In this document: positions 1 through 64,000 of the stretch, one piece after another | How positions within the stretch are numbered: the stretch's first letter is position 1 | How the letters are laid out: each line of letters begins with the position of its first letter | Assembly (NCBI GenBank): GCA_965226795.1 | Contig: CBDDDZ010000004.1 | Location: 736,001 to 800,000 of the forward strand | Origin: Candidatus Latescibacterota bacterium | Lineage (GTDB): Bacteria > Latescibacterota > UBA2968 > GCA-2709665 | DNA: 64,000 bases | Direction: 5' to 3' | Made by a program: the position numbers and the translations under genes | The notes under the pieces: generated by a model | The model's database searches: none | The model's input: only the letters and a program-made list of their open reading frames with translations | Told to the model about the DNA's origin: nothing

Positions 1-1167
1 TCCAAACGGCAGGTCGAGATCGCTTCACTGAAAGCCAGCGTGGACCGGCACGGAGACGAAGCGCAGAGATGGGCTCGGGACCGGTCCGAAACAGACCGGG
101 AAATCAAACGCCTGGCCGCCGATTGCAAGGAACGGCAGAAGGAAAAGATCGACCTGGAGATATCCGCTCGGGCTGCCGCGAAAGAACTGGAGAACCTGCA
201 TCGCAAACAGGACGAACTGGAGGCAACGCGGGACAGGCAGGCGCAGCGCCAGCAGGCATTGTTGACGGATATCCGGCAGTTGGAAGGGAAAGCGCGGGAC
301 AAGAACCGGCGGGCGAACCAGAACCGGGATCGATTGGGTCAATTGCAGGTCGAGATGGCGGAGCTGAGAACGAGGGCCGAGGCGTTACGTGCTCGAATTC
401 TGGATGAATACGAGGTGGATGTCAGAGAGACGGGAGCATTGGACGATCCGGAATTCAATGAAGACGTGACTGACAGGCGGACAAGCGAGCTTCGCGAACG
501 GCTCCGGCGGATGGGTCCGGTCAACCTGGGCGCCGTGGAAGAGTATGAGGACCAGAAACAACAGTACGAGTTTATGTCCAAACACAGGAGTGATTTGCTG
601 GAGGCGGCGGAAATCCTCCAGCGGACCATATCGCGGATCGACCGAACGGCCCGCGGCCGGTTTATGGTTACGTTCGATCAGATCAAGGGGAATTTCCGGA
701 AGACGTTCGAGGCATTTTTCGAAGGGGGCCAGGCGGATCTCCTGATGCCCGCGGATCAGGACCCGCTGGAGGCGCCGCTGGAGATTATCGCACGGCCGCG
801 TGGCAAACGGCTGCAGCATATCAACCTGCTTTCCGGGGGAGAACGGGCGCTGACCGCGATTGCACTGCTATTCGCTATTTACCTCGCCAAGCCGAGCCCG
901 TTCTGTATTCTTGACGAAGTCGACGCCCCTCTGGACGATGCCAACGTCGCCCGTTTCGTGCGGGTGCTCAAACGGTTCGCGGCTGACACCCAGTTTATCG
1001 TGGTTACCCACAACAAGGTCACGATGACTGCGGCGGACTGCCTGCACGGTATTACTATGGAGGAGCCGGGGGTGTCCAGGCTGGTATCGGTCAGGCTGGA
1101 TCACGAAGCACACGGCGGCAACGGACAGGCGGAGGCGATAGCGGAAACCACGGCCGCGGATGATTGA
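1..1167 (+). CDS. smc: Chromosome segregation protein SMC, C-terminal part (5' end outside window)
   Basis: Frame is open from base 1. Coiled-coil followed by GPVNLGAVEEY, signature LSGGE, Walker B/D-loop PFCILDEVDAPLD and QFIVVTH. Confidence 0.95.
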   Translation, partial: SKRQVEIASLKASVDRHGDEAQRWARDRSETDREIKRLAADCKERQKEKIDLEISARAAAKELENLHRKQDELEATRDRQAQRQQALLTDIRQLEGKARDKNRRANQNRDRLGQLQVEMAELRTRAEALRARILDEYEVDVRETGALDDPEFNEDVTDRRTSELRERLRRMGPVNLGAVEEYEDQKQQYEFMSKHRSDLLEAAEILQRTISRIDRTARGRFMVTFDQIKGNFRKTFEAFFEGGQADLLMPADQDPLEAPLEIIARPRGKRLQHINLLSGGERALTAIALLFAIYLAKPSPFCILDEVDAPLDDANVARFVRVLKRFAADTQFIVVTHNKVTMTAADCLHGITMEEPGVSRLVSVRLDHEAHGGNGQAEAIAETTAADD

Positions 1168-1231
1168 ACGCGGCGGCAGGAATTCGCGCAAAGGGGCTCG
1201 AAATTTACCGCAGTAACAACCCGATAAAAAT

Positions 1232-1272
1232 AAAGGATCGGCCGCGTAAAAGCTGCCGATCCTTTTCTTTCT
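1232..1272 (+). terminator. Intrinsic terminator between convergent smc and thioredoxin gene
   Basis: AAAGGATCGGC...GCCGATCCTTT inverted repeat followed by a T-rich tract. Confidence 0.75.
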
Positions 1273-1341
1273 TGTGATCGCCCCGTCGATGGCGTCCGTC
1301 GCCGTAAGCCTGACATTTGGGTTGACACAATCGGGTTATAT

Positions 1342-3414
1342 TTAAACGGAACCCAGGCTTTTCAGGATCTTCGCAACAATGGCATCCGGATCGTGTACCC
1401 CGGACAACCGCTCGACGATTATTCCCTGCGGATCCACCAGGAAATAGGCCGGTATGGCCCGCACGTTATACGCGCTGGTGGCGCCGGAACTCGAGGTCTC
1501 CGAGCGCACATGTACTCCTTCGATCCCGTGTTTTTCGATGGCCTTGCGCCATGCGGCGTCGCTGGAATCCAGTGAAAGGTTGACGAAAACCACCGGTAGT
1601 TCGGCGGTTTTTTTCTTTATTTTTCTGAGATAGGGCAAGTTACCGATGCATGGCCCGCACCAGCTTGCCCAGAAATCCAGCAACACGACCTTGCCCCTGA
1701 ACTGGCTCAGCGACACGGGTTGGCCTTCCAGATTCCTCAGCGTGAAATCGGGTGCCGGACGCCCGGTTTGCAGCTCCATCGCCTTGTCCAGGGCCGCCCG
1801 GACCGCCGCGTTGTATTCCGGGTAAGGATTCGTCGCCTGAAAATCCCGCCACATGCGGTTGGTCGACGCAAAGCCGTCACCTCCGTGTTGAAAACTACTG
1901 ATCAGTTGTTCTGCCAGGTACCAATAGCGCACTCTTCCGCTCAGTTTCTGCTCGGCCAGATCGTACCGTCTTGTCTGCGAGGAAATCGTCCGATTTTTTA
2001 TTGCATAGATCGAATCGAGCTTTGCCTGAGCCGCCTGCGACAGGCCAAGGCTCGCCAAGTCAAGCTTGTCGGACAGCCTGGGAGGTTTGCGGTTTTCGTA
2101 CAGGGAGTCCAGTTGCGCGCCGATCTCCGGCGATATATCCAGGCCCGCCAGATCGACCAGATCAGACAACTTGCGTTTCTTCTTTTTGAAGGACCGCAAC
2201 CCCTCCATAACGTCTGCGCCATCCTGTGCCGGTAGCCGGAAAACAAGCGCGCCGCCCGTGGTATCGATCTCAGGCTTTTCCAGTTTGCTTGACATGGCAG
2301 TTCTGTACAATCCATCACTCTTTTCGTAAAAGGAATCGAGCCGGGCCTGGGCCGCTTTTGATAGCCCCATCTTTGCCAGATCGAATATCTCAGATAGCCG
2401 GGGTTTTCCTCTGCTGGCGTACAATGAGTCGAGTTTAGCTGTGATCGCATTTGGCAGGCCTAACGTCGACAGATCGGTCATTTTCGATAGTTTGGGATGC
2501 CGCCCGAACCGCGCATAGAGTGAATCCAGTCTGGCGAGGGTCTCCTTTGACAGGTCTAAGCTTGTCAGATCGTACATGTCGGAAAGACTGGATGACGTGG
2601 GCACATTCATCAATCCCCAATCCAGTGTCCGGACGAGAAAGGTATGATAGGGGTCCACGCCAATGGCCTTTTCGTCGACCAGGGGCACCTCCTTGAGGAA
2701 TTCGTAGTATTCCGGCGTGATATTTCTGTTCTCACGGCCCGTGGCAAACCGGTAGTTGGTAGGATAGGAGATCATCATGTAAGCGTACGTGTAGTTAAAG
2801 TAGCGCGACGCATACTCCACAAATCCTGGAGACAGCGCATAAACCGTGCGCCGTCTGTCCAGGTATTCCAACTGATCGGTTCGCCACCGATCCGCCATGC
2901 GGGTAAAGTATTCCACCTCCATTTCCCTGGAGTCCCTGATTTTCCCCTGGAACGCCTGAAATCGTGGGAACCACTCAGCGATGAAGCGGCTGTTGTCCGC
3001 GTTTTGGCCGCCGAACCGGAAGGAGGTGTAGAAATAACCGGGATGGATGGAAATGTGAAGGCTGTCCCCCGGTTCGACGAAGAAAACCAGCGGACTGGGT
3101 TTCAAGAGGAAGGCCACCGCCTGCCGCACCGGTTTCCACGTGATTCCCCCGCTCTTGTAGCTGCCCCGGACGAGGGTCCCCCGGACGACCGGGATCTCGA
3201 GGGTGAAGCGGTTCCGGCTGTCCAGAGCGACGCGCTGCTCGGCCTTCTTCCCCAACGCCACCGGCGAGTCGTAACTGAACGTGATCTCCCGCGAGGTCGG
3301 CTCCCGGATCTCGCCGGTGATGATCGCCACCGATGGCTCGCCGCTTTCTGCTGAAAAACAGACGGTCGACATGACGAGTATGGCGGCCAGGACACTACCG
3401 TATACGTTTTTCAT
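1342..3414 (-). CDS. Exported TlpA/ResA-family thioredoxin-domain protein with five internal ~31-aa repeats (paralog 1)
   Basis: Signal-peptide-like N-terminus from ATG 3414 with an AGGGAGG RBS. C-terminal APDFTL...LLDFWASWCGPC...IPAYFLVDPQG redoxin domain. Confidence 0.85.
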   Translation of the reverse strand: MKNVYGSVLAAILVMSTVCFSAESGEPSVAIITGEIREPTSREITFSYDSPVALGKKAEQRVALDSRNRFTLEIPVVRGTLVRGSYKSGGITWKPVRQAVAFLLKPSPLVFFVEPGDSLHISIHPGYFYTSFRFGGQNADNSRFIAEWFPRFQAFQGKIRDSREMEVEYFTRMADRWRTDQLEYLDRRRTVYALSPGFVEYASRYFNYTYAYMMISYPTNYRFATGRENRNITPEYYEFLKEVPLVDEKAIGVDPYHTFLVRTLDWGLMNVPTSSSLSDMYDLTSLDLSKETLARLDSLYARFGRHPKLSKMTDLSTLGLPNAITAKLDSLYASRGKPRLSEIFDLAKMGLSKAAQARLDSFYEKSDGLYRTAMSSKLEKPEIDTTGGALVFRLPAQDGADVMEGLRSFKKKKRKLSDLVDLAGLDISPEIGAQLDSLYENRKPPRLSDKLDLASLGLSQAAQAKLDSIYAIKNRTISSQTRRYDLAEQKLSGRVRYWYLAEQLISSFQHGGDGFASTNRMWRDFQATNPYPEYNAAVRAALDKAMELQTGRPAPDFTLRNLEGQPVSLSQFRGKVVLLDFWASWCGPCIGNLPYLRKIKKKTAELPVVFVNLSLDSSDAAWRKAIEKHGIEGVHVRSETSSSGATSAYNVRAIPAYFLVDPQGIIVERLSGVHDPDAIVAKILKSLGSV

Positions 3415-3614
3415 AAAGAGATCCCTCCCTAAGTTCAAGTTCCGCTACACAGGCAACTCAAAAACCATCCGAACCCTGAGTCTCGGCTTGCCCCGGACGG
3501 ATGTAACAAATCTCAAGCGCTTGCAATAGGCACTACGCCCGAGCGTCGCTTTTATGAGATATCGCCTTTCTCGTCCGGTTATTGCAATAATTGAGCGCCA
3601 ATGGACAAGATCGA

Positions 3615-5462
3615 TCAACCTATGTGCTCAAGTGTGAAATTGACCAATGGATCTTCTGTTTCCTCATACTCGAATAGTTCCTCCGCCTTCGGTGAGATAT
3701 CCGGCAGTGTGCCGCGAGTTTCATCGCCCGCTTGAGGCATAGCCGCATAATACATCATTGCTGAAACGCCAAACCTTATCCCGCTCACGGGAAGCAAACC
3801 AGTCAAAGCATCGCCGGTGCTTTGCCTTCTCCCGCCCGTCTCTTCACCTATAAGCTGGCCCAGTCCGTAATCCTTCACAACAGCGGCAAACTCGGCTGCC
3901 GCCGAAAAGGTACGCGGACCAATCAGCACATGGAGATCGCCCTTAAACAAGTCCTCTCGCCGCTTAGGTATTACCAAGTCGTCCGACTCCGAGATAATCA
4001 ATCCGGTCAAGTCGCTATAACGGGCGTAATGTGGATGTTGCTCGATCAGTAGGTCCGACAGTTTAATATCGACGCGAGACCACATCTTAAACGGCTTCTC
4101 TGTAAGAAACTCAAGTAGAAAAACGACAAGGTCTGGATTTCCACCACCATTTTGGCGCACGTCTATTATGAGGCGGTGGGTTTTCTTCGCCCTCAATTCA
4201 CTAAATAGACCTGCTATATACGTCCTTCTATCGTCGGTATCAATGAAACTATCGCAATTGTAATAGCACGTATTTTCGTCATGATGGAAACGATGGAAGC
4301 CATCTGACTCCTCTTTTTCAGGCAAGAGGTCGTCATATTCGCTTATCGATATCAGGTCAATTCGGTGTGTTGAAGTCCTCCCCTTTTCTACAAATCGCAT
4401 CGTTACGGGACTTTCCGTGAACATCGCACTCCACGCTCCATAGAATCGTTGGCTATCTACGAATTGCACCAGCCGGCGAGTATCCGATTCCCCGGAAATC
4501 CTGCACAACGCTGGCTGAAGAAACTCGTTGATCGGTTGATCATCTACGGATACGAGTGATTTCCATGTCAAATCCTCCAAACGCGGAATGGCATTTTCTA
4601 CTACCAAATCGTCAAAAAACCGTTTCAACCGAAACGGAAACATAAGTACATCGGGAATGGCACCATCAATGATATCACCAGCAGGCATGATCTCGGTATG
4701 ACCATCCTTCAAACGGGCGGCAGCTTCAGCCAGTATACCTGACAGTTCGGCGTACGAGATATGGCCGCGCGATGCTTCTTGCCGCTGCAAGCGATTGCGA
4801 ATGGATTTCTTTAGATCCAGATAGTCGTCTCCGGAAATATGACGCAACGGATAGGGGTGTACCCTCTCAAGTGTTGTAAAGAAATACTCTGCGTCGACTT
4901 GGCCATCATCGGCGGAGAAGACCAGAGGAGCGAAATCATGATCCAAATTCCCACCATTGATGACTTGATCTTGTAATGTGACAAAAAACGTATAGTTCAA
5001 CCTTAGACATTTCTTCATGCCTGTCAGGACTGTAGGGCTAGGGGCACAGAAGGCCGATATATGCCCGTCTCCCAAGGGATTGTGGCCGACAGATGCGAAC
5101 CCAATTTCGCCCATCCCGCCTTCGAAAAGAAACTTCTGCTCCTCTTCTGACAGACCAAATGGCGTATCATTAAACGCTGCAAAGACAAGGTGGTTGGGCT
5201 TCGGGTCGAACAAGCCGTAAACCACATAATTTCCTTTCTTTAGTTTGAGACGTGGGAGACCTTCATTATCGTCCGTGCACCAAAAGGATACGCGTTGTAT
5301 TGAATGACGCTCCGACCATGCCCACCAGTATTCCTTTAGAGCCTGGATCTGTTTTTCCCATCCGGCACAGCTAAAATCAAATACGACAACAAGCGTATCG
5401 CCTGATGATTCTAATACGCGTTCCATTGTCAACGCGGACTGAGTTGCCGATGAAGACTTCAT
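3615..5462 (-). CDS. S41-family peptidase with an extra N-terminal domain
   Basis: HPYP...LKDGHT, LIIDVRQNGGG, TFSAA and IGEETGG motifs. AT-richer than its neighbours. Confidence 0.85.
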   Translation of the reverse strand: MKSSSATQSALTMERVLESSGDTLVVVFDFSCAGWEKQIQALKEYWWAWSERHSIQRVSFWCTDDNEGLPRLKLKKGNYVVYGLFDPKPNHLVFAAFNDTPFGLSEEEQKFLFEGGMGEIGFASVGHNPLGDGHISAFCAPSPTVLTGMKKCLRLNYTFFVTLQDQVINGGNLDHDFAPLVFSADDGQVDAEYFFTTLERVHPYPLRHISGDDYLDLKKSIRNRLQRQEASRGHISYAELSGILAEAAARLKDGHTEIMPAGDIIDGAIPDVLMFPFRLKRFFDDLVVENAIPRLEDLTWKSLVSVDDQPINEFLQPALCRISGESDTRRLVQFVDSQRFYGAWSAMFTESPVTMRFVEKGRTSTHRIDLISISEYDDLLPEKEESDGFHRFHHDENTCYYNCDSFIDTDDRRTYIAGLFSELRAKKTHRLIIDVRQNGGGNPDLVVFLLEFLTEKPFKMWSRVDIKLSDLLIEQHPHYARYSDLTGLIISESDDLVIPKRREDLFKGDLHVLIGPRTFSAAAEFAAVVKDYGLGQLIGEETGGRRQSTGDALTGLLPVSGIRFGVSAMMYYAAMPQAGDETRGTLPDISPKAEELFEYEETEDPLVNFTLEHIG

Positions 5463-5802
5463 TATAATCGTCTCAGGTAGAGTCTATCCGAGATATTGTC
5501 AAATGTTGTGGATGGCGGCGAGCGCATCCTGATGGATTAAGCGGCGACGTTGATGTTTCCATCCTGGAACTGAACCCGTAGGACAGTGAGTTCAATAAGT
5601 TTGTAATTGTATAATCGGTGGCAGCGATTTTGGGTTTGCGTTGCAAGTGGCAATTGCGCCGTTTTCACCGGACACTATCCCGTCCTCCCCGGCGCCCAAA
5701 AGATAGCCAATCTGCTGTTTACAAGCGAACAGAAATGTCCGACCGACGGAATGTACATATCCAATGGCACGTCGCGGCGCCGGTTGGCGAATCGAACAGG
5801 AA

Positions 5803-7881
5803 TTATTCGGTCTTTCTGGGGTTCTCGAAGATAGCCAGCTCGTTGTTCAGAAGGGCATAGATATGTTCGCCCACTGGAATAAACATATCTCGCGCCAGGT
5901 GACTAATTCGAGTCTCGCGGGGAAAAATTCCGATATTGCGCAAATACTCTTCATAATCTCTAACAAGCTTCTCGCGCCGCGAAAAGGCGCCGTAGCCGGT
6001 TTTGACATAGGTCTGGATCGCTTCCCCATTCAGGGCGTAGGCGGACTCTCCCGAAATGGTCATTCGTCGGGGAAGATGCGTCCAGGGTATGTAATCAACC
6101 TCGACTGGTTTCCGCGGATCGCTGATGTCCACCACGGCAATTTCCCGTGGCAGGTGTCTTTCGATATACGCCATGTCATTCCCAACGGTGAGTGGCCCCA
6201 ATGCAGGCGGTGCAGATGCTCTGTAAGTGCTCAGCGCGTCGGTTCCCAACAACATCCCGCGCAGTATTCTCCTTTTCGAGCCAGCCGAATCCATTTGCGC
6301 GACACGGGCCCAGGGACCACTTGAAGTCAGCTTCTGTCGGAACTCCTGGACCAACTTCTCGTAGTGAATGGAGCGTCCGAAACGCCGCAGCGGCGTCCGG
6401 CTCAATACTTGTGGTCGGCCGGGATCGGCCAGATCAAGGACTACGAAATCGTGTCCAAGAGTCAGAAACCCGTGGGGGCCCACAATCCGTATCTCCCATC
6501 CGTTGTTCCAGGCATGTTTCGTCGCCTCTTCAATCGGCAAAACTTGAACTCGTCGGGGCAAACCGCCATCCCGTACGTCGAAACTGTGTAATTCCAAGAA
6601 TCGATCCCTGATTATGCCGCCGTACAGAAAACCATCCCAAACTGCCCAACCCACGAGCCGGGGAATGCGCCGAAGCCACGGACTAGGACCCTGCTCGATT
6701 GGAAAAAGCAAGCTATGGGCTCGCAGTCGCGGGTGTTCCGGGCGGCTGAGGTCGAACACGGCCACCCCAGCACTGTCCTGGGCCTCACCCCAGACATAGG
6801 CGTTGGTGCCCGACATGGCCAACCTATCGAGCCTCCACCCCTCACATTCCACCCTGCCTACCTCTTCGGGCGCAATTGGGCTCGTCACGTCAACTACGCT
6901 CAAGCCATGATCGAAAAGCACCACCGCCAATCCATCAGTCAACGCCATGTCCGCCACATCCATTTCGTACTGCAGGGTTCCCACCGGCGGTACTGGCGCA
7001 ACTGGGGCGCGGCTATGGCGTGAACGGTCGACATTCAATGCAACGGCGACAATCGTACCCAATACAGCGAGGGCTACAACGGCCCACTGAAAACGTCCAC
7101 TCGCTCGTTCTCTCAACACCTTGCAGGCGCAAAGTAAAGCACCCCCTGCCAGTAGGGCGGTGACGCCGGCCCTGATGAGTAAAAGGGATGTGTCGAAAGC
7201 CTGGCGAGCGATTCCGGCGTCGGTCATTATCTTTAGTACGAACAACAGTTTAAAATAGAACTTGGCTATCGGTGGGCTCAGCGTCCAGACGACTATAAAT
7301 AGAACAAACGCGACCCAGACCGACAAAAGGCTGGTCATCGCTGCCTTCAGAGGGCGGTCGGCGAGAGTCGAGGCCAGCATGGCAACGCCGTACGGGATCA
7401 GATAAACCAGGAACCATAGCGACACAACCCGAACGTATCCGATATCCGATAGTACTACGGTTTCAGGAATGACATTTCGTATAGAGAAATCCCCGTAACG
7501 AATCTGACCAGTTATAGAAACTAGATCCCCGCTTGTGGCAATCATAATGAATACGCCGCCCCAATACGCGGCCAGCACCGCTAGTAATCCGATAGCTCCC
7601 ACCGCGAATTTTACCACCAATATCTTCCACGACTCCAGCGGGCGGCACAACAAGTACGGTAGCGTCATCCGGCTGCGTTCCCGCGCGATCGCGTCCATGC
7701 CCATCAGGACCGCCCCGAAGAGACCCACCAGGTGGCTCAGAATCTGAATTTCTGAGTCGGGGAACTCCTGCTTGCCTGCGGCGCAGACCAACCCGACAAC
7801 CAGCGCCAGGCCAGCGCCCGCGGCAATTTTGTAGGCGGCTTCGCGCCCTTCTTTCCAGAACAGAGCTCGAATCGGATTCAC
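5803..7881 (-). CDS. ABC-2-type permease fused to a C-terminal LVIVD-repeat (beta-propeller-like) domain
   Basis: GTG 7881 with a GGAGG RBS. RALFWKE and ARERSRMTLPYLLCRP permease motifs, several TM helices, then VVDVTSP, VFDLSRP, VLDLADP and VVDISDP repeats. Confidence 0.8.
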   Translation of the reverse strand: MNPIRALFWKEGREAAYKIAAGAGLALVVGLVCAAGKQEFPDSEIQILSHLVGLFGAVLMGMDAIARERSRMTLPYLLCRPLESWKILVVKFAVGAIGLLAVLAAYWGGVFIMIATSGDLVSITGQIRYGDFSIRNVIPETVVLSDIGYVRVVSLWFLVYLIPYGVAMLASTLADRPLKAAMTSLLSVWVAFVLFIVVWTLSPPIAKFYFKLLFVLKIMTDAGIARQAFDTSLLLIRAGVTALLAGGALLCACKVLRERASGRFQWAVVALAVLGTIVAVALNVDRSRHSRAPVAPVPPVGTLQYEMDVADMALTDGLAVVLFDHGLSVVDVTSPIAPEEVGRVECEGWRLDRLAMSGTNAYVWGEAQDSAGVAVFDLSRPEHPRLRAHSLLFPIEQGPSPWLRRIPRLVGWAVWDGFLYGGIIRDRFLELHSFDVRDGGLPRRVQVLPIEEATKHAWNNGWEIRIVGPHGFLTLGHDFVVLDLADPGRPQVLSRTPLRRFGRSIHYEKLVQEFRQKLTSSGPWARVAQMDSAGSKRRILRGMLLGTDALSTYRASAPPALGPLTVGNDMAYIERHLPREIAVVDISDPRKPVEVDYIPWTHLPRRMTISGESAYALNGEAIQTYVKTGYGAFSRREKLVRDYEEYLRNIGIFPRETRISHLARDMFIPVGEHIYALLNNELAIFENPRKTE

Positions 7882-7892
7882 ACACGTCCTCC

Positions 7893-7970
7893 TTACGCAT
7901 TGCTCCCGAGCGCCAAAACGCCGTCCTCCAGGACCTGTTCCACGAGGTCGACGATCCGTACGCCACCCAA
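7893..7970 (-). pseudogene. Degenerate remnant of an ABC ATPase 3' end
   Basis: GVRIVDLVEQVLEDGVLA aligns codon for codon with GGRIVDVLDVGLEEAFVA at the end of the 10478-11377 ATPase. Confidence 0.55.
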
Positions 7971-8205
7971 AGAGATTCCCCAACTGCGCCGGGCGGCATG
8001 CAACGATGGTTTATGTAGGCTGCGCATCTCTCCGTCGGTCAATCGCCTGGCAGGGACCCTAATCGGCTCCCTCGCCCGGGAGGCCTCACAGATGACAGGG
8101 CGGCCATACAAAACGGTGTCGAACTTGATGACCGCTGGCATGCGAGTGCCGGGGTGCGGCAACTGCACTTATTTGTGGATTGTTGTAACCAAGCCTTCGG
8201 AGAGA

Positions 8206-10272
8206 TCAGAGGCTCTCCTTGATCTTTGCCGTAACCTTATCTGTATCCATCAAGTCCATTTGGGTCAGCCGCTCCACAATCCGTCCTTGCGGATCCACGA
8301 GGAAATAGGAAGGCACACCGCGGACGTTGTACATCTTGCCCACGTCCGAGCCTGTTGTACGCACGTGTACGCCTTTGATCTTGTGCTTTTTAATAGCGGT
8401 GCGCCAGGCCGTCTCATTGGCGTCTATCGAGAGGTTCAGGAAGACCACCGGCTGATCGGCCGTTTTTTGTTTGATTCTTCGGAGATAGGGCAGATTGGCG
8501 ATACACGGCCCACACCAACTCGCCCAGAAGTCCAGCAGAACCGCCTGGCCTTTGTACTTGCTCAGTGAGACCGGCTGGCCGTCCATGTCATGGAGTGTAA
8601 AATCCGGGGCCAGCCGCCCCGGTTGCAGCGTCATCGCCTTATTGAGGGCCGCCTGAACTGCCTCCGTGTATTCGGGATACGGGTTGATCGCCTTGAAGTC
8701 TTCCCACTTGCGAAAGGCCAACGCAAACGCATCGCTGCCGAGCTTGACGCCATCGATCAGCTGTCCTGCCAGAAACCAGTAGAGCACCCTCCCCGACAGT
8801 TTTCGCTTGGCCAGATCGTACAACCTGGGAAAAAGCCAACCCCGCTGGGGGCTATTTGCATAGATCGAGTCCAGATGGGCCCGGGAGGCGTCCGTTAGGC
8901 CCAGGCTCGAGAGATCGACCTTCTCGGACAGCTTGAGCGGTTGGCGATGTACATAAAGGGAGTCGAGTTGAGTCCGGACCATCGGCGGCAGACCCAGGCT
9001 CGACAGGTCGACCTCTTCGGACAATTTCAGCGTCCTTCTGAGGGATCTCATCAGTTCACGAGGATCCGCCTTCTCCTCTATCGGCAGATGCAATACGAGC
9101 GCCCCGCTCGTCGTATCCAACTCAGGTGTGCTGATTTTGTAAGACGTAATCATGGTCAAGCCTCGCCCACTCTTCGCGTAGAACGAGTCAATCCTGGCAT
9201 GGTCCGCCGGCGCCACGCCCATCTTCGCCAAGTCGTACCGCATGGAGAATTTCAGCTTTTTCGTCCGTTTGTGCATCGAGTCGAGCCGCGCCTGAACGGC
9301 TGGCGACAGACCAGCCGATGAAAGATCGACCATTTGCGACAGCCGGGGCTTCCGGCCCGTCTTTTCGTACAAAGAGTCGAGTTGGACTTGTGCCTCCGCC
9401 GGCAATTCCATTGACAATAGATCGTACATCTCTGACAACTTGAGCGGTTTGCGTTCCTTACCTAACTCCCATCCCAGCGTCCGCACCAGAAAGGTGTGGT
9501 AATTGCTCACGCCAATAGCATTCTCGTCGACCAGAGAGATTTCGTTCAGAAAGTCGTAGTACTCCGGGGTGATTTCTTTGTTCCCGTAGCCGTTAGCAAG
9601 CGAGTAATTGGTCGGGTAGGAAATCATGAATCTACCCCACCCGTAGTTGAAGTAGGTCGTCGCAAAGTCGATGAAGGCTGGGGACAACGAATATTTCTGG
9701 CGTCCCTTGGCCAGGGATTCGAACTGCTTGCGGCGCCACCGTTGTATCTTCCGCGTAAAGTCCGCCAACTTGAGATCCTTGTAGTCTAGATCCCGTTGGA
9801 ACCTGCGAAATCGTGGGATCCACCAAGACATGAAGCGGCAGTTGTCAGCATTCTGGCCGCTGAACCGCAGGGAGGAGGAGAAATAGCCTGGTTCGACGAC
9901 AACGTGAAGGCTGTCTCCGGGTTCAATAAAAAGGGCTATGGGACTGGGAGGTCCGAAGACGTAGAATACGATCCACCCCATCCATTTCCACGTCGGTCTT
10001 CTGGTTGGATAACTGCACACAACATAGTTCGCTCGTGAGAGAGGCACGGTGAGTGCAAAGCGATTGTGGCTATCGAGGACCACGCGCTGCTCGGAGCTTC
10101 TTCCCAGAGCGAGAGGCGACTGGAAGTTGAACGTGATCTCCCGCGAGGTCGGCTCCCGGACTTCGCCTGTAATGACCGCAACCGACGGCTGGCTTTGGGG
10201 ACTTTCCGCGGCCAGACAAGCGCTTGAGGCCATGAGAAACGTGACCAGGACATGAAAGTATGTGTTCAACAT
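8206..10272 (-). CDS. Exported TlpA/ResA-family thioredoxin-domain protein with five internal repeats (paralog 2)
   Basis: Colinear with paralog 1 (ITGEVREPTSREITF, EPGDSLH, MISYPTNY). Has WCGPC, a signal peptide and an AGGAG RBS. Confidence 0.85.
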   Translation of the reverse strand: MLNTYFHVLVTFLMASSACLAAESPQSQPSVAVITGEVREPTSREITFNFQSPLALGRSSEQRVVLDSHNRFALTVPLSRANYVVCSYPTRRPTWKWMGWIVFYVFGPPSPIALFIEPGDSLHVVVEPGYFSSSLRFSGQNADNCRFMSWWIPRFRRFQRDLDYKDLKLADFTRKIQRWRRKQFESLAKGRQKYSLSPAFIDFATTYFNYGWGRFMISYPTNYSLANGYGNKEITPEYYDFLNEISLVDENAIGVSNYHTFLVRTLGWELGKERKPLKLSEMYDLLSMELPAEAQVQLDSLYEKTGRKPRLSQMVDLSSAGLSPAVQARLDSMHKRTKKLKFSMRYDLAKMGVAPADHARIDSFYAKSGRGLTMITSYKISTPELDTTSGALVLHLPIEEKADPRELMRSLRRTLKLSEEVDLSSLGLPPMVRTQLDSLYVHRQPLKLSEKVDLSSLGLTDASRAHLDSIYANSPQRGWLFPRLYDLAKRKLSGRVLYWFLAGQLIDGVKLGSDAFALAFRKWEDFKAINPYPEYTEAVQAALNKAMTLQPGRLAPDFTLHDMDGQPVSLSKYKGQAVLLDFWASWCGPCIANLPYLRRIKQKTADQPVVFLNLSIDANETAWRTAIKKHKIKGVHVRTTGSDVGKMYNVRGVPSYFLVDPQGRIVERLTQMDLMDTDKVTAKIKESL

Positions 10273-10358
10273 GAGACTCTCTCCTGAATAAAGGTTTCGC
10301 GCACCGGAAAGCTCCTAAAGAACCCGTCGCTTTCAGCCGGGTTGGAGTATGAATCGCC

Positions 10359-10481
10359 CTAAGTCGCGATCGTGATGACCGCGCAGATCCGGGCTATCGC
10401 ACGTGCAAGCCAATGCAACCATGCGCTCGCCTGCGTTCTCAACACCAGGCTGGCCCACTGCAGCTCTCGGGGTGAATTCAT
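10359..10481 (-). pseudogene. Truncated or degenerate permease 5' fragment (40 aa)
   Basis: ATGA overlap with the ATPase stop and a GGAGGAC RBS. MNSPRELQW resembles the permease start MNPIRALFW. Confidence 0.5.
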
Positions 10482-11377
10482 GGCTGTCCTCCTGAGTCCG
10501 GCTGGACATGGGCTACGAAGGCCTCCTCCAGCCCCACGTCCAGCACGTCCACGATGCGTCCGCCCTGCGCCTGGATCCGGGCGGCCTGTTCCTCGCCGTA
10601 TTCCGCCACGGTCAACAGCCGATGCGGCCCCTCTCCCTGCACCTGCCGCAGTCCGCCGATTTCCGTCAATTCATCCACCCCATCGGGCAGCCGTACCGCG
10701 ACCCGCTTGACCGACTGTTTCACCTCGTCCACCATGCCCTCGATCACCAGGCGGCTCTTGTCGATAATGGCCACCCGGTCGGCTACGCGCTCCACCTCAT
10801 GGACGAGGTGCGAGGACAGGAAGACCGTGCGGCCCTCCTCCTGGATGAGCCCGATGATGCTCTCCAGAAAGTCGCGCCGCACCAGTACGTCCAGCCCCGA
10901 GGCCGGCTCGTCCAGGATCAGCAGCCGCGGTTCGTGACCCAGGGCCACGGCGAGGGCCAGTTGGGCGTTCATCCCGCGGGAGAGGTGCTTGACCTTCTGC
11001 TCCGGGTCCAGATCGAACCGGTGGATGAGCGCATCCACCCTGTCCTGGTTCCAGGTTTCGTAGAACTGTCGGTTGAACCAGATGAGTTCCCGCACCCTCA
11101 TCCAGCCGTACATCACCCGATTCTCGGCCACGTATCCCACCTGCCTCCGAAGCGCCAGCGAATCCCTTTCCGGATTCAGCCCAAGGACCTCTACCTTCCC
11201 TTCCGTGGGCTGCAACAGGTTCATGAGTATCTGAATCGTCGTGGTCTTGCCGGCGCCGTTGCGGCCGAGGAAACCGCAGACCGTACCAGCGGGCACGTCG
11301 AGCCAAAGATCGTCCACGGCAGTGAGCTTGCCGAAGCGATGGGTCAATCCTTCAATCGAGATCGCTGAACCGTTCAT
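10478..11377 (-). CDS. ABC transporter ATP-binding protein (YtrB/DrrA-like)
   Basis: Walker A GRNGAGKTT, signature LSRGM, Walker B LILDEP and SSH switch. Confidence 0.95.
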   Translation of the reverse strand: MNGSAISIEGLTHRFGKLTAVDDLWLDVPAGTVCGFLGRNGAGKTTTIQILMNLLQPTEGKVEVLGLNPERDSLALRRQVGYVAENRVMYGWMRVRELIWFNRQFYETWNQDRVDALIHRFDLDPEQKVKHLSRGMNAQLALAVALGHEPRLLILDEPASGLDVLVRRDFLESIIGLIQEEGRTVFLSSHLVHEVERVADRVAIIDKSRLVIEGMVDEVKQSVKRVAVRLPDGVDELTEIGGLRQVQGEGPHRLLTVAEYGEEQAARIQAQGGRIVDVLDVGLEEAFVAHVQPDSGGQP

Positions 11378-11396
11378 ATCGACTCCTTACTCCCTG

Positions 11397-11786
11397 TCAA
11401 TCTTCTTTCCGAAACCGGTCAAGGCGTTCCCGGATGACCTGCTCCATCTCCTCCGGGCTCAGTTCCAGTTCGACGCCCTGCACCAGCGCCCTGTCCAGCA
11501 ATTGCCGCACGATCTCCAACTTTTCCTCGCGAGATATGGTTACGTCCCGCTCTCCGACGTACGTGCCCATCCCCCGCTTCTTGTAGATGAAGCCCTCGCG
11601 CTCCAGTTCCAGGTAGGCGCGCGCCACGGTATTCGGGTTGATCAGGTACTGGCTGGCGAGATCCCGCACCGAGGGCAACTCTTCGTGCGCCTTCAGCACC
11701 CCCCGGGCCATCTGGTACCTGATCTGCTCCATCATCTGCAGGTAGATGGGTACCCCGTTGGCGGAATTGATGCGCAAGGGCAACAT
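11397..11786 (-). CDS. GntR-family regulator, YtrA subfamily
   Basis: PIYLQ...LPSVRDLA...INPNTVARAY...RGMGTYV wHTH with a short C-terminus. Lies directly upstream of the ABC ATPase. Confidence 0.93.
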   Translation of the reverse strand: MLPLRINSANGVPIYLQMMEQIRYQMARGVLKAHEELPSVRDLASQYLINPNTVARAYLELEREGFIYKKRGMGTYVGERDVTISREEKLEIVRQLLDRALVQGVELELSPEEMEQVIRERLDRFRKED

Positions 11787-11912
11787 GAAGTCACTTCCAG
11801 TCTATCGCAGAGCGGCGCGACCGGTGACGGGACAGCAAGATCCCGCCGTCCTGCAACCGAGGGCCGGTCAGCGGTGGGTTCCGAATCGCGTCCTCGTCGG
11901 ACGCCAACAGAG

Positions 11913-11972
11913 TATTACTGTATGGGTGAACCGATACAGTAATATACTAATTAATCCACCCCTGTAAATCAA
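11913..11972 (-). promoter_or_regulatory. Sigma70-type promoter with an adjoining palindromic operator for the GntR-ABC operon
   Basis: Minus strand TTGATT (11972-11967), 17-bp spacer, TAGTAT (11949-11944). Inverted repeat TATTACTGTAT-N10-ATACAGTAATA at 11913-11944. Confidence 0.75.
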
Positions 11973-12210
11973 GTACTTTTTCGCAACCAGGTTAAACAAA
12001 GGTCCGGTACGTGATACCGATATGTAGATAATTTATAAAAGAATCAATATGTTAGTGGAGGGGCTTCTTATTCTGGCGGGAACAAAGAAGCATTTTGGAG
12101 GGGCCGAACGATGTAGGGCACGAGGCAAATCTCGAAAATGTGGTCGAGCACAAAGAGGCGGAAGCATTGTGCAACATTTGTATTTCAACGTCTAACGCGA
12201 CCTTAAGAGT

Positions 12211-13404
12211 TTAGAATAAGTCCCGTTGGTTCGACGTTAGTTTGTCTGGGGGCTTCGATTCCTCATCGACTCGAATTGCCTCAGATAGACTATCTGCTGA
12301 TTCGAATATTTCCTCATCACATTCATCGTACAATCCACGGTATTTCTCCTGCGGATTCCGATCATAGATCAATTCGATTTTCCGGTTTGACAGCATCCTG
12401 ATTTCCCTGACGTCATTGACCAATATCCCCACCTCCTGTTTTGTCATAACGGGAAATCCGTAGTTTTCGTTTCTGTATTTCAGCGTACCCCCTGAAGCTG
12501 TTCTTTTCCTTACGAACTCCATGTGTCTCGCCAGCCGCTCACCGATATACCGATTAGATGATGCCACAATGTCGGCTGTTCGTTCGGCTACCGCATCTGC
12601 GAAATTAGGGTCAATTTCATAGCCTACGCTGTCTCTGCACGAAGCCATCGCAGCCAACATTGAAGTGCCGGTCCCCAGGAATGGATCCAAGATTAAATCG
12701 CCTTTCAAGGAGAACATATTTACTAGCCTGTACGCAAGTTCAAATGGAAAAGCAGCACTTCTCTTGCGGAGTTTCTCGTCATCCAGGTTCTGCTTGGCTC
12801 CCTTCAAATCCATCCAGACATCCGAAAACCATATATTCCTTTCTTCCCAGAAAAAGCCGCTTCTCTTCCTTTGAAGTTTATCCTCTTCTCGTTTGAACCC
12901 CCTCTTGCCACCCTTTCTCAATACAAGGATAAATTCATGCTCCAAGGTTACGTAAGCCCCGGGCGGCAACATTCCACTACCCATAAATTTATTCGGTGCG
13001 TTCGTCTGTTTTCTCCAAAGTATCTCCGGCAAAGCCTGAAATCCCGTTTTCAAACACTGACTCAATATTCTTGAATGGCTGGGATAGAGCTTGAAGTTTC
13101 CGTTTATCGTTCGTGTGGCGTCGCCCACGTTGATGCATACAATGCCCCCCGGTTTGACGACTCTGTAGACTTCGTTCCATACCTTATCGAGAAGCTGATT
13201 CATCAACTCGAATGCGCGATTACCATCTTTGCTCTGCAATACTTTCCCTATTTCAGAATTCTGCTGGGTAAATACTCCATCCCACATTTCAATCATAGGA
13301 TAGGGCGGCGACGTAATCATCAAGTCCACTGACTCGTCCCGGAGTTCTTTCATATTATTGGAATCTACGTAAAATACCGTGTGCGTTGTTTTCAAGTCGC
13401 CCAT
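12211..13404 (-). CDS. Beta-class amino DNA methyltransferase (probably N4-cytosine)
   Basis: Motif IV TSPPY precedes motif I LDPFLGTGTS. Adjacent to a restriction endonuclease gene. Confidence 0.9.
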   Translation of the reverse strand: MGDLKTTHTVFYVDSNNMKELRDESVDLMITSPPYPMIEMWDGVFTQQNSEIGKVLQSKDGNRAFELMNQLLDKVWNEVYRVVKPGGIVCINVGDATRTINGNFKLYPSHSRILSQCLKTGFQALPEILWRKQTNAPNKFMGSGMLPPGAYVTLEHEFILVLRKGGKRGFKREEDKLQRKRSGFFWEERNIWFSDVWMDLKGAKQNLDDEKLRKRSAAFPFELAYRLVNMFSLKGDLILDPFLGTGTSMLAAMASCRDSVGYEIDPNFADAVAERTADIVASSNRYIGERLARHMEFVRKRTASGGTLKYRNENYGFPVMTKQEVGILVNDVREIRMLSNRKIELIYDRNPQEKYRGLYDECDEEIFESADSLSEAIRVDEESKPPDKLTSNQRDLF

Positions 13405-13491
13405 CTTGGCCCATCATCCTCCAGTCTTGTCCTCTCGTTCAATTGCCACATCCAGTTTCTCTTCCAAATTGACGTGAATTTGACTTTCCCG

Positions 13492-14091
13492 TCAAAATAG
13501 TGTCGGCGGGTTTTCATCTGGAATTTCTATTGTAATGCCGTCTTTCTTCTTATCATAGTAGACGATAGTTACGTAAATTGAATCTGCCAGACTCTGCTTT
13601 GATTTAAAAGTGATTGGTTTGATTGAAAACGGCTGGTCGCCAACAAATCCATCGATTCCTTGTGCCTCTTCATACGGATGTGCCAGACGGTAGTCACAAC
13701 CCTTCAACTCAGCCAGCCTCTTTAAGATCGCCTCTTGAAACCGAAGGCCAACAAACGTCTTCACAAGCACTAAATCCTCGACCCATCTCTTAACAAGCTC
13801 CCGACCAATAGCCGGCAATGCTGTCTGTAATTTCTCCAACATAGATGTAATTCGTTCAGTCGCGTGATCAATGGTCTCGGGGTTGTTCTCAAGATACCAC
13901 TGAACCCATTCCTGATATGTTCTGCCCGGAAACTGCTGAATCAGTTCACTCATCTGCCCGACGACTTTCGGTCTGGTTCCCTGCGCGTTTTGATTAGCCA
14001 GATTAATTATCTGGGTTGTGTACTTTGGAAACTCCGAAACTGGGGCTTCCAAGTATTCCTGAATCTCTTCGTTCTTGAGTTTAAATTTCAC
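13492..14091 (-). CDS. Type II restriction endonuclease, MjaI family
   Basis: FPKYTTQIINLANQNAQGTRPKVVGQMSEL and EEAQGIDGF...SIKP nuclease motif. Co-oriented with the MTase. Confidence 0.8.
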   Translation of the reverse strand: MKFKLKNEEIQEYLEAPVSEFPKYTTQIINLANQNAQGTRPKVVGQMSELIQQFPGRTYQEWVQWYLENNPETIDHATERITSMLEKLQTALPAIGRELVKRWVEDLVLVKTFVGLRFQEAILKRLAELKGCDYRLAHPYEEAQGIDGFVGDQPFSIKPITFKSKQSLADSIYVTIVYYDKKKDGITIEIPDENPPTLF

Positions 14092-14389
14092 CTATTACCT
14101 CGCAGAATCATAGCCTCCACTATCAATCTCGCCCAAAGTCTCCGGAAGCTTATACGATGCTGGCGAACGCCGATTTTCTGTTGCCTCTTGTGCGTCCCAA
14201 CGTTGCGAGTCCCACCCAAGCGTTCGCTTTCACCAATTTGCAATATTTCCAACTATTTGTACTATCTCCAAGGTTCTCCTATTGAGAGGCGTCAACGGGT
14301 TATGGAGAATTGATAACATGTGAATTGGGGTGTTGTAAATGGTTTTTTGGGAAATTTAACTTGACATCGTGGCGTGGTCGTACGTGATG

Positions 14390-14926
14390 TCAAAGGGAAC
14401 AAAACAACAGCGCCTCCGCGATCTTTTCTGCTTTTTGGTTGATGTGGGCTCGCGCGCTGGGATGGATGCACTTGACGTGAGACGCATCAGCATGTCGGCA
14501 GGCCAGTGCTGCGCGGTTGCCCAGAGCTATGGCTTATCGTGCTGTAATTTCGTGTCGTGTAATGTACTCAAATGATCGATAAACGTACTCCCTCGGGATC
14601 TCTTCGGAGCGTCCTCTTGGAAGCAGGTAAAACGCTTGTGTGATGTATATATCCGAACGCTTCATTCCCGCAATGTCGAGGGCGTGGTCAAGCACAATAT
14701 TGAACGGGATGTGAGGCAGGTAACCCTTTTCCTTCAGCGTGTCTCGGTGCTCAATCGCGGAGGGCCAGTCCAACCAGTGGTATGCAACCAAAAGGGGGCC
14801 GGTCTCGTTGTTCGAAATTTTCTAAATGGGCGCAACATAGTCTCCGTCAAGTCCAACATCGGTGAGTGTCTTATATCCCCGAATCGAGAATCGGCGGCGT
14901 CGAGCGATAATGTCGGACCTTGTCAT
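14390..14926 (-). pseudogene. Uracil-DNA glycosylase-superfamily-like pseudogene with two in-frame stops
   Basis: A single frame from ATG 14926 reads through TAG 14822-14824 and TAA 14534-14536 to give SDIYITQAF...AIALGNRA...CIHPSAR, ending at TGA 14390. Confidence 0.65.
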
Positions 14927-15385
14927 GTTCGCGTCCTTTGTGTCTAAGTGGTTACGTCCATGCGGTGTACATACCCAAAATTCTTGACAACTTCTTGCTT
15001 CTTCAGTAGACTGCCGAAATAGAAAGCCGCTAAACGTTTGGGTCCGTACATCCAGTTCCGGTATCCGAATGGGCGTGTAGCTCAATTTGGGAGAGCATGC
15101 GTTGTTAAATTTCGTTGTGCTAAGCTTATTGCCCCCGGAGGATAGCATTCTCCGGCCAACGCTTCTGTCCGTGGCAGAGGCGTTTCTTTTGTATACAACA
15201 TCAATCATAACATATAGTTATTGATCAGTCAAGGAATTACTCGGGGCGCAGGAAGCGGGTGCTGCATCGCGGCGTGACCGGTAGAACGCGGCCCCGCTTG
15301 ACATCTCCAGCATGGCCTATTTCTACCCGTCCGTCACTGACTCACGAAAAGACTATCGGCCGATTCCCCCGGGAGTCGGCTTCTG

Positions 15386-16078
15386 ATGGAGTTGGATGTC
15401 TTGTTGACTTCCGAAGAGTGGATGGTTCTGGCCCTGTCGCTGCGCGTGGGGCTGGTCTGCGTGTTGTTGAGCCTGCCTCCGGCGGTCATTTTGGGATGGG
15501 TGCTTGCCCGGTGTGAATTCAAGGCCAAGATGCTGCTGGACGGCTTGTGCCACCTGCCCCTGGTGCTGCCGCCCGTGGTGACCGGCTACGTGCTGCTGAT
15601 GCTGTTCAGCCGTCGTGGCATTCTGGGTGGTTTTCTGGAGGAGTCGCTGGGAATCCAGGTGGCGTTTACGTGGAAAGGTGCGGCGCTGGCGTCGGCTGTG
15701 GTCGGATTCCCCCTGGCGTTGCGCGCCATCCGGCTGGCCATTGAAGAGGTGGACCCCCGGCTGGAACATGCAGCCCGGACCCTGGGTGCTGGACCGATCA
15801 GGGTTTTTGTTACGGTAACGATGCGGCTGGCCGCACCCGGGCTGCTGGCAGGCGCGTTGCTGGCATTCGCAAGAAGCCTGGGAGAGTTCGGCGCGACGAT
15901 CACCTTTGTGTCGAATATCGCCGGGGAGACCCGGACACTGCCCCTGGCGATCTTCACGTTTCTAAACAGACCCGGCGGAGACACGGCCGTAGCCCGCCTG
16001 GCGATCCTGTCAGTGATCCTGTCATTTACAGCGCTGGTGGCCAGCGAAGCGGTGGCCCGCCGAATGAGGAGAAACTGA
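15386..16078 (+). CDS. modB: Molybdate ABC transporter permease
   Basis: LPLVLPPVVTGY, AARTLGA, FARSLGEFGATI and TRTLPLAIF motifs. Confidence 0.95.
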   Translation: MELDVLLTSEEWMVLALSLRVGLVCVLLSLPPAVILGWVLARCEFKAKMLLDGLCHLPLVLPPVVTGYVLLMLFSRRGILGGFLEESLGIQVAFTWKGAALASAVVGFPLALRAIRLAIEEVDPRLEHAARTLGAGPIRVFVTVTMRLAAPGLLAGALLAFARSLGEFGATITFVSNIAGETRTLPLAIFTFLNRPGGDTAVARLAILSVILSFTALVASEAVARRMRRN

Positions 16079-16079
16079 A

Positions 16080-17159
16080 GTGCTATCCATCCGCGTGAGG
16101 CGGGCGCTGTCGTCATTTTCGCTGGACGTAGCGGTGGATTGCCGCTATCCGGTGACGGCGATTTTCGGTCCCTCGGGCGCAGGAAAAACCACGCTTTTAA
16201 ACCTCGTGGCAGGCTTGATGCTGCCGGACGCCGGAGAGATCCGGCTGGGCGACCGTGTGCTTTTTTCGTCCGAGGAGGGCATCAACCTTCCGCCTGAAAA
16301 ACGCCGCGTGGGCTACGTATTTCAGGACGATCTGCTATTCCCGCATCTGACGGTGGCGGAGAATCTGCGATACGGGTACGATCTGTTGTCTCCGGATTCG
16401 CGCCGGTTCGAGGTGGAACCGATTGCGGACCTTCTGGGATTGACGGGGTTGATGGACAGGTATCCGACGCGATTGTCGGGCGGCGAGCGGCAGAGGGTGG
16501 CGCTGGGGCGGGCGATTCTGGCCTCGCCGGAGTTGCTCCTGATGGATGAGCCCCTGGCTTCGCTGGATCAGGAACTGAAAGATCGCATTATTCCGTACCT
16601 GCGGCACATCAGGTCGGACCTGGGCATTCCGATTCTCTACGTGAGCCACTCGGTCGCGGAGATCCTGGAATTGACGGGGCAGGTGATTGTCCTGAAAGCC
16701 GGACGGGTGCTCGCGCACGGGGATTTTTTTCACGTCGCCCATCACCCGGAGGTGCTGCCGCTGGCCGAGGCGCACGGGTTCGAAAACGTGTTACCGGTGG
16801 AGGTGGTGGCACAGGACGGGGTTCGAAAGGGCTGCCTCGTGCGCTTTGGAGATCAGGATCTTCGGGTGCCTCCCTGCAACAGGCCGGTGGGAAGCCGGAT
16901 TTTTATCGGCATTCGCGCAAACGACATCATCCTGAGCAGGAAACAGCCCGAGGGGTTGAGCATTCGCAACGCTATGCGGGGCCGGATCCTCGACGTGGCG
17001 GACGTGGAAGGAAAACAGCTGGTATACGTTGACGTGGGAAAACGTCTGGCGGTGGAGGTCACCCTGGAGGCTGTGGAAGAGTTGGACCTTAAGGTTGGCG
17101 ACCCGGTGATGTGCCTGGTGAAAGCCCACTCGATCCGGATCGGCCCGAACGTGGATTGA
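16080..17159 (+). CDS. modC: Molybdate ABC transporter ATP-binding protein
   Basis: GPSGAGKTT, LSGGERQR, LLMDEPLASLD and a C-terminal TOBE domain (LSIRN...VKA). Confidence 0.93.
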   Translation: MLSIRVRRALSSFSLDVAVDCRYPVTAIFGPSGAGKTTLLNLVAGLMLPDAGEIRLGDRVLFSSEEGINLPPEKRRVGYVFQDDLLFPHLTVAENLRYGYDLLSPDSRRFEVEPIADLLGLTGLMDRYPTRLSGGERQRVALGRAILASPELLLMDEPLASLDQELKDRIIPYLRHIRSDLGIPILYVSHSVAEILELTGQVIVLKAGRVLAHGDFFHVAHHPEVLPLAEAHGFENVLPVEVVAQDGVRKGCLVRFGDQDLRVPPCNRPVGSRIFIGIRANDIILSRKQPEGLSIRNAMRGRILDVADVEGKQLVYVDVGKRLAVEVTLEAVEELDLKVGDPVMCLVKAHSIRIGPNVD

Positions 17160-17309
17160 AGGACGACTGGCGTTCAGGCACCTGCCTGCCGCGCGTTGCT
17201 TGGCGCAGGCAGGCCGCCCGGGCGTACCCCGTCATGAGTCTGGCGGGACCCGCAAATCGCGACGTCCCGCCTTTTCGCTAAAGAGCTGCGTGAATCAACA
17301 GGGTGTCCT

Positions 17310-18266
17310 TCATCGTTCACCGGCTTCTTCACCTTCATATAGCAATCTGAGAAGGGCGAGGAAGAGCCGGTCCCTCCGGTTTCGTTCTTTATCGATGGAT
17401 TCCGGCGTGTACTCGTGGAAACCGCGGCCGGTCTTCGCGCCGTAGTGCCCCGCGTCGACCAGCTTCCGGACGTTCCCGGGGAGTTCGGTGTCGGATCGGA
17501 TTTCAGGAACGAGGATCTGGTAAACGAGGGCCGAAACGTCGAGACCCGCGAAGTCTCGAACCGACAGGGGACCGGTTGCGGCCAGGCGAAAGCCGACGCT
17601 GGCTCGAACCGCGCGGTCGATGTCCTCTGGCTCGGCGACGCCACGGTCCAGGAGATCCCATATTTCGCGGGACATGGCCACCTGGATGCGGTTGATCAGG
17701 AAACCCGGAATCTCCTGCTTGAGGCGCACCGGCAGTTTACCGATCCGCTTCAGAAGGTCGACGGCGTTCTTCACGGTTCGCTCGGTCGTACGTTCTCCAG
17801 GTACGACCTCCACGAGTGGTACTATATGCGGGGGATTGAACCAGTGGGTAACCACGGCTCGCCCGGGATTTCGAAGGTCCCGGGCGATGTCAGTCATGGG
17901 AAAAGAAGAGGTATTGCTGGCCAGAATGGTCTCCCGCGAGACAATGGTTTCTATCCTGGCGAAGAGTTCCCGCTTAACGTCGAGGTCCTCCCGGACGGCT
18001 TCCGTAACGAACCGAGCCGTTTCAACCGCCTCTCGCTCGCTGTCGAACACGGCAATGCGTCCGAGCGTTTCCCGGACGGAATCCGGCGTATCCATCCCGG
18101 CCAGAATACGTTGCCGCAGGTTTGTCTCTATCCGGCGATGCAGGGATTCGCGGGCCGCAGAGGATTCGTCGTAGCAGCGGACAGGGTGTCCTGCCGCGGC
18201 GAATGCCTGCGCGATGCCATGGCCCATTGTGCCCAGGCCGATGACCGCAACTGTCTGGAGTGCCAT
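17310..18266 (-). CDS. 3-hydroxyacyl-CoA dehydrogenase family protein
   Basis: GLGTMG Rossmann motif, ASNTSS, HWFNPP, PGFLINR and GAKTGRGF. Confidence 0.9.
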   Translation of the reverse strand: MALQTVAVIGLGTMGHGIAQAFAAAGHPVRCYDESSAARESLHRRIETNLRQRILAGMDTPDSVRETLGRIAVFDSEREAVETARFVTEAVREDLDVKRELFARIETIVSRETILASNTSSFPMTDIARDLRNPGRAVVTHWFNPPHIVPLVEVVPGERTTERTVKNAVDLLKRIGKLPVRLKQEIPGFLINRIQVAMSREIWDLLDRGVAEPEDIDRAVRASVGFRLAATGPLSVRDFAGLDVSALVYQILVPEIRSDTELPGNVRKLVDAGHYGAKTGRGFHEYTPESIDKERNRRDRLFLALLRLLYEGEEAGER

Positions 18267-18353
18267 TTCAGTCTACCATAGTGGTCGGGTCAAATTGTGC
18301 GAGCCTTGAAGTGCCCATACACAGGGATTCTGAGGTTTCGGTTTGACGTATGT

Positions 18354-18378
18354 GAGCAGACAGGAATGTCTGCTCCAC
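18354..18378. repeat. REP-like palindrome (GTGG class on the minus strand)
   Basis: GAGCAGACA-GGAA-TGTCTGCTC-CAC hairpin in intergenic DNA. Confidence 0.6.
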
Positions 18379-18502
18379 CTTTTCAAGCTTTGGTTCGAGG
18401 TATCGCTTGAGCGCGTCAACCATCCGAGACAAATCGCCTGTACTTGCTTCCACTTCCCGATGCAGCACGGTGCCGCTGTCACCTGTGTGCGCGCAGTATC
18501 GG

Positions 18503-19243
18503 TTATATTGTCTTACCGCCGTCCACAACCATCACCTGTCCGGTGACGTATTCATTCGTGACCAGGCTCAGAATCGCATTGGCGATATCCTCGGGTTCCG
18601 CGACACGCTTGAGGGGGGTGGCTTCACGGTTTACGCGGACGAATTCGTCCCAGCCTTTCACCCAGCGGGTGTTCACCACGCCGGGGGCCACGGCGTTTAC
18701 CCGAATACGCGGCGCCTGGCTGATGGCCAGGGATTTGGTGAGAGAGATCATCGCCGCCTTGGACGCGCAATATGCAATGGAACTGCCCTGACCGCAGGTA
18801 CCCGCGATGGAGGCCACGTTTACGATCTGTCCTCCCGTTTCGGGCATTCTGGATATCGCCGCCCTGGCACAGTAGAAGGCGCCCTTGACGTTGACGTCGA
18901 AAACCGGATCCCAGGCTTCATCGGTAAGGGCCTCGAGGTCGGCCAGCGGCACGAAGACGGTGGTACCCGCATTATTGACCAGGATGTCCAACCCGCCGAG
19001 TTCGTCAGCCACACGTTCCACCATCTCACGAACCACGCTTTCGACCGCCACATCTGCGCAGACGGCGATCGAATTTCGGCCGAGGGCGTGAACATCCGCA
19101 ACCGTGGCCTCCGCTTCGGGTCCGGACCGCGAGTAGTTGACCGCCACGTCGGCCCCTTCCGAGGCGAAGAGCAAAGAGGTCGCCCTGCCAATTCCCGTGC
19201 CGCCGCCGGTCACAAGCGCGACCTTTCCGTCTAAACGGCCCAT
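18503..19243 (-). CDS. SDR-family oxidoreductase
   Basis: TGGGTGIG, NNAG and YCASK motifs. Confidence 0.93.
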   Translation of the reverse strand: MGRLDGKVALVTGGGTGIGRATSLLFASEGADVAVNYSRSGPEAEATVADVHALGRNSIAVCADVAVESVVREMVERVADELGGLDILVNNAGTTVFVPLADLEALTDEAWDPVFDVNVKGAFYCARAAISRMPETGGQIVNVASIAGTCGQGSSIAYCASKAAMISLTKSLAISQAPRIRVNAVAPGVVNTRWVKGWDEFVRVNREATPLKRVAEPEDIANAILSLVTNEYVTGQVMVVDGGKTI

Positions 19244-19285
19244 AAAGATTCCTTTCGATTTAGTTTATAAGGGTTGTGCTCAGGA

Positions 19286-20566
19286 TTACAAGCAGGAAAA
19301 CGGAATGGCGACGACGTCGCGGATGTGCTTTGCGTCGGTAAGCACCATCAGCAGCCTATCAACGCCCAGGGCAATGCCGCCGGCTGGCGGCATACCGGCT
19401 TCGAGGGCCCCCAGAAATCGTTCGTCTATGGGGTAAGCCGTCCGACCGCCGTGTTCTCGCTGCGCCGCTTCGTCTTCCAGGCGGACTCTCTGTTCAATTG
19501 GATTGTTCAGTTCCGTAAAGGCGTTGGCGAGTTCCACGCCCGATACATAGAGTTCGAACCGTTCCGCGATGCCGGGGGCGTTCTGTTTCAACCTGGCGAG
19601 AGCCGCCATTTCCGCCGGGTAGTCCACGAGAAAGGTGGGACGCCCCGCGCCGAGGTGTTTTTCCACGGCGTCCAGAAACACCTTGAAGTAAGCAATCTCA
19701 AACGAATCGCCCGGTCGGACCGAACGGTGGCCCCGCTGGCGGGCGTCGCGAATAAAAGCGTCCGGATCCTCGGCGGGATCGGTTTTCACGCCGGCGTACC
19801 TGGCAAATGCCTCCCGAACGGTCAGGCGCTCCCACGGGGGGGTGAAATCGACGGTGCGGCCCCGGTACATAACCGAAGATTTCCCGGTGATTTCACATAC
19901 CAGAGCGTGAATCAGGTTTTCCGCATCTGCCATTATGGCGGTGTAATCGGCATAGGCCCTGTACCATTCGAGGAGTGTGAATTCGGGGCTGTGCATCGGG
20001 CCGGGCGCGTCCTGCCGGAAGGATTTGCAGATCTGGAAGATGCGTTCGTATCCGGCCGACAGGAGGCGTTTCATCGCGTATTCGGGGGATGTCGGTAGGT
20101 AAAGGCGCTTAACGCGGCCATTGCCGCTGTAAAGAGTTTCGAAGGCATCCAGATGAGGTTCCATGCCGGGGCTGAGGACGAGCAAAGGGGTTTCGACTTC
20201 CAGGAAGCCGGCGTTCTCGAAAAAGCGCCTGACAAACGAAAGAACCCGCGCGCGCGTACGCAGGTTGCGGGGTGAAGGCCCGGATTCCAGCGGGCGCAGG
20301 GCCGGCGCCAGAACGCGATGGCTTCGGACCTGAAATGTCGGAGGCCGCCAGATTCCCCGCACCTCCACGACGTCTCCCGTGCGGAGATTGTCCGATGTCT
20401 GGCCGGATGCAAGGGACACTTCGCCGGATTCGTCAACCAGTCGCGGCCTGTCCGTTGCCTCGCCGGCTACAATTCGACCGGCCAATATTGCATCGCCCCC
20501 GGGCTCAAGGTTCTCGATGCGGTGTGTACGGGCGCACCGGGCGGGATAGGCGGCGGAATCTGGCAT
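19286..20566 (-). CDS. epmA: EF-P beta-lysylation ligase EpmA/GenX with an N-terminal OB-like extension (start uncertain)
   Basis: EVETP, TSPEYAMKRLL, HSPEFTLLEWY, ERFELY..GVELANAFTEL and GIALGVDRL motifs. Confidence 0.85.
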   Translation of the reverse strand: MPDSAAYPARCARTHRIENLEPGGDAILAGRIVAGEATDRPRLVDESGEVSLASGQTSDNLRTGDVVEVRGIWRPPTFQVRSHRVLAPALRPLESGPSPRNLRTRARVLSFVRRFFENAGFLEVETPLLVLSPGMEPHLDAFETLYSGNGRVKRLYLPTSPEYAMKRLLSAGYERIFQICKSFRQDAPGPMHSPEFTLLEWYRAYADYTAIMADAENLIHALVCEITGKSSVMYRGRTVDFTPPWERLTVREAFARYAGVKTDPAEDPDAFIRDARQRGHRSVRPGDSFEIAYFKVFLDAVEKHLGAGRPTFLVDYPAEMAALARLKQNAPGIAERFELYVSGVELANAFTELNNPIEQRVRLEDEAAQREHGGRTAYPIDERFLGALEAGMPPAGGIALGVDRLLMVLTDAKHIRDVVAIPFSCL

Positions 20567-20874
20567 TGGCGGATCCGGACATTCCGGGCATTCCCGGTAT
20601 GATGTTGACAGACATTGGCCCCAACGCAAACGATTGCGCGCAAAGTGCGCTGGACCGAACTCGTGGAAGCGGCCCGTCCGCATCGGCGAACGTACGCACG
20701 TTGTGATCGACGCACCTCCGCTACACCCTAACTAATTGACGGGCGATGAGGAATATAGGATAACCGCTTCCGGGGAGCAATAACCATCCTGACGGGACCG
20801 GGGCCCCGACGGAAAAATCCCTTGCCGCCGGTTCTTTTCCGGTCATATATTGCGCCCGGCACGTTATACTTCGA

Positions 20875-20941
20875 CACCTATCGCCGACCCTTCAACACCC
20901 TTCGACAAGCTCAGGGCGAGCGTCCAGGGAACGGCTCAGGG
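20875..20941. repeat. REP-like repeat cluster (CCCTTCGACAAGCTCAGGG)
   Basis: The 19-mer at 20898-20916 is identical to 25831-25849, with partial copies on both sides. Confidence 0.7.
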
Positions 20942-21096
20942 TCCGTGGGCTTAGGGCACGGCCGGGGAATCCCGTTCACGGCGCAATGACGTGCGTTGCC
21001 TGTGTTCGGTCTGTCGAAACCAGCTTGTCGAACATATTTCGGCAATCCATTTCCTCGACAAAACACTTGGCACTTATTCCGGAGAACCTGGCCGAC

Positions 21097-21678
21097 GTGA
21101 GACGTCGAACAACCCGGCATCCGCTTTTACTGCCATTCGCCCTTTTTTCGGCAATGGCGGCTCTCTTTCTTAGCTCTCCGGCTTCGGCCGGGTCTTTCAA
21201 GGCGGGCGGCGGGATGTTCTTCAACAATAATGAACCAGGGGGGGGCATCTCTGTCGACCTGGGCGATGAGGGGTTGGCGCTTTCGCCGTTTGTGGATTAT
21301 TTCGGCAAATCCGGCTCCCGATTTTTCAGCGGCGGGCTTAATATCGTCGCTAAACGCGCCGGGGGCGAGCAGTCGAAACTCTATATCGGCGTTGGCGGAG
21401 GCATCGCCTCCGTTGATGTGGAAGAAAGCTCGGCCGGCATTACCGGTTCCGCGTCGAAGACACAGGCACTGGCGGATTTCGTGCTGGGCATCGAGTTCGA
21501 CTTGCACGACAACATCGGAGGTTTCCTGCAGGTAAAATGGCTGGGGACCTTCGGCGGCGGCCGGGTGGACATTACGGGTCAGGTTGAAGGGAGGACGGTT
21601 ACGATTCCGGACGCGATTGACCTGGAACTCAGAAATTTCGCCACCCAGGCCGGCATTTCCATCGATTTCTGGCGCTGA
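21097..21678 (+). CDS. Small outer-membrane beta-barrel protein (paralog 1)
   Basis: Signal peptide ending ASA, alternating beta-strands, YIGVGGG, GGFLQVKW and C-terminal AGISIDF. Confidence 0.75.
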   Translation: MRRRTTRHPLLLPFALFSAMAALFLSSPASAGSFKAGGGMFFNNNEPGGGISVDLGDEGLALSPFVDYFGKSGSRFFSGGLNIVAKRAGGEQSKLYIGVGGGIASVDVEESSAGITGSASKTQALADFVLGIEFDLHDNIGGFLQVKWLGTFGGGRVDITGQVEGRTVTIPDAIDLELRNFATQAGISIDFWR

Positions 21679-21984
21679 CGGGGATTTCCCGCGGGTGGCC
21701 AAATCGGTCGACGATGTCCGGCAATCGGGCTCCGGTTCAGGCGGGAGACATTAAGCGAACCATCGATCTGTACCGCATCAAGCTATCCGTTTCGGTGGGA
21801 ATCTCCGTTAAGGATAGTGCTGTATGGGAGAAGCCCGTTGGAAGACACCGGTTGATTCCGATAAGTCTGTCCAGCGGTTTTTTGTTGATTTTTGGCGGTA
21901 TTTTGGCGATTATTGTTGTTGTCGAATCGTTCTTGTATCCTACCGATCCAATAGTCAATGCCCACCGGACCCAGGGAGGCTTGA

Positions 21985-22587
21985 ATGCACGCGTTGATCC
22001 GCGTTTTCTTTGTCGCTTGCTTAACTGCAACGTTCGCCACTTCTACCGCGTGGGCGCAGCATGCGCTCAAGCTGGGCGCCGGTATACACCTTGACGAAGA
22101 AACGCCGGGCATAGGACTCGCGTACGATTTCAATGCCTCGGAAGGGCTGGTCGCGTTTTCACCATTTCTCGATTTTTTCTCCAAATCCACCAACAGGGTC
22201 TTCGGGGGCGGGTTGAATTTAATCGTGAAACGTCCCGTGGGTGAAAAAGGCATATTCTACTTCGGAGCCGGAGGCGGAGTAGGCAGCGTGACGTCTACGA
22301 GGGAATTTGATGTTGATATTGGCGAAACCACCGATGCATCCCTTGAGAAGATCGAAGCTTCAAGAACGCAGGCGATGGTCGATGTGCTGATCGGCATGGA
22401 ATTTGCCACGACCGAGAGGGCATCGGTTTTTCTGCAGGCCAAGTGGATTGGCATGTACAGTGGAAAACCCGATGTCATAGTTCTATCCAGTGGCCAGGAG
22501 GTGGCGCCCGCACTGGACGTGAAGAGTTTCGCATTTCAGGTCGGCCTATCCATCAATATCGGCCAGTCGCAATTTGAAGATTACTAG
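21985..22587 (+). CDS. Small outer-membrane beta-barrel protein (paralog 2)
   Basis: Signal peptide ending AWA. FSPFLDFF, GGLNLIVKR, YFGAGGG, TQAMVD and VFLQAKW are shared with paralog 1. Confidence 0.78.
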   Translation: MHALIRVFFVACLTATFATSTAWAQHALKLGAGIHLDEETPGIGLAYDFNASEGLVAFSPFLDFFSKSTNRVFGGGLNLIVKRPVGEKGIFYFGAGGGVGSVTSTREFDVDIGETTDASLEKIEASRTQAMVDVLIGMEFATTERASVFLQAKWIGMYSGKPDVIVLSSGQEVAPALDVKSFAFQVGLSINIGQSQFEDY

Positions 22588-22750
22588 CCCATCCGATCGC
22601 ATCTGAAAATGCGATCCTGGCGTGCTTGACGGCGTGCCGCCTGCCGTCAAGAGCCGAACGTGGTTTGCAGCGGTCCGCCTTAAATGTGTTTCCGCTGGAA
22701 ACGGCATGGTTTATTTCTCGCGGTTCCCAGGGGGCGTATTCATTGGAGGC

Positions 22751-23257
22751 ATGATGAGACTTCGAATATTGGCTTTACTGTCAGGCTTTGCCTTATTGGC
22801 GGCCACGCCCGTCGCGGCCAGGGACTTCGCTGTGAATGCGGGCGGGGGGACGCTGTTCGACCCGAGCAGGCCGGGCGGTCACTTTTCGTTCGAGATGTCG
22901 CTGAGCGACGAGTATCCCACCCACCTCACGCCATTCTGCGAGTTTTACGGCAAATCGGGCACATGGATTATCCCAATAGGCATCTCGCTGCTTTACAGAC
23001 CGCCCCTTTCGGAATACGGCGGCACGATATATTTCGGCGCCGGCGCCGGCGCGTTGCTGGTTCGGGGTCAACCCGCTCAGGGCCTTCCAACAGGTACCGA
23101 CGGGATGATCTCGGTGGCGGGCGGGTTGTCGTTTGACGTGGGGCCGAGTGCGGGGATGTTTGTGCAGGTGCGCTGGTTCAGATCCTTCGAAAATCAGTCG
23201 GCAGAAAACGAAATCGGCATTCAGGCGGGCGTACGCTTCAATCTGACCGGAGGTTGA
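22751..23257 (+). CDS. Small outer-membrane beta-barrel protein (paralog 3)
   Basis: GGAGG RBS, signal peptide ending VAA, LTPFCEFY, YFGAGAG, MFVQVRW and AGVRF. Confidence 0.75.
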   Translation: MMRLRILALLSGFALLAATPVAARDFAVNAGGGTLFDPSRPGGHFSFEMSLSDEYPTHLTPFCEFYGKSGTWIIPIGISLLYRPPLSEYGGTIYFGAGAGALLVRGQPAQGLPTGTDGMISVAGGLSFDVGPSAGMFVQVRWFRSFENQSAENEIGIQAGVRFNLTGG

Positions 23258-23293
23258 TTGCCGGACAAAGGACGGGTGAACATCGGGAATTGG

Positions 23294-23333
23294 AAAGCGC
23301 CGGATACCCTCTTCAGGGTGCCGGCGCTTTTTG
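23294..23333. terminator. Intrinsic terminator between barrel 3 and pepA
   Basis: AAAGCGCCGG.TACCCT...AGGGTGCCGGCGCTTTTT hairpin. Confidence 0.8.
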
Positions 23334-23416
23334 TTTGAATCGCCAATAACCCGTGGATATTCAGACACGCTGCCGCGGGGAGGCGTGCGGCGCCTGATTC
23401 CTGTTGCGGCGGAAAA

Positions 23417-24916
23417 TCAACCCCTGTTTCGGAGCAGATCAACCAGGAGACGCACTCCCACGCCCGTGCCGCCCTTGGGGATGTGCGGCAGGTCTTTGTG
23501 CGCCCACGCGGTGCCGGCAATGTCCAGGTGGGCCCAGGGAAAGTCCTGCACGAAGGCTTCGATGAACGCAGCGCCAGTGATGGCGCCGCCGGCGCGGCCG
23601 CCGGTGTTCTTCAGATCGGCAACATCGCTCTTCATCTCTTCCCGGTGGCCGTCCAGGATGGGAAGGCGCCACGCGATCTCGCCCGTTCTTTCACCGGCGG
23701 CGGCAATTTCGGACGCCAAAGCGTCATCGTTGGAGAAGAGGCCGCTGGCCTCGTGTCCCAAGGCGATGATGCACGCGCCGGTAAGCGTGGCCAGATCGAT
23801 AGCGGCAGACGGTTTGAAACGGGCGGCATAGGCCACGGCGTCGGCCAACACCAGGCGGCCTTCGGCGTCCGTGGACCGGATTTCGATGGTTTTTCCGAGC
23901 AGCGAGCGGATAATGTCGCCCGGCTTGAGAGCGCGGCTGCCAGGCATGTTTTCCGAGGCGGCCACCAGGCCGACCGTGTGTACCGGCAGATTCAGCCGCG
24001 CCACGGCCTCCATGGCGCCGATGACGGCAGCGCCCCCCCCCATGTCGAATTTCATATCCCACATGCCCTCGGAGCCCTTGATGGAGATACCGCCGGAGTC
24101 GAAAGTGATTCCTTTGCCGATCAGCACCACGGGGGCCGTCTCCGGATCGCGCCCGTCGTGTTCGAGAATGATGAACCTGGGGGGTTGCGCGCTGCCCTGC
24201 GCCACCGCCTGGATGGTGCGCATGCCTTCCCTGGCAATCCGCGCTTCGTCGAAGACCTCGCACCTCAGGCCCGTTTCGAGGGCCATCGTTTCGGCTCGTT
24301 CCGCGAGTACTGCGGGCGTCATTTCGTTCCCCGGATGACTGCCCAGATCCCTGGCAAGACAGGCGGCTTCGGCGATGATTCGCCCTGCATCCGACCCCCT
24401 TTCAACGTCGGTCCGCTTGCCCGCCTCGAATTCGACCAGCGTAAGCCCTTCGAGTTCGTTGGTTTCGTCTTCTTCCCCGCTCTTATACGGCGTAAAGCGG
24501 TAAGTGCCGAGAATGGCGCCTTCGACAACGGCCTGCGCGGCGGCGGCAACGTCCATGCCGCCCGCCCCGCCGCCGTGAACCACGGTGGCCAGGTGTCCCG
24601 CGCCGAGACTTCGGGCACGCTGCGCCGCAGCCGCGGAGACCTGCCGGACCCGGTCGATGGTGAATTCCTCTCGTTTGCCCAGACCCACAAGGAGGAGGCG
24701 CTTTGCGGAAATGCCACTCTGCGGATAAAGAACGGCAATCTGTTTGAATTTGCCGGTGAAGTCGCCGTCGGAGATCAGATTTCGGATCTGGCCGTTCAGC
24801 GCCCCATCCGCGGCACCCGTAGCGCCGCCGGGTTCCGTGACACCCTCGAAGAGATTCAGCACAATAGCTTCCGCTTCCCGTTCCAGAATGTTATCGATCG
24901 CAACAGATATATTCAC
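23417..24916 (-). CDS. pepA: Leucyl aminopeptidase (M17)
   Basis: GKGITFDSGG, MKFDMGG, TDAEGRL, DLATLTGA and WAHLDIAG. GTG start with a GGAGG RBS. Confidence 0.95.
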   Translation of the reverse strand: MNISVAIDNILEREAEAIVLNLFEGVTEPGGATGAADGALNGQIRNLISDGDFTGKFKQIAVLYPQSGISAKRLLLVGLGKREEFTIDRVRQVSAAAAQRARSLGAGHLATVVHGGGAGGMDVAAAAQAVVEGAILGTYRFTPYKSGEEDETNELEGLTLVEFEAGKRTDVERGSDAGRIIAEAACLARDLGSHPGNEMTPAVLAERAETMALETGLRCEVFDEARIAREGMRTIQAVAQGSAQPPRFIILEHDGRDPETAPVVLIGKGITFDSGGISIKGSEGMWDMKFDMGGGAAVIGAMEAVARLNLPVHTVGLVAASENMPGSRALKPGDIIRSLLGKTIEIRSTDAEGRLVLADAVAYAARFKPSAAIDLATLTGACIIALGHEASGLFSNDDALASEIAAAGERTGEIAWRLPILDGHREEMKSDVADLKNTGGRAGGAITGAAFIEAFVQDFPWAHLDIAGTAWAHKDLPHIPKGGTGVGVRLLVDLLRNRG

Positions 24917-25055
24917 AAAACCTCCCCTCGATGACGTTTGCCTGGCCTCGGCATTGGATTCCTTCGGTCGCAACTGCCTTTGCGGTTTGTTCGTATGGCG
25001 GTCTCTCCGTACTCAGCGACGCGTCCGGACCGGTGCTGTCGCTGGGCATCCGAAA

Positions 25056-25694
25056 CTACCACACGCCTGTATGCCCCACGAGAAACGGATTGCTCACTCT
25101 CTCACGCCCCACGGTGGTGAAGGGGCCATGTCCAGGATAGACCCTCGTCTCGTCGTCCAGAATCAGAATCTTCTCCCGTATTGATCTGAGCAGAAGGTCC
25201 ACGTCGCCGCCGGGAAGGTCGGTGCGGCCGATCGAGCCGGCAAAAAGGGTGTCCCCTACAATCGCATGCCCCGGCCACTTGAGGGTGATATTGCCGCGGG
25301 CGTGGCCCGGCGTGTGGACAATCTCGAGGATTTCTCCACCCATCTTGACCACATCGCCCTCTTCGAGAAACCGATCGATGCGCGGCGGCGGATCGGCGTC
25401 CATACCTATGGATCCAGCGATTTCAACCAGGTTCTCGACCTCGTAGCGGTCGGCCGGATGAATGGCAAAAGGAGCGCCGGTTTCACGGACCACGGAGGCG
25501 GCATGCGCAATGTGGTCGTAGTGCCCATGGGTGGCTATGACTTCCACAACGCGGATGTCGTCTTCCAGGACGAGTTCAATGATTTCCGGAATGTTGTCGC
25601 CAGGATCGACGATGATGCCCTCGAGGGTATTTTCGCAGGCCAGGACGAAACAGTTTACCTTCAGCGGACCGACCACGATCGACTTGAAAATCAA
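25056..25694 (-). CDS. MBL-fold metallo-hydrolase (glyoxalase II-like)
   Basis: THGHYDH, HTPGH, GDTLF..SIGRTD and PGHG motifs. Confidence 0.92.
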   Translation of the reverse strand: MIFKSIVVGPLKVNCFVLACENTLEGIIVDPGDNIPEIIELVLEDDIRVVEVIATHGHYDHIAHAASVVRETGAPFAIHPADRYEVENLVEIAGSIGMDADPPPRIDRFLEEGDVVKMGGEILEIVHTPGHARGNITLKWPGHAIVGDTLFAGSIGRTDLPGGDVDLLLRSIREKILILDDETRVYPGHGPFTTVGRERVSNPFLVGHTGVW

Positions 25695-25785
25695 GAAACA
25701 CCTCTACAGAAAGATACAGCGGGAGCGGCGCGGTAGTACTCGTTTCGCTGCGTTGCGGTCGCTGCCTGCGCTGCTTGCGTTGCCT

Positions 25786-25860
25786 GTGCTGAGCTTGTCG
25801 AAGCGCCCGCGTTTCGCTACCCTTCGCCGACCCTTCGACAAGCTCAGGGAGCGGCTCATG
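25786..25860. repeat. Inverted pair of REP-like repeats
   Basis: CTGAGCTTGTCGAAG (25789-25803) and CCCTTCGACAAGCTCAGGG (25831-25849) are inverted copies. Confidence 0.7.
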
Positions 25861-25882
25861 GTGCAGGACCAATGTCGCTTCC

Positions 25883-27211
25883 TCATGCCTCCAGGCCTTC
25901 CTCTCCCGCATGGATGGACGCGAGGACCCACGGATCCCGGGTTCCGACCCGGAACGCCTTTACCTTTCGCCGCATCGCCTCAGCGACGTCCGCGACCTCC
26001 GGATCGTGAATTATATTGGTCGACTCCGCCGGATCGGCTTCAACGTCGAACAACGCTTCTCCATCCTGGTGCAGGAAACGCTCCGTGGGCCGCTGCCCCA
26101 TCATCCCGATTCCCTCCGCCAGGACTGACTGCCACGTCGGGGACGCCCACAGATCGCCCGGTATCGGCGTTGTCAACTCGGGATAGAGATTGCGCACGTA
26201 TTTGTACTTTCGTCCCCTCAACACACGATACGGATAGTAGTTCGTCACCTCGTGAAACGAATGCGAAAAGAACGTCTCTTCCCATCCTTTCGGTTGCGTC
26301 TCGTCCAAAATCGGGAGCAGCGAGCGTTCCGGAAGCCCTTCCGGCGGTTCCACCCCGCACCACTCCAGAACCGTCGGTGCGATATTGCACCAGTTCACAA
26401 GCGCATCGCTCCGCACGGGCGCCGCGTCCGGCCGCACCAGGATTAGCGGACAACGATGCCCGGAGTCAAACGACGACCCCTTCGCACCGGGAAACGGCAT
26501 CCCATGGTCGCTCATCACGACAATCAACGTATCCTCCGCCCGGCCAACGGCCTCCAGTGCGTCCACCGCCATCCCGATACCCTGATCCAGCCTGGATATA
26601 GACTGGTAATACTCCGTCAGCTCCCGCCGCACAGCGGGATGGTCGGGCAGGAAATCGGGCACCACTACCTCTTCCGGCGAATAATATACCTCCTCCACCT
26701 GGGGATAGGTCCCCCGATTTCCGAAATCCCGATGCGGATCCCCGAATCCCATATGCAGATAGAAGGGCCTGTCGCCGGTCTGCGACAGGAACGCCCCGGC
26801 CTGCCTGGCCATCTCCGCCACGTTCCGCGTTCCGCCGCTCACCCGTTCGCCGTCATACGTCCACGGGTATACCTCGCTGGGTTGCACGTGCAGCTTCCCC
26901 ACGATCCCGGTAGCGAACCCCGCCGATCCGAGGGTCCGGGGGATGGAGGGCATGGACAGATGCGTATGGAAATTGTGGATCCCATGCGTATGCCCGTACT
27001 GCCCGTGGGTATGGCTGTAATGTCCCGTCAACACGCACGCCCGGCTGGCCGCGCAGGATGGCGTGGTACAGAACGCCTGGGTAAACACCGTTCCACGAGA
27101 CGCAAGTGCGTCCACGTTCGGCGTCCGGATCGCCGAATTCCCGTAACAACCGGCAATAGGGCTCCAATCGTCCGCAATCAACAGGAGTACGTTGCGATGT
27201 CGTGTCGCCAT
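25883..27211 (-). CDS. Sulfatase (N-sulfoglucosamine sulfohydrolase-like), no signal peptide
   Basis: NVLLLIADD, SCAASRACVLTG, GKLHV, DPHR and SDHGMPFP motifs. Confidence 0.9.
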   Translation of the reverse strand: MATRHRNVLLLIADDWSPIAGCYGNSAIRTPNVDALASRGTVFTQAFCTTPSCAASRACVLTGHYSHTHGQYGHTHGIHNFHTHLSMPSIPRTLGSAGFATGIVGKLHVQPSEVYPWTYDGERVSGGTRNVAEMARQAGAFLSQTGDRPFYLHMGFGDPHRDFGNRGTYPQVEEVYYSPEEVVVPDFLPDHPAVRRELTEYYQSISRLDQGIGMAVDALEAVGRAEDTLIVVMSDHGMPFPGAKGSSFDSGHRCPLILVRPDAAPVRSDALVNWCNIAPTVLEWCGVEPPEGLPERSLLPILDETQPKGWEETFFSHSFHEVTNYYPYRVLRGRKYKYVRNLYPELTTPIPGDLWASPTWQSVLAEGIGMMGQRPTERFLHQDGEALFDVEADPAESTNIIHDPEVADVAEAMRRKVKAFRVGTRDPWVLASIHAGEEGLEA

Positions 27212-27275
27212 GGCGGTCCCTCTGTAATTTTCCCGAGAGTGAATCGGCTTGTCAGGCCAGGTGAGATCGTTTATC

Positions 27276-27719
27276 TTAACCACAGTCCGGCGCAGGTACG
27301 GGGGACCCCAGCATCCTGTTTTTCAACGCCGCGTTTTCCCCGGTTCTGATTTTCCACAACAGATAAGCCATCAGCAGAACGCCGGCGGCGTCATACAATA
27401 CGTCGGTCCAGGTTCCCATGCGCTCCGGCACGGAATTCTGATGGATCTCGTCGGTCACAGCATAACAGACAGAGAGCACCGCGCTCCATGCCAGGCATGG
27501 GCCGAACCGCCGCGGCTCTGTCCGGATTGACCGCAGCCAGAGATACGTCAGAATCGCATATTCGGTCAGATGAGCGAGCTTGCGAACCGCATAATTCAAG
27601 ACGCCCAGATATTCCCCCGTGGCATCCGCGGACATCCCGAATGCCAGCCATCTGCTCGACATCAGAAAAATCAGCCCCATCCAACCCGCCAGCGCAATTC
27701 GCCATCGTCTGACTGTCAA
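27276..27719 (-). CDS. VanZ-family membrane protein
   Basis: RKLAHLTEYAIL and YAVTDEIHQ..VP.R....DV..D motifs. Confidence 0.88.
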   Translation of the reverse strand: MTVRRWRIALAGWMGLIFLMSSRWLAFGMSADATGEYLGVLNYAVRKLAHLTEYAILTYLWLRSIRTEPRRFGPCLAWSAVLSVCYAVTDEIHQNSVPERMGTWTDVLYDAAGVLLMAYLLWKIRTGENAALKNRMLGSPVPAPDCG

Positions 27720-27871
27720 TCTGACCTCGATTCGCCGTTTAGCCGGTTTGCCTCTTGAATTGATCTCTAAGATCGCCTTTTGACAAATTCACGTCAAGCA
27801 CAAACCCGGCCGTTAACCGATTTCTCGGGCCGCTTCTACCGGCCGGGTACCATCAATCCGGAGTTTGCGCA

Positions 27872-28546
27872 ATGCACGCCTATCAGCAAGAATTCATGGA
27901 CTTCCTCATCGAGACCGGCGCCCTCCGCTTCGACGAATTCACGCTGAAAAGCGGCAGAAGGTCCCCCTACTTCTTCAACGCCGGACAATTCAACACCGGT
28001 GCGGAGATCGAGCGGCTCGGCTATTACTACGCCTGCGCCATCCGGGAGTTCGACGTTGAACCCACGCTTGTTTTCGGCCCTGCCTACAAGGGCATCCCCC
28101 TCTGCATCGCCGCGGCCATTGCGCTCCGACAGCGGTTCGACATGGATACGTATTATGGCTTCGACCGGAAAGAGATCAAGGAACACGGCGAGGGGGGTTG
28201 GCTGGTGGGCAAGGAACCCGACGGGCAGGACCGCGTCGTACTGGTAGACGACGTCGTCACCGACGGCGCCACCAAAATTCAAATGATCGACAGACTGAAG
28301 GCAACCTGCAGCGCCCGGATATCGGGTCTGGTCATCGCTCTGGACCGCAAAGAAAAAAACACCGAAGGCGAAGACGCCGTGGCGGCTCTCCAGACTGCCA
28401 CAGGCGTACCCGTCCGATCCATCATCACCGTCCACGACATCCTCGAATACCTGCCCGGCCGCAGCATCAACGGCCGAATCGCCCTCACACCCCAATTAAA
28501 AAGACAGATCGAAGCCTATCTCGACGAACATGGGATTCCTGCGTAA
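27872..28546 (+). CDS. pyrE: Orotate phosphoribosyltransferase
   Basis: FTLKSGRRSPYFFN, GPAYKGIP, RKEIKEHGEGG and PRPP motif VLVDDVVTDG. Confidence 0.95.
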   Translation: MHAYQQEFMDFLIETGALRFDEFTLKSGRRSPYFFNAGQFNTGAEIERLGYYYACAIREFDVEPTLVFGPAYKGIPLCIAAAIALRQRFDMDTYYGFDRKEIKEHGEGGWLVGKEPDGQDRVVLVDDVVTDGATKIQMIDRLKATCSARISGLVIALDRKEKNTEGEDAVAALQTATGVPVRSIITVHDILEYLPGRSINGRIALTPQLKRQIEAYLDEHGIPA

Positions 28547-28575
28547 ACGGAACCGGCAATTGTGGACCGAAAGAC

Positions 28576-28605
28576 AAGGGACGCCGGTAACGGCGGCGTC
28601 CTTTC
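28576..28605. terminator. Hairpin terminator between convergent genes
   Basis: AGGGACGCCG...CGGCGTCCTTT hairpin. Confidence 0.6.
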
Positions 28606-28608
28606 AGT

Positions 28609-29811
28609 TCACGTTCCGGTTGTATATCCGCTCCCACAGTATTCTACCGCCGTCATCGCATACACCCGCGCCACCCGAACCAACTCGTCCACGGCCACCG
28701 ACTCGGACAACGTATGCGCTCCCCTCGCATCCGGACCGTGGGTAAGCGCCGGAATACCGGCAAGGGCAGCGTAGGCATTGCCGTCGTCCACGAACGGCTT
28801 GCCGCCCAGGGGCAGTTCTCTACCCGAAACAGCCGCGTGTGCTGCCTGAAACGCGTTGACGACGGCGTCTTCGGGGGAGATCCTGAACGCGTCTCCCTGA
28901 ACATGGAACTCAACCGTCACCGACGTCCCGGACTCCAGCGCGAGTTCGTCGACCAGCGCGCGAAACTCCCGCTCGACGACCCCCGTGCGGTCGGGCGTGA
29001 CCCATCGCCGCGTGCCGTGAACGCTGCACGCTACCGGCGCCTGATTGTAGATCTCACCCGACTCCATGCGCCCCACGAAAACCGTATCGCATCCTGAATA
29101 AGGGTCGGAAGTCCTCACCAGCGCCCTGTTCAGGTTCCGAAGCCGGCACACCAGTTCGGCGCCGGCACCCAGAACGTCGGGCGTATCCGGCGCCCGAAGA
29201 ACCTCGTGTACCGGATCCCCTTCCCTGCGCAACGAAATCTCGAAAATGGCCATTCCCCGTCCGGCCATAGGCAATCGATCCGCCAGATACTCCGGGAGCA
29301 TCACAGCGTCGCCCACATAACCCTCCGCAACGAGAGCCCGTACCTGGCGCCGGTCTCCCCAGGGGCCTTCGTGATGGTCGTGCGCGGTGAGCAGAACGCC
29401 CCCGCCCGTAAGTGCTCCGGTCTCGCGCAACGCCCGGAGCGCCTCGACCGCGGCCGCGATTCCACCCTTCATATCCGAGGCGCCGGAACCGTACAGCACG
29501 CCGTCTTCCAGCCTGGGCGGCACAAAGGGCAAATGCACCGTATCCAGATGGCCGTCGAACTGCAGGGTACGTCCCTGCCGGCCTGTTTCCAACCGAACCA
29601 CAACAGCAGGCGCCTCCGGCCAGTCTGCGTCCGGTCGTTCCACCTGAAATCCATCGTTGGCCAGTATCTCCGCCAGGCAATCCGCCGCGGCGCCGGCGCT
29701 CCGCGTGGGGCTGGGCAACGCGATCAGCGCCATCGCCGTTTCCGCAAGCCGTTCCCGATTCACTGCGGATCGAATTTCGTCCAGCCGGCCCGCATCCGAT
29801 GTGTCGTCCAT
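28609..29811 (-). CDS. M20-family metallopeptidase/deacylase (ArgE/DapE-like)
   Basis: GHLDTV, GSGASDMKGG and GP...AHT..E motifs. HDHHE stands at the usual xxEE position. Confidence 0.88.
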   Translation of the reverse strand: MDDTSDAGRLDEIRSAVNRERLAETAMALIALPSPTRSAGAAADCLAEILANDGFQVERPDADWPEAPAVVVRLETGRQGRTLQFDGHLDTVHLPFVPPRLEDGVLYGSGASDMKGGIAAAVEALRALRETGALTGGGVLLTAHDHHEGPWGDRRQVRALVAEGYVGDAVMLPEYLADRLPMAGRGMAIFEISLRREGDPVHEVLRAPDTPDVLGAGAELVCRLRNLNRALVRTSDPYSGCDTVFVGRMESGEIYNQAPVACSVHGTRRWVTPDRTGVVEREFRALVDELALESGTSVTVEFHVQGDAFRISPEDAVVNAFQAAHAAVSGRELPLGGKPFVDDGNAYAALAGIPALTHGPDARGAHTLSESVAVDELVRVARVYAMTAVEYCGSGYTTGT

Positions 29812-30063
29812 GAAACCCTCCCGGGCCCAACGCCCTTACGACTCGTACCGCGTATGCAAAACAGATGTTCAGTGATAGAGAAACCGCAAAAATGGTTGCG
29901 TCGTACGTAGCAAATATGGTATACATATACCCGTCCGGCGGCGTGCCGCCGGGAGGGCGAAAGAACAATATAGAGCAACTCCGGTGCACTTCAAGTACAC
30001 AAACGAGAGCCGCCCGGCGGATCGTCGGGCCGGCTTCGCATTTTTCCGATCCGAGGATGTAAA

Positions 30064-31017
30064 GTGACGCAGGGCAGAAGCGAGGACCCCCTTGCGATAA
30101 CGCTCGGGGTCGAGGAAGAATTCTTCCTTATAGATCCGGACACGCGCGATCTTCTACCGGACCCGGACCGCCGGATTTTCGAGGATTGCGAGAAAAACCG
30201 GGGGCCGCACAAGGTCGTGGCCGAGTTCCTCCGATCTCAGATAGAAGCCACGACCAGAGTCTGCCAATCCGTGGCCGAGGTGCGCGAAGCCCTGGTGGAG
30301 ACCCGACGCTTCGTCATCAATGCGGCCGTAAATCACGATGGCGCTGTCCTGGCCGCCTCCACACATCCCTTTGCGGCCTGGCACAACCAGGTCGTGACCG
30401 CCGGACGCCGCTACGAGCAATTCGCGATGACCTATCAACAGGCGGTTCGGGAACTGCTCGTCGGCGGGATGCACATCCATGCCGGATTCGGCGACGCGGA
30501 CAGCCGCGTGAGGGTGATGACGGCACTGCGGCAGCACCTCCCGTTACTTCATGCGCTTTCGGCCTCATCCCCGTTCAGCAGCGGGCGGGAAACGGGTTTC
30601 AAGTCCAACAGGATCACCCTCTTCAGCAGTCTGCCGCGCACGGGCCTTCCCGGACCGCTGTGCACCTGGGACGAATTCGACCGCCTGGTGGCCGAGAACT
30701 GCTGGCTCGCGCAGCGATACGGCGTCCTCGCCTTCCTGGGCAATACCGGCGGAGAGGGACGCACGGATATCGACGAACTCGCTCACGCGCTCGTGGACGA
30801 ACTTACCGAAGACGCGCGGGCCCTGGGTTGCGAGGCGGAACTGCGGCATACCCTGGACGTCATACGGTTCGGTACCGGTGCTGACCGGCAGATCGATCAT
30901 TTCCGCTTACGCCAGCTGGAAGGCGATTCGGAACCGGACAGACCAGCGCATCCGTTCGCTCCCGAAAGGCGCGGCGAATACACATCACATCCGCTACAGG
31001 ATTTGGCAGCAACGTGA
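30064..31017 (+). pseudogene. Carboxylate-amine ligase (YbdK/GCS2) with an apparent in-frame internal deletion
   Basis: LGVEEEF, SQIE, GMHIH, SSPF, SLPRTG and GTGADRQ are present, but the conserved WWDxRP/TxExRxxD segment is absent. Confidence 0.7.
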
Positions 31018-32096
31018 CGAACTGCGAAACAGTGAAACTGAAAACGGGCGAGCCGCTCGTCATCAGCGAGGTCGAGCCGCCTCTCGGCCGCTTCGCCGAC
31101 AGCGTGGGATGCTGGTGGGAAGCGGTGGAAGAGGATCTTCTCGTGGGCACGCTCGCGCCCTGGCTTGATTGCCCTTACTATATCGGAGAGATAGGCGGGG
31201 AAGTTGCAGGGTACATGACCTGCCTCACGTCCGTGCGGAATCCCGAGGTGGGCCTCGTGGAGTTCGTCAGCACCGCGAACGAACACCGGCGCAAGGGCGT
31301 GGGGACGGCGCTGCTGCGGCAACTGATCGCCCGCTTCGAAGCAAACGGAGGACTGGCCCTGTACCTGTGCACCACGAATCCGGTGGCCGGGCAACTGTAC
31401 GAAAACTGCGGGTTCGACTACTCTGTCGGTGACGGTATGCGTTACCTGTCTGCCACTGCCGGTGACTTCGATGCCTGGTATCTGGCACGCAAGGGCGAGG
31501 CGATTGCGCGTGAGGCCCACTGGGGAGACCTGCCGGGCGCCACTGTCCTCTTCTGTCACCGGCAGCCGGCCTGGGAGATCAAGGAATACCTCAGCCACTG
31601 TTTCCGCGACACCCGTTTCGAGGGCCACTACGTGAAGCTGATGCGCCGCGTCGAGGAGGACCGCGGCGTCATTATGGTGCTTGAGAACCGGCGGCAACGG
31701 GTGGTCGGCTGTGCCATCATCGAACGCCTGCCCACGTTTCAACAGCAGCACGTGGCACACTTGAGCGTCCGCGTCGCCCCGGAATACACCGACCAGACCG
31801 TGGCGCTGCTCGACGATGCCGCCTCCCGCGCTCACGGGATCGGTATTTCGGTTCTGCAGACATACGTCTCGGACGGAGACAAGGACGCTGGAAGAAGGCT
31901 GGAGGAGGCCGGGTTCGAATGCGAGGCGGTCCTGCCCGGCCGCCTGCGAACCGCCGGCGGCCTGACCGGAGTCGCCGTGTACGGCAGGCATCTCGGTGAG
32001 ACCGGCCCGTGGCGTCCCCTGAAGGCGTATTATGGAGAGAGGAAGCCCTGGCAGGCACAACGGGTTCGCGCCAGGGAGAAAGACGGAGCCTCATAA
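31014..32096 (+). CDS. Tandem GNAT acetyltransferase
   Basis: HRRKGVGTALL...LYENCGF followed by a second GNAT-like domain (LEEAGF). Confidence 0.8.
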   Translation: MTNCETVKLKTGEPLVISEVEPPLGRFADSVGCWWEAVEEDLLVGTLAPWLDCPYYIGEIGGEVAGYMTCLTSVRNPEVGLVEFVSTANEHRRKGVGTALLRQLIARFEANGGLALYLCTTNPVAGQLYENCGFDYSVGDGMRYLSATAGDFDAWYLARKGEAIAREAHWGDLPGATVLFCHRQPAWEIKEYLSHCFRDTRFEGHYVKLMRRVEEDRGVIMVLENRRQRVVGCAIIERLPTFQQQHVAHLSVRVAPEYTDQTVALLDDAASRAHGIGISVLQTYVSDGDKDAGRRLEEAGFECEAVLPGRLRTAGGLTGVAVYGRHLGETGPWRPLKAYYGERKPWQAQRVRAREKDGAS

Positions 32097-32386
32097 ATCA
32101 GCCAATTCCGCCGGTGGTTCACGTGGGCCGGCGAAGCGATACGGTTAACGCCTGCCCCCTATCAATCGGCCACGTGACCTGGGCGGGCAAACACCACGCC
32201 TACGGCCGTCTCAAACGAATCAGCATCCCCTTCGGCAACGCAATAAGATTGTTGCGTTGCCGAAGGGGTGAATCTCTAAGCCATAAGCGTTGAACAGTCA
32301 GGCCCTTCCACCGTGCCTCCGGCTGGCTGTGTGATGGGTGCGCTGAAAGCTGACGGCTTATTTTCAGGCCAGAAAGGTAAAAGGAA

Positions 32387-33199
32387 TTGTCTTACCAGGA
32401 ACTGATAGCTCAACTCAAGGCGCAGGTCCAGCATATCGCCCATCAACTCATCGATGCCGCGCCCCGGATCGCCGGCGCCCTGGCCCTGGCGTTACTGGGT
32501 CTCGCGCTGGCTTACCTGGTCTGCGCCCTGAGCCGCAGGTTGATCGCCGGGCTGGACCGGTTGGTTCCGCGTCTCAGGCTGCACAGAGGGCGGGCGGCGG
32601 AATTCCGGACCGCCGCGGGTTGGGCCGTCGGTCGCGTGCTCTTCTGGCTGGTTCTGCTCTTTTTTCTCACGGTGGCCACCGAAATACTGGGGCTGCCCGT
32701 GGTGTCCGTATGGCTCAACGGCATTGTCGTCTATCTGCCCCGGTTCCTCGCGGCCGTCCTGATCCTGTTCGCCGGCCTGGTGGGCGGTCAGTTTCTAAGG
32801 GATGTCATCGTGTCGACGGGGATTTCCTACGCGACGGCCCTTGCGCGCCTGGGTCAGATGTCGGTGGTGGTCGCGAGTTCCCTGATCGCCGTGAACCAGG
32901 CGGGTCTGAACGTCGACCTGCTGACCAGCGGACTGCTTCTCGTCTTCGGAATCGGCCTTCTGGGCAGCGCCCTGACCTTTGCGCTCGGGGCCCGTACCAC
33001 CGTGGCCAATATACTGGCCTCGTACTACCTGCAAAAAACCTACAGGGTGGGCCACCGGGTCCGCGTCGGGAACTACCAGGGAGAGATCGTCCAGATCACC
33101 GCCACCGTTGTGGTGCTGGATGCCGAGGAGGGGCGTATCTCGGTGCCCGCGTCGGTCTTTGCCGAACAGGCGTCTATCCTGCTCGTAGAGAGGAATTGA
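32387..33199 (+). CDS. Small-conductance mechanosensitive channel-like membrane protein
   Basis: PRIAGAL and YLPRFLAAVLIL TM-helix repeats, plus ANILAS...VGHRVRVG..QGEIVQI MscS beta domain. TTG start. Confidence 0.75.
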   Translation: MSYQELIAQLKAQVQHIAHQLIDAAPRIAGALALALLGLALAYLVCALSRRLIAGLDRLVPRLRLHRGRAAEFRTAAGWAVGRVLFWLVLLFFLTVATEILGLPVVSVWLNGIVVYLPRFLAAVLILFAGLVGGQFLRDVIVSTGISYATALARLGQMSVVVASSLIAVNQAGLNVDLLTSGLLLVFGIGLLGSALTFALGARTTVANILASYYLQKTYRVGHRVRVGNYQGEIVQITATVVVLDAEEGRISVPASVFAEQASILLVERN

Positions 33200-33203
33200 A
33201 ACG

Positions 33204-34052
33204 ATGGACAGGGCATCGAATCTGATTGATCACTTTATCCGCGGCCACGCCCCGGAAGCCGCCCGTGTATTGGAAAATTGCTCGCTGGACGAACTCGTGC
33301 CCTTCTTCTCCCGGACCCCGCCCGAACTGGCTACCGCCCTTTTCAACACCATGGAATCGAGCACTGCCGTGGCCTGTCTGGAGCGTATGCCGGCCACGAA
33401 TGCCGCAGGCGCCCTGGAGGGGGTGTCGGCGGATCGCGCCGCCCACCTCGTTCGCCGACTGAAGCCGGAGACGAGAGCGGCGATCCTGGAAGCGTTGCCC
33501 GACGATCTCACAAGGCACCTGAATCGCCTGTTGCGTTACCGCGAGGAGACCGCCGGAGCATTGATGGAGTCGCTGGTCTTCACCGTCCCGCCCGAAATTT
33601 CCGCCGGGGAGGCGCTGGCCAGATTACGGGCCAATCAGGCCCGCGTCCTGTATTATGTGTACGTCGTGAAGCGCGATCAGACACTGGCCGGCGTTCTCAG
33701 TCTCCGGGAACTGCTGGCTGCCGATGAAGGGTTATCCGTGGCCTCCCTTATGCGAAAGGACGTGATGTTTGTGCGAACGGACGATTCGCTGGCTTCGGTG
33801 CTCGTCCATCCATCGTGGATGGATTTCCACATCCTGCCCGTACTCGACGAACAGGATCTGTTCGCCGGGGCGCTACGCCACAAGACCCTCCGTCAACTGG
33901 CCGGGCTCACCGACCGCCTCGTACAGCCCGGCCAGGCAGGGACGGCACTGGGAGAATTATATCGCATCGGGCTGTCTTCCCTGGTAAAAAGCGTCCTTGG
34001 GGCGGAAAATCTCCAACCGCCCAATGCCGATCATCCCGGTCGCCAGCTTTGA
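33204..34052 (+). CDS. Soluble MgtE N-domain plus CBS-pair protein
   Basis: Helical N-domain, YREETAGALM, YVYVV...LAGVLSLRELL and LPVLD. No TM domain. Confidence 0.8.
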   Translation: MDRASNLIDHFIRGHAPEAARVLENCSLDELVPFFSRTPPELATALFNTMESSTAVACLERMPATNAAGALEGVSADRAAHLVRRLKPETRAAILEALPDDLTRHLNRLLRYREETAGALMESLVFTVPPEISAGEALARLRANQARVLYYVYVVKRDQTLAGVLSLRELLAADEGLSVASLMRKDVMFVRTDDSLASVLVHPSWMDFHILPVLDEQDLFAGALRHKTLRQLAGLTDRLVQPGQAGTALGELYRIGLSSLVKSVLGAENLQPPNADHPGRQL

Positions 34053-34165
34053 TTGCGTATAGGTACCACACGTGCCGTCACCGGGATTCTCGTTGACCGG
34101 TCACCGGTACAGCGGGGACATGCCCTGACGTAGCAGGTGAGCACTCATCCGGCAAGGAGTCAGGT

Positions 34166-35485
34166 ATGACTGAAAACACGCAGGCCTCGCAAGCCCTGAT
34201 CCGAGCCTTTTTTCGGCTCCATCCGGGTGAGGCCGCCCGTGCGCTGGCCCAGACGCCAGTGCCCGAGGCGCTTGAGCTGCTTGAATCCCAGGCCGGCGAC
34301 AGGGGCGCGCAGGTCTTTGAGCGCTTGGATCCGGATCGGGCCATCCTGCTTGTCGAGAACATGGAGGGTTCCCTGTTCCGGACACTATGGGCGGCTATGG
34401 ACGAAGGCGTCGCGGCCTCGCTCCTGGCCCGGCTGTCGCCGAAAAGCCGGTCCGAGCGCCTGGACGCCCTGCCCGCCGGACTGGCTGCTGAAATGAAGGA
34501 ACTGATGAGCTATCCGGCCGGATCGGCCGGTCAGATCATGGATAGCTCGGTGACCGTATTCAGCGCCGAGGAGACAGCGGTGGAGGCGCTCACCCGCATC
34601 CGTTCGTTTCCGGAACGGCGCATCCTCGATCTGTGCGTCGTGGACGATAACGGGAAGCTTACCGCGGTACTTCCGTTACAGGAGGTCGCCGTGGCCCAGC
34701 CCGGAGACCGCCTTGGACAACTGGCGGACGGGCCTCCCGTGTCCGTGCAGGCCATGTCATCGACAGAAGGAGTGGTAGAACTGCTTGACGCCCACAAGTT
34801 GGCTTCGCTGCCCGTTGTCGGTGGCGTCGAGGGTCGGCTTTGCGGAATCATCCGCCATGATGCCCTGGTGGTGGCCGCCAGGCATGAGGCAAGCGAGAAA
34901 GTGCAGACCATGGTCGGCGCCGGCAGGGAGGAACGCGCCCTTTCGGGACCCGTGCTGGCCGTGCGCAATCGGCTGCCCTGGCTGCAGGTCAATCTGGCGA
35001 CGGCCTTTCTGGCCGCGGCGGCCGTCGCCCTTTTCGAGGACACAATCGCCATGTTCACCGCCCTGGCCGTGTTTCTGCCCGTGGTCGCCGGACAGGCGGG
35101 CAATACCGGCGCACAGGCCCTGGCCGTGACCTCCCGCGGCCTGGCCCTGCGCGAGTTCAGACCGCGCCGCTGGTTTTACGTTGCCCGCAAGGAACTGCTG
35201 GCCGGGTTTGTCAACGGGCTGGCCGTGGCCCTGGTGGCGTCTCTGGCGGCCTACCTGTGGTCCGGCACGGCGTGGCTTCCCCTTGTACTGGCCGTATCCA
35301 TGGTGTTTTCCATGTCCATGGCCAGTCTCACAGGGGCCCTCATTCCAATCGTTCTCACGGCTTCGGGCAAGGACCCGGCCCAGTCGGCCTCGATTTTTCT
35401 GACCACCGTCACGGACGTTATAGGATTCGTCAGTTTTCTGGGGCTGGCCACCCTGTTGGCGGGATCTTTCGGCCTGTCCTTTTAA
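34166..35485 (+). CDS. mgtE: Magnesium transporter MgtE
   Basis: N-domain, CBS pair, RLPWL, AGNTGAQ and DPA..ASIFLTTVTD. Confidence 0.92.
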   Translation: MTENTQASQALIRAFFRLHPGEAARALAQTPVPEALELLESQAGDRGAQVFERLDPDRAILLVENMEGSLFRTLWAAMDEGVAASLLARLSPKSRSERLDALPAGLAAEMKELMSYPAGSAGQIMDSSVTVFSAEETAVEALTRIRSFPERRILDLCVVDDNGKLTAVLPLQEVAVAQPGDRLGQLADGPPVSVQAMSSTEGVVELLDAHKLASLPVVGGVEGRLCGIIRHDALVVAARHEASEKVQTMVGAGREERALSGPVLAVRNRLPWLQVNLATAFLAAAAVALFEDTIAMFTALAVFLPVVAGQAGNTGAQALAVTSRGLALREFRPRRWFYVARKELLAGFVNGLAVALVASLAAYLWSGTAWLPLVLAVSMVFSMSMASLTGALIPIVLTASGKDPAQSASIFLTTVTDVIGFVSFLGLATLLAGSFGLSF

Positions 35486-35497
35486 AAGCGCGTGACG

Positions 35498-36274
35498 TTA
35501 TTTTCCCCCCGCCATGCCTGACTTTGTCGTCCTGATAAATTCGATAATATCGTCGGTAACGTCCATCACATGAACCCCCGCCGGCACGACAAATTCGAAT
35601 CGATCGTCGTCTACCTTTACGTTTGTTTTCAACGTTTCAAAATGCCGTGAAAGCAGTTCCTTACCGGCAGCACTATAGTAACTCACCGCCCTCAACAACC
35701 CATCTTCCGGGTGAATGGAAAAACGAACCCTGGCGGGCGGCTCCGAGAGGTCTGCATATAGCAGTGTAACCTCCGGCACGGCTTCGAATACGCGAAGGAT
35801 CCCGCCCTTCAGCGTGTCGGTCCCCACATATCGGATGGATTTCCATTCAAGCGCGAGGAAGGGGCGCGTGGGATTCGGCTGGTCCGCGTGCGCCTCCACC
35901 TGCGTCGCACGATAGACCCTCGCGTTGTTGATTCGGTAGACGATCTTCTCCTCGGGGTCATATCGCCACAACAGGCTGCCATCCGACACGATCGTCTGAC
36001 GGATCCGCCCGGCAAGGACGCGCGCCACGTGCATTTTGGCCGGCGCCTGTATGGTAATATCGTCCAGAATCTCGAATTGCTCGCCTTCCACCGTCAACAG
36101 GGTTCTGACCCGGGTTTCACAGGTCTTGATCGGCTTCAGCTTTTCCTGAATCGCGACCATCAGACCATCGGTCTTCGTATCGCCGGTTGACATCTTGTCC
36201 GCGCTCGCCCGCCCTCCCATCGCCATCGCACACAGCGCAAGGCAAACCGTCAGCGTTGTCCGAATCGTAAACAT
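35498..36274 (-). CDS. LolA-like outer-membrane lipoprotein carrier family protein
   Basis: Signal peptide, IVSDGSLLWRYDPE and FEFVVPAGVHV. AAAGGAG RBS. Confidence 0.75.
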   Translation of the reverse strand: MFTIRTTLTVCLALCAMAMGGRASADKMSTGDTKTDGLMVAIQEKLKPIKTCETRVRTLLTVEGEQFEILDDITIQAPAKMHVARVLAGRIRQTIVSDGSLLWRYDPEEKIVYRINNARVYRATQVEAHADQPNPTRPFLALEWKSIRYVGTDTLKGGILRVFEAVPEVTLLYADLSEPPARVRFSIHPEDGLLRAVSYYSAAGKELLSRHFETLKTNVKVDDDRFEFVVPAGVHVMDVTDDIIEFIRTTKSGMAGGK

Positions 36275-36527
36275 ACCGGAACTCCTTTCCCGGGTGGCAG
36301 GTTGAGAACATCTGATTGAAAAAACCGGCATCCCCTCTCCACGCCGGACTTCCCGCCGGGCCATCTATCCAACCTGATTGAACCCCGAAAGTCACTCCCT
36401 CCAGGACCTAAATCATCGTCAGGGTCCGCAAGACCGTCGTTGGCTCCCGTCGAACGGGCGACTGAGCGGACCCAACGCCTTTAACGGCCTGATCACGACC
36501 GCCCCCAAGAGAATCGTCGAACGCCCA

Positions 36528-37268
36528 TTACAATTTTCGGAAGATCACTCCCACAACCAACCCCGCAGCCAGCGCCACGACAACCGAGATCAGGCCGTAG
36601 AGACCCCCATGCTGGAACGCGGCGTCGGAAAGCACACGAACGAGCCCGGCTTTTTCGACGGTAAACGTCCGAACGGTCTCCGAAACCGGACGGTCTTCTT
36701 TGAAACAGTAAAGTGTCGCGCGATAGGCTCCGGATCGAATAGCGGCGGGAATCCGGAATTCCGCTCGGAAATCAGCGATCCCGCCGTCTCCATCTGACAA
36801 CACAATCGTCCCGGGCCGCACCGCGTAAAATCCACGCTGTGTTTCCAGGCGCAGGAACTCGTCGAACACGAAGCCGTCATCGCCGGGAGGCGACTGTTCA
36901 ATGGTGACGCTCCTCCGAAGCGCTTCGAACCCCTCCCCGACGGTTTCCAGTTGCCGCGCGACGTCCGGCGAATCGCTCGAGGCGGCGACCACATAGAGGG
37001 CGGGCAGCGAGTCGAACACAACACGGCCCGTACTGATCCACAAAGGGCCGCGTCTGTCCTTTCTGCGATACGAAACGGCGCGCCGTTCCCCTTCAAGTTT
37101 CAAAACGACCCGGCAATCTTTCGGTACCCTGCCGGTTGCGACAAGCCTTGCGCCCTGGAAGAAGAGGTCGACCTCTATGTGTGAAGGAAGTAGCTGGAGC
37201 AAGGGTTCTGCCGCGCAGGGCACGGACAGAAGCGCCATCAACATCCCGGCCCAGGCCCGACTGTTCAT
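36528..37268 (-). CDS. TIGR02186-like membrane protein partnering TauE
   Basis: ATGA overlap with TauE. FFQGA, RRK...GPLWI and C-terminal TM LYGLISVVVAL. Confidence 0.75.
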   Translation of the reverse strand: MNSRAWAGMLMALLSVPCAAEPLLQLLPSHIEVDLFFQGARLVATGRVPKDCRVVLKLEGERRAVSYRRKDRRGPLWISTGRVVFDSLPALYVVAASSDSPDVARQLETVGEGFEALRRSVTIEQSPPGDDGFVFDEFLRLETQRGFYAVRPGTIVLSDGDGGIADFRAEFRIPAAIRSGAYRATLYCFKEDRPVSETVRTFTVEKAGLVRVLSDAAFQHGGLYGLISVVVALAAGLVVGVIFRKL

Positions 37269-38257
37269 CCGCGCCCTCCCCAGTCGGTAAGCAGAATAGC
37301 CGGCTCCGACAGAAGATCCGCCAGCATTTTTCCCATCACCAGGAGCACAATCGCCGCCAGAAGCATCTTGAACTGCTGCATCCCCAACCGCCTGCCAATG
37401 CGTACACCCGCCTGGGTACCCAGCGTTGACCCCGCGAGCAGCGTCAACGCCAGCACGAAATCCACCGTATGGTTCGTATAGGCATGCATCAGGGTCACGT
37501 TGATACAGGTAAACATCACCTGCAACAGGCTTGTTCCCACCACCACGGGCATGGGCATCTTCAACACGTACAGCATGGTCGGCACCATAATAAAACCGCC
37601 GCCCACCCCCATAATTGCCGACAGCATACCCACTACGACGCCCAATCCCAACGGCACCAGCAACGACATGGTCCTTCCGGCCGTCTCGAACCGCATTTTC
37701 CACGGTAGCGCCCGGTTGAGCCCGACGAACCAGGACGCCACCCGGGCCATCCTGCTCACCCAGGCCAGCGGGCGTACCGCCCAGGTTATCCGCAATTCCT
37801 CCCTGGCGCGGTCTGCAGCCTTTACCATGATTCCCGCGCGCATACCCAACACGCCGTCCACGAACATAATGCCGCCTACCAGCGCCAGCATGAGCACGTA
37901 GCTGATATGTATGGCCACATCCGCGCTGCCGGCGGCCCGCAGCACCTTGATAAGCTGCACGCCGGCTGTACCACCGGCGAACCCGCCGACAACCAACAAA
38001 AAGGCCATCCGCAAATCGACGTTTTTCAGCCGCCAGTGGGCATAGACGCCGGATGCCGACGCCGCGACGATCTGATTGGCATCGGAAGCCGCGGCAATTG
38101 TGGGTTGAATCCCGATCATGATTAACAGAGGTGTCAACAGAAAGCCGCCACCCACGCCGAACAGGCCGGAAAGCACGCCCACGCCGGCACCCAACGCCAA
38201 CAGCATCCATAGGTTGACGCTAGTGCCCGCAATGGGCAAATACAGAGAAAGATCCAC
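37265..38257 (-). CDS. Sulfite exporter TauE/SafE family protein
   Basis: LYLPIAG, SGLFGVGGGFLLTP, MGVGGGFIMVP and VVGTSL motifs. Confidence 0.92.
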   Translation of the reverse strand: MDLSLYLPIAGTSVNLWMLLALGAGVGVLSGLFGVGGGFLLTPLLIMIGIQPTIAAASDANQIVAASASGVYAHWRLKNVDLRMAFLLVVGGFAGGTAGVQLIKVLRAAGSADVAIHISYVLMLALVGGIMFVDGVLGMRAGIMVKAADRAREELRITWAVRPLAWVSRMARVASWFVGLNRALPWKMRFETAGRTMSLLVPLGLGVVVGMLSAIMGVGGGFIMVPTMLYVLKMPMPVVVGTSLLQVMFTCINVTLMHAYTNHTVDFVLALTLLAGSTLGTQAGVRIGRRLGMQQFKMLLAAIVLLVMGKMLADLLSEPAILLTDWGGRG

Positions 38258-38643
38258 GCCGTCCTCCCGAAATCCGCGCCACGATCGGCGAATACACAAC
38301 CGGTCTCATAATCTCCCACGCGGGGTGAAAAGTCAAGCGGAAATGCCGGGTTCAACGTCCACGAATGGGACCACGGGACCCCGCAGCAACCAGGCGTAAC
38401 AAATGCGCCCGGGGCTGATGTCGCCCGTTCTCATTTGTCCAGGCCGTCTCATTTTCTCTTTTAAATTAAACCTGTACAGCTTAGCTTTCGATTCACGGAC
38501 CCGTCAATCTCTGCCTGCAATATCCGGATTAAGGCGATCTGCGGCCGTTCCCGTCCGGCCACGGGAGATAAGCCCACAACGGGCTCTGGTTGTCCCGTGA
38601 TCATTGCGCGCCACCTGTCACTTCATCGTAGAGGAGCGGATTT

Positions 38644-40320
38644 ATGCCCCGCCTGACCGGCGGCCGGTTCATCGCTGAAACGTTCCACGGATACGGCATC
38701 ACCCATGTCTTTTTCATGCCCGTGATCGCGCCTCGCGCCCTGATGGAAATGGAACGGCTGGGAATCCGGCGCATCATGACCCATGGCGAAAAAAGCGCGG
38801 CCTATATGGCCGACGCCTATGCGCGCGTCCGCCGCGGCGCCGGCATCTGCATGGCCCAATCCGTGGGCGCAGCCAACCTCGCGGCCGGGCTTCAGGACGC
38901 GTACCTCGCGTGTTCTCCCGTCATCGCGATCACCGGGCGTCAGACACAGATCAACCGGCACCGGCACGCGTACCAGGAAGTGGACCACGTTGCGCCTTTC
39001 GACGCGGTCACCAAGTACAACGTCCTGGTGGACCGGCCCGAGCAACTCCCCTATTTCCTCAGGCAGGCCTTCCGGGAAGCCACCACGGCAACGCCCGGGC
39101 CGGTTCATCTCGACATGGCGGGATTCATCGGGGAAGTCGTGGCGAACGGCGAAGCCGAAATGGACGTGGTCGTTGAAGAACCCTTCGCTCGCCTGCCCCC
39201 CTTCCGGCCTGAGCCCGATCCCGAAGCCGTTCGCAAGGCGGTCGATCTACTGGCGGCGGCGGAACGACCCATCATGGTCGCCGGTGGCGGGATCGTCGCC
39301 TCCGGCGCAGGCGCCGCGCTACGAGCCTTTGCGGAAAAACTCGCCATTCCCGTAGCGACGTCGTTGAACGCCAAAGAGGCCTTCCCCTATGACCATCCCC
39401 TCGCCGTGGGTGTCTGTGGGTTGTACTCTCGCGAATGCGCCAACCGCGCCGTCTCCGAGGCGGACCTGGTCTTCTTTATCGGGAGCCACACCGGCGGACA
39501 GGTCACGAACGACTGGACCGTCCCCCCGGCCGGCACCCATGTCATACAACTCGACATCAACCCGGCCGAAATCGGACGCTCCTACCCGATCCGGCTTGGA
39601 ATCCAGGCCGACGCGAAGGTCGGCCTGAGCCGTCTGATCGAAGCTGTGTCTGCATCCGTCACACGTAGCGCCTGGACTTCGCGCGTCCGGCAACTTACCT
39701 CCGAATGGCGGGATAGCGTGACCCCGTTCGTCAACTCCGACGACGTTCCCATTCGACCCGAGCGGCTGTGCCGGGAACTGACCCGACACCTGCCCTCCGA
39801 CGCCATTCTCGTTTCCGATACCGGCCACTCCGGAATCTGGACCGGTACCATGATCGATCTCAAACATCCGGGTCAGTCCTATGTCAGATGTTCCGGCTCC
39901 CTGGGCTGGGGCATTCCCGCCGCCGTCGGCGCCCGGTGCGCCGCCCCGGATCGCCCGGTTGTGTGCTTTACGGGTGACGGCGGCATCTGGTATCACGTCA
40001 CGGAACTGGACACGGCCGCCCGAAACGACATTCCGGTTGTCATCGTGGTCAACAACAACCACTCGCTGAACCAGGAACAGGAACTCAACGAAGATATCTA
40101 CGGAGGCCCGGAACCGGGATCCGACGAACTCTGGCATATGACGGACGGCGACTTTGTGAAAATGGCGGAATCGATGGACTGCATTGGCATCACGGTTCGC
40201 CGGGCCGGGGAGTTCGGGAGCGCCCTCGACCAGGCGGTTACATCGGGAAAACCCGCCGTGATCGACGTCAAGACCCACATCGAGGGCATCGCCCCGCCGG
40301 TGTGGACTCCGCCGGCCTGA
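38644..40320 (+). CDS. Thiamine diphosphate-dependent enzyme (acetolactate synthase large subunit-like)
   Basis: HGEKSAAYMADAYAR, PGPVHL and the GDGG...NN ThDP motif. Confidence 0.9.
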   Translation: MPRLTGGRFIAETFHGYGITHVFFMPVIAPRALMEMERLGIRRIMTHGEKSAAYMADAYARVRRGAGICMAQSVGAANLAAGLQDAYLACSPVIAITGRQTQINRHRHAYQEVDHVAPFDAVTKYNVLVDRPEQLPYFLRQAFREATTATPGPVHLDMAGFIGEVVANGEAEMDVVVEEPFARLPPFRPEPDPEAVRKAVDLLAAAERPIMVAGGGIVASGAGAALRAFAEKLAIPVATSLNAKEAFPYDHPLAVGVCGLYSRECANRAVSEADLVFFIGSHTGGQVTNDWTVPPAGTHVIQLDINPAEIGRSYPIRLGIQADAKVGLSRLIEAVSASVTRSAWTSRVRQLTSEWRDSVTPFVNSDDVPIRPERLCRELTRHLPSDAILVSDTGHSGIWTGTMIDLKHPGQSYVRCSGSLGWGIPAAVGARCAAPDRPVVCFTGDGGIWYHVTELDTAARNDIPVVIVVNNNHSLNQEQELNEDIYGGPEPGSDELWHMTDGDFVKMAESMDCIGITVRRAGEFGSALDQAVTSGKPAVIDVKTHIEGIAPPVWTPPA

Positions 40321-40406
40321 GACAGGTTTAGCGACGCGGCACGCCGAAGTGCTTTCAACCCGCAGAGACGGACGGACTCCGTCGGCGCCGGGAAAGGGAT
40401 AAACCC

Positions 40407-41282
40407 ATGTCGTCCCCAAACGAAGGTGGTCTCAAACTACTGGTCGTGGTCGCTCACCCGCACGATGTGTGCCACATGGGGGGCACCTGCGCGCACCACG
40501 TCGACCGCGGCGACCACGTCTCCGTGGTGGCGTTAACCGGCGGGCAGCGCACCCACAATGAAAAACTGGCCGACGAACTGCGCAAGCCGCCCGCCCGGAG
40601 AGACAGGAACGTCGTTGACGGATCCCGGGAGAGTTATGCAAAGTGCAAAACACGCGAATTCGTCAGGGCGTGCGCCGTCTTCGGCATCACCGACGTGACT
40701 GTGCTTCCGTTTTCGGATCATCCCTTCGAGGTCACCGACGACGTGGTGTCGGCGCTTGCCGAGATTCTGTACGATGTCCGTCCTCAAATGATTCTGACCC
40801 ATGCACCCTACACCTTGCCCGACCGCCGCTGTCACTACGCATGGGTCAACGACCATACCGCGGCCGGTATTGCCGTGCAAAAGGCGCTCAACCACGTGTC
40901 TATCCCCGACACCGAGCGGGGTCGCGCGCCTCACAGGGTGGCTTCCATCTACTATACGGGCGTCGACTACGGGTTCCACGAGGTCGACGTCTGTATCGAT
41001 ATCTCCGATCAGGTCGACAAGCGGATAGAGGCCGAGACAATATTCGAATCCCAGGGGCACACGGCGGAATTCGCGAGAAAGCGGATCGAGTCCAGCGCCG
41101 GATTTCAGGGGTGGAAGGCCAACATCGGCTACGCCGAGACCTTCATCCGCGGGTACAGGGAGATTTCACGGTGTCTATCCGTCACCGAGGAGAACCTCCG
41201 GCTCGCGGAGAGTTCACACGAGGAGCGCCTGCGCTGGATTACCGGCCAAGGCCCGCATGACGGTGAACAGGCTGTAAGTTAG
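40407..41282 (+). CDS. PIG-L/LmbE-family metalloenzyme with variant motifs
   Basis: VVAHPHD, LTGG, VRPQMILTH, NDH, DISDQVDKR, FESQ and YAETF motifs. Confidence 0.82.
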   Translation: MSSPNEGGLKLLVVVAHPHDVCHMGGTCAHHVDRGDHVSVVALTGGQRTHNEKLADELRKPPARRDRNVVDGSRESYAKCKTREFVRACAVFGITDVTVLPFSDHPFEVTDDVVSALAEILYDVRPQMILTHAPYTLPDRRCHYAWVNDHTAAGIAVQKALNHVSIPDTERGRAPHRVASIYYTGVDYGFHEVDVCIDISDQVDKRIEAETIFESQGHTAEFARKRIESSAGFQGWKANIGYAETFIRGYREISRCLSVTEENLRLAESSHEERLRWITGQGPHDGEQAVS

Positions 41283-41413
41283 CAAAGACGGGCTGTATGG
41301 CGCGTTTCGCACGCGCGTGCCGGGTACCCGTGGATTGCTGTTGCCAATACGCTCGGGATTCCACATATTCACGCAACTGACGTGCGTTTATCACTTGCCT
41401 ATCCCACAACCCG

Positions 41414-43003
41414 ATGGCAAGGAAGGTCCTTATGCATAGAGTCAATCGTCGTTCCGCTGTATTATTAAGTTCCATCTGGCTCCTGACGCTCGCCTTTCCC
41501 GTCCTGGCCTTTGCGGAGGGAACGGCCCAGATGGAAACCGAAACGTTAAACAGTTGGATACAGACCAATCTTGCCGACCTGGACAGCCTCTTCGGAAACA
41601 CGGTCGAACTCATGGGGACGGTCCTCTTCGCGTCGTTCGGCACGGGAATTCCGCTCATCGTGATGATCCTTCTTCTGGGAGGTATCTATTATTCCTTTTT
41701 CTTCAGATGGTTATCCATAAAGGGGTTCCGCCACTCCATAGACATCATCCGCGGCCGCTTCGATAATCCCGATGATCCCGGAGAAATCTCACATTTCCAG
41801 GCCCTCACCAGTGCACTCTCGGCCACGGTCGGGCTCGGAAACATCGCAGGCGTGGCCATCGCCGTGAGCCTTGGCGGCCCCGGCGCGATTTTCTGGATGC
41901 TCGTCACCGCGGTCTTCGGCATGTCCTCCAAACTCGCCTCCTGCACCCTGGCCATCATGTACAGGCAGATACACCCCGACGGACATGTCTCAGGCGGCCC
42001 GATGTATTACCTGGAAAACGGCCTTAAATTAAAGGGCATGGGGCAATTCGGCCGCACCCTGGCCGTGATGTTCGCCTTTCTGACCGTGGGCGGAAGCCTC
42101 GGCGGCGGCAACATGTTTCAGGCCAATCAGACGCTGGAAATACTGGGTACCGTTTCGCCGGTCTTCAAGACCTACAACTGGTTGGTCGGCATCCTGCTCG
42201 CGGGTATGGTCGCCGTCGTGATTGTCGGCGGCATCCGGCGAATCGGCCGCGTCACGTCCCGGGTGGTGCCCACTATGTGCGTGTTATACGTGGCCACCTG
42301 CCTTCTGATTATCCTTACCAACTTTACCCGGATTCCGGAATTGCTGGTCACCATCTTAAGCCAGGCCTTTTCGCCGCAGGCGCTCTATGGCGGCTTCGTG
42401 GGTGTGATGGTAACCGGCATCAAACGCGCCGCCTTCTCGAACGAGGCCGGCCTCGGATCCGCTGCGTTCGCGCACGCCGCCGCCAAAACTAACGAACCCG
42501 CCCGGGAGGGCATGGTGGCCATGATCGGACCCTTTATTGACACTGTCGTCATCTGCCTGATGACGGGCCTTATCTGTCTGATCACGGGCGTCTACGCGGA
42601 CCCTCAATTCCTCGGTCAGGCCCAGCAGGGCCATCCGGTGGGCGCGGCCATGACGGCCGCGGCTTTCGAATCCTTCATTCCCGGCGCCCGCTATGTACTC
42701 GCAATCGCCGTGGTGCTCTTTGCCTATTCCACCATGATTTCCTGGTCCTATTACGGCGAACGCGCCTGGGAGTATCTTTTCGGAGATGGCACGATCCTCG
42801 CGTACCGCATCATCTTCGTCGTTTTTGTTTTCTTCGGCGCCGTTACCGCCCTGGACAACGTGCTCAGCTTCACGGACATGATGATCCTTGGAATGGCATT
42901 CCCCAACATCATCGGCGGCGTGATCCTGAGCCCACAGATCAAGGCCGCCCTCTACGATTACTGGGACCGGCTGAAATCCGGACGGATGACCATGTACAAG
43001 TAA
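41414..43003 (+). CDS. Alanine/glycine:cation symporter (AgcS family)
   Basis: ATVGLGNIAGVA, GGPGAIFWM, GGPMYY, FSNEAGLGSA and FAYSTMISWSYYG motifs. Confidence 0.95.
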   Translation: MARKVLMHRVNRRSAVLLSSIWLLTLAFPVLAFAEGTAQMETETLNSWIQTNLADLDSLFGNTVELMGTVLFASFGTGIPLIVMILLLGGIYYSFFFRWLSIKGFRHSIDIIRGRFDNPDDPGEISHFQALTSALSATVGLGNIAGVAIAVSLGGPGAIFWMLVTAVFGMSSKLASCTLAIMYRQIHPDGHVSGGPMYYLENGLKLKGMGQFGRTLAVMFAFLTVGGSLGGGNMFQANQTLEILGTVSPVFKTYNWLVGILLAGMVAVVIVGGIRRIGRVTSRVVPTMCVLYVATCLLIILTNFTRIPELLVTILSQAFSPQALYGGFVGVMVTGIKRAAFSNEAGLGSAAFAHAAAKTNEPAREGMVAMIGPFIDTVVICLMTGLICLITGVYADPQFLGQAQQGHPVGAAMTAAAFESFIPGARYVLAIAVVLFAYSTMISWSYYGERAWEYLFGDGTILAYRIIFVVFVFFGAVTALDNVLSFTDMMILGMAFPNIIGGVILSPQIKAALYDYWDRLKSGRMTMYK

Positions 43004-43020
43004 CCGCAAACACCCGCAAT

Positions 43021-43059
43021 AAAGGGGCGCTGCAATATCGCAGCGCCCCTCTTTTATTT
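43021..43059 (+). terminator. Intrinsic terminator
   Basis: AGGGGCGCTGC...GCAGCGCCCCT hairpin followed by a T tract. Confidence 0.85.
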
Positions 43060-43158
43060 AAGGGCATCACCTTTTTGCGAGTAACAACACCGGGATCTCG
43101 CGTTTCGCTACCTGCGAAATAGAATCTCCTCCACCCCCATAACGTCCCCTATTCCCTT

Positions 43159-43375
43159 GCCCTTTTTCTTTCTCGCCAAAGAAAAAGGGCCAAAAAGAAC
43201 GGCGCCGCTCGGCGCGGGGCCGGTTTTTCCACGAATCCCCTCAGTGGCATAGACGGGTGACTGTGCCCTGCGTACAAATCCGACCCCGCGATGCTTCTAT
43301 GCAGGACGGAATAACGTGGAAAAACCCCCCGCTCCTCCACCGGAAGGTCGTGAGGTAGACCTGGAAGGACGGCCG
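43159..43375 (+). repeat. Structured intergenic repeat, copy A
   Basis: Homologous to 60155-60375 and, inverted, to 43566-43723. Confidence 0.75.
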
Positions 43376-43435
43376 CCTGGATTTGCATTCGAACGGCCGA
43401 TCGCCGTATGATTGCGCAGCGCGTTCGTTGTATTC

Positions 43436-43459
43436 CTAGGGGCGACTCATGAGTCGCCC
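43436..43459. repeat. GTAG-class REP-like palindrome (CTAG variant)
   Basis: CTAG-GGGCGACTCATGAGTCGCCC. Confidence 0.65.
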
Positions 43460-43565
43460 GCATGGTGGTCCGCATATCGCCGATAGATTTCGCCAAGCCA
43501 TATCGCTCGCTCTCAGATAGCCATTCGGTTATCGAACGCGACGTCTCCCGCGAGCACTCCCAGAG

Positions 43566-43723
43566 CAGAGCGCGCTATTCCGTTCCCCAGCGAACTCCGA
43601 TATCCACCTTCGCTTGCAGGGCAGTGCATTACGTGCGTCCCCTGAGGGTATTCGCGCTGTGCATTTGACAGGCCCCGCGCCCAGCGGCGACTTTTGGTTC
43701 CTTTTGGTCGCTTCAAAAGGAAC
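43566..43723 (-). repeat. Structured intergenic repeat, copy C (inverted and more divergent)
   Basis: The reverse complement shows hairpin-CCAAAAG-CGCCGCT-GGCGCGGGGCC...CGCGAAT...TGCCCTGC...ACGGAATAGCGCG. Confidence 0.65.
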
Positions 43724-43856
43724 ACGCCGTAGGCAGGGAATTTGGAGAAAGGTGGTTCTTGAATTTGGTTTTGATCCTTCATTGTCCTTCCCCGCCGGAG
43801 GCGTGGAGCCGGGGGGAGAGGTCCCGCCTTAAGCTGAAAGCTGATAGCTAATTCCG

Positions 43857-44831
43857 CTAAACTTCCGCAACGGATACCGGTTCGCCCGTCTCGAGCGAAC
43901 GGTTCACCGCCACAACCACCTGCTGGGTTTTCACGGCATCCGAGTACGGACATCGCAGCTTCGATCCATCACCGGTGCGCACCGCCTCAATAAACGCGTT
44001 ATCCATTTCCTGCCAGTAGTCGTTGCCGACCTCGATATACTCGGACCGATCCCCCTGCACAACTGTAATGGACTTTCTCTCCTTGTACTCAATCACCATA
44101 TCCTTCGTGTAGATATCCAGCCCGCCGCGATGCCCACACGATAGGAAACAGGCCGAAAAAATCGTCGCCAGCGTTCCGTTCTCGAAAATCAACGTGGCCG
44201 CGCTCGCGTCTTCAATATCGTAATCCTCCACATCCGCCATCAATCCAGTACGGCCCCCGGCATATACCGTTTTCACGTCGCCGAAAAGATACCTGGCCAT
44301 ATCCGTCACGTGAACCGTCTGCTCAACGGCCTGCCCCCCTGACATCTGCTTCCGCCGCCACCAGTACGTGCCAGGCAGCCCGCCCATCCAATACCCGATG
44401 GCCAGCCCGACCTGGCGGCTCGCAAGCAGGTCCTGCGTTTTTTCAATAATATCCAGGTACCGACCCTGGAAGCCCACGCAGGAAATTACACCGTGTTCCC
44501 GAATGGCCGCGTCGGCCTCCCGCGCCGTATCCATGTGAAGGGCGATCGGCTTCTCCACAAACAGCGCGATCCCCTTCTCCGCGGCCAGGATCTCCTGTGC
44601 TTCGTGCGCAAAGGGAGGGATGCAGATATATACCGCATCCAACTCCACCTCGTCCAACATGGACCTGTAGTCCGTGAATACCCTGGCATCCCACTCCGCC
44701 GCCGCCGCGGCGGCCTTCGCCCGGTCCACGTCGCAAATGGCCACCATCGCCACGTCGTCGATGCGCTTCAGATGCCGGCGATGCGCACGTGAGATATTCC
44801 CCGCACCTATAAGACCAACTTTTACCGTCAT
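43857..44831 (-). CDS. Gfo/Idh/MocA-family oxidoreductase
   Basis: GLIGAGNI, FVEKP and SGG...EQTVH..D motifs. Confidence 0.92.
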   Translation of the reverse strand: MTVKVGLIGAGNISRAHRRHLKRIDDVAMVAICDVDRAKAAAAAAEWDARVFTDYRSMLDEVELDAVYICIPPFAHEAQEILAAEKGIALFVEKPIALHMDTAREADAAIREHGVISCVGFQGRYLDIIEKTQDLLASRQVGLAIGYWMGGLPGTYWWRRKQMSGGQAVEQTVHVTDMARYLFGDVKTVYAGGRTGLMADVEDYDIEDASAATLIFENGTLATIFSACFLSCGHRGGLDIYTKDMVIEYKERKSITVVQGDRSEYIEVGNDYWQEMDNAFIEAVRTGDGSKLRCPYSDAVKTQQVVVAVNRSLETGEPVSVAEV

Positions 44832-44877
44832 CCGCAGATCCTTTACAGAAAACGAACCCGGCGGGGCCGTCCGGTTG

Positions 44878-47652
44878 CTATTTCAACTCTTCCTTCAGCG
44901 CCCTGATCGTCTCCTCCAGCGCTTTCATCTCCTTTCCCGCCTGCTCCCAGTCCCACTGCTGAAACGCCGAACGCACGCGGGAATACTGCGCGTCCGCTTT
45001 CGCCGCCAGTTCGGCCGCCGAACGGCCTGTCTGCAAGGCAACGGGAAACGCCGGCGTTTCCTCCTCACTTGCGGCCATGGTGATGCCGGATCCCCCGCCG
45101 AACAGGACGGTCAGCGCCTCATCGAACGTTTTCCGCATCACCACCCGTCCACCGAAAGCGACAATCACCTGCTTCAACTCCGGAATCGCCGAACTGCGTT
45201 CCTGCTGGCGCCTCGGCGGGGGCTGGCCCCCGGGTATGCCTTCCTCCTGCCCGTACCCCTGCTGTTCGGGCTCCTGCCTCGCTTGCAGATAGATGGGTTC
45301 GACATAGATGAACGACCGCTCCACCGGAATGGCCAGGAGGTTCCCCCGGATCACCTCCGACCCCCGCTGCCCCCACAACGTCAACTGGCTGGAGATCTCC
45401 GGCTGCTGGTCCACCCGGGCCTCGATCTGCATCGGGCCGTAGATCAGCTTGTCTTTGGGCAGTTTGTACACCAGCAGATGCCCGTAGTTTTCTCCGTCCG
45501 ACCGCGCGGCGAGCCACGCAATCATATTGTCTCTCTTTGCCGGGGTAAACGGCACCATCAGCAGAAATTCCTCCTGGCTCTCACCCGGTAGCTTGACGAT
45601 GATATAGTAAGGCAGCATGGGCTGCGGCTGGTCGCTGTAGATCTCGTTCGGAATCTCCCAGAGATCCTCCTGGTTGAAAAAGACGTTGACGTCTTCCATG
45701 TGATAATTCCGGTACATGGCGGCCTGCGTGAAAAACAGGTCGATCGGATACCTCACGTGCGCCTTCAAATCTTCCGGCATGGCGGACATCGGCTGGAACA
45801 GTCCCGGAAACATCTCGCCGTAGGATCGAATCAGCGGGTCTTCCATATCCACCTGGTAGAACGTGACCGTGCCGTTGTAGGCATCGACCACCACCTTCAC
45901 CGAGTTCCTGATATAGTTGATCCGCATCCGCCCCGAGCGCGTCGAGTACGGATACATATCCGAAATCGTGTACGCGTCCTGAATCCAGAAAAGCCTTCCT
46001 TCGGAAGCCACGATATAGGGATCGGTATCGTACAGGAGAAATGGAACCAGCGTCTGAACCCGCTCCCGAATCTGCCGGCGGAACATGATGCGGCTTTCGG
46101 GCGATATGTAACCGCTCAACAGAAGGTTGACGTCCCAGAATCGAATGGCAAACGCCAACCGATTGAAGAAGCTGCCCGTGGGCACGCCGCCCAGCCCCTC
46201 ATACGTCGAATACCGGTTATCGTCTCCCTTCGGGTAGTCGAATTCCTCAATCCCGGTCTTTACCACAATGTAAGCGTATGTTCTCTCCCCGTAATAAATC
46301 TCGGGCTGCTCGATCTCCAGCCCCGGATCCGCGACCGGCGGAATATCCTTTATCATAAACGCCGGCAGTCCCTCGGAGGTCACGTGGTTAACCGGGCTCA
46401 TTGTCACCCCGTAACCATGGGTATACTGCAGACGCTCGTTGACCCAGTTCCTGGCCTGAGACGGCAGCCGGTTCGTATCCAGTTCCCTCGCGGACAACAT
46501 CACCTGCCTGTAAACGCCATCCACTGTGTACCGGTCCACGTCCACGTTCGGAAATACGTAGTACGGCCGGATCTCCTGCACCTGCTGATAGGTCTGTTTC
46601 AGAGGGCGTTCATCCCAGATCCGGATATTGCGCATCGTCAGCGGGTTGGCGCGGATATCCTCCAGCGTCAGATCCTCCGAAGCCTCGAATGGCTGTTCGT
46701 CGATCCGGTCCAGCCCGTATGCCCGGTTGGTCGCCTCGATATTGTATTTTATATACGGGGCTTCCCGGCGAAGCTCGTTCGGCTCCACTACGAGCTTCTG
46801 GACCACGGTGGCGGGGACCGCCCCCACGACAATTGTGCCGACGACCAGTACACCGATACCCCGGAGCGGCAACCGGGTATTACGCGCTCTGACGTTCAGA
46901 AACAGGAAGACCGCCGCCGCCAGGAAGACAATCACCATCAACCAGTAAGCCCAGATCTGAACGTTGACATCCACGTAACCGGCCCCGAAAAACCGTCCCT
47001 GCGAATACAGCAGGCCGTAGATTTTCAGCCGGTACTTCCATGCAAGCGCCAGAAGAAATACCCCTCCCAATGCCGAAAGATGGGCCATGGGCCGTTTCGC
47101 CACCTCGAGCCCCTCCCGGATTCCAATACCGCCCGCGGCAACGTACACCACCACCACCACCAGCGCCGACAGGACCAGTGCTGCAATCATAAACCCGGAC
47201 AGGAAATCGTAAAACGGCAGCAGAAACACATAAAAACCCACCTCCCGATTGAAAATCGGATCCACCGCACCGAAGGGCTGTTCGTAGAGGTACCGCAATA
47301 GAACCGGCCACTGGCTGGCGCCTATGTTGCCCAGGATAAACACCAATGCGGCCGCGATAAGAACCTGGGTTTTCCTGGACTGCAACACGCCACCGGGTTC
47401 GCCGTCGACCCGCAGCGCCTGCCGCGTAAAGCGTCCGGCAATCCATAGGTTCACCCCCACCACGACCGCCGCAAGCCCGCCGAAAATCATGCCCGACCCG
47501 AAGCGGGCGCGAATGATCCGCCAGAACACCGAATCGTAGTCCAGACTCCTGAACCAGAGCCAATCCGTATAGTAAGACACCAGGAAACTGATTCCGAAAA
47601 ACCCGCCAACCAGCACACCAAGAACGACCCATCCCCACGAACGCCGATCCAT
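44878..47652 (-). CDS. UPF0182-family membrane protein
   Basis: DWLWF, DPIF....GFYVF.LP, NIRIWD, DVDRY, YTHGYG, NYIRNSVK and RGNLL motifs. Confidence 0.92.
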   Translation of the reverse strand: MDRRSWGWVVLGVLVGGFFGISFLVSYYTDWLWFRSLDYDSVFWRIIRARFGSGMIFGGLAAVVVGVNLWIAGRFTRQALRVDGEPGGVLQSRKTQVLIAAALVFILGNIGASQWPVLLRYLYEQPFGAVDPIFNREVGFYVFLLPFYDFLSGFMIAALVLSALVVVVVYVAAGGIGIREGLEVAKRPMAHLSALGGVFLLALAWKYRLKIYGLLYSQGRFFGAGYVDVNVQIWAYWLMVIVFLAAAVFLFLNVRARNTRLPLRGIGVLVVGTIVVGAVPATVVQKLVVEPNELRREAPYIKYNIEATNRAYGLDRIDEQPFEASEDLTLEDIRANPLTMRNIRIWDERPLKQTYQQVQEIRPYYVFPNVDVDRYTVDGVYRQVMLSARELDTNRLPSQARNWVNERLQYTHGYGVTMSPVNHVTSEGLPAFMIKDIPPVADPGLEIEQPEIYYGERTYAYIVVKTGIEEFDYPKGDDNRYSTYEGLGGVPTGSFFNRLAFAIRFWDVNLLLSGYISPESRIMFRRQIRERVQTLVPFLLYDTDPYIVASEGRLFWIQDAYTISDMYPYSTRSGRMRINYIRNSVKVVVDAYNGTVTFYQVDMEDPLIRSYGEMFPGLFQPMSAMPEDLKAHVRYPIDLFFTQAAMYRNYHMEDVNVFFNQEDLWEIPNEIYSDQPQPMLPYYIIVKLPGESQEEFLLMVPFTPAKRDNMIAWLAARSDGENYGHLLVYKLPKDKLIYGPMQIEARVDQQPEISSQLTLWGQRGSEVIRGNLLAIPVERSFIYVEPIYLQARQEPEQQGYGQEEGIPGGQPPPRRQQERSSAIPELKQVIVAFGGRVVMRKTFDEALTVLFGGGSGITMAASEEETPAFPVALQTGRSAAELAAKADAQYSRVRSAFQQWDWEQAGKEMKALEETIRALKEELK

Positions 47653-48022
47653 GATTTCTCCTTTGCCGATAACCGGTGTTCTGCCCCAGAAATATGTCAC
47701 CATTCGGCAATCTATTTCCGGGACATAACACGCGACGAAATGATGAATTCCACCACAAGTAAACAAAAAAAACATTATTTGTCAGTAAAAAAACGTGCCG
47801 GCGCCTCCGCCTCGGCCTTCGTGCTACACAGACACCCGGCAGACCAGCTGCTCCCGAACCCGTTCCTCCTGCCCTTGCGTTGGGTTGGGCGTGTCCGCGC
47901 TGGGTGTCGGGCCGGCCCGCCCATAGCAACGCGCCAAGTCGTTGACATCCGTTGCCCTCTTTATCTTATTGTCCCTGTCCGCCCGCAGGCTTCCGTGGCC
48001 TTTCTTGCACCAGGAGCGCGCC

Positions 48023-48811
48023 ATGTCGGAATTTCAGGATAAAGTGGTCGTTGTCACCGGCGGCGCCAAAGGCATCGGCAGCGGCATCTGCCTGGCTTTC
48101 GCCAGGGAGGGCGCCCGCGTGCTCTGCGCCGACGTGGACGTTAAAGCCGGTGAACGCCTTGCCGCAGAAACCGCTTCTCTTCCCGGCCATATCCGCTTCC
48201 AGGAGGCGGACGTGGCCCGAAACGACGCCTGTCGCGCACTCGCTCAGGCCGCCGTTTCCGAATGGGGCGGCGTGGACATCCTCTGTAACAACGTGGGCGT
48301 CCAGCCCACCAGCAGCTACCTGCCCGCCCATGAACTTTCGGAAGAGACGTGGGATTATATTCTGAACGTCAACCTGAAAAGCGCCTTTCTGATGACCCGA
48401 TACTGCATACCCGAAATGATCAGACGCGGTGGCGGCGTCATCATCAACACGGCCAGCGTCCAGGGCCTGCAATCCACGAAGGGCGTATGCGCCTACGCCG
48501 CCAGCAAAGGCGGCATCCTCTCGCTGACGCGGCAGCTTGCCCTGGAGTACGCCACAGACAACGTGCGCGTGCTCGCCGTCAGCCCCGGCACCATCGACAC
48601 CCCGCTGGTCGCCGAAGCCCTGCAGGCCCTCGGCGGCGATGAGACGGAACATCGGGAACGGATGAGCCGGTCCCATCCTATCGGCCGCATCGGAACACCC
48701 GACGACATCGCGCAGGCCGTGCTGTTCCTCGCCAGCGAAAAAGCCTCTTTCATGACGGGCGAAAACGTCTGCGTGGACGGTGGGATGATGGCAAAAGGCG
48801 CATGGAGCTGA
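48023..48811 (+). CDS. SDR-family oxidoreductase
   Basis: TGGAKGIG, NNVG, YAASK and PGTIDTP. AGGAG RBS. Confidence 0.93.
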   Translation: MSEFQDKVVVVTGGAKGIGSGICLAFAREGARVLCADVDVKAGERLAAETASLPGHIRFQEADVARNDACRALAQAAVSEWGGVDILCNNVGVQPTSSYLPAHELSEETWDYILNVNLKSAFLMTRYCIPEMIRRGGGVIINTASVQGLQSTKGVCAYAASKGGILSLTRQLALEYATDNVRVLAVSPGTIDTPLVAEALQALGGDETEHRERMSRSHPIGRIGTPDDIAQAVLFLASEKASFMTGENVCVDGGMMAKGAWS

Positions 48812-48841
48812 ACGCCCGCATCCCAGGTCACAACCGCACCT

Positions 48842-49324
48842 ATGGACTTCCATCCGTTTATCGTCCACTTTCCTGTCGCCCTGCTCACCGTCGGCTTCTT
48901 CTGCGACGCCTTCGGCATCCTGTTCCGCAGGGATCAACTCCTCCACACAGGTTACCTTCTCCTGGTCCTGGGCGCCGTCTCGGCGATTGCGGCCGCGCTG
49001 ACCGGTAACGCCGCCGAGCAAGCGGCCGCCGACATCCCCGGCATCGACGCCGCGCTCGAACGGCACGAATCCATCTCCACCGCCGCCACGTGGCTGTCCA
49101 TCGCGCTTGCCCTCGTCCGCACTCACCTCACCGTAAAGAGAAAATTCGCCGGAACGGTGCGTGTCGTCTATCTCGCCGGAGTGGCGGCAACGGCAGTTCT
49201 CGTTGCCGTGAGCGGATATACGGGGGGTCGAATGACGTACGAATACGGGCCGGGCATCCGGCCAGTGGTGGAATCCCTCGGTCCGGACCGCCCGCTTCCA
49301 GGCGAGGACACGACCACACCCTAA
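48842..49324 (+). CDS. DUF2231-like membrane protein
   Basis: HPFIVHFPVAL, conserved His in ERHE and GYTGGRMTY. Confidence 0.8.
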   Translation: MDFHPFIVHFPVALLTVGFFCDAFGILFRRDQLLHTGYLLLVLGAVSAIAAALTGNAAEQAAADIPGIDAALERHESISTAATWLSIALALVRTHLTVKRKFAGTVRVVYLAGVAATAVLVAVSGYTGGRMTYEYGPGIRPVVESLGPDRPLPGEDTTTP

Positions 49325-49453
49325 GGTCGTTCTTGATCGGGGAACCGTTGTACCATACCTTTCCTTGGGAAAGGCATGCGCGCCTGCGCCGTTCCCGGCC
49401 CCGCTTCCTCCCGCGACACTTTCACATCACGCCGTTCGGAAAGGTCAGGCAGA

Positions 49454-51807
49454 ATGCATCCGGCAGCACATCCTCCGTTCCGCACCGCCGCCGTTCTGGG
49501 CGCGGGTGTCATGGGATCGCAAATTGCCGCCCACCTGGCCAACGCCGGGCTGTCCGTGCACCTGCTGGATCTTCCGGGCAATGAAAAAAACAGAAACGCT
49601 ATTGTCGACGGGGCGCTCAAGGGACTCGAGCGTCTGAGCCCCGCTCCCCTGTTTACGGAAGGAACCGCCCGCCGCATCACTCCCGGGAACATCGAGGACG
49701 ACTTCCACCTGGCGTCCGAAGCGGACTGGATCATCGAAGCCGTCGTTGAGAAGCCCCGGGTCAAGCAGCAGATTATGGCGCGCCTGGAAGCCACCGCGAA
49801 CAGCCATGCCGTTATTTCCACAACACCAGCGGCATCCCGATTCACCTGATCGCACAGGACCGGTCTTCGGATTTCAAGCGACGCTTCCTCGGCACGCACT
49901 TCTTCAACCCGCCGCGCTACCTTAAGCTCCTGGAACTCATCCCCCTTCCGGAAACCGATCCGGCCGTTGTCGACCGTATTTCGCGGTTTGGCCGCGTACG
50001 GCTGGGCAAAGGCATTGTCGTTGCAAACGACGCACCGGGCTTCATTGGCAACCGCATCGGCGTGTACGCCATGTTGCAGTGTATTAAAGCCTTTACGGAG
50101 GGCGGCTACACCATCGAGGAAGTAGACGCCCTTACGGGCCCGCTGCTGGGACGTCCCAGGTCCGCCACGTTCAGAACGGCCGACGTTGTCGGGCTGGACA
50201 CCCTCGCGCACGTTGCCGCCTACCTCCACGACGCCCTGCCGGACGACGAAAGCCGGGAACAGTTCCGGATACCCGAACTGGTAACCCACCTGGTTGAAAA
50301 TGGGGCCACCGGCGCCAAGGCGGGCATGGGTTTTTACAAGAAAGAGGGGCGGAACATCCTCTCGTTCAACCCGGAAACCCGCGCGTACGAACCTCCGGCG
50401 GAACAGAAACTGGGGGATCTCGAACCGATACGGAAACAGAGGGACCTTTCCCTGCGACTCCGCGGCCTTTACGCGCACGAAGGGCGGGCAGGCGCCTTCT
50501 TCCGGAGACACGTCCTGGAAACGCTGGGATACAGCGCCCGCCGTATCCCCGAAATCACCGCGAATCCGGCCGACATAGATCGCGCCCTGCGCTGGGGATT
50601 CGGCTGGGAGGCAGGGCCCTTTGAAATGTGGGATATCATCGGTTTCGATACCATCCTCGAAGACCTGGCAGCCGAGAACATCCACGTGCCGGGCTGGGTC
50701 GAAACCATGTCCAGGGCAGGCGCCTCCGGATTCCGCGACCGCTCACGGGTTTATCTGCCTGACCGCGGATACGTGCGGGAATCCGTGGCGGCCGACGAAT
50801 TCTCCTCTCCCGCCATCCACACGGAAAAGCAGCACATCCGCTGGCAAAACGAGGAAGCCGTTCTGCTTGACCTCGGAGAGGATATCGCCCTCTTCGAATA
50901 CCGCTCAAAAGCAAACTCCATGGGCGAAAAACTCGTACGCGGTCTTTTCGACGTGGTCGACATCGTCGAAAAGGGGAATTACCGCGGAATGGTCATCTGC
51001 AACGAGGGCAAGAACTTCTCCGTAGGTGCGAATCTCGGGGAAATGGTCGCGCACGCGGACCAGAACCGTTTCGACCGGATGGACCGGCTCCTGGTCAATT
51101 TCCAGCAGATGATCCAGCGGGTCCACTATTCGGGCAAACCCGTCGTCGTCGCCACTCACGGCCGTGTCCTCGGCGGCGGGTGCGAGCTCACGCTGGCCTG
51201 CGCCAGCCCCGTGGCCGCGGCGGAATCCTACATCGGTCTTGTGGAACTGGCCGTGGGACTCATCCCGGGCGGGTGCGGCACCATGCGCATGGCAGCGCTT
51301 TCTCACGAGCGCGCGTCGTCCGAGCACGACAGCCACATCCAGCCCTTTCTGACAAGGGCCTTTGAAACGGTGGCCATGGCAAAGGTATCCAACAGTGCTC
51401 ATCAGGCGAGGGAATACGGGTTTCTGCCGCCTGGTGCGGCCATTGTTATGAACCAGGACCACCGGCTCCACGCCGCCAGACAGGAAGTCCTGCGCCTCTC
51501 CAACCAGGGATACGCGCCGCCGCCGGTTCGCCTTGCTATCAGAGTCCTTGGCCAACCGGCACGCGCCAGGTTCGAGGTGACAACCTACAATAGGCTCCGC
51601 TCGGGTTTCATCACCGAATACGACCGCTACCTGGCCAACCGGTTCGCCTACGTGCTTACCGGCGGAGACCTTACCGGCCCCGCGAACGTACACGAAGATT
51701 ATCTTCTCGAACTGGAACGCGAAGTCTTCGTCGCCCTTACGGGCGAAGAGAAAACCCGGGAACGGATCTACAGCATCCTGCGGACCAACAGACCCCTTCG
51801 AAATTAA
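49454..51807 (+). pseudogene. 3-hydroxyacyl-CoA dehydrogenase/enoyl-CoA hydratase (FadN-type), frameshifted at ~49821 (pseudogene or sequence error)
   Basis: GAGVMG N-terminal part in one frame. NTSGIPI, HFFNPPRY, PGFIGNRIG, the crotonase domain and C-terminal PLRN in another. One base is missing in the STNTSG codons. Confidence 0.85.
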
Positions 51808-51862
51808 CCCGGACGGAATCCGGTCCGTCGGACGGTACAAGAGAGAAAAGGGCGAAACCGCC

Positions 51863-53047
51863 ATGATCAACGAAACCTGCATCGTCAGCAGCGTCCGCAC
51901 GGCTGTCGCCAAAGCCGGGAGAGGAGCCCTGCGCAATGTCCGGCCCGAAACCATGGGCGCCGCCGCCGTCAACGGCGCCATTGCACGGGTGGAGGGCCTT
52001 CCGCCCGCTCGTATCGACGACGTCATCATGGGCTGCGCATTTCCGGAAGCGCAGCAGGGGATGGTTCTCGGACGCGTAATTGCCCGGAAAGCGGGCCTGC
52101 CCGATACGGTTCCCGGCGTAACCATCAACCGCTTCTGCGCCTCCGGGCTGCAATCCATCGCGATGGCCCACCAGGCGATCTCCGCGGGCCAGGCCGACGT
52201 GATCGTCGCCGGCGGCGCCGAATCCATGAGTCTCGTGCCCATGGGCGGAAACCATTTCATGCCCGACCCCGACATCACGCGGGAAGACCCGGACCTCTAC
52301 ATCGACATGGGCAACACCGCCGAAAACCTGGCCGAAAGCCAGAACATCTCGCGGAAGGAACAGGACGACTTCGCCCTGCGTTCCCATCAGCGCGCGCTGA
52401 CCGCCGCCGCCGATGGCCGCTTCAACGACGAGATCGTACCCCTGCACGTGGCGGACACCGTGTACGACAATGGCCGGACAACATCCACCGAAACGACGTT
52501 CAGGGCGGACGAAGGGCCTCGCGCCGACACCAGCGCCGACGCCCTCGCCCGGCTCAGGCCGGCCTTTCGCGTTGGCGGCACGGTCACCGCGGGGAATGCC
52601 TCCCAGGTGTCGGACGGAGCGGCCGCAACGGTGGTCATGAGCGGACAGACGGCCAGAGAACTCCAGGTGGAGCCCATGGCGCGGCTCGTGGGTTATGCCG
52701 TGGCCGGCGTCGCGCCGGAAATCATGGGCATCGGACCCGCCGAAGCCGTTCCGAAAGCGCTGCACCAGGCGGGCCTCACCCTGGAAGATATCGGCCTGAT
52801 CGAACTGAACGAAGCGTTCGCGGCCCAGGCCCTCGCCGTAATCTGCAAACTGGGCCTGAACCCCGACATCGTCAACGTTAACGGCGGCGCCATCGCGCTC
52901 GGCCATCCCCTGGGCTGCACCGGCGCCAAACTCACCGCCACCCTCCTGCACGAGATGATCCGCCGTAACATCCGCTACGGCATCTGTACCATGTGCATCG
53001 GCAGCGGTATGGGCGCGGCGGGAATTTTCGAGAATCTAAAGGTGTAA
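51863..53047 (+). CDS. fadA: Acetyl-CoA C-acyltransferase (thiolase)
   Basis: NRFCASG, NEAFA, GHPLG and MCIGSG motifs. Confidence 0.93.
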
Positions 53048-53052
53048 AATGC

Positions 53053-55500
53053 ATGGACGTTCTGACTTCCACCTACGGCGTCCTGTCCTTTTCTTACGTC
53101 GAAGCCTTCGGGATCGTGGTTCTCGTATGCGGTCTGGGTTTCAACGGCGCGCCGTTGTGGCTGTGGACCGCCCTCTCGGCCGCGGTTCTCTGGGCATTCG
53201 GTGCGACCGGCGGCCCCTGGTTGGGCTTCGGCGCCCTCGCGCTGCTCTTCAACCTCCGGCCGTTGCGGCGCATACTGATATCCTCCTGGATCCTCAGAGT
53301 CCTCAAGGCCCTCCGCCTCCTTCCAACCCTATCTCCGACAGAACAGGCCGCCATCGAGGCCGGAAGCGTATGGATTGACGCCGACCTTTTCTCCGGAAAA
53401 CCCGATTTCCGACGCCTTAACAGCGAACCCTATCCGGAACTGAGCGAAACGGAACGGGCATTCCTCGGCGGCCCCGTAGAAGCCGCGTGCCGCCTGGCCG
53501 ATGACTGGCAGATTCACCGGAACCGGGATCTGCCCCAGGATCTCTGGGATTATCTCAAGCAGCACCGGTTCTACGGTATCATCATCCCGGAGGAATTCGG
53601 CGGGCTCGGATTCTCCACCTCCGCTCACAGCGCGATTGTGGGCAAGCTGGCCTCCCGATCCATGCCTCTCGCCGTGACCGTAATGGTGCCCAACTCGCTC
53701 GGGCCCGCGGAACTCCTGATCCACTACGGCACCCGGGACCAGAAGGAACACTACCTGCCGCGGCTGGCGCGGGGGGAGGAGATTCCGTGCTTTGCCCTCA
53801 CCGAGCCGAACGCCGGCTCCGACGCCGGCAGTATCCGATCCAGCGGGGTTGTCTTCAGAGACGAGGATGGGCGGCTGTGCCTGCGGTTGAACTGGAACAA
53901 GCGATATATCACCCTCGCTTCAATATCCACGCTCATCGGCCTGGCATTCAAACTCGAGGATCCGGACAATCTGCTCGGTAGAGGCGAAAATCCGGGCATC
54001 ACCTGCGCCCTCGTTCCCCGCGACACGCCCGGCGTCGTCGTGGACAGACGGCACGACCCGATGGGCGTACCCTTTCACAACGCCCCCACCGGGGGCCGGG
54101 ACGTAATCGTCCCGGCCGACGCCATCATCGGCGGGCCCGAAGGCGCTGGCCGGGGGTGGCGCATGCTCATGGAATCCCTGGCCGCGGGACGCGGCATCTC
54201 CCTTCCCGCAACAGCAGCCTTCGGCGCCAAGCTGACCGCGAGAGTGGCGGGCGCCCACGCCACCGTACGCAAACAGTTCGGCCTGTCCATCGGCCGATTC
54301 CAGGGCGTTGAGGAGCCGCTCGCGCGGATCGGCGCCTTTGCCTACCTGATGGAAGCCGCGAGGCGTTTTACCTGCGGCGGCCTGGACGGGGGCGCAAAAT
54401 CGGCCGTTGTTTCCGCCATCGTCAAATTCAATCTCACGGAACTTCATCGGAAGGCCATTCTGGACGGCATGGACATCCTGGCCGGCAACGCCATCGCCCA
54501 GGGACCGAGAAACCTGCTCGCCCGGTCGTATCTCTGGGCGCCCATCGCCATCACCGTGGAAGGCGCCAATATCCTCACGCGAACCTTCATCACGTTCGGG
54601 CAGGGGGCCATCCGGTGCCATCCGTACATATACGCGGAAATACAGGCGCTCAAATCGGACGACCTGCGCGCCTTCGACCGCGCTTTCTGGGCGCATGCGG
54701 GCCACTTTATCCGCAACGCCTTCCGCGCCTCGCTCCTGAGCCTGTCGCGCGGATACCTGGCCACATCGCCCGTGGGAAGGCCCGCGTCCCGGTACATCCG
54801 CAAACTGGCCTGGGCATCCGCTTCGTTCGCCTTCCTGGCCGACGTCGCCGTGGTTACGATGGGCGGCGCCCTGAAAAAAGAAGAAAAGCTGGCCGGTCGC
54901 TTCGCGGACATTCTCTCCTGGATGTATCTGGGCTCGGCCGTCCTGCGCCGCTTTGAAGCGGAGGGCCGCAGACCCGGCCATCTGCCCTATCTGCACTGGG
55001 CGATGCAATACGCGCTTGCGCAGATTCAGCTCGGTTTCTCCGGCCTGTTCCAGAATCTGCGCGTCTTGCCCGGCCTCGATCTGATATTCCGCTATCCCGG
55101 CGCGTTGTGGTCGCGCCTCAATCCCATCGGCCGGATGCCGTCAGACGCCCTCGGCGGCGAGGTCGCCCGCGCCGTCCGGACGCCCGGCCCCGACAGGGAC
55201 GCGCTTACCGCGGGCATATACCTGCCGGACTCGACCAGCGAAGCCCTGGGCCGCCTGGAAGCCGCGTTTGCACTCTCCTGCGAGGCCGAACCCATTTCCC
55301 TAAAAATCAGAGAGGCCGCCCGCGCGGGCCTGCTCTCGGGCCGGGACCCCAACCGTCTGGTCTTACAGGCCCTGGAAAAAAAGCTGATCACACAGGAAGA
55401 CGCACAACTGTTCCGGCGCGCCGAGGCCGCCCGGGATCAGGCGATCAGGGTGGACGCCTTCACCCCGGAAGAGTACCTCCAGCTACCGAATAAGGGATAG
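53053..55500 (+). CDS. fadE: Acyl-CoA dehydrogenase, long FadE type
   Basis: N-terminal [30 protein letters not shown] and a DUF1974-like tail ending VDAF. Confidence 0.9.
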
Positions 55501-55564
55501 AGGACCGCGGCGGCGGCACACCTCGAATCAGACACAAGCCCCCAACTCCCGAGGAGCGCAATCG

Positions 55565-57190
55565 ATGCAAGGTCTCATGATGGACTATCCCCTCACCATG
55601 GACCGGATCCTTGAGCACGCGAATCGTCTGTACCCTCACAAACGTATTACCACCGGATTGCCTGACGGAACGATGCACCGATACACCTATGCGGAAATGT
55701 ACCGACGGTCAAAGCGGCTCGCCAGCGCACTGGGCGGCCTGGGCATTGAACCAGGGGACCGGGTGGGCACCTTCGCGTGGAACAACTACCAGCACCTGGA
55801 ACTGTATTTCGCCGTCCCTTGCAACGGCGCCGTCTGTCATACGCTCAACATCCGGCTCTCTCCCGAACAGCTGGCTTATATTATCAACCACGCGGAAGAC
55901 AAAGCCATCTTTGTGGACGCGACCCTGCTGCCCCTCTTTGAAGCCGTGGCGTCCAGACTCGACCGCCCCCCGCGTACCGTCCTGTTCAACGCCGATCCGG
56001 GTATCCGGACCGGCCTATCCGACATTTACTTCTATGAAGACCTCATAGCCAGCGGAAGCGACGCGTTTGAGTGGCCTGTAACCGACGAGACCGCGGCCAT
56101 GGGCCTCTGCTATACCAGCGGCACGACCGGCGAGCCAAGGGGCGCGCTCTACTCGCACCGGTCGATGTTTCTGCACACCCTCGGCGTTAACCAGTCCAAC
56201 GCCTTGGGAATTGTGGAATCGGACATCGTTATGCCCGTCGTTCCTCAGTTTCACGCCATGGCATGGGGTTTGCCCTATGCCTGCGCCATGGCCGGCGCGG
56301 AGTTGGTCCTGCCCGGACCCCACCTGAAACCCCGTGCCCTGGCCGGGATGATCGAGAACGAAAGCGTGACGGTTCCCGCCGGCGTACCCACCATCTGGAC
56401 CGGGCTCTATGAAGAACTGAAAGTCAATCCACGCGACATCTCCTGTATCCGGTCGCTGATCGTCGGCGGTTCGGCCATGCCGCGCGGCCTGATCGAAGCC
56501 TTCGAGACGGAACTGAACGTCCCGGTCGTCCACGCCTGGGGGATGACCGAACTCTCCCCTCTGGGCACCGTCTCCAGGCTGCAACGCCATCATCGCACCC
56601 TTTCGGACGCGGACAGGTGGGACGTCAAAGCCCGACAGGGCTATCCCATTTCCGGTGTTGAAATGCGGATCGTGGACGATTCCGGCAACCAGGCGCCGTG
56701 GGACGGCAGCACCATGGGCGAAATACAGGTCAGGGGCCCCTGGGTGATCGGTAGCTATTACAAACAGGAACCCGGACCCGATCACTTCACCGCCGACGGG
56801 TGGTTCCGAACCGGCGACGTCGGCTCGATGAGCCCGGACGGCTTCCTCACCATCACGGACCGGACCAGAGACCTCATCAAGAGCGGCGGCGAGTGGATCT
56901 CAAGCGTCGAGTTGGAGAACACGCTGATGGGCCACCCGGCCGTCACAGAGGCCGCCGTAATCGCCATACCCGACGCGAAATGGACGGAGCGCCCCGTCGC
57001 CATCGCGGTTCTGTCGCCCAGCGCCGACCCGGCCACGGGCGCAGAACTCCGGGCGTACCTCGCGTCCCAATATCCGAAATACTGGGTGCCCGACAGAATC
57101 GTCTTCGTGGAGCAAATACCCAAAACCAGTGTGGGAAAACTGAATAAGAAAGTCATCCGCCGGCAATATGCGGAGGGACTGTTCGGATAG
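55565..57190 (+). CDS. Fatty-acid--CoA ligase
   Basis: [25 protein letters not shown] and PKTSVGK motifs. Confidence 0.93.
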
Positions 57191-57221
57191 CCGGCCACGT
57201 ACCGGGACACAAGGAACCGCC

Positions 57222-57953
57222 ATGCCTCTTCACCTCAAGAACCCTCACAGCATCCTGGCCGTCCTCCAAACCCGACCCCAGGACGTCTACGAAATACATC
57301 TTCCGGACCCTGTCGCCGGCCTGTGGAGACAGATCAGGGCGTCCGCCGCGGAAATCGGCGTTAAAATTACCCGCGAAACCCGGACTTCCCAGAGGCAAAA
57401 CCGGGCCGGCCGCGCGGGCGGCGCCGAAGCCGCCGTCAAGGAACGACCCCCGGTCACCATCCAGGAACTCTTCGCGCACGCCCCCGCCACCGGATTGTGG
57501 CTTGCGCTTGACCAGGTACAGGATCCGCACAACGTCGGCGCGATCTTTCGAACCGCCGCTTTCTTCGGTGTTCACGGCATCCTGCTTACGCGGGACCGTT
57601 CCGCCCCGCTCACGGGAACCGTGTATGACGTCGCCTCCGGCGGCGTTGAACACGTGCCTTTTGCCTTTCTGCCCAATCTCAGCCGTGCTCTCGACCTGGC
57701 ACGGACGTCAAACCTCTGGATCCTTGGCGCGTCCGAACACGCCGATGCCGGCCTCGGCCAAATCGCCGCCGATCGACCCTGGCTGCTCGTTCTGGGCAAC
57801 GAGGAACGCGGGCTCCGCCGTCTCACCCTGGACAAGTGCGACGCCACCTGCAGCATTCCTTCCCTCGGTAACGTCCCCTCCCTCAACGTCTCCGTCGCCG
57901 CGGGTATCTTCATCCAGAAACTCGCAATCCCGCCGCAACAGACCTCCCCATAG
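57222..57953 (+). CDS. TrmH/SpoU-family RNA 2'-O-methyltransferase (RlmB-like)
   Basis: DQVQDPHNVGAIFR, LGNEERG and SLNVSVA motifs. Confidence 0.9.
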   Translation: MPLHLKNPHSILAVLQTRPQDVYEIHLPDPVAGLWRQIRASAAEIGVKITRETRTSQRQNRAGRAGGAEAAVKERPPVTIQELFAHAPATGLWLALDQVQDPHNVGAIFRTAAFFGVHGILLTRDRSAPLTGTVYDVASGGVEHVPFAFLPNLSRALDLARTSNLWILGASEHADAGLGQIAADRPWLLVLGNEERGLRRLTLDKCDATCSIPSLGNVPSLNVSVAAGIFIQKLAIPPQQTSP

Positions 57954-58067
57954 AGGGCCGGTATCGCCCGTCACTACCGCCGGCAGGCATCATGGGACAA
58001 GAGCGCCGCCCTTGTCGCAGTCTCAGTTCTGCCGTATTTTTTTTGAAAAAATTCAGGAGAAGCGCCG

Positions 58068-58694
58068 ATGCGCGAAACCATCTTCTGGGACGTGGATACC
58101 CAGTACGACTTTATCATGCCCGATGGCAAACTCTACATCCGGGAGGCGGAAAAAATCCTTCCCAACCTCAAGCGGCTCACCGCCTGCGCCCGGCAGCGAA
58201 AAATCCCCGTCTTCGGCTCGGTAGACTACCACAACCCCGAAGATCCCGAGATTTCGGATTCGCCCGACTTCAGGAACACCTTTCCGCCGCACTGCCTCAA
58301 GGGCACCCCGGGCCAGCGAAAGGTCCCGGAAACACGACCCGGAAATCCGATGTGGATCGACGGCGACCCGGAGGATCCCATTGCCCTCAGCCAGCGGATC
58401 CGCAGCCACACCGGTGAGATCATCTTCCGCAAACAGCGCTTCGACGTTTTCACCAACCGGAACGTGGACCCCGTACTGGACATCGTCAGACCCGGGCACA
58501 TCGTACTGTACGGCGTTGCCCTGGACGTCTGCAATGCCCACGCCATCAACGGCTTCCTGGCGAGAAACACCGCCCCCATCCAGCTTGTCCTGGACGCCAC
58601 GCAGGCTATCTTCCCCGAACGCGGAGAAACGCTCGTGGAAGGCTGGAAGGCACGGGGCGTCACCGTCGTATCTACCGACGAAGTCACACGATAG
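58068..58694 (+). CDS. Nicotinamidase / isochorismatase-family cysteine hydrolase
   Basis: DVDTQYDF, DYH, PPHC, K and GVALDVC catalytic motifs. Confidence 0.88.
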   Translation: MRETIFWDVDTQYDFIMPDGKLYIREAEKILPNLKRLTACARQRKIPVFGSVDYHNPEDPEISDSPDFRNTFPPHCLKGTPGQRKVPETRPGNPMWIDGDPEDPIALSQRIRSHTGEIIFRKQRFDVFTNRNVDPVLDIVRPGHIVLYGVALDVCNAHAINGFLARNTAPIQLVLDATQAIFPERGETLVEGWKARGVTVVSTDEVTR

Positions 58695-58792
58695 AGAGAG
58701 TCGCGATCGGGAGTACGCGAGGGGAAAGGGATGGGCGAATTCGGGCGGGGGACCTGCCAGAGGCCAATCCTGCAGCCGCAGTTGTAAACGAA

Positions 58793-58834
58793 AACACCAT
58801 CGCCCGCAAATTGCGGGCGATGGTGTTATTTTTT
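58793..58834. terminator. Bidirectional terminator
   Basis: 17-bp perfect inverted repeat AACACCATCGCCCGCAA/TTGCGGGCGATGGTGTT between convergent genes. Confidence 0.85.
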
Positions 58835-58847
58835 GTGCGCGTCGCGC

Positions 58848-59945
58848 CTATTTTCCCGCGGACACATTGAGGTCTTTTAACAAATCGAGGTACTGGCCGT
58901 ACCCGGCGGTCTTCAATTCGTTCATGGGAATAAACCTCAGCGAAGCCGAATTGATACAATACCGCAGACCGGTGGGGGGAGGCCCGTCGGGGAACACATG
59001 GCCGAGGTGGGAGTCCCCGAACTTGCTCCGAATCTCGGTACGGGTCGTGAAGAGGCTGCTGTCGACGTGCTTCACGATGTGTTCCCGGACCATCGGCTGG
59101 GTGAAGCTCGGCCATCCGGTACCCGACCGGTATTTGTGCGTTGAACTGAAAAGCGGTTCGCCCGAGACGATATCCACGTAGATTCCCGGCTTCTTGTTAT
59201 CCCAGTACTCGTTGCGGAACGGCCGCTCGGTGCCGTCTTCCTGGGTCACGTTCCACTGCAGCGGCGTCAGCTTCCGGCGCAACGCCGACGCGGGGGGTTT
59301 TACCCAGGTCCCTTCGGAGGATTTAGCGGGCTTGTCCCGGCCCCAGACCCCCTCGATAAACCGGTCGCGACCCGAGCCCTTCCGGTAGCGGTTGTATTGG
59401 GCCGGCTTTTTCTTGTAGTAATCCTGGTGGTATTTCTCAGCCGGGTAAAACGTTTGCGCAGGGCGGATGGGCGTGACGATGGGAGCGTTGAAGCGACCCG
59501 ACTCGCCCAGCGCTTTTTTTGAAGCTTCGGCCAGCTGCTTCTGCTTCTCGTCGTGGCAGAAAATGGCCGACGTGTACTGGTGGCCCCGGTCGTAGAACGA
59601 CCCGCCGGCATCGGTGGGGTCGAACTGCCGCCAGAAAACGTCGAGCAATTCAGCGTAGGTGACGACGGAGGGGTCGTATGTGACAAGCACCGACTCGATG
59701 TGCCGGGTGCTGCCTGAACTGACCTGGCTGTAGGTCGGATTCAGGCGTTCCCCGCCGGTATAGCCGGATACCGCGGAGACGACCCCCTCGAGTTTATCGA
59801 AGGGAGCTTCGATGCACCAGAAGCAGCCGCCGGCGAACGTGGCCTGTTCCACGTTTTTGGTTTCGGACCGGCTGTCCCGCGCGCCGAAGGCCAGGGCGAC
59901 AATCAGCGTGGCAGCGGTCAACAACAGCACAAGTGGCGTTTTCAT
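58848..59945 (-). CDS. msrAB: Exported bifunctional methionine sulfoxide reductase MsrA-MsrB
   Basis: Signal peptide, [25 protein letters not shown] and RYCINS. AGGAGG RBS. Confidence 0.95.
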
Positions 59946-60154
59946 TTGGTATCCTCCTGAGATTCCCGGCAATCGGGCTGGATGTTGCACGTTGGATCAA
60001 ATCGACTAAAAAATAGCAAATTTGGGGTGCCGATGGTATCCCTAAACCTGAAAATGGCGAAGATTAAGCGATCATGGTCCCATCGGTCGGCATTCTGGAA
60101 CTGCGTTCCGGGCGGACACAGGCTCTTCCGCTCCATTCATTTTTTTTCCTCTTC

Positions 60155-60375
60155 GTCCTTTTTCTTGTTCGCGCAAGAAAAAGGACCAAAAAGAACCGCG
60201 CCGCTCAAACGCCGCGGGGCTGCTTTTCCGCGAACTGCTCCGGCAACGGAGACCAGGGTTTGCGCCCTGCGAAGTCTTCAGCACTTCTCAAGCGACGTTG
60301 ATGAACGGAATTACGCGGAAAAGCCCCCTCCCGATCGGACCGGGCGCACGAGAGGTTCACCGGATAGGACTGCTG
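60155..60375 (+). repeat. Structured intergenic repeat, copy B
   Basis: Colinear with 43159-43375, with compensatory stem changes. Confidence 0.75.
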
Positions 60376-60586
60376 TATGTCTTGGGCTGTTGCTGCACGA
60401 AAGACGGGCGGTTCCCGAACCGCCCCTGCCAAAACCAGACATCCGGGCATTGATATCGCCACGCCGTATCGCATTCCCCTTTTTGCTTTCTGTTTTAAGC
60501 TGACTGCTGATTCCTATTCACTGCCTTTTCCTTTGTGTCGTCGTGTCTCAGTGTGAGCTGATGTTTCGTCGACACTTTTTTCAGAC

Positions 60587-60615
60587 TTGATATATGAACA
60601 TTTGTTCAGTATATT
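60587..60615 (+). promoter_or_regulatory. Sigma70 promoter with a LexA-like box in the spacer
   Basis: TTGATA-N17-TATATT, with GAAC-ATTT-GTTC at 60596-60607. Confidence 0.75.
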
Positions 60616-60621
60616 CAGGAT

Positions 60622-61419
60622 ATGGCCCACTCCCATCTCGAAATCGAAGAGACCGGGGCGCGTTCGGTCCTGATGCCACAGGACGGTCCTCCGGTCACCC
60701 GATACACCCTAAATCCGTATGTCGGATGCGGAATGGGGTGCGCCTATTGCTACGTAATGAAATACCACTACGCCGTGGAACACCCTTTGCCGTGGGGCGC
60801 ATGGGTCCAGCCCAAAATGAACGCGCCGTTTCTTCTGGGCAAGGCCCGCGACAAAATCTGGGGGAGGCGGATTTTCGTGGGTTCCGCCACCGACCCGTAC
60901 CAATACGTGGAACGGCAGTACCGGCTGACCCGCCGCTGCCTGGGCGTCCTGCTGGACAGCAACCCGAAAGACGTTGTGGTGCACACGCGCAGCCACCTGG
61001 TTCTGGACGACGTGGAACTGCTGCGGACGTTCAAGAACCCCCTGCGCGTGTGTTTTTCCGTGCCCACCGACGACGACCGCGTACGGCGAAAGCTGGAGCC
61101 GCACGCCCCTCGCATCGACGCCAGGCTGAAGACCATGCGGCGCCTCAGGTCCGCCGGCATTCACGTTACCGCGGCGGTGGCGCCTCTTCTACACTGTGAG
61201 CCGGCCCGCTTTACCGGGCTGCTGAAAGACGCCGCTGACGACGTTTACACCGGGACAATGCGCTACACCGACAAAACGGGCCTGCAGTGGAAGGACCGGG
61301 CGCAGGCCTATTTCCGGAGCGCCCGTTACACGAACCTGGCCGCCGAGATGGACCGCTGCCTCGACGCTGCGGGTCTGAAGACAAACCGGGACGACGAAAG
61401 AGATTTCGCGTCACGATGA
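60622..61419 (+). CDS. Radical SAM protein, SplB/spore photoproduct lyase-like
   Basis: LNPYVGCGMGCAYCY (CxxxCxxC), GSATDPYQ..E..Y.LTR and TRS motifs. Confidence 0.88.
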   Translation: MAHSHLEIEETGARSVLMPQDGPPVTRYTLNPYVGCGMGCAYCYVMKYHYAVEHPLPWGAWVQPKMNAPFLLGKARDKIWGRRIFVGSATDPYQYVERQYRLTRRCLGVLLDSNPKDVVVHTRSHLVLDDVELLRTFKNPLRVCFSVPTDDDRVRRKLEPHAPRIDARLKTMRRLRSAGIHVTAAVAPLLHCEPARFTGLLKDAADDVYTGTMRYTDKTGLQWKDRAQAYFRSARYTNLAAEMDRCLDAAGLKTNRDDERDFASR

Positions 61420-61468
61420 ATGCTGCATGGCCACGCCGACGGAAGATCACCAGAACGACCATGACATC

Positions 61469-61493
61469 GTAGGGGCAACCCTTGTGGTTGCCC
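61469..61493. repeat. GTAG-class REP palindrome
   Basis: GTAG-GGGCAACC-CTTGT-GGTTGCCC. Confidence 0.7.
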
Positions 61494-61891
61494 GCGTTTC
61501 CAGGGTGGTAACACGGTGCCACAAATTTTCTTGTGGTGCCATAAGAATTCTTATGGTCATTACTGTGGCCCGGAGGTTCCAAAATGCATTCGAAAAGTCA
61601 CAGTCGAACTGCCGAGAATGCTCCGCGAGTCGCGTAATCCGGGTCGTCTTGCCAGCGTGTGTCGCCCAGGTTGTGACCTGAATGAGGCGACGGGCCTAAG
61701 GCAAACGGCGCGGCAGTTCCGTGGCATTTGGACGCAAATTCAACGAATTACTCAACGCAATGAGTAAAAATACTCATTGTATTGAGCAAATTGTCGTGAT
61801 GCTTTCGGTGCGCCACGTACACCTGATGGACCGGATTGAAGGTTGTCGAACGTCCTGACGGTGTTTGCGAAGGTGGTCGCAGCCATTATCT

Positions 61892-62872
61892 CTATGGTGC
61901 AGGTTCCAAATTTCGGATTCTCTCCGCGAAGACGCGACGCAAACTCTCGAGTTGCTCCAGAAGCCAAGTGTACTGCTCATTGCGGGCATCCGGATCGTAA
62001 AGGTCCACGTCTTTCCGAGAGTAGATTCTGCAGGCATTGGCATCCTCGGGATTGTACCAGTTCAACTCTCCGCCCATCTCACGTTCGATCTCGGACTGTT
62101 GGGACTGAAGAAAGTCGTGAAATCTGCCCGAGAGTTCTCCCCGGTTGATGCTTAGTTCTGCCCTTAGTTCCTGACCTTTCCACCCCCTGGTCTCGGAATG
62201 CGTCGAGGCTACCGCGGAGAGGAGGAAGCCCGTACGCCCCAAGCCCCCGGCGGCCATACTGGATTTCGCTTTGGGACTCGCAGTAAGTTTGACCTGCTGT
62301 CCATGCCGCGAAACGTGGTCATCGAATCCATTCCAGAATGCAAGCTGAACTCTCTGCGTCTCCGTCAAACTGGCGACAGTTGATCTCCCTCCCCTCGTCC
62401 AGTTGTTCGGTTTGGCCACGATATTGAATTTCGGCGCGAACGCGGACTCACCGATTCGCCAGACCTCAATTTCCAACGCAAAGAACTGAGTCCCCTCGGC
62501 CGAGTTCTCGTTCAGCCAGTCTACAGCCGCTCGGTGTTGGTCGGTAAAGGCTTTCGCGACCCAAACCACGGTTGACGCCTTGAAATGCGCCGCATACGTC
62601 AGAAGCTTCCCCAGGTGGTCGTGGTCCGTTTCCTCAAGCTGGTTTTCGATAACGACGTAACTATCGTCGTCGATATCTCTACACAATATGTCCGCGGAGT
62701 ATGGACCAACGGCTTCCTCGCGCGCCTGAAACTCTATCTGCATACCGAGTGTATCACCGAGATCGTCGAGGATTTTCTGCATCGCCAACCATGGCGTAAA
62801 ATCGTCAGCTTCGTTCCGCCATACTTCACGAAGGTCAACTCGCTCCAGTCTTCCCAGGTTTTCCGGTATCAT
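61892..62872 (-). CDS. PD-(D/E)XK-like nuclease with a C-terminal DUF4268-type domain
   Basis: LREVWRNEA.DFTPWL, ADILC...VIENQL...DHDHLGKLLTY, followed by the QLAFW domain. Confidence 0.78.
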   Translation of the reverse strand: MIPENLGRLERVDLREVWRNEADDFTPWLAMQKILDDLGDTLGMQIEFQAREEAVGPYSADILCRDIDDDSYVVIENQLEETDHDHLGKLLTYAAHFKASTVVWVAKAFTDQHRAAVDWLNENSAEGTQFFALEIEVWRIGESAFAPKFNIVAKPNNWTRGGRSTVASLTETQRVQLAFWNGFDDHVSRHGQQVKLTASPKAKSSMAAGGLGRTGFLLSAVASTHSETRGWKGQELRAELSINRGELSGRFHDFLQSQQSEIEREMGGELNWYNPEDANACRIYSRKDVDLYDPDARNEQYTWLLEQLESLRRVFAERIRNLEPAP

Positions 62873-63020
62873 TAAAATAGCTCCTTCGTTCAGTGGTCAG
62901 ACGCCGAGATCAATAAAGATTCCGCATTGGGGCGAGATCGCAAACCAAAGGGGCCTGCAATCGCACCGACCAGGCGATCATCCAACCGATGCTCACAAAT
63001 CTCCAATTGCAGCCTAGACA

Positions 63021-63260
63021 TCAAAGGAGATCAGAGTATGACGCCTCTGTCCCGAATTTCTCCAAATACCAGCGTTCCGGTTCGGGACCGCATTCCTCCC
63101 CGTGGACTGCCGCCAACTTGCGAATCAAATCCAGAATAATCTCCCAGCCCGTGGGAATCTTCGCGGTTCGCGATACGCCTGATCCCACAAGAACGGCATA
63201 CACGCCAGGATTCGCCTGAATCGAGAACGCCAGAGAATGGACGGGGTCGATTGACCTCAT
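63021..63260 (-). pseudogene. N-terminal fragment of a SIR2-like protein
   Basis: YAVLVGSGVSRTAKIPTGWEI SIR2 N-terminal motif. Stops after 79 aa with no continuation. Confidence 0.75.
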
Positions 63261-64000
63261 TCTCCCTCTTCCTGCATATCCTCTTGCGGAATGACGGCAA
63301 CAACGCGCGGATTCAACAAGCGCCGCCGTTGACCAATGCGGTCAAGGTCGCCGGCCATAATGACCGGTGCCTTTTGTTGATGAGCTTCAATGGCTCTCTC
63401 GTAATCGGACTGAGTAAGGGCGGCTACAACTGACTGAATTTGCCCGTCAACGTATACTCGCAAAGTGATTGTTCCGTACGTCTCCTCATGGCGCCCCTTG
63501 AGCCTTTGTATATAGCCGAATAGTAGCACATCCGGTTTGGGTCCGCGATCACGGAACAGCCGCGCGGCCGCGCGGAGGATCGGGGCATCACCCTTGCCAA
63601 AATGAACGACCTCCCGCGGCGTATTCATCGGTCGGGTGCGGGCCCAGGTCAAACTGACGTCCAGTGCTTCGAAGGGCTCGATCAACTTCACGAGCGCTTC
63701 GCACAGATTGGCGCTTACACCGTTGTCCACGGCCTGCAAGAAAGCGTCGACTTTTCCTCCCATTGTTTGTTCCGTTGCATTACGGGCGGCTCGCAGCGCG
63801 GAAACCAGACGCCTTGTCATCTTGCGCTCAATCGGGTCTTCGTTATGCTCCGAATCCTGAATGAAGGACTGTTGTATGGGTGGCGACACGACAGGGGTCA
63901 GCAGGGTTACAACAAGGCTTTCTTGCTCGGATTGCCCCATTCGTAACTTGCGGACAAAGTTCATAGCCTCCTTGCCAGCGGCAGCGCTATAGACCGACCG
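63257..64000 (-). CDS. Hypothetical protein (5' end outside window) with a possible C-terminal OB-like domain
   Basis: Frame is open to the window edge. GVSANLCEAL, beta-rich C-terminus and ATGA coupling to the SIR2 fragment. Confidence 0.7.
   Translation of the reverse strand, partial: RSVYSAAAGKEAMNFVRKLRMGQSEQESLVVTLLTPVVSPPIQQSFIQDSEHNEDPIERKMTRRLVSALRAARNATEQTMGGKVDAFLQAVDNGVSANLCEALVKLIEPFEALDVSLTWARTRPMNTPREVVHFGKGDAPILRAAARLFRDRGPKPDVLLFGYIQRLKGRHEETYGTITLRVYVDGQIQSVVAALTQSDYERAIEAHQQKAPVIMAGDLDRIGQRRRLLNPRVVAVIPQEDMQEEGE

What the first reader, a model, noticed from the sequence alone, without database searches (positions are those of the whole stretch)
43159..43375. Structured ~160-220 nt element in three copies with compensatory mutations
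Seen: copies A (43159-43375 +), B (60155-60375 +) and C (43566-43723 -) share the order hairpin, CCAAAA(A)G, CGCCGCT, CGCGGGGC, CGAA, TG.GCCCTGC-like, ACGGAAT. The first stem covaries (GCCCTTTTTCTTT/AAAGAAAAAGGGC; GTCCTTTTTCTTG/CAAGAAAAAGGAC; GTTCCTTTTG/CAAAAGGAAC). A long-range stem also covaries (TTTTCCACG/CGTGGAAAA; TTTTCCGCG/CGCGGAAAA; AGCGCG/CGCGCT). Conserved pairing despite sequence drift implies selection on an RNA or ssDNA fold. I recognise no Rfam family. Inference: an undescribed ncRNA class or a non-autonomous mobile element. This is the best novelty candidate in the window.
Basis: partly seen in the sequence, partly recalled or inferred. Interest (0 to 1): 0.78.

Follow-up and report, generated by a model that had tools for sequence, protein, structure and literature searches.

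The report
Triplex-headed mobile repeat with fixed loop
The three look-alike stretches are copies of a non-coding repeat found at about 85 places in this bacterial genome and present or absent at matching places in close relatives; its head is predicted to fold into a three-stranded DNA helix, it carries a loop of free sequence but fixed length, and it likely spreads as a passenger element moved by an enzyme not yet found.

Summary
It is a dispersed repeat at 85 loci of the genome. A and C form one inverted pair, as do 27 of the 85 loci. It occurs across one order of Latescibacterota-type genomes, and 28 of 43 syntenic sites filled in relatives are empty here.

Anatomy: hairpin plus pseudoknot plus a mirror purine tract (intrastrand-triplex geometry, covarying between genera), a small hairpin, and a long stem closing an 80-84-nt loop that is unstructured, non-coding and about 40-48% identical between copies in its two variable halves.

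No Rfam match, gene-orientation bias, fixed G-U pairs, guide target or linked mobilising enzyme was found; transcription is not shown. Best reading: a non-autonomous, single-stranded-DNA-folding repeat, an A/T-rich relative in kind of BoxC/PIT triplex repeats, living in BIME-like mosaics and swapping modules by recombination. The same head starts unrelated repeats in other phyla.

The scan found this family before on other genomes (e1-9704051, e1-6769798, e1-3065524); the triplex reading, strand clue and module swaps were tested here.

The parts
43121..43158 (+). Copy A leader (one of at least three degenerate leader types that precede the head)
   Evidence: Shared with other copies
43159..43204 (+). 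Copy A head: 13-bp hairpin 43159-43190 (pyrimidine arm, purine arm), mirror purine tract 43192-43199 (predicted third strand), 4-bp pseudoknot 43174-43177 with 43201-43204
   Evidence: Sequence; pairing and covariation; fold predicted, not measured
43205..43217 (+). Copy A small hairpin (4 bp, 5-nt loop); two of four pairs covary
   Evidence: helix 3
43222..43326 (+). Copy A long stem (43222-43233 with 43315-43326) closing an 81-nt loop (43234-43314) with three conserved islands, the central one at 43264-43271, and two variable halves
43327..43375 (+). Copy A degenerate tail
43436..43458 (.). Separate REP-like palindrome between A and C; a stretch of about 50 bp covering it is missing at the orthologous site in G008
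   Evidence: (L017)
43540..43756 (-). Copy C (C subtype), inverted partner of A: 10-bp head hairpin 43697-43723, mirror tract 43691-43696, pseudoknot 43687-43691 with 43707-43711, 6-bp stem 43569-43574 with 43653-43658 closing a 78-nt loop
43726..43734 (+). 3-bp minihairpin with a GNA-type three-base loop at the outer end of C; present in 30 of 30 C copies
43785..43850 (.). Unrelated small repeats of the same mosaic (partial G/C-rich triplex-type repeat; short tandem heptamer-like repeat)
60097..60154 (+). Copy B leader (second leader type)
60155..60200 (+). Copy B head: hairpin 60155-60186, mirror tract 60188-60195, pseudoknot 60170-60173 with 60197-60200. The site just after it is the empty allele of a 33-bp nested insert that is present in a 99% identical duplicate of this region (G000:C4:924954)
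60201..60375 (+). Copy B small hairpin (long-loop variant), long stem 60222-60232 with 60314-60324, 81-nt loop, tail; a solo A-type copy
41414..43003 (+). Flanking gene: sodium:alanine symporter family (not part of the element)
   Evidence: Pfam PF01235
43857..44831 (-). Flanking gene: Gfo/Idh/MocA oxidoreductase (not part of the element)
   Evidence: Pfam PF01408
58848..59990 (-). Flanking gene: fused MsrA/MsrB (not part of the element)
   Evidence: Pfam PF01625 and PF01641
60622..61419 (+). Flanking gene: radical SAM protein (not part of the element)
   Evidence: Pfam PF04055

Best explanation
It is a non-coding repeat that is gained, lost and reshuffled between genes, and it likely works as folded single-stranded DNA whose predicted triplex-pseudoknot head would be recognised by a DNA-cutting enzyme encoded elsewhere. 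Shown: many copies, presence/absence at orthologous sites, compensated stems, a mirror tract that stays in register with the hairpin's purine arm, a fixed loop length, and module exchange between copies. Inferred: (1) the fold forms on DNA exposed at replication forks, probably on the strand that carries the GNA minihairpins, where the third strand is pyrimidine; (2) a trans-acting single-strand nuclease or HUH transposase copies it into intergenic repeat clusters, singly or as inverted A-C pairs, by analogy with RAYT/REP and with the DUF559 genes that are flanked by G/C-rich triplex repeats in the same lineage; (3) recombination between conserved blocks swaps heads, loops and loop halves; (4) the loop is a spacer whose length, not sequence, matters to the protein-DNA complex.
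For: Copy number and pairing: 85 loci, 53 solo A, 27 convergent A-C, 5 solo C. Mobility: window site has no A/C hit in 11 of 14 same-genus genomes and different copies in two; 28 of 43 syntenic sites empty. Triplex geometry: first-G register equal in purine arm and mirror tract in 112 of 123 distinct heads (partly fixed by my search patterns); the register shifts together between genera, A5-G in g1/g2, A4-G in g3/g7, all-A in g6/g10. DNA rather than RNA: 3 G-U cells of 1617; minihairpins reading GNA on the opposite strand 39 against 7 near 62 metagenome heads, background 720 against 788, and 30 of 30 C copies; no gene-orientation bias. Loop: 80-84 nt in 125 of 126 copies, indel/substitution 0.066 against 0.16 in leaders and tails, folding z about 0, stops in all six frames in 28-47 of 64 copies. 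Module swaps: 8 of 14 orthologous same-orientation copies have loops only 46-64% alike, 5 are 95-100% alike; copies 98% identical over 156-161 bp up to the loop start then diverge; same loop with another head. REP-like setting: other small repeats co-cluster (33, 39 and 24 of 85 loci against 1-7% of random windows); 4 of 85 loci in the 2.1 Mb around the GC-skew flip against 33 expected (region chosen after looking). Analogy: DUF559 genes in these genomes carry G/C-rich triplex-type repeats.
Against: No partner enzyme found: no mobile gene family recurs among 2390 ORFs near copies or among 50 proteins beside metagenome heads; 0 of 30 Y1-transposase loci and 1 of 20 DUF559 loci (head 1.5 kb away) carry the element; Y1 transposase is found in only 7 of 14 same-genus genomes though all 14 have the repeat. 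No sharp ends or target duplication could be defined. A-type copies themselves show few GNA-type minihairpins (6 against 2 in 76 copies). The wobble test does not pick a strand. Presence/absence could partly reflect loss and gene conversion rather than new insertion: 14 of 15 shared sites have the same orientation. The triplex and pseudoknot are predictions from sequence only. The random-window control for co-clustering was not matched for intergenic DNA.
Confidence: 0.68

Rival explanations
1. It is an RNA-level element: the minus strand is transcribed and ends in a U-A-U triple-helix pseudoknot (telomerase- or ENE-like, recalled) that protects the 3' end, and copies spread through RNA by a borrowed reverse transcriptase.
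For: The pyrimidine-strand geometry fits an H-type pseudoknot with major-groove triples; PMC4666352 states that pyrimidine-type intrastrand triplexes occur in RNA. The genome holds reverse transcriptase genes (6 matches). Loop substitutions are only about half transitions, which could reflect error-prone copying.
Against: Almost no G-U pairs, no strand excess of wobbles, GNA triloops are a DNA feature (recalled), no gene-orientation bias, no separate RNA contig seen at A, C or B (contigs cannot show absence), no RT gene family among ORFs near copies.
Confidence: 0.14
2. The loop is a programmable guide or template held in a constant scaffold (bridge-RNA-, TIGR- or telomerase-like), and loop exchange reprogrammes it.
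For: Two fixed-length, unpaired, variable halves between conserved islands; lengths kept across the order while the closing stem is replaced wholesale; loops and loop halves are exchanged as cassettes.
Against: Loop halves match neither their own flanks (mean longest match 7.69 against 7.72 for other flanks), nor the rest of the genome beyond shuffles, nor the empty allele (6.74 against 6.84 in 25 sites), nor 50,697 phage records (copy A only). Loops form a gradual tree-like series, not captured unique spacers. No IS110 transposase domain in the genome.
Confidence: 0.1
3. It is a host-maintained chromosomal binding site (for a nucleoid, repair or replication protein) that spreads only by homologous gene conversion, with no dedicated mobilising enzyme.
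For: Strong avoidance of the terminus half, same orientation at 14 of 15 shared sites, no cognate enzyme, near absence from viral contigs and none in plasmids for the queries tried.
Against: Sites are not kept between close species (28 of 43 empty) and CM matches fall from the 18-match scoring cap in many genomes to 0-6 in genus g6 and none in 64 genomes of family f4, which fits a selfish family better than a needed site.
Confidence: 0.08

Closest known systems
BoxC / PIT / TM(ECO) intrastrand triplex repeats (Holder et al. 2015, PMC4666352; abstract, passages, sections 16 and first part of 20 read; supplement not readable)
   Same: Pyrimidine tract, purine tract, mirrored purine tract on one strand (class II geometry); intergenic; no strand or gene bias; variable between close relatives; also found as inverted pairs; no linked transposon reported.
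   Different: A/T-rich, not the G/C-rich 37-nt consensus; adds a covarying pseudoknot; heads a 180-220-nt element with a further hairpin, a long stem and a fixed-length loop; two subtypes that pair up.
REP / REPIN / BIME with RAYT; TIRtrons (PMC3116915 passages; PMC3733652 passages and section 16; PMC3184786 passages)
   Same: Intergenic folded repeats, inverted doublets, mosaics with other small repeats, turnover between relatives, large repeat-free regions (compare 'repeat deserts', PMC2718517 passages).
   Different: Unit five to ten times longer; no GTAG or CGTC tag; most loci are singlets; A and C arms are different subtypes; the genome's RAYT is flanked by another palindrome family and no Y1 locus carries the element.
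Prokaryotic MITEs (PMC3184786 passages)
   Same: 100-400 bp, non-coding, multi-copy, inverted ends in A-C pairs.
   Different: No sharp ends, target duplication or cognate IS found; copies are far more divergent and mosaic.
RNA triple-helix pseudoknots (telomerase RNA, ENE elements; recalled, no paper read)
   Same: Minus-strand reading gives a U-rich loop lying along an A-U-rich stem in an H-type pseudoknot.
   Different: Dispersed mobile copies, no G-U pairs, no transcript shown.
Mobile/repeat sequence candidates of Breaker-lab surveys (PMC11109978 passages)
   Same: Multi-copy covarying motifs with inconsistent gene orientation, possibly acting as DNA.
   Different: The one described in the text (MRSC-65-2) is a single long stem; the 250 candidates in its supplement were not checked.

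Membership tests
Any Rfam 15 family | Match at the family's gathering score | tested here: not met
   0 hits in the window and in 12 loci of distant relatives; best E 0.15 in a permissive scan
Intrastrand triplex repeats (class II, PMC4666352) | Pyrimidine, purine, mirrored purine tracts of 6-15 steps with short loops on one strand | tested here: met
   8-step mirror in A and B, 4-5 steps in C (below the 6-step minimum); exact 8-step mirror in 68 of 76 full A copies; register covaries
Intrastrand triplex repeats (class II, PMC4666352) | Intergenic, no strand or flanking-gene bias, variable between relatives | tested here: met
Intrastrand triplex repeats (class II, PMC4666352) | Triplex forms in vitro (CD, NMR) | not testable with these tools
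   Needs oligonucleotide biophysics
BoxC / TM(ECO) proper | G/C-rich 37-nt consensus | tested here: not met
   The element's head is A/T-rich; the consensus matches once elsewhere in the genome
REP / REPIN-RAYT | 20-40-bp palindrome with GTAG or CGTC tag | tested here: not met
   No fixed tag; the one GTAG-like spot at the C end takes all four bases
REP / REPIN-RAYT | Mostly inverted doublets that fold into one hairpin | tested here: inconclusive
   27 of 85 loci are inverted A-C pairs, always convergent, but 58 are singlets and the arms are different subtypes
REP / REPIN-RAYT or TIRtron | Cognate Y1 transposase gene flanked by the repeat | tested here: not met
   0 of 30 Y1 loci from the order; the genome's free-standing RAYT has other flanks
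BIME-like mosaic | Clusters with other small palindromic repeats | tested here: met
   (control not matched for intergenic DNA)
MITE | Sharp ends with terminal inverted repeats and target-site duplication | tested here: inconclusive
   8 filled/empty pairs read by eye show ragged mosaics; alleles are 80-92% alike in flanks
MITE | Ends shared with an autonomous IS | tested here: inconclusive
   No transposase family near copies; only Y1, RT, IS110 and DUF559 families were searched
Structured ncRNA / cis-regulatory RNA | Consistent orientation to genes; tolerated G-U pairs on one strand | tested here: not met
Structured ncRNA / cis-regulatory RNA | Discrete transcript | tested here: inconclusive
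   Only contigs available, no strand or ends
Guide RNAs (bridge RNA, TIGR, CRISPR-like; features recalled) | Variable segments match a target | tested here: not met
   Flanks, own genome, empty allele, phage records; viromes not searched with loops
Guide RNAs (bridge RNA, TIGR, CRISPR-like; features recalled) | Cognate effector gene beside or near the RNA | tested here: not met

The most novel reading that the evidence does not exclude
This is one branch of a pan-bacterial class of mobile elements whose recognition end is a triple-helix pseudoknot, and in this branch the measured 81-nt loop is an exchangeable cassette that guides or templates an undiscovered enzyme, so that cells carry dozens of differently programmed copies.
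Probability: 0.1. Interest if true: 0.88.

Novelty: new variant of a known kind. Interest (0 to 1): 0.5.

Why it matters
Intrastrand triplex repeats have no assigned function, and in vivo folding was not shown in the main study (PMC4666352). Here three tracts and a pseudoknot change together between genera and between phyla, which is comparative evidence that a three-stranded fold is selected, and it gives natural variants for a direct test. The family also shows a loop under selection for length alone and a 33-bp element nested at one fixed site in 45 of 76 copies. Finding the enzyme that moves such heads would define a new mobile system; if none exists, the family is a clear case of repeat turnover by recombination alone. 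As it stands it is a repeat family of unknown effect on the host.

Tried and rejected
Three-copy ncRNA: rejected by copy number and turnover. Internal structure of the loop: no covarying inner pairs, folding z about 0 on both strands with RNA and DNA parameters. Coding loop: stops in every frame, no 3-base periodicity. Adenine-specific (DGR-like) mutagenesis: all six substitution types are common. Guide matches: none above controls. Terminator or leader role: no orientation bias. Strand by wobble count: no answer. Partner search: searches gave none. Viral contigs: 0, 1 and 6 loci for three head patterns (the 7 loci were not examined). Plasmids: no match for one distant relative's element. One search used a mis-written pattern (0 hits in the own genome) and says nothing. 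RNA runs: 14 RNA runs list the stretch or part of it; laid contigs cover A-C at depths like the flanking genes in runs that may hold DNA, and the unique loop of B has no listed RNA contig, which proves nothing. Literature: searches found no description of this family; head-like motifs were not found as a family in the supplements of PMC2267715 and PMC2718517 (two pages there are pictures). Weak CM hits in families f10-f12 were not inspected and may be heads only.

Full report
Observation. Copies A (43159-43375 +), B (60155-60375 +) and C (43566-43723 -) are present with the motifs and stems described. A and B fold better than dinucleotide shuffles (z -3.96, -2.69), C does not (z -0.21). Rfam gives nothing at gathering score in the window and nothing better than E 0.15 in a permissive scan of 43000-43900. 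The flanking genes are a sodium:alanine symporter and a Gfo/Idh/MocA oxidoreductase for A-C, and MsrA/B and a radical SAM gene for B. ORFs overlapping the copies have no Pfam family.

Copy number and layout. Profiles built from genome copies give 132 hits, 92 of A type and 40 of C type. Hits above 60 bits fall into 85 loci: 53 solo A, 27 with A and C, always convergent with the heads outermost, and 5 solo C. The window's A and C are one such pair; B is a solo A. Orientation of A copies to the two flanking genes is even, 16/22/18/19 of 75. Only 4 of 85 loci lie in the 2.1 Mb around the GC-skew flip of contig C5, against 33 expected; I chose that region after seeing the map. Other small repeats crowd the same loci: a GTAG-type REP in 33 of 85, a short tandem repeat in 39, G/C-rich triplex-type repeats in 24, against 1-7% of random windows that were not matched for intergenic DNA.

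Distribution. BLAST finds the element in 14 of 14 same-genus genomes. A covariance model built from 49 copies finds it in 56 of 150 genomes of the phylum: 17 of 17 in the own family, 25 of 30 in the sister family, 2 of 2 in f3, 0 of 64 in f4 (at most 18 candidates are scored per genome, and weak hits in f10-f12 were not inspected). Named records with the A head are mostly titled Candidatus Latescibacterota or Gemmatimonadota MAGs, and RNA holders include sponge metagenomes.

Mobility. At the window's A-C site 11 of 14 same-genus genomes have no A or C hit, G008 has the same pair, G010 has another A copy and G005 a C copy. Of 72 distinct copies in relatives, 43 had both flanks syntenic in this genome: 28 sites are empty, 14 hold an A in the same orientation, 1 holds other elements. 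Eight filled/empty pairs read by eye show ragged mosaics with no clear ends or target duplication.

Anatomy, stems. On the 49 regex-selected copies 98.6% of 1617 cells pair, 8 of 33 pairs change on both sides, in all four helices, and slid partners pair at 45-62%. The rows are kin and were picked for intact arms, so this overstates significance; the wholesale replacement of the long stem between genera is the stronger sign. Only 3 cells are G-U.

Anatomy, head. The first hairpin has a pyrimidine arm and a purine arm. It is followed by a purine tract that is the mirror image of the purine arm, and then by four bases that pair with the hairpin loop (pseudoknot; one pair flips in 16 of 49 rows). 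This is the class II intrastrand triplex layout of PMC4666352. The mirror is exact over 8 steps in 68 of 76 full A copies (36 of these were parsed with two extra arm bases and read by eye). Across 123 distinct heads the first G sits at the same step in arm and mirror tract in 103, both lack it in 9, and 11 disagree. My patterns fixed the step-5 class for loci L038-L128 and allowed only step 3 or none in the metagenome set, so the unbiased part is: G with G in 36 and A with A in 9 where both positions were free, and the joint shift between genera of this family, A5-G in g1/g2, A4-G in g3/g7, all-A in g6/g10. The same head, with its own covarying pseudoknot, starts otherwise unrelated repeats in Clostridia, Thermodesulfobacteriota and Selenomonadaceae records and in many unnamed metagenome contigs.

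Anatomy, loop. The long stem closes a loop of 80-84 nt in 125 of 126 copies found with a length range of 52-132 allowed. Its two variable halves are 48% and 40% identical between copies against 82-85% for the stems. Indels per substitution are 0.066 in loops and 0.16-0.165 in leaders and tails. The loop has no covarying inner pairs, folds like its shuffles and is closed in every reading frame in 28-47 of 64 copies. Loops form a gradual, tree-like series with about half transitions. They match neither their flanks, the rest of the genome, the empty allele at 25 sites nor phage records (copy A only).

Module exchange. Among the 14 shared sites, 5 loops are 95-100% alike, 8 are 46-64% alike and 1 could not be read. 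Alignments show the same loop with another head, the same head with another loop, and one half kept while the other changes. Three copies on C5 are about 98% identical over 156-161 bp up to the loop start and differ after it. A 33-bp palindromic insert sits at one site between pseudoknot and small hairpin in 45 of 76 copies; 46 of its 55 genome copies are inside the element, and B is the empty allele of a 99% identical duplicate that carries it.

DNA or RNA. G-T and A-C mismatches are about equally common in the stems (4 against 5, 6 against 6 distinct cases), so wobble names no strand and suggests that mismatches are decay. Three-base-loop minihairpins that read GNA on the strand opposite the head's purine mirror number 39 against 7 near 62 metagenome heads (genome background 720 against 788) and occur in 30 of 30 C copies, but only 6 against 2 in 76 A copies. 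That GNA triloops mark stable DNA hairpins is recalled; a paper search for the phrase found nothing. RNA data are contigs only: A-C is covered at depths like its neighbours in runs that may contain DNA, and B's unique loop has no listed RNA contig. Transcription is neither shown nor excluded.

Partner. None found. No mobile family recurs among 2390 ORFs near copies or 50 proteins beside metagenome heads (one integrase-domain IS has inserted next to a head). The genome has three Y1 matches, six RT matches and no IS110 domain. The free RAYT is flanked by another palindrome family; 0 of 30 Y1 loci carry the element and Y1 is found in only 7 of 14 same-genus genomes. DUF559 genes of the order are flanked by G/C-rich triplex-type repeats (relaxed consensus in 10 of 20 loci, similar hairpins by eye in most others) but not by this element (1 of 20, 1.5 kb away). 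Earlier scan notes report that pairing too (e1-5284303); it serves here only as an analogy.

Mechanism. Shown: a multi-copy, mobile or at least fast-turnover, mosaic repeat with compensated stems, triplex geometry and a length-constrained loop. Inferred (confidence 0.68): it folds as single-stranded DNA, the head is the recognition end for a trans-acting nuclease or HUH transposase, and recombination between conserved blocks reshuffles the parts. Rivals: an RNA with a 3' triple helix spread by a borrowed RT (0.14), a programmable guide or template (0.10), a host site spread by conversion only (0.08).

Comparison and novelty. It works like REP/REPIN and BoxC-type repeats but fails membership of REP-RAYT systems (no tag, no cognate RAYT) and of BoxC/TM(ECO) proper (different consensus); MITE membership is open. 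It meets the sequence definition of an intrastrand triplex repeat. I found no description of the family in the searches. Seen: PMC4666352 abstract, passages, section 16 and part of section 20, supplement unreadable; PMC3733652 passages and section 16; passages of PMC3184786, PMC2718517, PMC3110155, PMC3116915, PMC11109978; supplement term searches for PMC2267715 and PMC2718517. The ITxF catalogue, the BRE sequences and the 250 mobile/repeat candidates of PMC11109978 were not seen and may hold relatives of the head. The scan has found this family on other genomes (e1-9704051, e1-6769798, e1-3065524) and a similar head in Bacteroidota (e1-9777431). Verdict: new variant of a known kind, interest 0.5.

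Noticed in passing
G000, inside A-type copies (e.g. C4:924954 region); empty site at window 60200-60203: A 33-bp palindromic element nested at one fixed site in 45 of 76 A copies, apparently with a 3-base duplication; present/absent between near-identical duplicates and between orthologous copies.
   Followed up: partly
window 43724-43734 and all C copies: The middle base of the three-base minihairpin loop is complementary to a base two positions outside the stem in all four variants; possibly a tertiary contact, unexplained.
   Followed up: partly
L310-L329: DUF559 genes of this order are bracketed by G/C-rich triplex-type (BoxC-like) repeats, some in frame inside restriction-modification genes.
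   Followed up: partly
G000:C2:153500-155100: Free-standing RAYT gene flanked by several copies of a palindrome family that also occurs in the repeat mosaics.
   Followed up: partly
window 60595-60620: A palindromic box resembling an SOS (LexA) operator (resemblance recalled) just upstream of the radical SAM gene.
   Followed up: no
window about 59550-61130 and G000:C4:about 924000-925550: The region around copy B is duplicated at 99% identity over at least 1.5 kb elsewhere on the contig.
   Followed up: no
window 61466-61498: A short high-copy repeat with very high contig depth in the DNA run, REP-like; not examined.
   Followed up: no
downstream of many A copies (16 of 85 loci): A further conserved module that begins with a degenerate second copy of the long stem's 3' arm and contains its own hairpin.
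   Followed up: partly
G000:C3:633477-634415: Three tandem C copies with a period of 372-378 bp behind one A copy.
   Followed up: no
L330-L336: Seven viral-contig loci carry head-like patterns; not examined.
   Followed up: no
L118, L124, L127 and others: In some relatives a C head or its remnant lies inverted just upstream of an A head (10 of 238 heads), the opposite arrangement to the convergent pairs.
   Followed up: partly
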